A stretch of DNA of 32,778 nt from Candidatus Solincola tengchongensis. Lineage in GTDB: Bacteria; Actinomycetota; Geothermincolia; Geothermincolales; RBG-13-55-18. Positions 1-32,778 of the stretch are shown here, piece after piece. The notes beneath the pieces were generated by a model. The model was not told the origin of the DNA. It ran no database searches and worked only from the letters and a program-made list of their open reading frames with translations. The stretch spans positions 1,894 through 34,671 of the forward strand of contig MU158606.1 in NCBI GenBank assembly GCA_015711895.1, written 5' to 3'. Numbering within the stretch: position 1 is the first letter of the stretch; each line of letters begins with the position of its first letter. Made by a program: the position numbers and the translations under genes.

Positions 1-1053
1 GTGGGGTATCATTACCAAAAGCGCGCTCCCTATGATGAAAAGGGTGTAGGTGAGGTAGAACTGAGGCGCTTCCCGATAGGGGCGGTCGAGAGTGGCCTCC
101 CAGCCGAAGGCCTCGCAAATCGTGTAGGCGGTGGTCAGGGGTAGGATAGAGGCGGCGAAAAGCGAGGCGGAGAAAAGTCCGAAGCCGAAAAGATAAGAGG
201 CATATTTTCCGGCTATGGGGGCAAGTCCCGCCGCCGCTTCCTCCGCCGTGGTTATGTTTATGGCTCCCACCCCGGGCTTGTAATAAAAGGCCGCCGCACA
301 GCAGATGATGATGAACATGCCCACGACAACGGCAAAGAACACCCCTACCAGTGTGTCCGCCCGCTCATAACCCATTTTCTCGGCGTCCAGCCCTTTGTCC
401 ACGATGGAAGACTGCTGATAGAAGAGCATCCACGGCGCAATGGTGGTCCCGATGTTGGTCACGGCGAGCACCAGGTAGGTGGTTTCCATGCGGAATCGCG
501 GTGTCACCAGGGCCTTACCCACCTCCGACCATTCTGGGCCGGCCATGACAGCCGATATGAAGTAGGCGACGTAAACCAGGCTGACTACGAGGAAGACCTT
601 TTCCACTCGCTTGTAAGTGCCCTTCACCACAAGCCACCAGACGGCAAGGGCCAGCAGGGGCATGAAAATGTGATATGGGAGATGGAAGAGCTGTAGGCTT
701 GCCGCCAGCCCAGCAAAATTGGATACGGTGTTGGCGAAGTTGGTGAAGAGCAAGGCCAGCATCACCAGGGCGGTGACTCGTAGGGAGAACCGCTCCCTGA
801 TCAGTGCAGCCAGCCCCTTCCCGGTTACGGTGCCCAGACGGACGATCATCTCCTGGATGAGGGCCAGGAAAACGGCAGTAACGGTGAGGACCCAGAGGAG
901 GTTATACCCGTAACGTGCGCCGGATACGGAATAGGTGGTGATGCCCCCGGCATCGGTGTCCACCATGTTGACGATGATGCCGGGGCCCAGGACGGCCAGG
1001 AAGACGAGTATCTCCCTGCGGCCCAGCCGCCTGCGCCCTTCCCTGCCGGGCAT
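1..1053 (-). CDS. NRAMP/SLC11-family divalent metal transporter (3' end runs off the window)
   Basis: Not in the ORF track because it has no stop in the window. Manual translation from ATG 1053 (GGAGGAG RBS) gives MPGREGRRRLGRREILVFLAVLGPGIIVNMVDTDAGGITTYSVSGARYGYNLLW...QEMIVRLGTVTGKGLAALIRERF...IGTTIAPWMLFYQQSSIVDKG..., which has the NRAMP signatures and many TM helices. Confidence 0.9.
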   Translation of the reverse strand, partial: MPGREGRRRLGRREILVFLAVLGPGIIVNMVDTDAGGITTYSVSGARYGYNLLWVLTVTAVFLALIQEMIVRLGTVTGKGLAALIRERFSLRVTALVMLALLFTNFANTVSNFAGLAASLQLFHLPYHIFMPLLALAVWWLVVKGTYKRVEKVFLVVSLVYVAYFISAVMAGPEWSEVGKALVTPRFRMETTYLVLAVTNIGTTIAPWMLFYQQSSIVDKGLDAEKMGYERADTLVGVFFAVVVGMFIIICCAAAFYYKPGVGAINITTAEEAAAGLAPIAGKYASYLFGFGLFSASLFAASILPLTTAYTICEAFGWEATLDRPYREAPQFYLTYTLFIIGSALLVMIPH

Positions 1054-1115
1054 GGTTCTCCTCCAAGCCTCGATCACCCCTGTCCTCGCGAAAAAGCGGC
1101 GAAAAGTCCTGGTTG

Positions 1116-1121
1116 ATTATA
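1116..1121 (-). promoter_or_regulatory. -10 box (TATAAT) of the NRAMP gene
   Basis: Perfect TATAAT on the minus strand ~60 nt upstream of ATG 1053; -35 is weak. Confidence 0.5.
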
Positions 1122-1449
1122 CCCCACGGGCTAAGGCGGGAAAAACCGCGGTGGAGGGCCGGAGGGCGGAAGGAGAAAAGCGCGGTAAGCGGGAACGCGG
1201 GTCTCCTTGCTCTAACCCGACAGGCGAATCGGAAAAATAAATTAAGGAACTGTACGCATCTTACCCGAGCACATGCGGGGATCATCAAATCCTTCCATCA
1301 CTAAACCCTCCACGTGCGGGAGCGAGGCTCGTATCACACTTGAGGCAAGGTGTATCCTGAAGATGAGCTGACCGAGATGGGATTTCTTATGTCACATCCC
1401 GCGGGTCCGTGGCTTTTGGAAGCCATCATGTGCCGGGAGAGGTTGGGCC

Positions 1450-2298
1450 TCAAGCCTTTGTGGCATGGCCTCCCCGGGTGAGGAAGCGGTCCAGGCACCA
1501 GGTCATGAAGCGCATCGCAAGAACATACCCCGGAGGGAAGACGCGCTTGAGGAGGTAGAGCATCCACACGTCCGGTGAGGTGAAGACCTTGAACCTGTTC
1601 TTCTCGATGGACCGGATGATGAGGCCGGCCACCTTCTCGGGAGGGTCAGCGTGCCTTCGGAAGAGGTCGCGGCCTCTCTCGCAGGCCCGCGGGTCGGCGT
1701 TGATCTCAACCGTGTCGATGATCCCCGTGTTCACCGCTCCGGGGAGTATCACGCTCACCCCGATGCCGTGCTTGCGGAGGTCGAAACGGAGGACCTCCGA
1801 GGTGCCCACCAGGGCGTGTTTGGTTCCGGCGTAAACCATGTGCCAGGGCAGGCCGATGACCCCCGCCGCCGAGGAGACATTGACGATGTGCCCGCCCCTC
1901 CCCGCGCGCACCATCTCCGGTACGAAACATTCAATGGTGTGGTAAGGTCCCCACAGGTTGACGTTCACCACCCTCTCCCACTGCTCGTGGGTGGTGTCCT
2001 CGACCTGTGAGAAAAGAGCCACGCCGGCCACGTTGGCAAGGATATCCAGGGGGCCGAACCGGGAGTGAACCTCCTCGGCAAGCCCCTTCACCGCCTCATA
2101 ATCCGATATGTCCAGGGCCCTGGCGAGGCAGACCTCCCCGCCCGTCTCCTCGATCCTGCGCCGGGTCTCCTCGAGGCCTGGCCCGTTGATGTCCGTGATG
2201 AAAAGCCTGGCCCCCCTCTCCGCCATGGCCACCGCCGTGGCCCTACCGATGCCGCTCGCCGCGCCGGTTACCAGCGTCTTCCTGCCACGGATTTCCAC
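1450..2298 (-). CDS. Short-chain dehydrogenase/reductase (SDR)
   Basis: TGAASGIG Rossmann motif, NVAG, NVSS and catalytic YAGTK (YxxxK). Confidence 0.93.
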   Translation of the reverse strand: MEIRGRKTLVTGAASGIGRATAVAMAERGARLFITDINGPGLEETRRRIEETGGEVCLARALDISDYEAVKGLAEEVHSRFGPLDILANVAGVALFSQVEDTTHEQWERVVNVNLWGPYHTIECFVPEMVRAGRGGHIVNVSSAAGVIGLPWHMVYAGTKHALVGTSEVLRFDLRKHGIGVSVILPGAVNTGIIDTVEINADPRACERGRDLFRRHADPPEKVAGLIIRSIEKNRFKVFTSPDVWMLYLLKRVFPPGYVLAMRFMTWCLDRFLTRGGHATKA

Positions 2299-2382
2299 CT
2301 TTCCCCCTTTCTCTCGCCTCGGGTATCAACGGAGGCGGTCTCTTTCCTTTTGCGTCTCGTGCAGCGATCATGAAGCCCTGCA

Positions 2383-2985
2383 TCATTGATGCAGGGAGCA
2401 GACGGAGGGGCAGTCTATGACCCGATTCTCGGTGACGATCTTGTGCACGTGGCGGTCATGGTCGGCACAGGGGACGTGCTCCACGACCTGCAGCTCGAAG
2501 GCCACGGCTATGAGCCTGCAGCGGGGGCTGCACTTCTCCAGGAAGCGGTCGTAATAGCCACCCCCGTAACCCAGCCTCCCGCCGGAGAGGTCGAAGGCCA
2601 CCCCGGGCATGAGGACCACGTCGATCTCCTCCGGGGGAACGGGGCGAAGGCACTCGTGCCTGGGCTCCAGGATGTCGTAGTTCCCCGGGCGGAGGTCGCT
2701 CTCCAGGTCCAGGAGCTGAGAGGCCACCATGGACTTGTCGTCCGCGTTGGTACAGGGGACGCAGGCCCGCTTCCCTTCCTCGAGGGCGCGCCGGATCATG
2801 GGCAGGGTGTCCACCTCGCTGCGGAAAGAGATGAAGAAGAGGACCGTCCGCGCGGAGGCGAACTCGGGCACGGACCACAGGTTCTCGGCGATGCGCTCGG
2901 AGAGCTCCTTCCTCCGCTCCGGGGGAAGGGCGTCGCGCAGTTCCTGGACCTTCTTGCGCAGTTCCTTCTTCCTCTTATGAATCAT
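2383..2985 (-). CDS. ygfA: 5-formyltetrahydrofolate cyclo-ligase
   Basis: N-terminal K..LRK, SEVDT, PGVAFD..GGRLGYGGGYYDRFL and D..V..IVTE family motifs; AAGGAG RBS. Confidence 0.95.
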   Translation of the reverse strand: MIHKRKKELRKKVQELRDALPPERRKELSERIAENLWSVPEFASARTVLFFISFRSEVDTLPMIRRALEEGKRACVPCTNADDKSMVASQLLDLESDLRPGNYDILEPRHECLRPVPPEEIDVVLMPGVAFDLSGGRLGYGGGYYDRFLEKCSPRCRLIAVAFELQVVEHVPCADHDRHVHKIVTENRVIDCPSVCSLHQ

Positions 2986-3010
2986 CCGGTTACTCCTTCG
3001 GTCCGGGGTT

Positions 3011-3019
3011 ATTATAGCA
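3011..3019 (-). promoter_or_regulatory. Extended -10 promoter (TGcTATAAT) for ygfA
   Basis: The minus strand reads TGCTATAAT 25 nt upstream of ATG 2985. Confidence 0.6.
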
Positions 3020-3044
3020 GAGCCCTTCCAAGCGAGTGAGAAAA

Positions 3045-3222
3045 ATGTGGCCGGTAAGGGGGGTCCGAAGCTTCAGCACTCTCCGAGGATGCCCCCTTGC
3101 CGGCAATTGCCCCGATCACGGTCGGGCAATGAGTCGATTGCCCCGATCCTGCCTCGGGAGTGAGGGCACGATCACCGGAATCCTTGCCGAATCGGGTCAC
3201 GCTCCACCCTCGCCGGCCGCGA
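3045..3222 (-). ncRNA. Candidate 6S-like structured RNA
   Basis: Rod-like fold of ~175 nt: closing stem 3047-3060/3207-3220, central bubble, inner stem 3077-3088/3152-3162 and apical hairpins. It lies directly upstream of ygfA, the classic ssrS position. Strand is assigned from synteny only. Confidence 0.4.
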
Positions 3223-3584
3223 GCGGGTTGCGGCCCTTCGCCCTTTGACTCCCTGTAACCGGCGCCTTACGCCGCGGCTTTCAACGGCCGGAGCGGGGAG
3301 GGGGCGGCCGGGAAAGGGGCTTTCCGGCAATGGGGCATGTTCCGGTACAGGCCCTCGGGAACGGGCATGGGGAGTGTAGAATTAGGGAAAGGACAGTGAT
3401 TGGGGAAAGGGCCGCGGTGAAAGCACGGGAGAGGGTTCGCTTTTACGGCGGGCGGTGTTGCTAGGCGGGGGTTGCCCCCGCTGAGGGTGAGAGTCGAGCT
3501 TCGCATAGGAAGAGGTGACGCGGCGCCCGTGCTGTTGCCGAGGGATGCCCTCCGGCCGAGGAGATTTTCGGGGGTGAGCTAGAG

Positions 3585-4073
3585 ATGAAGAGGGTGGTGG
3601 CCATATCCGATACCCATATCCCGAAGGTAAAAGAAGACCTTCCTCCCTCACTCGTGGAGGCGCTGCAGGGGGCGGACCTCATAGTGCATGCCGGTGACTT
3701 GGTGGACATCTCCGTGCTGGACCGGCTGCGGGAGCTGGGGACGGTGGTCGCGGTGGCCGGGAACATGGACTACCCCAGCGTGAGGGCCGTGCTGCCGGAG
3801 ACGAGGGTGGTTGAGGTGGAGGGCAAGCGCATAGGTGTGACCCACGGCAGCGGGCCGCCCCTGGGGATCGAGCGCCGGGTGCTCTCCCGCTTCGCCGGGG
3901 TGGACGCGGTGGTCTTCGGGCACACCCACTCCGCCCACCTGGAGGAGAGGAAGGGGGTCCTGCTGGTGAACCCCGGGACTCCCAACGACCGCCGCTTCTC
4001 CCGCCGGCTCTCCTACGCCTTGCTGGAGGTGGACGAGGAGGGCATAAGGCCGGAGATAGTGTGGCTGGACTGA
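3585..4073 (+). CDS. YfcE/MJ0936-family metallophosphoesterase
   Basis: SDTH, HAGD, GNMD, THG, GHTH and NPG calcineurin-like motifs. Confidence 0.93.
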   Translation: MKRVVAISDTHIPKVKEDLPPSLVEALQGADLIVHAGDLVDISVLDRLRELGTVVAVAGNMDYPSVRAVLPETRVVEVEGKRIGVTHGSGPPLGIERRVLSRFAGVDAVVFGHTHSAHLEERKGVLLVNPGTPNDRRFSRRLSYALLEVDEEGIRPEIVWLD

Positions 4074-4442
4074 CCGCACACGTACCTTTGAGGCCGGGGT
4101 GAGCCTTTGACTTTCGGACCGGAAGGCGTGCGGTGGGGAGGGGGCCGGAGGCGGAGGGCAGTCGGCCCTTATGAGATGCGGCTTGTGGTCTCTGCCGCAA
4201 GCTACGGAAGTCCGGTAGGGGGAACGGAATGTACCAAGGCGACCTTCTCGGAAGGCGCCTCCATCTGATCCCCAGAGCCAGTCCTGGTTCTGGAGGGGTC
4301 GTTCTCGGAGGCGAGGGAAAGGGAGAAGGCCGTAAAGTGAGGGGAAAGAGAAGGACTGTCGACCGCTTCCAGAGCCTTTCCGTTCGACCGTGAGGCGTGT
4401 TCTGGGTTAAATAAAAGGGTTTCGGGGAGAAGCCCTAAGGCA

Positions 4443-5111
4443 TTATCGGGAGACTTCCTCGCCCCATGTCTTTTCCTCGGAGAGGTCGAGGCCGCCCACG
4501 ACCACCCAGCGGCCCTTCCCGGCTATGTCCGCGAAACGCTCCCGGTACTCGTCCATCCGCGCCACCTGTAGGAGGGGGTCGTTCACTGGGTCCTCGTACC
4601 AACGGAGGTATATCTCGCCCTCTTTGTCCTTGAAGCTGTCCGTCTTGTACTCCACGGTGCCGAACATCTTCTGCCCGATGTAGCGGATCTTGCCGTCGGT
4701 TATCTTCACCACGGCGCTCTCGCCCTCCACCTTCTCCGCTTCCTCCAGGACGACACCGTTGAACTCCGCCTCCCACTCCCGGGAGTTCCACCTGTCCTCA
4801 AGGTCTCGGAGCTGTTCGGGCCCTATGAACTGCCCGGTGGGGTCCATGAGCAGCTCGGGGTTCACCACCTCGAGGAAATAGGCGAAGTCACGCCCGTTTT
4901 CGGGGTTGCGCGCCCCGTCCTCGCCCTCCTTCCATTCCATGGATTTGAACCATTTCTTCACCACGGTAACGGGGCTTCTGTCCTGGGGGTCGAATTCGTC
5001 CTTGAAGGAGGAGCCGCTCTGCCATCCCGCGCATCCGGCGAGCAGGAGCAGGAGCAATGCGGCCGCGATATACACGGCCAGCCGCTTCCCACGCGATCTC
5101 ATCATCTCCAT
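4443..5111 (-). CDS. Hypothetical lipoprotein with NTF2-like (DUF4878-like) domain
   Basis: Basic N-terminus, hydrophobic stretch and LLAGC lipobox; SP..VV..WF..M, AVVKITDG and GRWVV pattern; GC3-rich codons. Confidence 0.7.
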   Translation of the reverse strand: MEMMRSRGKRLAVYIAAALLLLLLAGCAGWQSGSSFKDEFDPQDRSPVTVVKKWFKSMEWKEGEDGARNPENGRDFAYFLEVVNPELLMDPTGQFIGPEQLRDLEDRWNSREWEAEFNGVVLEEAEKVEGESAVVKITDGKIRYIGQKMFGTVEYKTDSFKDKEGEIYLRWYEDPVNDPLLQVARMDEYRERFADIAGKGRWVVVGGLDLSEEKTWGEEVSR

Positions 5112-5332
5112 CCTGCTTTCCGCCTTCGGTAGGGTTCCTTGACCCTCTCCGTCCTACTCCGCCGGGTCCGCTTCCGAGCGCGTTCCCGTTCGAGCTCCGT
5201 ATAAGTATAGAGTAAGCGTCCCGTACTGTCAGCAAGTAAGCATCTTGCGCCGCATCTCGCGCTTTCCGCACCGGACGGCTTTTCCGGGCGCGCGCCGACC
5301 TTTCCTTCGGGGACGCTCGGCCTGCAAAAGCG

Positions 5333-6070
5333 TCACTCGCCCTGGCCGCCCTCTCCCTCCAGCTCCGGGAACTCGGGCTGTTCGCCCGGCACCTCCTCCA
5401 CCAGGTAGGGGAGCTTGGCGGTCGGGTAATCCTGGATCACCCAGTTGCCCTCCACCCTGACCAGCCGGATCAGCCGGGGGTGCTGGGAGAAGTCGACCCC
5501 GCCGCTCCTGGCGCCGTCGCGGTAAAAGCCCTCGAAGTAGCCGCCCACGACCTCCACCTCGGCGTAGTCGCCCTCCTCCTTCACCAGGCGGGTCTTAAGG
5601 CCATCGACCACGTAGGAGTCGTAATCGATGCCCTCGGTGTAGGGGTCGGGCTCGTATTCCCCCTTCTGGGCCAGTTTGTACACCTCGGGTTCGGTCAGCT
5701 TGAGGTAGGCCATCACGTCCTTGTCCTTTATGGCCCGGTAGAAGTCCTTGACCGCCTTCTCCGGCGCGCTCTCGCCGCCGCGGAACACGGTGATGGCCAG
5801 GACGACGACGGCCACCAGGACGACGAGGCCGAGAAGGACCACGCCGGACCTCAGCGATGAGCGGCGGCGCCGCACCCGGCGGAGGCGCCTTTCCACCTCC
5901 GCACGGTCGACGCCCTCCTTCTCCAGCTCCAGGCGCAGGCGGGCCGCCTCGCGCATGGTCTTCCTGCGGGCCCTGGCCTTGGCGGCCTCCAACCCGGCGA
6001 TCTTCTCGCCGCATTCCTCGCAGTAGCGGCGACCCTCGGGGTTCTGGTATCCGCAGTTGGGACAGCGCAA
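5333..6070 (-). CDS. Zinc-ribbon + single TM + NTF2-like extracytoplasmic domain protein
   Basis: CPNCG..N......CEECG, an Arg-rich helix, one TM helix, then APEKAVKDFYRAIKDKD...LVRVEGNWVI; GAGGAG RBS before a TTG start. Confidence 0.82.
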   Translation of the reverse strand: MRCPNCGYQNPEGRRYCEECGEKIAGLEAAKARARRKTMREAARLRLELEKEGVDRAEVERRLRRVRRRRSSLRSGVVLLGLVVLVAVVVLAITVFRGGESAPEKAVKDFYRAIKDKDVMAYLKLTEPEVYKLAQKGEYEPDPYTEGIDYDSYVVDGLKTRLVKEEGDYAEVEVVGGYFEGFYRDGARSGGVDFSQHPRLIRLVRVEGNWVIQDYPTAKLPYLVEEVPGEQPEFPELEGEGGQGE

Positions 6071-6590
6071 GTTCTCCTCCTCTTCAAACTCGCCTTAATC
6101 TGGAAATATATTCCTCTTAAACTCCGGCCGCACCGGGCCGCCTATCCTTCACGGTCGGCGCCGACAAGGAACTGACGCCTCCGGGGCCCTTTTCGTGTTT
6201 CCCGGAAGCCCCGTTCGGCTTACGGCCGCACCTCCGTCTCGGTGCGACCTCACTGCCGCCCCGGGATCGGTCCCGTGGCCCTCGCCTTCCACTCGACGCA
6301 GGGCGCACTTCCATACACATCATATATCCTGACCCGGCGTCGCATCCCGACCCATTGAAATCTTTGCCGGCTGGTATCGGAATCCCTTTAGTCCCTGGTT
6401 GCGGCCCGGCGATGACGCGCGCCTTCGCCGAGTAGTCTGCACGGGAGGTTGAAGCGCTGCTTCCTCCTCTACAGCGGTATCCCGCCTGGTTTCTCCCTCT
6501 CTTTGACGCCCCGGCCGGTCTCGCGGTTTCCCTTTTGCTCGCACGCCGGGAAGGCTCGGCGCGCTGGTGACCTTTCCGGAGTTCTACCCT

Positions 6591-7118
6591 TCACTCCCGG
6601 CAAGCGGTCTCCAGCGCGTAGAGAACGTAGAGGTCCAGGGCCTCCAGGTACCATTCCCCATCCCTCTTCACCAGGTAGAGCGGGACGAACTCCTCCCGGG
6701 AGAAGTCGATCTCCCCCTCCTTCACCCAGCGGCCGTCCTTGAGGCGGTAATAGGCACACTTTCCTCCGACCGCGGTCACCAGCGCATGGTCGGGATCCAG
6801 GGCGCGCGAGCTCAACTCCAAGTCCTCGAAGCGAAAGCGCCAGTCCGGTGTCCCGTCGAGGAAGCGGCGCCGCAGCTCGTCCCACTCCCGGCGTGTCCTC
6901 TCCTCGCCCTCCACTTTCCTCCTGGCCTCGGGGCTCACGAAGGAGCGCATGGCGTCGAAATCCTGGGCCTGAACTGCACCCAGAAAATGGTAAACAGTGG
7001 CCTGCGGCGATTCGCGCCCGCACCCCCCAGCCGGGAGGGCGGCGAGGGCCAGAATGACGGCAAGGAGGACGCACCCGGCTCCGGGAAATCGCGGGCCCGC
7101 TTTACCCCCGGATACCAT
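6591..7118 (-). CDS. Hypothetical lipoprotein with NTF2-like domain
   Basis: Start re-set to ATG 7118 because the longer ORF overlaps the upstream gene. Signal peptide ends in AGGC, followed by SPQATVYHFLGAVQAQDFDAM...LVKRDGEWYL. Confidence 0.72.
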   Translation of the reverse strand: MVSGGKAGPRFPGAGCVLLAVILALAALPAGGCGRESPQATVYHFLGAVQAQDFDAMRSFVSPEARRKVEGEERTRREWDELRRRFLDGTPDWRFRFEDLELSSRALDPDHALVTAVGGKCAYYRLKDGRWVKEGEIDFSREEFVPLYLVKRDGEWYLEALDLYVLYALETACRE

Positions 7119-7129
7119 ACGCGGATTTT

Positions 7130-7603
7130 CTACCCACCTATCCTCGTCCCGCAGTTGGGGCAGAACACCGATCCGGCGGGAACCTCGGCGCCGCACGAAG
7201 GACAGGCTGCGGGACCAGGCTGGGGAGCCGCCTGGGGCGGCGCCGGAGCGGCAGCCGTGGGAGGCGGGGGAGGCGGGGGAGGCGCGGGTTGAGCCGCCGC
7301 CGCGGGAGTATCTGCGACCTGTGCCTGCTGGGCGGCCTGCCTCTGGGCTTCCACCTGCTTTTCCAGCTCGATTATCTGCCATTCCAGGTTGAATATCTGG
7401 TCAACCTGGGGTCGCAGGGCGTCGGGGTTCGGCCGGTTTTCCCGGAACTGGCTGAGCAGTGCCTCTCCCAGTTGGGTCACCAGCTCCGTCCTCTGCTTGC
7501 GCAGGGAGCTTATCTGCGCCTTCTGCTTGGTGGAATCCAAGGCCTGGTCCAGCTGGGCGCCAAGGCTGGAAGCCTGTTCCTTCAACTTGTCAAAAAATCC
7601 CAT
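7130..7603 (-). CDS. Coiled-coil + Pro-rich linker + C-terminal zinc-ribbon protein
   Basis: ATG 7603 (MGFFDKLKEQ) with GAGGTG/AAGGA RBS; coiled coil, poly-Pro and CPSCG...FCPNCG. Confidence 0.85.
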   Translation of the reverse strand: MGFFDKLKEQASSLGAQLDQALDSTKQKAQISSLRKQRTELVTQLGEALLSQFRENRPNPDALRPQVDQIFNLEWQIIELEKQVEAQRQAAQQAQVADTPAAAAQPAPPPPPPPPTAAAPAPPQAAPQPGPAACPSCGAEVPAGSVFCPNCGTRIGG

Positions 7604-7851
7604 ATCCTTCACCTCTTTCCGTGTCGAAGAACCGCCGACGCGTCCTTCCGAGAAGAGCACGACTCAAGACCTATTATAAGCCACGCTCGGATTCACATCC
7701 CTGGGGAAGTGAGTGGGGCTCTTCTGCGGCCGGCTGCCGGGGCGTGAAAAGGTGATAGGCGGGACGCGTTCCGGGATTCCCACTAGCGTAAAACGCTCCG
7801 TGATGTCCTCAAGGCCGGGTCACTCTCCACGCCGCAGGGTGGTCACAGCGC

Positions 7852-9251
7852 TCAGAACGGCGGCTCCTCCCCGGTGAGGAGACGGTGGATGGCCCGGGCC
7901 GAGCGCTTGCCGGCTCCCATGGCCTCGATCACCGTGGCCGATCCGGTGACGATGTCTCCGCCGGCGAAGACGTTGGGTATGGAGGTCTGTCCCGTGTCCG
8001 GGTCGGCGTCGATGTACCCCCACCTGTTCAGCCTGAGCTCGGGTATGGTGGAGGGAAGGAGGGGGTTGGCCCGGGTGCCGATGGCCATGATGACCAGGTC
8101 GACCTCCATCTCGAACTCGGAACCCGGCACCGGCACCGGGCGCCTCCTGCCGCTCTCGTCCGGCTCGCCCAGCTCCATGCGTATGCATTCCATGGCCCGC
8201 ACCCACCCCTTCTCCCCCAGGATGCGCTGGGGAAGGGTGAGGAACTTGAAGCGCACCCCCTCCTCGGCAGCGTGGGCCACCTCCTCGGCCCGGGCGGGCA
8301 TCTCGGCCCGGGAGCGGCGGTAGACGATGGTCACTTCCTCGGCTCCCAGGCGTAGCGCGGTGCGGGCGCTGTCCAGGGCCACATTGCCTCCCCCGATCAC
8401 CGCCACCCGCCGGCCGCGCTTGATGGGGGTGTCGTATTGGGGGAAGAGGTAGGCCTTCATGAGGTGGGGGCGGGTGAGTTCTCCCCCGGTATATCCATGA
8501 ACATGGGCAGCCCGGCCCCGATGCCGATGAAGGCGGCGTGGTAACCGGAGTCCAGGAGTTCCTGCAGGGTGGTGGTGCAGCCGATGACCTGGTCCAGGAG
8601 GATCTCCACTCCCAGACTGCGGATGTACTCCACTTCCCTCTCCACGATGCTCTTGGGAAGGCGGAACTCCGGTATGCCGTAGGTGAGGACGCCGCCTGGG
8701 GCGTTGAGGGCTTCGAAGATGGTCACCTGGTGTCCCATGCGGGCCAGGTCTCCGGCGCAGGTGAGGCCCGCTGGCCCGGAGCCGATGACCGCCACCCGTT
8801 TGCCGGTGGGAGGGAGTACGGGAGGCACAGGGACGTTTCCCTGCGCCGCTTCGAAGTCGGCGGCGAAGCGCTCCAAGCGGCCGATGGCCACCGGCTCCCC
8901 CTTCTTGCCCAAGGTGCACTCCGCCTCGCACTGCGTCTCCTGGGGACATACCCGGCCGCAGATGGCGGGGAGGTTGTTCTTCTCCTTAAGCTTGGCCGCC
9001 GCCCCCAGGAAATCGCCCTTCTCTATGGAGGCGATGAAGGTGGGGATGTCGATCTCCACCGGGCACCCGGCAACGCAGGGTTTCTTGCGGCACTGCAGGC
9101 AACGGGAGGCTTCCGCCACGGCGTCTTCCTCGCGGTATCCCAGGGCTACCTCGTCGAAGTTCCCGGTCCTCGCGCGGGGGTCCTGTTCGGGCATGGGGTG
9201 GCGGGGCTCTCCGGAGCCGCGCCCGCGTTTTTCCTTTCCCTCTTTGTCCAT
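7852..9251 (-). pseudogene. nfnB: NfnB/SudA (glutamate synthase small-subunit-like) flavo-iron-sulfur oxidoreductase, frameshifted near 8478 (pseudogene or assembly error)
   Basis: The N-terminal half (9251-8478) has EASRCLQC..CVAGCP, ICGRVCPQE.QCE..C, GSGPAGL and YGIPEFRLPK. The C-terminal half, in another frame, has LMKAYLFP, GGGNVALD, YRRSR.EMPAR and FAGGDIVTGSATVI.AMGAG. The conserved LNGVYSANEF-type segment is missing at the junction. Confidence 0.88.
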
Positions 9252-9496
9252 GGTCCCCTCCTTTCCGCCGGTATTTTAGCACGCACAAACCTGCGTGTAG
9301 GATGGCGGGTGTTCTAATCGATAGGCGGGGGGCTAGGCATCGGAGTTTGGGGAGAGGAGGGCTATTCCACAGGATACCGTGGCATGCCGGAGTCCGGAAT
9401 CGGCGCATGCGCCGACGAAGTCCCAGGAAAAGGGAACCATTGAGCTGGAAGCATCATCCATTACTAAGGAGGACGGGACGGGCAAAGGAGGCTCTC

Positions 9497-10405
9497 ATGG
9501 GCCGGGGGATTAAATGGAAGATATTGTCAACTACGATTGTCGTGCTCTTGCTGGTGGCCGGGATTTTCATCCTCGGCTGCGGGGGACGCCAGGCGGAGGT
9601 GTCCTCCGAGGGGGGTAAGGGAGTCACGGAGAGCGGCGGGGAGGCGGAAAAGCCTCTCCTTGCCGGGGAAGCGCCGTCGCGGGAGCAGGCTTATCCAACC
9701 ACCGAAAGACCCGGAACCTCCGCCCTCCCGGAGGTCAAGGCCAGGGTCATAAAGACCGGGCTGGTGAAGATGAAGACAGACCGGGGTGGATATACGGGGA
9801 TACGGGAGAACGCCATGGCCCTGGTCACCGCGGCCGGAGGCTACATACAGGACGAGAGCTCAAGCCGGGACGAGGACGGCCTGGTCCATGCCACTCTCAC
9901 CCTGCGCGTGCCGGCGGAGGCCTTCGACCGTATCATGACCGGCATCTCTTCCCTGGGGGAGGTCCTCTCCACCCAGGTGAACACCAGCGACGTGAGTGCG
10001 GAATACGTGGACCTGGAGGCCAGGCTCAGGCACCTCCAGGCGGAAGAGGCCTTTTACCTCACCCTCATCGGGAAGGCAAGCACAGTCCAGGAGATGGTCA
10101 CCATAAGGGAGCACCTCTCCTCGGTACAGCTGCAGAAGGAGCAGGTGCAGGGCCGCATCAATTACCTCGACGGCCAGACGCAGTATTCCACGCTCACCCT
10201 CTCCGTGGACGAGGCGGGGCCGGAGGAGAAAGGCGGATTCTGGAATTCAGTGGGCCGCGCCTTCAGGGCCTTCGCCCGCGGCATGCGCGCCCTGGCTCTG
10301 GCCCTCTTCTATGCCCTCCCCTGGGTGGTACTGGCGGCCCTGTTGGGCCTGGTCGTCTACTTCGTGTCACGGGGGAGGAAAGGGAAGCCCCCGGAGGGGG
10401 AGTAG
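9497..10405 (+). CDS. DUF4349-domain lipoprotein
   Basis: ATG 9497 with AAGGAGG RBS; ILGC lipobox; LTLRVPAE.FD, DVSAEYVDLEARL and YSTLTL motifs; C-terminal TM helix. Confidence 0.85.
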   Translation: MGRGIKWKILSTTIVVLLLVAGIFILGCGGRQAEVSSEGGKGVTESGGEAEKPLLAGEAPSREQAYPTTERPGTSALPEVKARVIKTGLVKMKTDRGGYTGIRENAMALVTAAGGYIQDESSSRDEDGLVHATLTLRVPAEAFDRIMTGISSLGEVLSTQVNTSDVSAEYVDLEARLRHLQAEEAFYLTLIGKASTVQEMVTIREHLSSVQLQKEQVQGRINYLDGQTQYSTLTLSVDEAGPEEKGGFWNSVGRAFRAFARGMRALALALFYALPWVVLAALLGLVVYFVSRGRKGKPPEGE

Positions 10406-10601
10406 CCGGGAGGGAGGGCGATCACCGCGCATAGCGGGAGTCTTCCCGGGAGAAACAGAATCGCGTTCGCGACCCTGCGAGCCGTGTGTCGTGGAAGCTT
10501 TCAGGGAAACGAATCCGGGAAGACCCGGCCCACGCGATACGGGCGCAGGGACAGGTAAACCCTACCGAGCGGTGCGTATTTTTCCCCCCGCAGCAGGTGC
10601 G

Positions 10602-10796
10602 TCAGGAGGAGCGGGGACGCAGGAGCACTTTGTGGTCCAGGAAGGTGATGGACGCGATCTCCGCCTCCAGGACGCTTTCCTCCCCGATGATGTTGGTGAG
10701 GTGGACCTTCCCGCCCTCTTCCTTGATGTTCACCACGTCCTCCATGACCAGCTTCTCCTGGTCGCCCTCCAGTAGGTAGGCATGGGATTCACACAT
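10602..10796 (-). CDS. cooT: CooT-family nickel-binding protein
   Basis: 64 aa; MCESHAYL start (Cys2), ..LVMEDV, NIIGEE and C-terminal LDHKVLL are typical of CooT. Confidence 0.85.
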   Translation of the reverse strand: MCESHAYLLEGDQEKLVMEDVVNIKEEGGKVHLTNIIGEESVLEAEIASITFLDHKVLLRPRSS

Positions 10797-11199
10797 CCGG
10801 CTCCCCTCCAGGGTTTTCGAAGTGGATGCTGCGCACCAGGTGGTTCCAGCAGCATCCCACGCAGACCTCCACCACGTAGCAGGTGAAACTCCGGTACTTC
10901 TCCCGCAGCCCGTTGAATATGGTGCGGGTGGGAAAAACCCTCCCGTTGTCGTAGTTCAGCTCGTCCCCGTAGACGAAGTTGAGCAGGCGCAGCTTCTCGC
11001 GGCGGCAGATGGGACATGTGAAGCGGGTGTCCTCCCCCACGTTCCTGGCGATGCGCCTGATCTCGGGGTGGGCATCGCAGACGTCGTACACCGATAGCCT
11101 CCCGGCGCGGTAGTCGCGCAGGACGGAGCGTTTGCGCAGCGTGTAGTCCACCGTGGTGGCCACGCTCTTGATCTTCCCGCTTCTGAGTGCCGTATCCAT
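10789..11199 (-). CDS. DUF5318-like Cys-rich actinobacterial protein
   Basis: VDYTLRKRSVL, VCDAHPE, CPIC and YVVEVC..CCWNHL. Start placed at ATG 11199, 9 nt after a TATAAT box (11209-11214), i.e. a near-leaderless transcript. Confidence 0.78.
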   Translation of the reverse strand: MDTALRSGKIKSVATTVDYTLRKRSVLRDYRAGRLSVYDVCDAHPEIRRIARNVGEDTRFTCPICRREKLRLLNFVYGDELNYDNGRVFPTRTIFNGLREKYRSFTCYVVEVCVGCCWNHLVRSIHFENPGGEPDV

Positions 11200-11353
11200 A
11201 TCGGGATAATTATAACCCACCCGGGGGGCCGTGAGCCTCCCGTTACGGGTCGTGGAGGAAGGGTTGCCGGATCCCTTTTCGGCCTTTACGGGACCCTCCG
11301 GCCGTGAGGCCCGCTTTGGGTGATGACGCCGGTCGTTACGGCAGGGAGGGGGT

Positions 11354-11980
11354 TCAGGTGCGCTGGTCGGCGCTCTCCAGGCCTTTCAGGTGCGCGGTGT
11401 CGTTCATGCGGCGCAGCATCCAGACCCTTCCATCGTGGGAGATGACATTGATGGCCCCGTTGGACTGGTCCACCCTCCATATGCCCGAGGTGGAGAGGCC
11501 GAGCACGATGCAGATGATCATCCGGTTGATGAGTTTGTGCCCCACGAGGAGGACCCTTCCCGAATGCCTGTCCGCCAGCTCCTCCAGGCCCTCCCTCAGC
11601 CTCCTGCGCACCGCCTGGAGCGATTCGCCGCCGGGGAAGGTCACCTTTCCCGGATCTTCAACCCAGAGGCGGAAGACGTCCGGCCATCCCTCCCGGACCT
11701 CTTCCACGCTCTTTCCGCTCCATTCGCCGTAATCCACGTCGATGAAGCGGTCCAGGGGCTCCACCCTCCCCCCGTGGGGCTCAGCCACCGCGGAAGCGGT
11801 CTCCATCGACCTCCGCAGGGGGCTGGAGTAGAAAGCCTGGAAGGAGAGGTCGGAGAGGTAGTCGGCGGCCGCACGGGCCTGCCTCTTTCCCCTCCGGTTG
11901 AGGGGCAGGTCCACACGTCCCCGGAAGACGTCCGCCCGGTTGAACTCCGTCTCTCCGTGCCTCAGCAGGATTAGCTCCAA
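11354..11980 (-). CDS. Histidine phosphatase superfamily (PGM/CobC-like) protein
   Basis: LLRHGET.FN, YSSPLRRS.ETA, DYGEWSG, FPGGES, VGH and MNDTAHL motifs; TTG 11980 with a GGGAGAGG RBS. Confidence 0.9.
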   Translation of the reverse strand: MELILLRHGETEFNRADVFRGRVDLPLNRRGKRQARAAADYLSDLSFQAFYSSPLRRSMETASAVAEPHGGRVEPLDRFIDVDYGEWSGKSVEEVREGWPDVFRLWVEDPGKVTFPGGESLQAVRRRLREGLEELADRHSGRVLLVGHKLINRMIICIVLGLSTSGIWRVDQSNGAINVISHDGRVWMLRRMNDTAHLKGLESADQRT

Positions 11981-12050
11981 GGCCCTCTCCCTTCCGCGTC
12001 GTCCGCCGATCGAGGAAGTGATCTCCACATCACCCCACCTCGCGCCATTC

Positions 12051-12079
12051 AGGATAACCAAGCGGCAGGCGGGTGGCAA
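12051..12079 (-). promoter_or_regulatory. Sigma-A-type promoter for the histidine phosphatase gene
   Basis: TTGCCA-17 nt-TATCCT on the minus strand; supports the 11980 start over the 12106 ORF start. Confidence 0.55.
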
Positions 12080-12507
12080 CCCGGCCGACCTCCTCGGCCC
12101 GGTCACCGATTCGGGGATTCGGGGCGGTTGCCAGGGATAATGAATTCAACCCGTTTATTCGGGGCTGGCGGCGACCCCCTACGCCGTTGGCAACAGGATG
12201 GAAAGCTACTTCGGAGTGATCCTGTGGTGGATATGCCACGGAAAGTTCGGCGGTGTGTGTCGGATGAGTATGCACAGTGTTCCGTCACGGTTGTGAAAAA
12301 GGGAAAGGGCAGGCATCGTGTTCTATCCGCCTATCGGGGAGAGACAGGAGATTAGGGTCATGAAAGCCTTTCCCCAAGGCCCTTATCCGGTTGCATTGCC
12401 TCGAGGCGGATGCCGTCGCCGATTTCGATTGCGGGCTTTATTTCAATGGGGGCTTTATAGTCTGTATGAATATAAGCTTTGAGGTTTGTAGGGATTAACA
12501 TTCACGG

Positions 12508-12963
12508 TCATTGGTTGACCGCCCGAGCCGCCTCCAGGGCTTCCATGTATCCCTGGGTGGTGTAATAGATCGCCCGGTCGAAATACAGGACCACCTGGTT
12601 GTTGAGCTCCAGGGCCTGGTAAAGCTCCAGGTTGGTCTGGGTGAGCCCCTCGGAGAGTACCTCCAGCCAGAGGTAGCGTTTCAGGAGGATGAGGGCCATG
12701 AGGACCTCCTCCAGGCGGAACCCCTCCTGGAATCTGCTCTGTCCGAGGTTCATGTAGAAGTGCCGGATCTCCTCCTGCTGGGTCTCCGGGCTGAGCCAGT
12801 AACCCAGCCTCTCGTAGACGGCCATCGCCCTCTCGAAGAGCAGCTCTTCCGGGAAGTGGTGGTAGGTGGGGGTGTACTTGGACTGCCGGACTTCCTTCAA
12901 CCAGAGCTTGGCTACCTTGTCCGCCCTGGTCTCTATCATCTTGATGAACCGCCTGGTAAGCAC
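12508..12963 (-). CDS. Conserved hypothetical all-helical protein (possibly RsbRD-N/HisK-N-like sensor fold)
   Basis: GGAGGT RBS, GTG start and host-like codon usage; the ..LW...V, LG..RF.EGF.LEEV..AL..L...LW and FDRAIYY..QGY pattern resembles globin-like N-terminal sensor domains. Confidence 0.75.
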   Translation of the reverse strand: MLTRRFIKMIETRADKVAKLWLKEVRQSKYTPTYHHFPEELLFERAMAVYERLGYWLSPETQQEEIRHFYMNLGQSRFQEGFRLEEVLMALILLKRYLWLEVLSEGLTQTNLELYQALELNNQVVLYFDRAIYYTTQGYMEALEAARAVNQ

Positions 12964-13019
12964 GATTACCTCCGGTCTTGCTCCCGCTCCATGCTCCTGA
13001 CAGGGCGAAGGACACGCAT

Positions 13020-13047
13020 ATTATAACCCTTTCCCCCTCCTTTTCAA
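13020..13047 (-). promoter_or_regulatory. Sigma-A-type promoter for 12508-12963
   Basis: TTGAAA-16 nt-TATAAT on the minus strand. Confidence 0.65.
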
Positions 13048-13224
13048 ATTTGCCTTTTATTAACCGCTGAATTCGCCTTTCCCGGTGTGGAAGGGGGGTT
13101 TAAACGCCCATGGAGAGACCGGAAAAGGGGTTCCTTCCCTGCGTAGCGGAGCCCTGGCCCTGCCTCTTCCCGGGATGCCCTCTGCGCGCCCCGACCCCGG
13201 CTCAGGAAGGGGCGGGGACTTCCC

Positions 13225-13755
13225 TCACCCGGCGCATTCGCCGGGGTCGCCGCGGAGCTTGTCCAGCCCGTGGGGGAGGGCGGGAATGATGACCTCCAGG
13301 TTCTCCCTTGCCCCCCGGGGGCTTCCCGGGAGGTTGACGATTAGGGTGGATCCCCGGATGCCGCTCACCGCGCGGCTGAGCATGGCGTGGGGGGTCACCC
13401 GCAGGGAGGCGGCCCGCATGGCCTCCGCGAATCCGGGAGCTTCCCTCTCCACCACCCGGCGCGTGGCCTCGGGGGTCACGTCGCGAGGGCTCATCCCCGT
13501 GCCTCCGGTGGTCAGAACCAGGTCCACGCGCAGGTGATCGCAGAAGTGGCGGAGCCGCTCCTCGATCATCACTGCTTCGTCGGGGACCATCTCCCGCGCC
13601 TCGACCTTCCATCCCTCCCGGAGGACCACTTCCTCCACTGCCCGGCCGGAAAGGTCCTCCCGTTCCCCGGCGGCTCCCTTGTCGCTAACCGTGAGGATGG
13701 CCACCCTGAAGGGACGCCGGGGCGAGTCGGATTCGCCGTTGTGTTTAGGGCTCAC
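13225..13755 (-). CDS. mog: Molybdopterin adenylyltransferase (MogA/MoaB family)
   Basis: ILTVSD, REDLSG, TTGGTG.SPRDVTPEAT, MLSRAVSG and NLPGSP motifs. The GTG start at 13755 overlaps the MOSC stop (GTGA). Confidence 0.92.
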   Translation of the reverse strand: MSPKHNGESDSPRRPFRVAILTVSDKGAAGEREDLSGRAVEEVVLREGWKVEAREMVPDEAVMIEERLRHFCDHLRVDLVLTTGGTGMSPRDVTPEATRRVVEREAPGFAEAMRAASLRVTPHAMLSRAVSGIRGSTLIVNLPGSPRGARENLEVIIPALPHGLDKLRGDPGECAG

Positions 13756-14231
13756 TTCTCCTCCGCTTCCCGATCGCGGGGGCCTTCCTCCAGGACCTCG
13801 ATGCGGTCTCCCGCCTTTGCCGTGCCGCCCTTGAGGACGCGGGCGAAGATGCCCTCCCGCGGCATGATGCAGTCGCCGGCGGCGTAGTAGATGGCGCAGC
13901 GGTCCACGCACTCCTTGCCTATCTGGGTCACCTCGAGGAGGATGTCCTTTCCCACGCGCAGGCGGTCGCCCACCTTCAGGCGGGTCAGTTCCAGGCCCCG
14001 GGTGAGCAGGTTCTCCCCGAAAGCGCCCGGACGCAGGCCCTCGAGTCCCATGGCCCGCATCTTGTCCACGCTCTCCTCCGCCAGCAGGCTCACCTGACGG
14101 TGGCCGAATCCGGCGTGGGCGTCGCCCCGGATGCCCAGGTCCTCCACCAAGAGGACCTCCTCCACCTCCTCCTTCTGGACGTGCTTTTCCGCGCTCACGC
14201 AGACGGCCACCACCTCACCGCTGGTCATCAT
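13752..14231 (-). CDS. MOSC-domain protein
   Basis: GDAHAG..HRQVSLL, PGAFGENL, LEVTQIGKEC and CIMPREGIFARVL.GG motifs. Confidence 0.92.
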   Translation of the reverse strand: MMTSGEVVAVCVSAEKHVQKEEVEEVLLVEDLGIRGDAHAGFGHRQVSLLAEESVDKMRAMGLEGLRPGAFGENLLTRGLELTRLKVGDRLRVGKDILLEVTQIGKECVDRCAIYYAAGDCIMPREGIFARVLKGGTAKAGDRIEVLEEGPRDREAEEK

Positions 14232-14736
14232 CGCCTCCTCTGACGAAGGTCCCCGAGCGCCCTCCCGTCTTCCTCAGGAGCTGCAGGTCGGTCACGGTCA
14301 TGGAGCGGTCCACCGCCTTGCACATGTCGTAGATGGTCAGGGCGGCGACGGCGGCCCCGGTAAGGGCCTCCATCTCCACCCCGGTGCGGTCGCGGGTCCT
14401 CACCGTCACCAGCACGGTTATGGAGGAATCCGGCTCATCGACCCGGAAATCGGTCTCCACCGAGGTGACGGAGATGGGATGGCACATGGGGATGAGCTCC
14501 CCGGCACGTTTGGCGGCCATGATCCCCGCCACTCGCGCCACGGCCAGGACATCGCCCTTCTCCACCTCCCCGGCGACGATGAGCTTCAAGGTGGAGGGTC
14601 TCATCACCACTCTGGCCTGGGCCAGGGCCTCGCGGACGGTTACCGGCTTCCGGCTCACGTCCACCATCCTGGCCCTTCCCCGTTCGTCCAGGTGGGAAAG
14701 GGCATCGGCCGGTTTGCTCTCTTCGATGTCCGACAT
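14215..14736 (-). CDS. moaC: Cyclic pyranopterin monophosphate synthase MoaC
   Basis: LSHLDE.GRARMVDVS.K, KGDVL.VAR.AGIMAAK, LIPMCH, TGVEMEAL, IYDMCKAVD and KTGG.SG motifs. Confidence 0.96.
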   Translation of the reverse strand: MSDIEESKPADALSHLDERGRARMVDVSRKPVTVREALAQARVVMRPSTLKLIVAGEVEKGDVLAVARVAGIMAAKRAGELIPMCHPISVTSVETDFRVDEPDSSITVLVTVRTRDRTGVEMEALTGAAVAALTIYDMCKAVDRSMTVTDLQLLRKTGGRSGTFVRGGDDDQR

Positions 14737-14910
14737 CCAATGGCCTCCCTCTTCCCGGGGTCTCTCCTCTCACCACCGCTCACCGGGGGCGGAAGCACCC
14801 CGCTTAGGGTGTCGCCCTTCCTGACCCTTCCCTGACTTCCCCGCCGGTGGTATTGTGAGGCTCACCGGCCGGAAGGCCGGGCACGCGCCATATCATTTCC
14901 CGTATCGCGC

Positions 14911-15894
14911 TCATCCCCCGATGCGGGACATGTTCGTCTTGGTAAAAGATTCCAGTTTACCGTGGTCATAGGGTTTCTTGTCCAATGCCGTGAGGATGGC
15001 CCGGTAGATCTCCTCCTCGGTTTCCCGGTCGTCCTTTCCGCCCCGCAATATCCCTCTCACGTCCACCTCCTCCGTGGAGAAGAGGCAGGGCTTCATCCTC
15101 CCCTCTGCGGTGAGGCGCAGGCGGTTGCACTCCGGGCAGAAGTGGGAGCTCACAGGGGAGATGAAGCCTACCATCCCCCGCGCCCCGGGCAGCCGGTAAT
15201 AGCGCGCCGGGCCCGCGCCGAGGGGGGAAGGGGCCTCCTCCATGGCCCCGTGGCGCAGCAGGCGAGCTCGGATGACCCGGTTTGAGACGAAGTAGGAGGC
15301 GTCCACGGCCCCGCAAGGGCTCATGTATTCGATGAACCTGACGTGGACCGGCAGCCTGTACACCAGGTCCAGAAAGCCCTCTACCTCGTCGTTCAGGTGC
15401 TTAAGGGTCACCACGTTTATCTTCACCGGGTCCAGCCCGGCCTCCAGGGCCGCCTCCACCCCCTCCAGCGCCGTGGCGAGGTCGCCCCCACGGGTGAGGC
15501 GGCGGTAGGTCTCCGGGTGGAGGGAGTCGATACTCACGTTCACCCTCTTGAGGCCGGCTGCGGCCAGGCTCTCCGCCTTCTTGGCCAGAAGGGTGCCGTT
15601 GGTGGTGAGGGAGATGTCCAGTCGGGGACGCAGGGAGGCGATGCCCCTCACCAGCTCCTCCACGTCCCTGCGTACCAGGGGCTCCCCTCCGGTCAGGCGA
15701 ACCTTGCCGATGCCCGCCCGCAGCGCAACCCGCAGGAAGCGCAGTATCTCCTCGTAGGTGAGGATCTCCGCATGGTCGAGGTGAGGGACGCCCTCGGGGG
15801 GCATGCAATAGATGCAACGCAGGTTGCACCGGTCGGTGACCGCAAGGCGGAGGTAATCGATGCGCCTCGAAAAGCGGTCCACCAGGACTTTCAT
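14911..15894 (-). CDS. moaA: GTP 3',8-cyclase MoaA
   Basis: YLRLAVTDRCNLRCIYCMP, RLTGGEPL, TTNG, RFIEYM, FCPECNRLRLT...KPCLF and C-terminal IGG. Confidence 0.97.
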   Translation of the reverse strand: MKVLVDRFSRRIDYLRLAVTDRCNLRCIYCMPPEGVPHLDHAEILTYEEILRFLRVALRAGIGKVRLTGGEPLVRRDVEELVRGIASLRPRLDISLTTNGTLLAKKAESLAAAGLKRVNVSIDSLHPETYRRLTRGGDLATALEGVEAALEAGLDPVKINVVTLKHLNDEVEGFLDLVYRLPVHVRFIEYMSPCGAVDASYFVSNRVIRARLLRHGAMEEAPSPLGAGPARYYRLPGARGMVGFISPVSSHFCPECNRLRLTAEGRMKPCLFSTEEVDVRGILRGGKDDRETEEEIYRAILTALDKKPYDHGKLESFTKTNMSRIGG

Positions 15895-15948
15895 CTCTAA
15901 GCTCCCTTCCCAGGTGGGGTGGAACCTCGCCGCGGGTTCACCCTCGCC

Positions 15949-16350
15949 TCATTCGGCAAGAAGCGGTTCGATCCGGGCACGTATGGCGTCCTCGGTCTGG
16001 TAACCCACGAGGCGGGAGGCCTCGTTGCCGTCGCGGTCCAGAAAGACGAGGGTGGGCGTGGCCGAGATGTGGTAACCGGAAGCCTTTTCCGTCTCCTCCC
16101 AAACGTTGATCTCAGTGAAGTCCACCCTTCCCGCGTATTCCTCCGCCAGCCGAGCCAGCACGGGCTCGAGTTCCCGGCAGGGTGTTCACCCGGGCTGCCA
16201 GAAGTTCACTACCTGCGGCCTTCCCGCCGCCTTCCCGGGAGCTGGTTCCTTTTCTGTTTTCTCTCCGCATCCCGGGAAAAGCATCAGCGCCGCTATAGCG
16301 AGTATCACCGGCACCACGTACTCTGAAAGCCTGTAGCGCCCGGACATCAT
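15949..16350 (-). CDS. Thioredoxin-like lipoprotein with in-frame UGA (probable selenocysteine, UxxC)
   Basis: ORFs 16186-16428 and 15949-16161 are in the same frame. Read-through gives MMSGRY...LMLFPGC...PQVVNFWQPG-U-TPCRELEPVLARLAEEYAGRVDFTEINV...YHISATPTLVFLDRDGNE..RLVG, a complete Trx fold with cis-Pro TPT. AGGAG RBS. Confidence 0.85.
16143..16180 (-). promoter_or_regulatory. Putative bacterial SECIS hairpin
   Basis: Starts 5 nt after the UGA: lower stem CUGCCGG/CUGGCGG (two G-U pairs), upper stem CGAGCC/GGCUCG and loop CGUGCU with G at position 2; 23 nt separate the UGA from the loop. Confidence 0.6.
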
Positions 16351-16381
16351 AACTCCTGTAATAAAGGGCCGCCTCGCTGCG

Positions 16382-16390
16382 ATTATAGCA
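16382..16390 (-). promoter_or_regulatory. Extended -10 promoter (TGcTATAAT) for the Trx-moaA operon
   Basis: The minus strand reads TGTGCTATAAT ~30 nt upstream of ATG 16350. Confidence 0.6.
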
Positions 16391-16683
16391 CAGAGGATTC
16401 TCAAAGCCGCGTGCCTGTTTCCGCGCATAGTAGTCGCAGAGCGACTTTTAGAACCCCGGTCACCGTCGAGACCGGGGACGAAGCCGCCTTCCGGGCCGCC
16501 GTTTTCACATATTGTGTTACATTTTTTCGAAATGGGACACGAAAAGAGTTCCTGCGTGCTTCTCGGGCCGTGCCTTTTCCGGCCACTCGCGCCTCAAGGC
16601 CGGCCATGAGCCTCCGGTTCCCGCAGGGTGTGTCCGGACCGAACGGTGTCCATCTGCGCGAGAAGCGCTCGACGGAACGGTCA

Positions 16684-17850
16684 TCACAGGAGAACCCTGA
16701 TAAGCATGGCGATCTCCCGGGAGGTGGCGGCGAGGAGCCGATGGGCTTGGCGCAGGGAATCTTCCAGGGAAAGCGGGCCGCCGGCGGTGGAGAACATGGC
16801 CGTCACGCCGCTCTCGTGCAGCTTCTCCGCCCCCGGGGCGAGCTCCCCGGCCAGGGCCAGGACGGGGATGCCTCTATCCGCAGCCCTGCGGGCCACGCCG
16901 TTCACCGTCTTGCCGCGCGCCGTCTGGGCGTCCAGCCTCCCCTCGCCGGTCATCACCAGCCGTGCTGCGGAGAGGAGCTCCTCAAAACCCACCGCCTCCA
17001 TGACCACATCGATGCCCGGTCTTATCTCCGCGCCCAGGAACACGGCAAGACCGAATCCCAGGCCGCCCGCGGCTCCCGCGCCGGGTAAGCCGGCCGGACC
17101 CGCTCCGGGGGTCGGCTCCGCGGGGCGACAGGGCATAGGAACCTGCGCCGAGGCCACCTCCGCCAGCCGGGCCAGCCCCCTTTCCAGGGCCTCCACCTCC
17201 TCCGGACCCGCTCCCTTCTGGGGCGCGTAGACGCGCGAGGCCCCCTCCGGTCCCAGCAGCGGGTTGTCCACGTCGCTGGCCACCACGATCTCCACCTCGC
17301 GCAACCTGGGGTCCAGACCGGAGAGGTCGATGCTTTTCAGGCGATGGAGATACCCGCCTCCGGGAGGGAGTTCCTTGCCCTTGCCGTCCAGGAAACGGGC
17401 ACCGAGGGCGGAAGCCATGCCCGTGCCTCCGTCGTTGGTCCCGCTCCCCCCTATGCCCACGATGATGCGGGTGGCTCCCAGGTCCAGGGCTCCGCGGATG
17501 AGGTCGCCGGTCCCGGCGGTGGTGGTATTCATGGGGTCCCGGCGTTCCGGGGGGATGAGCTGGAGGCCGGAGGCGGCGGCTATCTCCACCACCGCGGTCT
17601 TCCCGTCCCCGCAAAGGCCGAGGGGAGCCCTCCGCTTCTCGCCCAGCGGCCCGGTGACCTCCATCTCCACCAGGCGACCCCCGGTGGCCTTGACCAGGAC
17701 ATCGAGGGTACCCTCCCCGCCGTCGGCCAGCGGACAGAGGACGCATTCCGCCTCCGGCCACCCCTCCAGGAAACCGGCGGCTATGGCCTCGGCCGCCTGG
17801 GACGCGGTGAGGGACCCCTTGAACTTGTCCGGACAGACGAGGACGCGCAT
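16684..17850 (-). CDS. glxK: Glycerate kinase (GlxK/GarK family)
   Basis: PDKFKGSL, PLADGGEGT, GIGGSGTNDGG.G, SDVDNPLLG..GA..VYAPQKGA, GAAGGLG and TGEGRLD.QT..GK motifs. Confidence 0.95.
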   Translation of the reverse strand: MRVLVCPDKFKGSLTASQAAEAIAAGFLEGWPEAECVLCPLADGGEGTLDVLVKATGGRLVEMEVTGPLGEKRRAPLGLCGDGKTAVVEIAAASGLQLIPPERRDPMNTTTAGTGDLIRGALDLGATRIIVGIGGSGTNDGGTGMASALGARFLDGKGKELPPGGGYLHRLKSIDLSGLDPRLREVEIVVASDVDNPLLGPEGASRVYAPQKGAGPEEVEALERGLARLAEVASAQVPMPCRPAEPTPGAGPAGLPGAGAAGGLGFGLAVFLGAEIRPGIDVVMEAVGFEELLSAARLVMTGEGRLDAQTARGKTVNGVARRAADRGIPVLALAGELAPGAEKLHESGVTAMFSTAGGPLSLEDSLRQAHRLLAATSREIAMLIRVLL

Positions 17851-18251
17851 CGAACCTCCAGGTACGCTCGCCCCACGCGGTTCATGGCTTTACCGCGGAG
17901 AAAACCATTCCGGAGGAGAGGGTCGTTCCGGAGGGATACGATCGCTCCTCCCTGGGTGAACTTCTCTTCCCAATGTATCCGACCGTGGAGTGATGGGCCG
18001 CTGCCAGGGCATGTAATCGCGACATCGGGGACGATGTCCCCCATGTTCGGGATCCCGGACTGGAGAAAGGGTGGCTGCCTTCATCCAGGAGCTCGGACGG
18101 CAAGCCGCACATTTCGATGCTCATGGTGATTCCTCCACTGGATTCACGGAGGTCTTCACTCAAGGCCGGCAAAGGCTGAGTTGCGGGAATCTATTTCCTC
18201 CTCCGAGCCCCTGCGTCTCGGTGTGGCCCTCAGCGCCCGCGTCCCTCCCCT

Positions 18252-19070
18252 TCAGAGGGGCATGTTGCGGGCTATCTCCTCCTCCTCCAGGTACTGGTCG
18301 AGCCGGGCGAGGAGGAGGTTCCAGTCCACCAGGTGCCCGTCGAACTCCGGGCCGTCCACGCAGGCGAAGCGCGTCTTTCCGTCCACCTCGCACCGGCAGG
18401 TCCCGCACATGCCCGTCCCATCCAGCATTATGGAGTTCAGGCTCACCTTGGTGGGTACGCCGAATTCCCGGGTCACCGCGGAGGCGAACTTCATCATCAC
18501 CGCCGGGCCGATGGCCATCACCAGGTCCGCCCCTTCCTCCTTCAGGACCTGCTCCAGCGCCCAGGTGACCCTGCCGGAGAGCCCCTTGGAGCCGTCGTCG
18601 GTGGTCACCAGCAGGCGGTCGGTGACCTCGGTCATCTCCTCCTCCAGAATGAGCAGCCCCGCGGTACGGGCTCCGATGATGCCCGTGACCCGGTTGCCGG
18701 CGCGGCGCATCTCCCGGCAGATGGGGTAGATGGCGGCGATCCCCACGCCGCCTCCCACGCAGACCACGTGCCCGAAGCGGTCGATCTCCGTCGGTCTGCC
18801 CAGGGGGCCCACCAGGTCGAGTATCTCCTCGCCTGCCTCCATACGGCTGAGCTTGGCCGTGGAGCGGCCCACCACCTGGAAGACGAGGCGTATCCAGCCT
18901 TCCCGGCTGTCCCAGTCGCATAGCGTGAGGGGGAAGCGCTCGCCCCGTTCGTCCAGGCGGAGGATGACGAACTGCCCCGCCCGGGCCCGCCTGGCGATGC
19001 CCTCAGCGCGCACTCTCACGGAATGGACGCGCTCGGCGAGGTCCTCCTTGGATAAGATGGCATAACTCAT
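18252..19070 (-). CDS. nfnA: NfnA/SudB (PyrK-like) FAD/[2Fe-2S] electron-transfer subunit
   Basis: AGQFVILR..E.GER.PLT, GPLG.P, GGGVG, TDDGS.G..G.VT, AIGP..MM and SLN.IMLDGTGMCGTCR...FACVDGPEFDGH motifs. Confidence 0.92.
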   Translation of the reverse strand: MSYAILSKEDLAERVHSVRVRAEGIARRARAGQFVILRLDERGERFPLTLCDWDSREGWIRLVFQVVGRSTAKLSRMEAGEEILDLVGPLGRPTEIDRFGHVVCVGGGVGIAAIYPICREMRRAGNRVTGIIGARTAGLLILEEEMTEVTDRLLVTTDDGSKGLSGRVTWALEQVLKEEGADLVMAIGPAVMMKFASAVTREFGVPTKVSLNSIMLDGTGMCGTCRCEVDGKTRFACVDGPEFDGHLVDWNLLLARLDQYLEEEEIARNMPL

Positions 19071-19852
19071 GCTTCCACTCCCAGTTCCTGGAAAAGCCTT
19101 TCCTTGATGCGGCGTATCTCCTCCACGAAGGCCGGATCGGCGTCGTAAGGGCTTGTGCCCTCCAGGTCGGCGCGCCGGATGTTCTGGTTGTAGGATATGG
19201 AGCCCAGGTAGGGCATCCCGTCCAGGCGGGACCGCACCAGCTCCTCCTCATCCGGGGACTGCACCTTGTTGAGGACCACGAAGACGCGCCGCACCTTGAG
19301 GTCTCCCGCCAGCCTGCGGATGGAATTGGCCGTCTGCAGGCTGCGCATCCCGGGCTCGATGACCACAATCATGGCGTCCACCGCTCCCGCCGTCCCCCGG
19401 CCCAAGTGCTCCAGGCCGGCCTCCATGTCCATGATCACCACGTCCTTGCGGGCCAGGAGGAGGTGCTGCAGGAGGGCCTTGAGCATCACCGACTCCGGGC
19501 ACACGCAACCCCCGCCGCCCTCCTTGACCGTGCCCATGACCAGGAGGCGTACCCCCTTGTGCACTTTGGACAGCGCTTCCGGGAGGTCGTCCACCTTGGG
19601 GTTCATCTTGAAATAAGTGCCGAAGGTGCCGGGCTTGGAATCGGTGCGCTCGGCGATGAGCTCCTTCATGTCGGCGATGGGGACCACGCCCTCCATCTCC
19701 TCCTCGGGGATGCCCAGGCTGGAGGCCAGGTTGGCGTCGGGATCGGCGTCCACGGCCACCACATTGTATCCCTCCTCAGCCAGGAGGCGGGCCAAGCCGC
19801 CGGCCAGGGTGGTCTTGCCCACTCCGCCTTTCCCGGTCACGGCTATCTTCAA
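19067..19852 (-). CDS. cooC: CO dehydrogenase/ACS maturation ATPase CooC/AcsF
   Basis: KIAVTGKGGVGKTT, DADPD.NL, NPKVDD, GGGCVCPE (Ni-binding CxC) and DMEAGLEHLGRGTA motifs. Likely TTG start at 19852; the stop overlaps the nfnA start (ATGA). Confidence 0.94.
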   Translation of the reverse strand: MKIAVTGKGGVGKTTLAGGLARLLAEEGYNVVAVDADPDANLASSLGIPEEEMEGVVPIADMKELIAERTDSKPGTFGTYFKMNPKVDDLPEALSKVHKGVRLLVMGTVKEGGGGCVCPESVMLKALLQHLLLARKDVVIMDMEAGLEHLGRGTAGAVDAMIVVIEPGMRSLQTANSIRRLAGDLKVRRVFVVLNKVQSPDEEELVRSRLDGMPYLGSISYNQNIRRADLEGTSPYDADPAFVEEIRRIKERLFQELGVEA

Positions 19853-20211
19853 GGCGATCACTCCTTCCCGCCCGAGCGTCTGATGGCAATATATGGTAAT
19901 TTTCCCGCTACGAGTTCACAGGCCGCGGCTTTCCGGAAGAATTATACTACAGGGCCGGACCGCATCCGGTATGGCGGTGGCCCAAAGTGACGTCCCTCCG
20001 GAGGCCACCCGATTTCCTTTATGCACGAACATGATCCCCGAAAATGTTTACCGTCCGGAGGCGGCGTGTTACTATTTCCCTGAAACCACCTTGCCTCACA
20101 GGCATTTTCTGTTTATCGAGGCGCAACGACACAGCATGTTTCGTCGCCTCGCAAAACCGGTAGAGGAGAGCTTGAGGAGAGTTCTCGAAAGAGTGAAGGA
20201 GATGCCGTAAC

Positions 20212-21429
20212 GTGCCCGGAGCAGTCGGGGACCGCCGTTATCTGGTTATCGTGAACCCCGTTTCGCGTGGCGGCAAGGCCCAGGAGGAGGGGATCTGGCT
20301 GCTCAACCGCCTCAAGCGGGCCGGGGTGGAATACGAGGCCCTCTTCACCGAGCGGGCCGGACACGCCGAGGAGATGGTGGTCAAATGGGCGGAGGATTTC
20401 GACGTGGTGGTGTCCGTGTCCGGGGACGGAACCACCAACGAGATAATCAACGGGATTATGAAAGTCCCTTCCTCCCGCCTCAAACTGGCCATGTTCCCGG
20501 CGGGCACCGCGGACGACTTCGCTTCCAACATGGGCTACGACCGCAAGGACAAGGAACAGGCCCTGCGCGCCATTCTGGGGGACTGCTGCCGCACCATCGA
20601 CCTCATCCGTTACGACAGTCGCTATGCGGCGGTAACTTTCGGCCTGGGCGTGGACTCGGAAATCGCCGATGGTGCCTATAAGTGGAAGCGTTTCCGCATC
20701 CCGGCTTACTTTTACAGCGGCCTGAAGAAGTGCTTCTTCGAGGAGAGGAAGCGTTACTTCGTGCGCTTCGACTATGAGGGCCAGACCTTCGAGGACTGGG
20801 TGCTCATCGCCATATTGTGCAACGCGCCCTTGTTCGGTAGGTACATCAAGATACACCCCGAGGCCCGCATGAACGACGGCATCCTTGGTCTGACCATTGG
20901 ACGGGAGATGCCCAACGTGTACGGGCTGGTGCTCTTCCTCTTCGCCTGCATGGGAGGGCGGCACGGCTTTTCCCGCAAGGTCTCCTTCCACCAGGTGCGC
21001 AGGATGCGGGTGGAGTGCAAGACGGACACCTATGCCCAGATCGACGGCGAGGTGTACAAGTTCGATGCCGGCCGGGTGATCGAGCTCTCGGTGGTGCCCG
21101 ATGCCCTCAGGGTCCTGGTACCGCCGGAATCCCTTCGTGACCGCAGGCTCCCCTTCGTGCCCCGCGAGGAGCCACCGCAGCCTCTGCAGTTGCGCTTAAT
21201 TCCGCCGCAGGCGGGAGTGGCCGAAGAACTGGAGGCGCTCTCCCGACGGGTTAAAGCTAGGGTGGAACAGGCCCTGGAGGCGGCGCGGGAACATCGACGG
21301 CGCTTTGCTTTTCCCGGCTTTGTGGATCAGGCGGGCAGGCAGCAGTCCTTCGATTTCGATAGAGAGGAGATGAAGCTGGTGCGCCGGGCGGCGAGGCGTC
21401 TCAGGAAAGAACTGGTAAAGGGAATATGA
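20212..21429 (+). CDS. Diacylglycerol-kinase-family lipid kinase (YegS/BmrU-like) with C-terminal extension
   Basis: IVNPVS, SGDGTTNEIING, PAGTADDFA, P.A.MNDG and QIDGE motifs. Confidence 0.9.
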   Translation: MPGAVGDRRYLVIVNPVSRGGKAQEEGIWLLNRLKRAGVEYEALFTERAGHAEEMVVKWAEDFDVVVSVSGDGTTNEIINGIMKVPSSRLKLAMFPAGTADDFASNMGYDRKDKEQALRAILGDCCRTIDLIRYDSRYAAVTFGLGVDSEIADGAYKWKRFRIPAYFYSGLKKCFFEERKRYFVRFDYEGQTFEDWVLIAILCNAPLFGRYIKIHPEARMNDGILGLTIGREMPNVYGLVLFLFACMGGRHGFSRKVSFHQVRRMRVECKTDTYAQIDGEVYKFDAGRVIELSVVPDALRVLVPPESLRDRRLPFVPREEPPQPLQLRLIPPQAGVAEELEALSRRVKARVEQALEAAREHRRRFAFPGFVDQAGRQQSFDFDREEMKLVRRAARRLRKELVKGI

Positions 21430-21480
21430 CCGCGCCGTAAAAGTTCACTCTCGGTTAACATTAAACCGGCCGCGGAGTAT

Positions 21481-21521
21481 GGGTAATAAAGGTTGATCTA
21501 TATCATTCTTTTACCCCTTTT
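21481..21521 (+). terminator. Possible terminator hairpin after the DAGK gene
   Basis: Imperfect hairpin GGGTAA..AAAG..TGAT-CTAT-ATCA..CTTT.TTACCC followed by CTTTT. Confidence 0.35.
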
Positions 21522-21536
21522 AACCACCGGAGAGCC

Positions 21537-21565
21537 TTGACACCAATGCTCATCTTTGATAACTT
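21537..21565 (+). promoter_or_regulatory. Strong sigma-A-type promoter with no downstream gene
   Basis: TTGACA-17 nt-TAACTT with an extended -10 TG. Confidence 0.6.
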
Positions 21566-21571
21566 CAAGAC

Positions 21572-21792
21572 GTCGGGTGGGGATGATATGTAGATCATAT
21601 AGAGCAAGCCCCATCCGGGGCTTAAGTTTTTGAACCTTGAAAGTGAGGTCCTACGCTATTAGCTGCCGGCCAACCCCATATGCCCTATAGCATGAGATGA
21701 CTTCAGCACATTCCACCCCCTGAATAGCCCTATCCGCCGGTGGCTAATAGCAACTCTTATAGAGGAGGCGCTACGGCGCCTCCTTTCTATTT
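21572..21792 (+). ncRNA. Candidate ~220-nt structured small RNA
   Basis: Bounded by the promoter above and an intrinsic terminator; 9-bp stem 21574-21582/21609-21617 and 16-bp stem 21655-21670/21736-21751, whose G-U pairs form only on the + strand. Confidence 0.5.
21763..21792 (+). terminator. Intrinsic terminator (+ strand)
   Basis: AGGAGGCGC-TACG-GCGCCTCCT (c-UACG-g tetraloop) followed by TTCTATTT. Confidence 0.65.
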
Positions 21793-22898
21793 CCTCGGCC
21801 TCGCTTGAGGGTTGACGGTCGGAAGGGTTCGGGACGGGCGAGCTCCGGCCTCCCGCAGGGAGGCTCCCCCGGCCCCGCGCAGTGCACGTGGCAGTTGGCG
21901 GTGCATCCCTCGATCGGCGAGAACCTCTCCGGGCCGGTGCGGCGCGAGAAGGGCATGGGGAAAGCCTCGCAGTGAGGGAGGCCGGGGGAATCGGCGGCCT
22001 CCGACGGCAATTCCTGGCATACGGCGTAGGTCATGCCCAGCTTGCCGGACAGGGAGGCGGCGAGGCGGTGGAACTTCAGCCGTCCGGCGGTCGGGAGCAT
22101 GTAACCGCTGGAGGTCGCGGAGCGGTCGAAAATGTAGTCCTCCATGAGGCGGCGGCCCTCCAGCGCGGAGCGGGTAGCAACAGCTTCCGCCAGTGCCTTG
22201 CGGGTGGCCGCGGTGAAGCGGCCCGTTGAGCTCACCACATGGCGGGCGCCGGCGAGGGAGGCGTCACGGAGCAGCTCCTCCAGGCGTTCGTCCCAATCCG
22301 CACCGTAGGTTGCCCTCCAGAGGTGGGGGATGAAGGGGTCCAGGCGGAGGGTGGCGGGCAATCCTCTGGAGGTGGCCCAGGAGAGGGCTTCCAGCCTCTT
22401 TTCATAAGGGGGCGCAGCCGGGGATAGCAGGCGGAGCACTTCGGGCGGACCCTCGATGGTCACCTCCAGGAAGAAGTAGCCGCCGCCCGGAAAACCCTCC
22501 ACGGGGTCGAGGAAGGAGGGATCACCTTTGGTTATCAGATGAAAACTTATTCCCCAGCGCACCAGCACCCGTATCAGCTCGAGCATCACCCGCCTGAGTT
22601 CCGGAACCGCTTGGCAGGGGTCGGTGACATTGGAGATGGAGATGGGCGGGCAGAGCTCAAGCGCCGAGAGCTCCCTCTTTACCACCTCGGCCAGATTTGA
22701 ATACACCTGCATGCTGGAATCGGATGAACGGGAATATACGGCATCCCTGGCATAGCAGTACAGGCAGCTGTGGGTGCAATGCGGCCTCCCCGGGGGCGTG
22801 ACGTTCAATATCCACTTGTGGTAGCACTTGCGCCCCGGGCCGCGGTAAGGAAAGTCGTGCAGGGTGGGAGACCTGCGTTCCACGAACATGACGTCCAT
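21771..22898 (-). CDS. Radical SAM protein, spore-photoproduct-lyase-like family
   Basis: CTHSCLYCYA (CxxxCxxC), SNVTDPCQ, ITK, RLDPFIP and Y.VCQE motifs. ATG 22898 lies 6 nt after a TATCAT -10 box (leaderless start). Confidence 0.85.
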   Translation of the reverse strand: MDVMFVERRSPTLHDFPYRGPGRKCYHKWILNVTPPGRPHCTHSCLYCYARDAVYSRSSDSSMQVYSNLAEVVKRELSALELCPPISISNVTDPCQAVPELRRVMLELIRVLVRWGISFHLITKGDPSFLDPVEGFPGGGYFFLEVTIEGPPEVLRLLSPAAPPYEKRLEALSWATSRGLPATLRLDPFIPHLWRATYGADWDERLEELLRDASLAGARHVVSSTGRFTAATRKALAEAVATRSALEGRRLMEDYIFDRSATSSGYMLPTAGRLKFHRLAASLSGKLGMTYAVCQELPSEAADSPGLPHCEAFPMPFSRRTGPERFSPIEGCTANCHVHCAGPGEPPCGRPELARPEPFRPSTLKRGRGNRKEAP

Positions 22899-23381
22899 GG
22901 TTCCATGATAAGGGAAGGGAACGGCGGGCTCATCCCGAAGGCGGCGTTTTCGCCGAAGAAGAAGGATAGACTCCCGTCTTCCTCTCGGGAAGTATGCAGT
23001 GATTTCATATACTCTCAAGTGCGGGAGGAGCGGTAGGGCTACGGCGCTGCTCCCGTCCGGGCTGGCCTTTCGGCTCCAAGAACGGAGGGATGAGAGGGAG
23101 GCCCCTCGGGCTTTTTCGTTGCGAATGGTGTGCAGCTAAACGACGCGAGAACCTCTGGCCTGTGGGGGGAGCGTTTTCCCGCGGAACGCTTGTGCCGTTG
23201 TGCGTTTCCGCCTATACCCCTTGACGCAAGGGGGAATTTTTCCCACCAGCGTGGAGTTCTGAGCCGATCCCGCTGTGTCAGTATTTCGGCCCTGTGGAAT
23301 TCGGGAGAGAAAGGGGCGATTTCACTCCGGCCGTCCGCCCGACGCCGGACGCGTTTGCCGCCCTGTCGGCAGCTGCCTCTG

Positions 23382-23410
23382 TTGCCATTCCCCTCCGGTA
23401 AATCTATAAT
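23382..23410 (+). promoter_or_regulatory. Sigma-A-type promoter of fadA-fadB
   Basis: TTGCCA-17 nt-TATAAT. Confidence 0.75.
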
Positions 23411-23604
23411 GTTGGGCGGCGGTTCGAGTTAATAACCAGGGTAAGGTCGCGGCCATGGACGAAGCAGCTATCGCTCCGCACCCAATCCTCCCACCTTTGT
23501 CAGAAGCGGGACCCGTCACTTTTCCGGCGCGTCCCCTTGAAATACATTCCGGGCGGAAAGATCATCCCGTACCGCAATCCTTTTACAGGTGAAGGAGGTA
23601 AGTA

Positions 23605-24795
23605 ATGGCCAGGGAACTGCAGGAAGTCTACCTCATCGACGCCTGCCGGACGGCCTTCGGGAAGGCGCGGCCGGACGGCATCTTCGCCCAGACCAGGGCC
23701 GACGACATGGTGGTCAAGGTCATCCGCTCCCTCCTGGAGAGGAACCCCGAGGTGCCCAGAGACAGGATCGACGACAACATCTGGGCCGCTTCCACCCAGT
23801 GGGGAGACCAGGGCCTGACCATCGGGCGCACCACGGCCATCCTGGCCGGGCTGCCTGTGACCACGCCGGGCTGCGCTGTGGACCGCATGTGCTCGGGCGC
23901 CCTTACCGCCGCGGCCTTCGGGGCCTCTCAAATACAGGTGGGCGCCGCCGACTTGATCATCGCCGGCGGGGTTGAGCACATGTTCCGCCATCCCATGGGA
24001 CAGGGAGCGGACCCCAACCCACGCTTCCTGGCTGAGAAGCTAGTGGACCAGAGCGCCCTGAACATGGGCATGACCGCCGAGAACCTGCACGACATGTATC
24101 CCGACATCACCAAGGACATCTGTGACGAGTACGCGCTCCTGTCGCAGCAGAAGGCCAAAAAGGCCCTGGACGAGGGGAAGATCGCCAAGATCCTGGTGCC
24201 CATGACGGTATGGACGGGCAACGGGTGGAAGGTGGCGGACAGGGACGAGCAGCCCCGCCCCGACGCCACGTTGGAGGGCATGAAGGACCTGCGCACCCCC
24301 TTCCGGGTCAAGGGGAGGGTCACCCCGGGCAACGCCTCCGGGCTCAACGACGGCGCCGCCGGCGTCATCCTGGCCTCGGAGAAGGCGGTCAAGGAATACG
24401 GCCTCAAGCCCCGCATGCGGCTGGTGCAGTACGCCTTCGCCGCCGTGAAGCCGGAGATCATGGGGCTCGGGCCGGTGCCCGCCACCAAGAAGGTGCTGGA
24501 GAGGGCGGGCATGAAGTTCGACGACCTGGACGTCATCGAGCTCAACGAGGCCTTCGCCGTGCAGTGCGTGGTGTTCATGAAGGAGTTCGGGATGCAGCTG
24601 GTCGACGATCCGCGCCTCAACCCCTGGGGAGGGGCCATCGCCTACGGGCATCCTCTGGCCTCCTCCGGTGGACGCCTCCTGGCCCACCTGGCCTACCAGT
24701 TCGAGGAGAACCCCAAGCTGAAGTACGGCTTGGCCACCCTGTGTGTGGGCCTGGGACAGGGCGCTTCCATGATCTGGGAGAACGTCCAGAACTGA
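23605..24795 (+). CDS. fadA: Acetyl-CoA C-acyltransferase (thiolase)
   Basis: DRMCSG catalytic Cys, NASGLNDGA, NEAFA, GGAIAYGHP and LCVGLGQG motifs; AAGGAGGT RBS. Confidence 0.96.
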   Translation: MARELQEVYLIDACRTAFGKARPDGIFAQTRADDMVVKVIRSLLERNPEVPRDRIDDNIWAASTQWGDQGLTIGRTTAILAGLPVTTPGCAVDRMCSGALTAAAFGASQIQVGAADLIIAGGVEHMFRHPMGQGADPNPRFLAEKLVDQSALNMGMTAENLHDMYPDITKDICDEYALLSQQKAKKALDEGKIAKILVPMTVWTGNGWKVADRDEQPRPDATLEGMKDLRTPFRVKGRVTPGNASGLNDGAAGVILASEKAVKEYGLKPRMRLVQYAFAAVKPEIMGLGPVPATKKVLERAGMKFDDLDVIELNEAFAVQCVVFMKEFGMQLVDDPRLNPWGGAIAYGHPLASSGGRLLAHLAYQFEENPKLKYGLATLCVGLGQGASMIWENVQN

Positions 24796-24821
24796 TCGAG
24801 GGATAAGGAAAGGAGGAAGCG

Positions 24822-26864
24822 ATGCCCGAGGAGCTGGTCACCCACTTCAAGGAGACCTACTACGACTCGCCGGCCGGCAAGGTCGCCATAGTGACCATGG
24901 ACAACGGCGAGGATTACCGCAAGCCCAACACCTTCGGCTTCGGGGCCATGCAGAGCCTCAACGAGTGCCTGGACCGCATACAGGCCCAGGGCGACGTGAA
25001 GGCCATGGTCCTCACCGGCAAGCCCTTCATCTTCGCCGCCGGGGCCGACCTCACCCAGGTCCCCCAGGTGAAGACCAAAGAACAGGCCATGGAGATCGCC
25101 CGGGCGGGGCACGCCGCTTTCAAGCGCATCATAGACCTCCCCTTCGTCACCGTGGCCGCGGTGAACGGAGTGGCCCTGGGAGGGGGGCTGGAGATCGCTC
25201 TGGCCTGCAAGTACCGCACCGTGGCCTCCAGCGTGGAGCACATCGGCTTCCCGGAATGCTTCCTGGGCCTCATCCCCGGATGGGGCGGGACCACCCTGCT
25301 CCCCAAGCTGGTGGGTCCGGAGAAGGCCATCCAGGTCATCATCTACAACGCCCTGAACAACAACCGCATGATCAAGGCCAAAGAGGCCCTGGACATGGGC
25401 ATCATGGACCGCATGTTCGAGCCGGTGGACCTCCTGGACAAGAGCGTGCAGTTCGCCGTGGACCTGGTCCTGGGCAAGGAGAAGGTGGAGAGGCCGGAGC
25501 CCGACTGGTCCAACCTGGACTCCCTGGTGGAACAGGCCAAGGCCTTCGCCGACTCAAAGGTGCACGGTAACTCCCGCGCCCCCTACATGGCCATAGACAT
25601 CATCGCCAAGGCCAGGGACATCACCATCGACGAGGGGTTCGCCCTGGAGGACGAGGCCCTGGGCGAGCTCATCCCCTCGCCCCAGATGCAGGCCGGGGCT
25701 TACGCCTTCGACCTCACCCAGCGCCGGGCCCGCAAGCCGGTGGGGGTCCCGGAGGGCCAGCCGCTTCCGGTGCGCAAGGTGGGCATCCTGGGCGCCGGGC
25801 TCATGGGCAGCCAACTTGCGGTGCTCTTCCTGCGCCGCATGCAGATCCCCGTGGTCATCAAGGACATCAAGCAGGAGTTCGTGGACCGCGGCGTGAACTA
25901 CATCCAGCAGGAGATCAACCGCCAGGCGGAGAAGGGGCGCATCGACAAGGAGCGGGTGCCCTGGCTGCTCAGCCTGGTGGAGCCCACCCTGGACTACAAG
26001 GATATGGCGGAGTGCGACTTCATCATCGAGGCCGTCCTGGAGGAGATGCCCATAAAGAAACAGGTCTTCGGAGAGATAGAGGAGCATATCGCGGAGACGG
26101 CCATACTGGCCACCAACACCTCCTCCCTCTCGGTGACGGAGATGGCCTCCGACCTCAAGCACCCGGAGCGGGTGGTGGGCTTCCACTTCTTCAACCCGGT
26201 GGCGGCCATGCCCCTCCTGGAGATCATCAAGGCGGAGAAGACCAACGACCCCACACTCATCACCGCCTTCGACGTGGGAAAGAAGCTGGGCAAGCGGTGC
26301 GTTCTGTGCAAGGACGCCCCGGCCTTCGTGGTCAACCGCCTGCTCATCCGCTCCATGGTGGAGACCATCAAGCTGGTGGATGAGGGCAACGACTTCAAGG
26401 ATGTGGACCAGGCCCTATGGGCCCTGGGGACCCCCATGCCCCCCTTCGCCCTCCTGGCCCTGGTGGGCCCGGCCATCGCCATGCACGCCACGGAGACCCT
26501 GGCCGCCGCCTTCCCCGAGCGCTATTTCGTGAGCGACAACCTCAGGGAGCTGGTGGCCCGCAAGAAGCCCGGCGTGTATGGCCCGGACGGCGAGGTGGAC
26601 CCCGAGGTGCGTGAGTTCTGGAAGCAGGCCGACCCGCCGAAGAAGGCCACGCCGGAGGAGATGCGCGACCGGGTGAGCCTGGCCCTGGCCGACGAGGCCT
26701 GGCACATGCTGGAGGACGGCGTGGTGGGCGCCCCGCAGGAGATCGACATCTGCATGATATTCGGCGCCGGCTACCCCTTCTACATGGGCGGGCTTACCAA
26801 GTACCTGGATTACGCGGGGTACTCCGAGAAGGCTCGCGGCAAGAAGTTCCACCCCGAGGACTGA
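24822..26864 (+). CDS. fadB: Bifunctional enoyl-CoA hydratase / 3-hydroxyacyl-CoA dehydrogenase
   Basis: FAAGADL, ALGGGLE and PE..LGLIPGWGG (crotonase domain); GAGLMG, IEAV.E, TNTSSL, HFFNP and FVVNR (HAD domain). Confidence 0.96.
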   Translation: MPEELVTHFKETYYDSPAGKVAIVTMDNGEDYRKPNTFGFGAMQSLNECLDRIQAQGDVKAMVLTGKPFIFAAGADLTQVPQVKTKEQAMEIARAGHAAFKRIIDLPFVTVAAVNGVALGGGLEIALACKYRTVASSVEHIGFPECFLGLIPGWGGTTLLPKLVGPEKAIQVIIYNALNNNRMIKAKEALDMGIMDRMFEPVDLLDKSVQFAVDLVLGKEKVERPEPDWSNLDSLVEQAKAFADSKVHGNSRAPYMAIDIIAKARDITIDEGFALEDEALGELIPSPQMQAGAYAFDLTQRRARKPVGVPEGQPLPVRKVGILGAGLMGSQLAVLFLRRMQIPVVIKDIKQEFVDRGVNYIQQEINRQAEKGRIDKERVPWLLSLVEPTLDYKDMAECDFIIEAVLEEMPIKKQVFGEIEEHIAETAILATNTSSLSVTEMASDLKHPERVVGFHFFNPVAAMPLLEIIKAEKTNDPTLITAFDVGKKLGKRCVLCKDAPAFVVNRLLIRSMVETIKLVDEGNDFKDVDQALWALGTPMPPFALLALVGPAIAMHATETLAAAFPERYFVSDNLRELVARKKPGVYGPDGEVDPEVREFWKQADPPKKATPEEMRDRVSLALADEAWHMLEDGVVGAPQEIDICMIFGAGYPFYMGGLTKYLDYAGYSEKARGKKFHPED

Positions 26865-26879
26865 GGGAAGAAGGTAGAC

Positions 26880-26909
26880 AGCGGCCCCCCTCGCGGGGGC
26901 CGCTTCTTT
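26880..26909 (+). terminator. Intrinsic terminator of fadAB
   Basis: AGCGGCCCCC-CTCGC-GGGGGCCGCT followed by TCTTT. Confidence 0.85.
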
Positions 26910-27010
26910 ATGGGGCCAGGTCTTGAATCTTACATACGGTGAAGAAGGGTATGTCCGTCCCGCCCCTCCCCCGCCGCTTCTTTACGGAGCCAGGTCTTGA
27001 ATCTTGCCTA
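26899..27010 (+). repeat. 38-bp imperfect direct repeat (two copies)
   Basis: 26899-26936 and 26973-27010 match at 34/38 positions (core GCCAGGTCTTGAATCTT). Confidence 0.85.
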
Positions 27011-27380
27011 CCAGGGCAGGTCATATTCATTTGAGGCCTCGCATGAGGATTTGAGGGAGATTCGTCCATGTAAGCGACTATTCATTCCCCCGGACACCCA
27101 GATGGCCCTTCTCGAGCTGATTCGAAAAAGATTCGTCGGTATGCTTATATGTGGCTCTCTCGACCCCGAAAGCCGCACCTTTGAACGTCGCCGCCGTTAC
27201 AGCCCTCTTTCCGGATACACGGCTCTCCCGACCCCGAAAGAGGCTGCGTCCTGATGAGCAAAACCCTTAAACGACCCCTCCCGCTGAAATATCGGTGACG
27301 GTATACGTTCTCGGTGGTCTTTGTGCTATGGCCATCGCCCCTCCTGAGATCGTGTATGCAAAATTCAAGACCTGACCCCA
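26911..27380. mobile_element. Non-autonomous inverted-repeat-bounded element (MITE/REPIN-like remnant)
   Basis: TGGGGCCAGGTCTTGAATCTTACATAC (26911-26937) is the reverse complement of 27354-27380 at 24/27 positions. The interior is lower in GC and has no transposase. Confidence 0.5.
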
Positions 27381-27441
27381 AATCGTTTTGATAGAATATC
27401 CTCTGCAGGACCCAATCCCAGGAAGGCAAGTCGAGCTGAGC

Positions 27442-28407
27442 ATGCAAGTTTCAAGAAATGACTCCATGTTGCCCGAAGGCATCTTTCTGCACCGCGATAA
27501 GGAGACCGTATGGCCGGCATCGGCCAACGTCCTGGCCATAAAGGATTCCGACGGGGTATCCCTGGTGGACGTGGGGTGCGGGCACGAGGAGACCTACCTG
27601 CGGCTGAAGGATTTCCTCTCCTCCCACGGTTTCGAGATTGACGACGTGCATACCGTGGTCCTCACCCACGCCCATCCGGATCATATGGGGGCCATGCGTT
27701 TTCTCCTGGAGGAGGCGAACCCGCGCATCTTCCTCCACCCGGTGGAGATGCCTCTGGCCGCTGATCCCTCGCGCCTCAACCACACCTTCGGCATGGACAT
27801 CCCCTTCCGCTACGGGATGGCGGAGATCCCGCGGGAGCGGGCGGACATCATCGAGTACTTCCGGGGGCTCTGCCCCATGGCCAGCGCCGAGGCCACCCAC
27901 CGGCTTCTGCCGGGAGAGGAGCTCCGGCTGGGCGGATATTGCTTCCAGATTGTGGAAACTCCAGGCCACGCCAACGGCCTGGTCTCCCTCTTCGAGAAAA
28001 GGACGGGCATGCTCTTCTCCGCCGACGCCGTGGGCGAGGTGGTGGCCTGGTACGCTCCGGACTCCGGGGGGCTCATCGGGTTCCTGGAGGGGCTGGAGAG
28101 GCTGGCCGTACTGCCCGCCGGGTTTCTCGTGCCCTCCCACGGCGGGGTGAGCGTTCGGCCCGCGGAGGAGATCGCCAGGACCAGGGCCTACCTCTTGAGG
28201 CGCGAGGAGAAGATCGTCCGAGAACTGGCGGCGGAACCGCTCCCCTTTCCTGACCTTGTGAAGCGTATCTTCAAGAACCAGCTCATCCATCTTTTTCCGG
28301 GTCCGCAGATAATCCAGTGCCACCTGGACAAGCTGGAGGCGGAGGGCAGGGTCCGCTGCCACGGCCCGGAGGGGGGTTTCCTGGTCGAGCTGCTGGAAAG
28401 AGGTTGA
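27442..28407 (+). CDS. MBL-fold metallo-hydrolase with C-terminal winged-helix-like domain
   Basis: LVDVG, THAHPDHMG (HxHxDH), TPGHANG, FSAD, PSHG and HLDKLE.EG motifs. Start is 27442 or 27466. Confidence 0.9.
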   Translation: MQVSRNDSMLPEGIFLHRDKETVWPASANVLAIKDSDGVSLVDVGCGHEETYLRLKDFLSSHGFEIDDVHTVVLTHAHPDHMGAMRFLLEEANPRIFLHPVEMPLAADPSRLNHTFGMDIPFRYGMAEIPRERADIIEYFRGLCPMASAEATHRLLPGEELRLGGYCFQIVETPGHANGLVSLFEKRTGMLFSADAVGEVVAWYAPDSGGLIGFLEGLERLAVLPAGFLVPSHGGVSVRPAEEIARTRAYLLRREEKIVRELAAEPLPFPDLVKRIFKNQLIHLFPGPQIIQCHLDKLEAEGRVRCHGPEGGFLVELLERG

Positions 28408-29164
28408 CCGGGCGCGAAAGATGAGGGCGTCATCTCCACCGGATTCCTGGAGCGACTTGGCATGAGGAAATCCCTATCCCTCGCGAACTTCGCCTTTCTC
28501 GGGTTAGGCGAGAAGCGGGAGGACAGAAGTTTCTCCGCCAAGATAGGTTTCGTGGCGCTGCTTCCGGCTGCCATACTCGTTTATACCCGCCGAACGAGCC
28601 TCCCCCTGTAACGAGGGCTCCCGGGAAAACGACTTGATTCGCGGGTGTGGGGAATGCCGCGTATCGGGCGTCCGCCGGCTTGAGGTGACGTGAGGTGCGG
28701 CTTTTTTCTTTCCTTCCATGCGGGAGGCGGTTGACGTCAGTAACGATCGCCCAAGATGCTCGCGCCAAGTATAATCGGTGACAAGCGGCTTTCTTTAAGA
28801 TAGAGTCGGAGTAAGGGGAAGCGTTTCCGTGCGTGGCTGCGGCTTGTCGTGACGCGAGGGAAAATAACCCATGGGTAGGAGGTCGGCGGAGGAAGGGAGG
28901 CCAAGGCACTCGCCCGTCATGTGCCGGAGCAGGGCCGGAAAAATATACCTACACGTGAACGGGCTGATCATTGTGGCGTGAGCCGGGTTGCGGAAGCGCG
29001 ATCCCGGGGGACGAAGGGAAAGCCGCCATGCCGGCGAAGAATCTTTAGGCTTGCATCTTTAACGTCTTATCCCCGGCCTGGGTTTGACAGGTAGCAGGAT
29101 GACCGCCGTTTGATGGGATGGAAGGCGTCGGGAAATCGACCGGTTCCGATTGGGGGTGGTGTAG

Positions 29165-29935
29165 ATGGGTTTTTGCCCGCATTGCGGACAGGAGAACCGC
29201 GACGACGCGCGCTTCTGTGTGAACTGCGGAACCGCCTTGCAGGCGGCACGGCAGGAGACACAGACCGCGCCGCCCTACCCCAGCCCCCCGGGGGGAGCGG
29301 CTGAACCGCCCCCTCCGCCTCCGGGCCCGGCGGCGCCCCCGGAGGCGGCGGTTCCGCCTTACGCGCCTACGGGGACGGCCGCCACGACCCCTCCCGGGAC
29401 CGCGACACCCGCTGCTCCCGGCGCCGCATATCGGCCCGCGGTGGGCGTGGCCTACCCTGCGCGGGCGGCTTCCGGCACAGGCAAGAGGAAGCCGGTCTTC
29501 TGGGTCGGCGCCTGCGTCCTGGTCTTGGCCGGCCTGCTCGTCCTTATCAGCTCCTTCCTCCCCTGGATATCGGGACCCTTCGGCTTCGGCTCGGTGAGCG
29601 GGATGGATTTTGTGACCAAGGAGCAGTTCCGGATGGACAACCTCTTCTTCGATTACGGGAACGGCTACCCCTTCTTCAGCGGCCTGGTCTCCCTCATCCT
29701 GGGAGTGCTCCTGGCCTTCCTGGCCGTCGTCCTCCTGGCCTCGCGCCGGAAATGGCCGGCGGGTCTGGCCCTGCCCTTCTGTATAATCTCCCTTGGGGTA
29801 GCGATAACCAACCTCTCCAGCATCCTGCGCGGTCCGGGCGGGGCGGATATGATCTCCGCCGGGTCGGGGATATACGTGTTCATCATCTTTTCCCTACTGG
29901 GACTGGTGGGGTCCATCATGTCTCTGGCCGGGTGA
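29165..29935 (+). CDS. Zinc-ribbon + Pro-rich + multi-TM membrane protein
   Basis: FCPHCG..N...ARFCVNCG, a Pro/Ala linker, then about four TM helices including FLPW. Confidence 0.85.
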   Translation: MGFCPHCGQENRDDARFCVNCGTALQAARQETQTAPPYPSPPGGAAEPPPPPPGPAAPPEAAVPPYAPTGTAATTPPGTATPAAPGAAYRPAVGVAYPARAASGTGKRKPVFWVGACVLVLAGLLVLISSFLPWISGPFGFGSVSGMDFVTKEQFRMDNLFFDYGNGYPFFSGLVSLILGVLLAFLAVVLLASRRKWPAGLALPFCIISLGVAITNLSSILRGPGGADMISAGSGIYVFIIFSLLGLVGSIMSLAG

Positions 29936-30318
29936 CCAGGCAGCCGCTGCGCTTTTATGGGTTTACGTGGGGGACTGGCGGGATACATCATGTCCCGAGC
30001 AGGAAGCAGTTTTAAACGTTCTGAGGAATAAGGCCTTGCTTCTGGAGTGGGATGGGTCCCTTGAATCGAGGCGCAGCAGCAAAGCATGGTTACACCATGT
30101 GGGTTTTATCTGTTCAAGCGCAGGATGAGGTGTTAGTATCTCCTTTGAAAGGTTGTTGACGGCTTCCCACGAGTGATATGCAAAAAAGCGGAAGTGGGAT
30201 GAGCCGGCTTAAAAAACGGCTTTATCATCCCTCATGCCTCTCAGCCGGGCTCGTCCTCATAGTGGTTATTTTTACCTGCGCGAAGGGTGAGGCGGCGCAT
30301 AGCCCCTCGTTCCTTCCC

Positions 30319-31302
30319 TTGTGCCTCCCTTTCCTGGGCATCGCCGTCATCACCAACGTGGAGGCGGGCAAGAACCGTTACGGGCGCTACAAGCGATACC
30401 ACCTCCCGGAGTTGGTGGGGGACCGAGGCCTGGTAGTGGAGACGGAGACCATGGAGGAGATCGACGGGGCCATGGACCGCATCCTCTCCCGGGACGAGAA
30501 GGTCATCTGCCTCAACGGTGGGGACGGCACGGTGCAGCGGGCCCTCACCCGGCTGGTGAACCGCTTCGGGGAGGACGAGGACAACCTTCCGATCATCTTC
30601 CCCCTGCGGGGAGGGACCATGAACCTCCTCGCCGACCACCTGGGCATCAAGGGTAGCACGCCGGAGCTCATGGAGCGGGCGCTGCGCGCGGTGGAGGGCG
30701 GCGGGGAGACGCCCTGCGTTCAAGTCCCAACCCTGCGGGTGACCAGGAGGGTCGGGGAGCACGAGGAGAGGGAGTACGGGTTCTTCTTCGGCCACGGAGC
30801 CCTCTACCGCTTCCACCGCGTCTATTACCGGGACACCAAGGGAGGCCCCCTGGCGGCGGCGGCCCTCTTCACCAAATGCACCATCGGGGGCGCCACGGGC
30901 TTGACCCGCTACAAGGACGTCTTCGGCATGACCCCCGCCCGGCTGGTCATCGACGACTTCGAGATGCCCGGGGACCGTTTCACCGTTATCCTGGCGGTGA
31001 TCTTCAAGGTGGTGGTTATCACATTCGACGCCTTCCGGGACGTGGGGGAGGGGGACTTCTACGTGCTGGCCACCAACATTCCCTTCTTCCGCATGGTGGG
31101 CCGCCTCCCCCGCCTGCTCTGGGCCCGCGGCGCGGAGCCCCCCTACCCGCGGGAGGAGTTCTTCAACGAGAGGGCCAGGCGGGTCTTTATCGAATGCCGC
31201 GAGGGATACAGCCTGGACGGGGAGGTCTTCGAGCTCGAGGAGCCCTACACCCTGACCGTGGAGCGCGGCCCCACGGTGCGGGTACTCATGCCCCCCTCGT
31301 AG
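30319..31302 (+). CDS. Diacylglycerol-kinase-family protein (start uncertain, 30178-30319)
   Basis: IAVITN..AG, NGGDGTV, PLRGGTMN..A and YSLDGE motifs; host-like codon usage begins near 30330. Confidence 0.85.
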   Translation: MCLPFLGIAVITNVEAGKNRYGRYKRYHLPELVGDRGLVVETETMEEIDGAMDRILSRDEKVICLNGGDGTVQRALTRLVNRFGEDEDNLPIIFPLRGGTMNLLADHLGIKGSTPELMERALRAVEGGGETPCVQVPTLRVTRRVGEHEEREYGFFFGHGALYRFHRVYYRDTKGGPLAAAALFTKCTIGGATGLTRYKDVFGMTPARLVIDDFEMPGDRFTVILAVIFKVVVITFDAFRDVGEGDFYVLATNIPFFRMVGRLPRLLWARGAEPPYPREEFFNERARRVFIECREGYSLDGEVFELEEPYTLTVERGPTVRVLMPPS

Positions 31303-31802
31303 GACAGGCGATGACGTCAGGATAATGTATGTTAGTTTCCATCTTCTTCCTTATGGAGTCCTTACCTCACCTTTTCCCAGTACACCTGCCGGTGGAGGAG
31401 ATAAACCCTATCGTTTTTCCGGCAAAATCGCCGTGTCCGGGTTCTCAGAAATAAAGTAAGGGGGTGAGGGTCACCAAGCCGGGTTCCTCGGTATGAGGGA
31501 GTTACCAGTGCCCTCAGACGAGAGAAGGCGCCGATTCGCAAAAACGCACTCCCGGGCGAGAGGAGATCGTTTTCGCCAGGATATGGCCTCTAGATCGAGT
31601 TCCGCGTCTCTCCGGTAGGCGCTGCCACCTTGAGAGGTCGAGTGACCCATATATTTCTGGGAAAACAAGTTGATAGGCAGGGAGAAAGACAATTCCTTTC
31701 AACCCTAGACCTAAAAAATGGTGCCGCCACTGGTTCGGGAACGAGGTGCGTCGGGTAGACGAGAAAAGCATGAACAGAGGCGGGCTTCAAGTCTTGATTC
31801 GA

Positions 31803-31831
31803 TTGATGCTTCGATGCCGCCCATATAGAAT
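31803..31831 (+). promoter_or_regulatory. Possible sigma-A promoter in the AT-richer intergenic region
   Basis: TTGATG-17 nt-TAGAAT. Confidence 0.45.
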
Positions 31832-32378
31832 AAAAAAGAATACTCTTTCAGGTCGCCGGAGCAGAGGGCTTAATAACTTGCCTGAAAGGGGTAGTTGTTA
31901 TGTGGATTACTTCGTGAGGTCTTGGCCACAAAAAAGAGGTTACGATGTCTTCTTTAAATAGGGCCGTCTTCGGGAAGACCCACTCACCTTTCGGGAACCA
32001 ATCGCACTACAGGCCCTTCTCCACATCCACCTATCGCCTCCCGCTGTATTCCTGCCCAGGACCTCTTTTACGGAACACGTTATCGGAAGATCTCTTTAAA
32101 AGCGGGATTCTAACTGTAAAGCACGTTCACACGGTTTGTTTGTCAGCCGCAGGCGGATTGGTTTGGGAAAAGCTGAGAGGGCTGGAGAATTTTTCTGGAA
32201 GAAAACGGCAACCTCTATTGCCGTGCAAAGGACGGGGTTTTCATAGGCATGTTGCGGTGGCTGAGGCGACGGCTCTCTTGAATAGGGGTGAGAGACCTTC
32301 GTGGGGCTTTACGGGAAGGACACCGCTCGCCTGTGAAGCGTTTTGTGTGCCTGTTAACGAGGGTAAAGGGTGGTGAGG

Positions 32379-32778
32379 ATGATGCCGAAGGAGAGGTTAC
32401 GAAAGGCGGGCGCTGCCACCTTGGCGGCCCTGCTCGTTATTGCCGCCGCCATCTTCTTTTCCCATCCGCTGCAGGCTTCGGCGGCGATCGATTTTGTTTG
32501 GGAAAGGGAGCCCACGGATTACTATTCCGTCTCCACCCATAAATCCACCCACGTCTGGGCGGTGGGAGCCGGCGGCACCACACTCTTCCACGACGGCACC
32601 TCCTGGACGGCGCAGGAGAGCGGGACCACCCAGGACCTCAACTCGGTCTCATTCCTTGATACCGCCCTCGTCTGGGCGGTGGGAGACTCCGGAACCATCC
32701 TCTTCCACGACGGCACCTCCTGGACGGCGCAGGAGAGCGGGACCACCCAGGACCTCAACTCGGTCTCCGCCCTTGATA
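32379..32778 (+). CDS. Secreted WD40/YVTN/BNR-like (Ycf48-like) beta-propeller repeat protein, 5' part only
   Basis: Not in the ORF track (no stop in the window). MMPKERLRKAGAATLAALLVIAAAIFFSHPLQASA signal peptide, then repeated VWAVG..GT.LFHDGTSWTAQESGTTQDLNSVS..D. Confidence 0.85.
   Translation, partial: MMPKERLRKAGAATLAALLVIAAAIFFSHPLQASAAIDFVWEREPTDYYSVSTHKSTHVWAVGAGGTTLFHDGTSWTAQESGTTQDLNSVSFLDTALVWAVGDSGTILFHDGTSWTAQESGTTQDLNSVSALD
32553..32778 (+). repeat. 117-bp (39-aa) intragenic tandem repeat
   Basis: Units start at 32553 and 32670; 32583-32650 is identical to 32700-32767 (68 bp). Confidence 0.95.

Follow-up and report, generated by a model that had tools for sequence, protein, structure and literature searches.

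A short gene ahead of a set of molybdenum-cofactor (Moco) genes is interrupted by an in-frame TGA, which raises the questions of whether this codon is read as selenocysteine (Sec), what kind of protein would result, and whether its place in front of moaA couples selenium to cofactor synthesis. The window, that is, the whole stretch of DNA that was analysed, is 32,778 nt long, the gene under study lies on its minus strand, and the genome to which it belongs (G000) is 91% complete. Translation table 11 yields two ORFs here (16428–16186 and 16161–15949); once the TGA is read as U, minus-strand 16350–15949 is one frame of 133 codons, with U55 standing within FWQPG-U-TPC and the terminal stop (15951–15949) likewise being TGA. 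As shown in Table 1, the layout bears out a preliminary description of this DNA, in which two short ORFs were joined across one TGA at the first active-site Cys, followed by a downstream hairpin, with LMLFPG-C as the lipoprotein signal, an extended −10 element and a ribosome-binding site (both visible by eye, the −10 box and GGAG being conserved among congeners), and an end 54 bp before moaA with no obvious terminator. The ORF listed for the MoCF_biosynth gene overlaps the MOSC gene, and its real start is probably further downstream.

Table 1. Features of the thioredoxin–moaA region of the window and the basis on which each was placed.
Feature	Coordinates	Strand	Basis or remark
Sec-thioredoxin lipoprotein gene (predicted)	15949..16350	-	133 codons + TGA stop; ATG 16350 or 16347; frame with TGA = U, PF00085, AlphaFold2, Foldseek
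In-frame UGA, predicted Sec55, first position of U-T-P-C redox motif	16186..16188	-	frame and column comparison across homologues
SECIS-like stem-loop	16140..16182	-	upper stem 16169-16163 / 16156-16150, loop CGUGCU 16162-16157
Putative lipoprotein signal peptide, lipobox F-P-G-C28	16267..16350	-	Cys codon 16269-16267; 15-sequence alignment
Extended -10 promoter element TGcTATAAT	16382..16390	-	by eye; congener conservation
Shine-Dalgarno AGGAG	16354..16358	-	by eye; GGAG kept in congener alignment
Spacer, thioredoxin stop to moaA start, 54 nt	15895..15948	-	consensus terminator absent in scan
moaA (Radical_SAM + Mob_synth_C)	14911..15894	-	Pfam
moaC	14215..14736	-	Pfam
MOSC-domain gene	13752..14231	-	Pfam
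MoCF_biosynth (mog/moaB-type) gene	13225..13911	-	Pfam match, residues 71-214
Glycerate kinase (glyK), upstream syntenic neighbour	16684..17850	-	Pfam Gly_kinase, E = 2e-145

The thioredoxin (Trx) gene upstream of moaA very probably encodes a genuine selenoprotein. The preliminary description had made this reading depend on the presence of selA, selB, selC and selD in the genome, and all four are there: selB (377 bits), selA (608 bits) and selD (385 bits) score above curated cut-offs, tRNA-Sec scores 81.8 bits, and selD, selA, selB and tRNASec are clustered together on contig C211. The selD gene of this genome itself contains one in-frame TGA. Homologues with either TGA or Cys at the Sec position, which had also been called for, exist in both forms. 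An orthologue with one TGA is present in 3/3 congeners (61–69% identity), the codon at this position is TGA in 28/28 inspected TGA-bearing homologues and Cys in six others in the same column, and Cys also stands in the UGA column of P0002, the nearest protein in the database searched, so that the Sec/Cys pairing of a bacterial selenoprotein is observed. Seven further Sec forms were found in metagenome contigs; among the 12 matches of the metagenome pattern scan, four were spurious short frames and one (L144) was a different, longer Sec protein. The in-frame TGA is not an assembly error, since the same codon is found in three other metagenome assemblies and in one RNA-library contig: positions 16186–16188 are unchanged in contigs of runs X2 (another study), X3, X4 and X5, where TGC or TGT had been named as the outcome that would speak against Sec, and the RNA-library contig, from a library that may hold DNA, covers 16105–16288. 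SelB with Sec-tRNA(Sec) would read UGA55 as selenocysteine, the stem-loop beginning about 7 nt past the codon acting as the guide.

The family was followed through 51 genomes of the uncultured Actinomycetota class to which the window belongs, where sf1 denotes the subfamily with FWQPG[U/C]xxC at the glyK–moaA locus and sf2 its sister subfamily. A full-length homologue occurs in 43/51 genomes, with one exported classic-fold Trx per genome; 35 of the 43 have one TGA in the match, six have no stop and two have TAA (G037 and G047), and in G037, the one of this pair that was inspected, the TAA precedes the ORF, which is a Cys form. Within family f1, the FWQPG[U/C]xxC form is held by 9/24 genomes (six TGA and three Cys), and the Sec and Cys forms switch within one genus (G008 versus G012). 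A collection of 5.8 billion proteins contained only three at E <= 1e-10, and a homologue search with the nine closest sequences and a pattern requiring Cys returned Cys forms and ordinary thioredoxins, the nearest relatives being "Actinomycetota bacterium" MAGs. As far as searched, the Trx clade is confined to this one class; the runs that hold the window DNA are labelled hot-springs metagenome.

A stem-loop with a small G-containing apical loop, CGUGCU, lies directly downstream of the UGA; in the minus-strand fold its lower stem pairs 16182–16174 with 16149–16140, its upper stem has 7 bp (−10.7 kcal/mol), and the apical loop begins 24 nt past the UGA. Taken alone, the window hairpin is not beyond chance (z = −1.5; 19/200 shuffles fold equally well), and the single-sequence argument for a SECIS was dropped because synonymous-codon resampling gave no significance (p = 0.18 over 57 nt, p = 0.37 for the core); it is the comparison with relatives alone that lends the hairpin significance. 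The GAGCC-N6-GGCUC core is intact in 4/6 sf1 Sec genomes (G000, G002, G003 and G008) and in 7/7 metagenome sf1 Sec forms, and the weakened hairpin in the two other sf1 Sec orthologues (G001 and G004) counts against the SECIS reading. In sf2, a hairpin of 7 bp with a 5-nt loop is 87.7% paired across 22 Sec genes, both sides are changed in 5/7 pairs, which is compensatory, the covariation score is matched by 0/500 shuffles, and slid controls are 18–60% paired. The best perfect hairpin averages −7.7 kcal/mol in 28 Sec forms versus −3.7 in six Cys forms (one-sided Mann-Whitney p = 0.002, the sequences being phylogenetically non-independent). The Sec forms thus carry a hairpin about 24–28 nt past the UGA with compensatory changes, and the Cys forms are without it.

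On the evidence of profiles and a structural model, the protein is a classic-fold thioredoxin with a UxxC active site. Pfam Thioredoxin (PF00085) matches at E = 5e-17 with 62.1 bits (cut-off 23.5), a PDB profile search reaches thioredoxins down to E = 2e-26, the AlphaFold2 model has pLDDT >= 90 in each 10-residue block over residues 41–133, and the top Foldseek matches are thioredoxins (probability 1.00, rmsd 0.7–1.3 Å). In the model, U55-T-P-C58 lies immediately before helix 56–71, where the redox motif of a thioredoxin is placed, and the cis-Pro TPT motif is conserved, P99 and T100 being invariant positions of (T/V)PT in the alignment. Sec55 would pair with Cys58 as a U-x-x-C selenylsulfide/selenol-thiol redox couple, located at the helix 1 N-cap. 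The TrxA equivalog model TIGR01068 scores 66.4 bits, below its cut-off of 96.8, and NCBIfam gives only a generic thioredoxin model; ResA/TlpA/DsbE models match at E = 6e-6 or weaker, and a separate cytoplasmic TrxA-like gene is found on contig C259 of the same genome.

Export as a lipoprotein is likely. The n-region contains R5 and R7 and is followed by a hydrophobic core and F-P-G-C28; Cys28 is invariant in 15/15 aligned homologues, with Gly or Ser before it as in a lipobox, and lgt (132 bits) and lspA (82 bits) are adjacent on contig C101 of the window's genome. The lipobox of the window copy is non-canonical at −3 and −2, which counts against the lipoprotein reading. After export, Lgt would lipidate Cys28 and LspA would cleave the signal, and the mature Trx would remain anchored on the external side of the cytoplasmic membrane. 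Most likely it would act in the cell envelope as a thiol-disulfide oxidoreductase of general function, with one copy per genome in the class, and such a general role is moderately favoured over a Moco-specific one. CcdA/DsbD (PF02683, PF13386) gave no matches in the 91% complete genome of the window, PF02683 was found in 0/4 genomes of the genus, and VKOR was not found in the window's genome either; the protein would therefore be an exported reductase whose electron supply is not of a recognised kind, and it does not fit the CcdA/DsbD-dependent reductases of the ResA/TlpA/Etrx type.

The neighbouring genes moaA, moaC, MOSC and MoCF_biosynth are co-oriented with the Trx gene. The order glyK-Trx-moaA-moaC was found in 9/9 sf1 loci, from nine genomes (six Sec, three Cys) of five genera, and, wherever the contig allows, in 7/7 metagenome sf1 loci, with a Trx–moaA spacer of −1 to 64 nt across relatives. 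The synteny that the preliminary description wished to see surveyed is therefore real in these nine genomes, but it is not general to the family, at least 20 other members lying beside a different gene: the moaA position is held in 9/43 class genomes with a full-length member and is absent in 26 other loci fetched. In a genome of the same family (G016), a spacer of 235 nt alone separates glyK from moaA and contains neither a Trx gene nor what is left of one, and a Trx remnant near moaA, sought in five other genomes, gave only matches with E >= 1. The element TGTGYTATAATCGCA is identical in 4/4 congeners within an otherwise poorly conserved spacer, and a consensus promoter/terminator scan of 15700–16900 that required a −35 box returned 0 promoters and 0 terminators. 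The fold of the 54-nt spacer is not significant in the window's genome (z = −0.8), and the spacer of congener G002 has a strong, terminator-like hairpin with a U-rich tail (z = −2.0). One RNA-library contig (15878–16108) runs from the 3' end of Trx over the spacer but enters moaA by only 17 nt, contigs being unable to show transcripts. Rfam at gathering thresholds gave nothing in the whole window, the Moco riboswitch included; between 15800 and 16800 there is one chance-level lncRNA match (E = 0.45). In the lineage of the window the Trx gene has ended up between glyK and moaA, with a conserved extended −10 promoter of its own, and it is probably transcribed into moaA. The moaA-side position is a lineage-specific gene order and not a sign of a role in molybdenum-cofactor synthesis.

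Several other readings of the locus have to be weighed against a genuine Sec, a lipid-anchored exported envelope Trx and a lineage-specific position at moaA, which together form the best explanation and are, as a whole, likely to be right. Were the TGA a plain nonsense codon or due to faulty assembly, one would be dealing with a pseudogene or with two short ORFs that have nothing to do with each other; the split frame under table 11, a window hairpin that is not significant by itself and a protein database that holds no full-length Sec form, its sole close full-length protein, P0002 (64% identity), having Cys at the Sec position, would all agree with this. However, the TGA is kept at the identical active-site column in every inspected TGA-bearing homologue and occurs once in the match in 35 class genomes, the protein sequence behind it is conserved through the cis-Pro motif and the C-terminal helix, the Sec machinery is complete, the codon is seen in four independent contig sets and the hairpin covaries, and this explanation, already contradicted by the conservation of the TGA, the machinery, the independent contigs and the covariation, is hardly credible. 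The reading put forward earlier, in which the Sec-Trx is the functional head of the moa operon, so that low selenium would cause termination at UGA55 and polarity and hence less moaA-moaC-MOSC-mog, is quite improbable, and the same holds for the wider proposal that Mo/W-cofactor synthesis, and possibly envelope thiol redox, is coupled to selenium availability. It draws on the co-orientation, the 54-nt distance with consensus terminator absent, the short spacers of relatives, the conserved upstream promoter, the RNA-library contig over the spacer and the order kept in nine genomes and seven metagenome contigs; in addition, four of the five PF00384 molybdopterin-oxidoreductase loci of the window's genome have an in-frame TGA, so most Mo/W enzymes here may also need selenium and a coupling would be biologically sensible. 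Against it, Cys replaces Sec in 3/9 syntenic genomes, in which no selenium dependence would remain, at least 26 other family members lie away from moaA, 20 of them beside a NapH-like gene, G016 does without the Trx, the neighbouring glyK shows the same degree of synteny, which may mean that the order is no more than inherited, a Moco riboswitch or other Rfam element was not found, the spacer of G002 has its terminator-like hairpin, and MoaA and MoaC are proteins of the cytoplasm, whereas the product is predicted to lie outside it. The link in function with Mo/W-cofactor synthesis claimed earlier is not supported, given the 9/43 distribution, the three Cys forms and G016, and the selenium-to-Moco coupling is unsupported, resting at present on gene order alone.

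A further reading concerns the electron supply of the envelope Trx. In organisms without CcdA/DsbD, a conserved NapH-like membrane Fe-S protein may pass cytoplasmic electrons to the exported Sec-Trx as its partner on the outer side, an assignment, including its direction of electron flow, that we consider unlikely on present evidence. The NapH-like protein has four predicted TM helices, Fer4_5 and 2x[4Fe-4S], and five invariant Cys (C36, C42, C45, C52 and C152) in predicted outer loops, the topology being a reading by hand of hydrophobic stretches and charge rather than the output of a prediction tool, which weakens the argument. Its gene is convergent, end to end, with that of the sf2 lipoprotein Trx in 20/26 loci from three families, and convergent in all 19 loci with known coordinates; it is single-copy in 46/51 class genomes (71% identity between G000 and G016), in f4–f6 a second, Cys-less Trx-fold lipoprotein lies directly upstream on the same strand in 7/7 loci examined, and the missing CcdA/DsbD and VKOR of the window's genome would fit. 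On the other side, convergent genes imply no co-transcription, the Trx and NapH-like genes of the window's genome are on different contigs (C93 and C23), a search of that genome for a Trx convergent with its NapH-like gene found none, three sf1 genomes (G004, G005 and G013; 92–97% complete) are without the gene at E <= 1e-40, and nearly every genome of the class has both genes, so that little can be read from their co-occurrence. A complex prediction that paired the natural Cys-form Trx domain from G028 with the NapH-like protein encoded next to it, and not the Sec protein of the window, gave a score of 0.00 (mark 0.32), which speaks neither for nor against a complex. A combined version, in which the lipid-anchored Sec-Trx is the standard envelope oxidoreductase of the class, recharged by the NapH-like protein, and the UGA at the head of the moa genes could also gate Moco by selenium, is less probable still.

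Among known proteins, the lipid- or membrane-anchored Trx-fold proteins on the outer face of the monoderm membrane are similar in outline: Etrx1/Etrx2 of Streptococcus pneumoniae and ResA/StoA of Bacillus are surface-anchored, TlpA/ResA-like Cys proteins fed by CcdA. The window protein differs from them in its Sec active site and in a genome where CcdA/DsbD was not found. The model is also matched by TrxP of Bacteroides fragilis (PDB 3hxs/3hyp) at an rmsd of 1.5 Å over 88–89 columns with 29–30% identity; we take TrxP to be a periplasmic thioredoxin, the PDB title saying only TrxP, in which case both would have the classic Trx fold outside the cytoplasm, with CxxC in TrxP and UxxC in the window protein. 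A Sec-containing thioredoxin (Trx, PF00085, UxxC) is listed among the prokaryotic selenoprotein families in excerpts of two published surveys (PMC1088965, PMC13188914), and to judge from these it shares with the window protein the classic fold, Sec in place of the first Cys of CxxC, a SECIS right after the UGA and coexisting Cys homologues. In contrast to it, the window protein has a lipoprotein signal and a linker of roughly 20 residues and is predicted to be extracytoplasmic, its redox motif is embedded in FWQPG-U-xPC instead of WCGPC, it falls under the NCBIfam thioredoxin cut-off (66 versus 96.8 bits), and its clade, as far as searched, belongs to one uncultured class. The same excerpts list exported UxxC selenoproteins (DsbA-like, DsbG-like, thiol-disulfide isomerase-like (cd02966) and a UGC-containing TlpA family), which are likewise exported or membrane-anchored oxidoreductases with Sec first in the redox motif; DsbA or TlpA/ResA-type selenoproteins have insertions, whereas the window protein is a minimal classic Trx whose best PDB matches are thioredoxins. 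A Sec-containing MoeB (molybdopterin-synthase adenylyltransferase) is listed there too and provides a published link of selenocysteine to molybdenum-cofactor biosynthesis, but it is a Moco enzyme that itself contains Sec, while the window protein is an unrelated exported Trx that merely precedes moaA. With UxxC Trx, exported UxxC selenoproteins and Sec MoeB in print in these excerpts (PMC1088965, PMC13188914), the earlier statement that no such system had been described was too strong for the protein; for the gene arrangement, a full-text literature search combining moaA, thioredoxin and lipoprotein returned no such case in titles and abstract openings. The protein represents a new subfamily within a kind of selenoprotein that was known before, and published supplementary family lists might already include it.

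For the biology of this class, the TGA form in 35/51 genomes, split by gene callers, means that a class-wide selenoprotein is systematically missing from catalogues. Its natural series of Sec/Cys pairs offers material for asking what maintains Sec in an exported thioredoxin, and its SECIS, useful to the same end, shows amino-acid choice bent to preserve an RNA stem. A selenium–Moco coupling would be interesting if true. The recycling of the exported Sec-Trx becomes a testable question, given the NapH-like recurring neighbour and a genome in which CcdA/DsbD and VKOR were not found, and recharging by the NapH-like protein would, if true, be a previously undescribed transmembrane reducing route to an exported selenoprotein.

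Under translation table 11, the region is read as two ORFs on the minus strand, 16428-16186 and 16161-15949; when the TGA is read as selenocysteine (Sec, U), a single frame of 133 residues opens with the ATG at 16350 (or 16347) and closes with the TGA stop codon at 15951-15949. The product begins with MMSGRYRLSEYVVPVILAIAALMLFPG-C28-GEK, a signal peptide with a terminal lipobox. The ATG of moaA (15894) comes 54 nt after the stop codon; moaC and genes with a MOSC and a MoCF_biosynth domain follow moaA on the same strand, and a glycerate kinase gene (glyK) precedes the 133-residue frame by 333 nt, as assigned by Pfam. The preliminary description of one frame across a TGA, with a lipobox, a hairpin and moaA 54 nt on, is therefore confirmed as a sequence observation. 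A consensus promoter and terminator scan of 15700-16900, whose promoter model requires a -35 hexamer, returned 0 promoters and 0 terminators. TGTGYTATAATCGCA, upstream of the thioredoxin (Trx) gene, is the same in 4/4 genomes of the genus, the surrounding spacer being otherwise poorly conserved, and this conservation is good comparative support for a putative promoter of the gene.

Features of the Sec thioredoxin locus, the Sec machinery and the NapH-like loci (first six rows in window positions; G000 is the window's own genome, C numbers are contigs and L numbers fetched loci)
Feature	Location	Strand	Remark
Sec thioredoxin gene	16350-15949	minus	one frame with TGA = U
U55 codon TGA	16188-16186	minus	context NFWQPG-U-TPC
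Extended -10-like element TGcTATAAT	16390-16382	minus	upstream of thioredoxin gene
AGGAG	16358-16354	minus	upstream of thioredoxin gene
Hairpin lower stem	16182-16174 pairs with 16149-16140	minus	RNA fold
Hairpin upper stem	16169-16163 pairs with 16156-16150	minus	RNA fold
selD	G000 C211	minus	385 bits, above curated cut-off; one in-frame TGA in match
selA	G000 C211	minus	608 bits, above curated cut-off
selB	G000 C211	minus	377 bits, above curated cut-off
tRNA-Sec	G000 C211	minus	81.8 bits, above curated cut-off
selD-selA-selB-tRNASec cluster	G000 C211:2234-8138		
NapH-like gene of G000	C23:12315-13148 = L125:1030-1863	minus	
Further NapH-like loci	L031, L033, L034, L036, L106, L108, L110-L115, L117-L124		
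Second Trx-fold lipoprotein	L128-L134	same as NapH-like gene	genomes G031, G033-G038

The codon at 16186-16188 is unchanged in the contigs of three other DNA assemblies, one of them from another study, and of one metatranscriptome library, which argues against an assembly error. The runs holding the window DNA are labelled hot-springs metagenome, and the RNA-library contigs span 16105-16288 and 15878-16108, which shows presence in an RNA library rather than a transcript. Strain variants occur in the signal-peptide region in contigs of two sequencing runs, X3 and X4 (16300 G>C, 16308 C>T and 16322 T>G); despite these nearby SNPs, neither the TGA nor the redox motif differs there. The G000 genome (3.0 Mb, 314 contigs, 91% complete) contains selA, selB, selC and selD and is able to decode Sec. 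SelD is probably also a selenoprotein, since its match holds an in-frame TGA. Similarly, 4/5 PF00384 molybdopterin-oxidoreductase loci of G000 carry one in-frame TGA (C52, C17, C151 and C60; C310 is without a stop), so most of its Mo/W enzymes may be FdhA-type selenoproteins.

The protein matches Pfam Thioredoxin (E = 5e-17), and a profile of nine orthologues retrieves thioredoxins among solved structures with E values down to 2e-26. In the AlphaFold2 model (mean pLDDT 85, each 10-residue block at least 90 over residues 41-133), a signal-peptide helix (12-22) is followed by a linker of low confidence (23-45) and then by a beta-alpha-beta-alpha-beta-beta-alpha thioredoxin core, in which U55 stands directly before helix 56-71. 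Foldseek ranks thioredoxins highest (0.7-1.3 Å rmsd), Bacteroides fragilis TrxP among them, and ResA/TlpA/DsbE models score far lower on the protein than thioredoxin models do. No selenoprotein-specific NCBIfam model scored above cut-off, and the generic thioredoxin equivalog was also below it. The genes lgt and lspA are present in G000 and adjoin each other. We read the product as a classic thioredoxin, predicted to be exported and lipid-anchored.

An orthologue search, by six-frame translation of 40 relatives, found an orthologue with one TGA in all three congeners (61-69% identity); in other genera of the family, TGA is present in G008 and G004, and G012, G013 and G005 have no stop. Two subfamilies can be distinguished by translation: sf1, with FWQPG[U/C]xxC, includes the window gene, and sf2 has mostly FTQPG[U/C]xPC or FTTPTUPAC, the lipobox Cys and the thioredoxin cis-Pro motif being common to both. 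No genome examined contains both, so there appears to be one such lipoprotein thioredoxin per genome. A profile search of the whole class Geothermincolia gave a full-length homologue in 43/51 genomes, with one TGA in the match in 35, no stop in 6 and TAA in 2; the TAA of G037 lies upstream of its ORF, a Cys form, and the other TAA-bearing match is that of G047. Across the 34 sequences inspected, the homologues carry either TGA (28) or the Cys codons TGC/TGT (6) at the Sec column. A degenerate DNA pattern requiring TGA retrieved 12 metagenome stretches, namely seven sf1 Sec forms, one other Sec protein and four spurious hits. The other protein (L144:4282-5280, metagenome contig Ga0316189_10007606) is longer, with a frame of about 330 aa, a Ser/Thr-rich N-terminal region and FWFWQPG-U-PPC; it comes from a different lineage and is a further Sec protein of Trx fold that looks exported. 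A database of 5.8 billion protein sequences offers a single close full-length match, a Cys form with 64% identity, which agrees with the earlier statement that gene callers miss the Sec forms; the closest Cys-form homologues found among named public genomes come from MAGs that bear the labels Actinomycetota bacterium or uncultured actinobacterium.

The RNA fold of 16195-16120 is a stem-loop in two tiers, with the loop CGUGCU starting 24 nt after the UGA. Alone, this hairpin is within chance: z is -1.5, 19/200 shuffles fold equally well, and among 2000 synonymous redraws, with the same peptide and the codon usage of the window itself, the fold is equalled or bettered by 18% over 57 nt and by 37% over the 30-nt core; the peptide LEPVLARL under GC-rich codon usage makes the stem almost unavoidable. 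Evidence for a SECIS must therefore come from comparison. In sf2, the hairpin lies one codon farther from the UGA than in sf1 and has a 5-nt loop (mostly CGUGC) and a 7-bp stem; among 22 sequences, 87.7% of cells are paired and 5/7 pairs show both-sided changes (GC/CG, CG/UA, etc.). None of 500 column shuffles reached the observed covariation score or percentage paired, and sliding the partner by 1-3 columns lowers pairing to 18-60%. Stems are lineage-specific (GAGCC/GGCUC, GCUCU/AGAGC, GCCCU/AGGGC, AGCCCAU/AUGGGCU), while the loop GUG is kept. The sf1 core GAGCC-N6-GGCUC is intact in G000, G002, G003, G008 and 7/7 metagenome sf1 Sec forms and weaker in G001 and G004. None of the three sf1 Cys forms has a similar stem, the codons at the position of the 3' arm being Glu or others. 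Across 28 Sec forms, the best perfect hairpin has a mean of -7.7 kcal/mol, against -3.7 for 6 Cys forms (p = 0.002 in a one-sided Mann-Whitney test, which overstates the case as the sequences are related). As judged by sequence comparison, the SECIS evidence and the Sec/Cys column together suffice by the criteria that bioinformatics normally applies to bacterial selenoproteins, and the window gene very probably encodes a genuine one.

The preliminary description had further proposed that selenium supply, through UGA decoding and possible polarity on the moa genes, would be tied to synthesis of the molybdenum cofactor (Moco). This is an argument from gene position, and we regard it as improbable. 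The order glyK-Trx-moaA-moaC is present in 9/9 sf1 loci from five genera, with Trx-moaA spacers from a 1-nt overlap up to 64 nt, and in seven metagenome sf1 loci wherever the contig reaches; the Sec-dependent appearance of most Mo/W enzymes of G000 makes polarity somewhat more attractive. However, three of the nine loci hold Cys forms, glyK is as syntenic with Trx as moaA is, no Moco riboswitch is present, and in G016, a member of the same family, the 235 nt that separate glyK from moaA contain neither Trx nor a remnant of it. Moreover, moaA occurs in the flanks of 0/26 fetched sf2 loci, so the tie to the Moco genes finds no support in the wider family. The Trx-moaA spacer of the congener G002 (L024:1438-1503) also contains a GC-rich hairpin of 10 bp (z = -2.0) and, after it, a U-rich run (GUUCCUUUCU); these could form a terminator or attenuator, which the window's spacer does not have. 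Most simply, the Trx gene would have entered the interval between glyK and moaA in a single lineage and been retained at that site; its co-transcription with moaA is plausible.

Neither CcdA/DsbD (PF02683, PF13386) nor VKOR (PF07884) was found in G000, and PF02683 is present in 0/4 genomes of the genus; therefore, a NapH-like membrane Fe-S protein is a candidate electron conduit to the lipoprotein thioredoxin. This highly conserved NapH/MauN-type gene (about 280-290 residues, Fer4_5 and 2x[4Fe-4S]) lies end to end with Trx in 20/26 sf2 loci and is single-copy in 46/51 class genomes, and its product is 71% identical between G000 and G016. With the topology deduced by eye from hydrophobic stretches and charge in the alignment, the invariant Cys motifs NCYACP, SCPxG and RLCP look like parts of two outer loops, and two CxxxCP motifs and the ferredoxin domain would lie on the inner side. 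Against a conduit role, the two genes are convergent (19/19 loci with known coordinates), they sit on different contigs in G000, and the NapH-like gene is absent from three sf1 genomes. In families f4-f6, a second Trx-fold lipoprotein is encoded directly upstream of the NapH-like gene in 7/7 loci inspected; it has the cis-Pro motif xMNPT/xMDPT and GKSSKSYETM in place of QPGUxxC, with no redox Cys or Sec, and might serve as an adaptor or as a partner that has lost redox activity. In G000, the region upstream of the NapH-like gene has an ORF of 89 aa, whose one hydrophobic stretch ends in ICLDCIG (L125:1879-2148), and an ORF with a GSCGALTGGC motif (L125:2709-3134), which presumably resembles the C_GCAxxG_C_C family. 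Relatives with CcdA (G008, G023, G027, G034) have a different Trx-like gene about 0.5 kb away or less, the copy on G034:C7 having a TGA.

A full-text literature search combining moaA, thioredoxin, lipoprotein, molybdenum cofactor and operon returned no such arrangement in titles or abstract openings. It has been reported that UxxC thioredoxin was a "known" selenoprotein family already in 2005, when a MoeB with Sec and UxxC selenoproteins resembling DsbA, DsbG and thiol-disulfide isomerase were also described (PMC1088965). Trx PF00085 UxxC is likewise among the entries of a 2026 inventory, along with many Trx-like families, and the strings "lipoprotein", "Actinobacteri" and "Actinomycet" are absent from its text (PMC13188914); lipoprotein selenoproteins as such have been described for the SAO system (bioRxiv 10.1101/2022.07.06.499078). 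The window protein is thus a new class-wide subfamily of an already known kind of selenoprotein, which published supplementary tables may already list. To a specialist, a Sec thioredoxin lipoprotein is unsurprising; the result is solid and useful for genome annotation.
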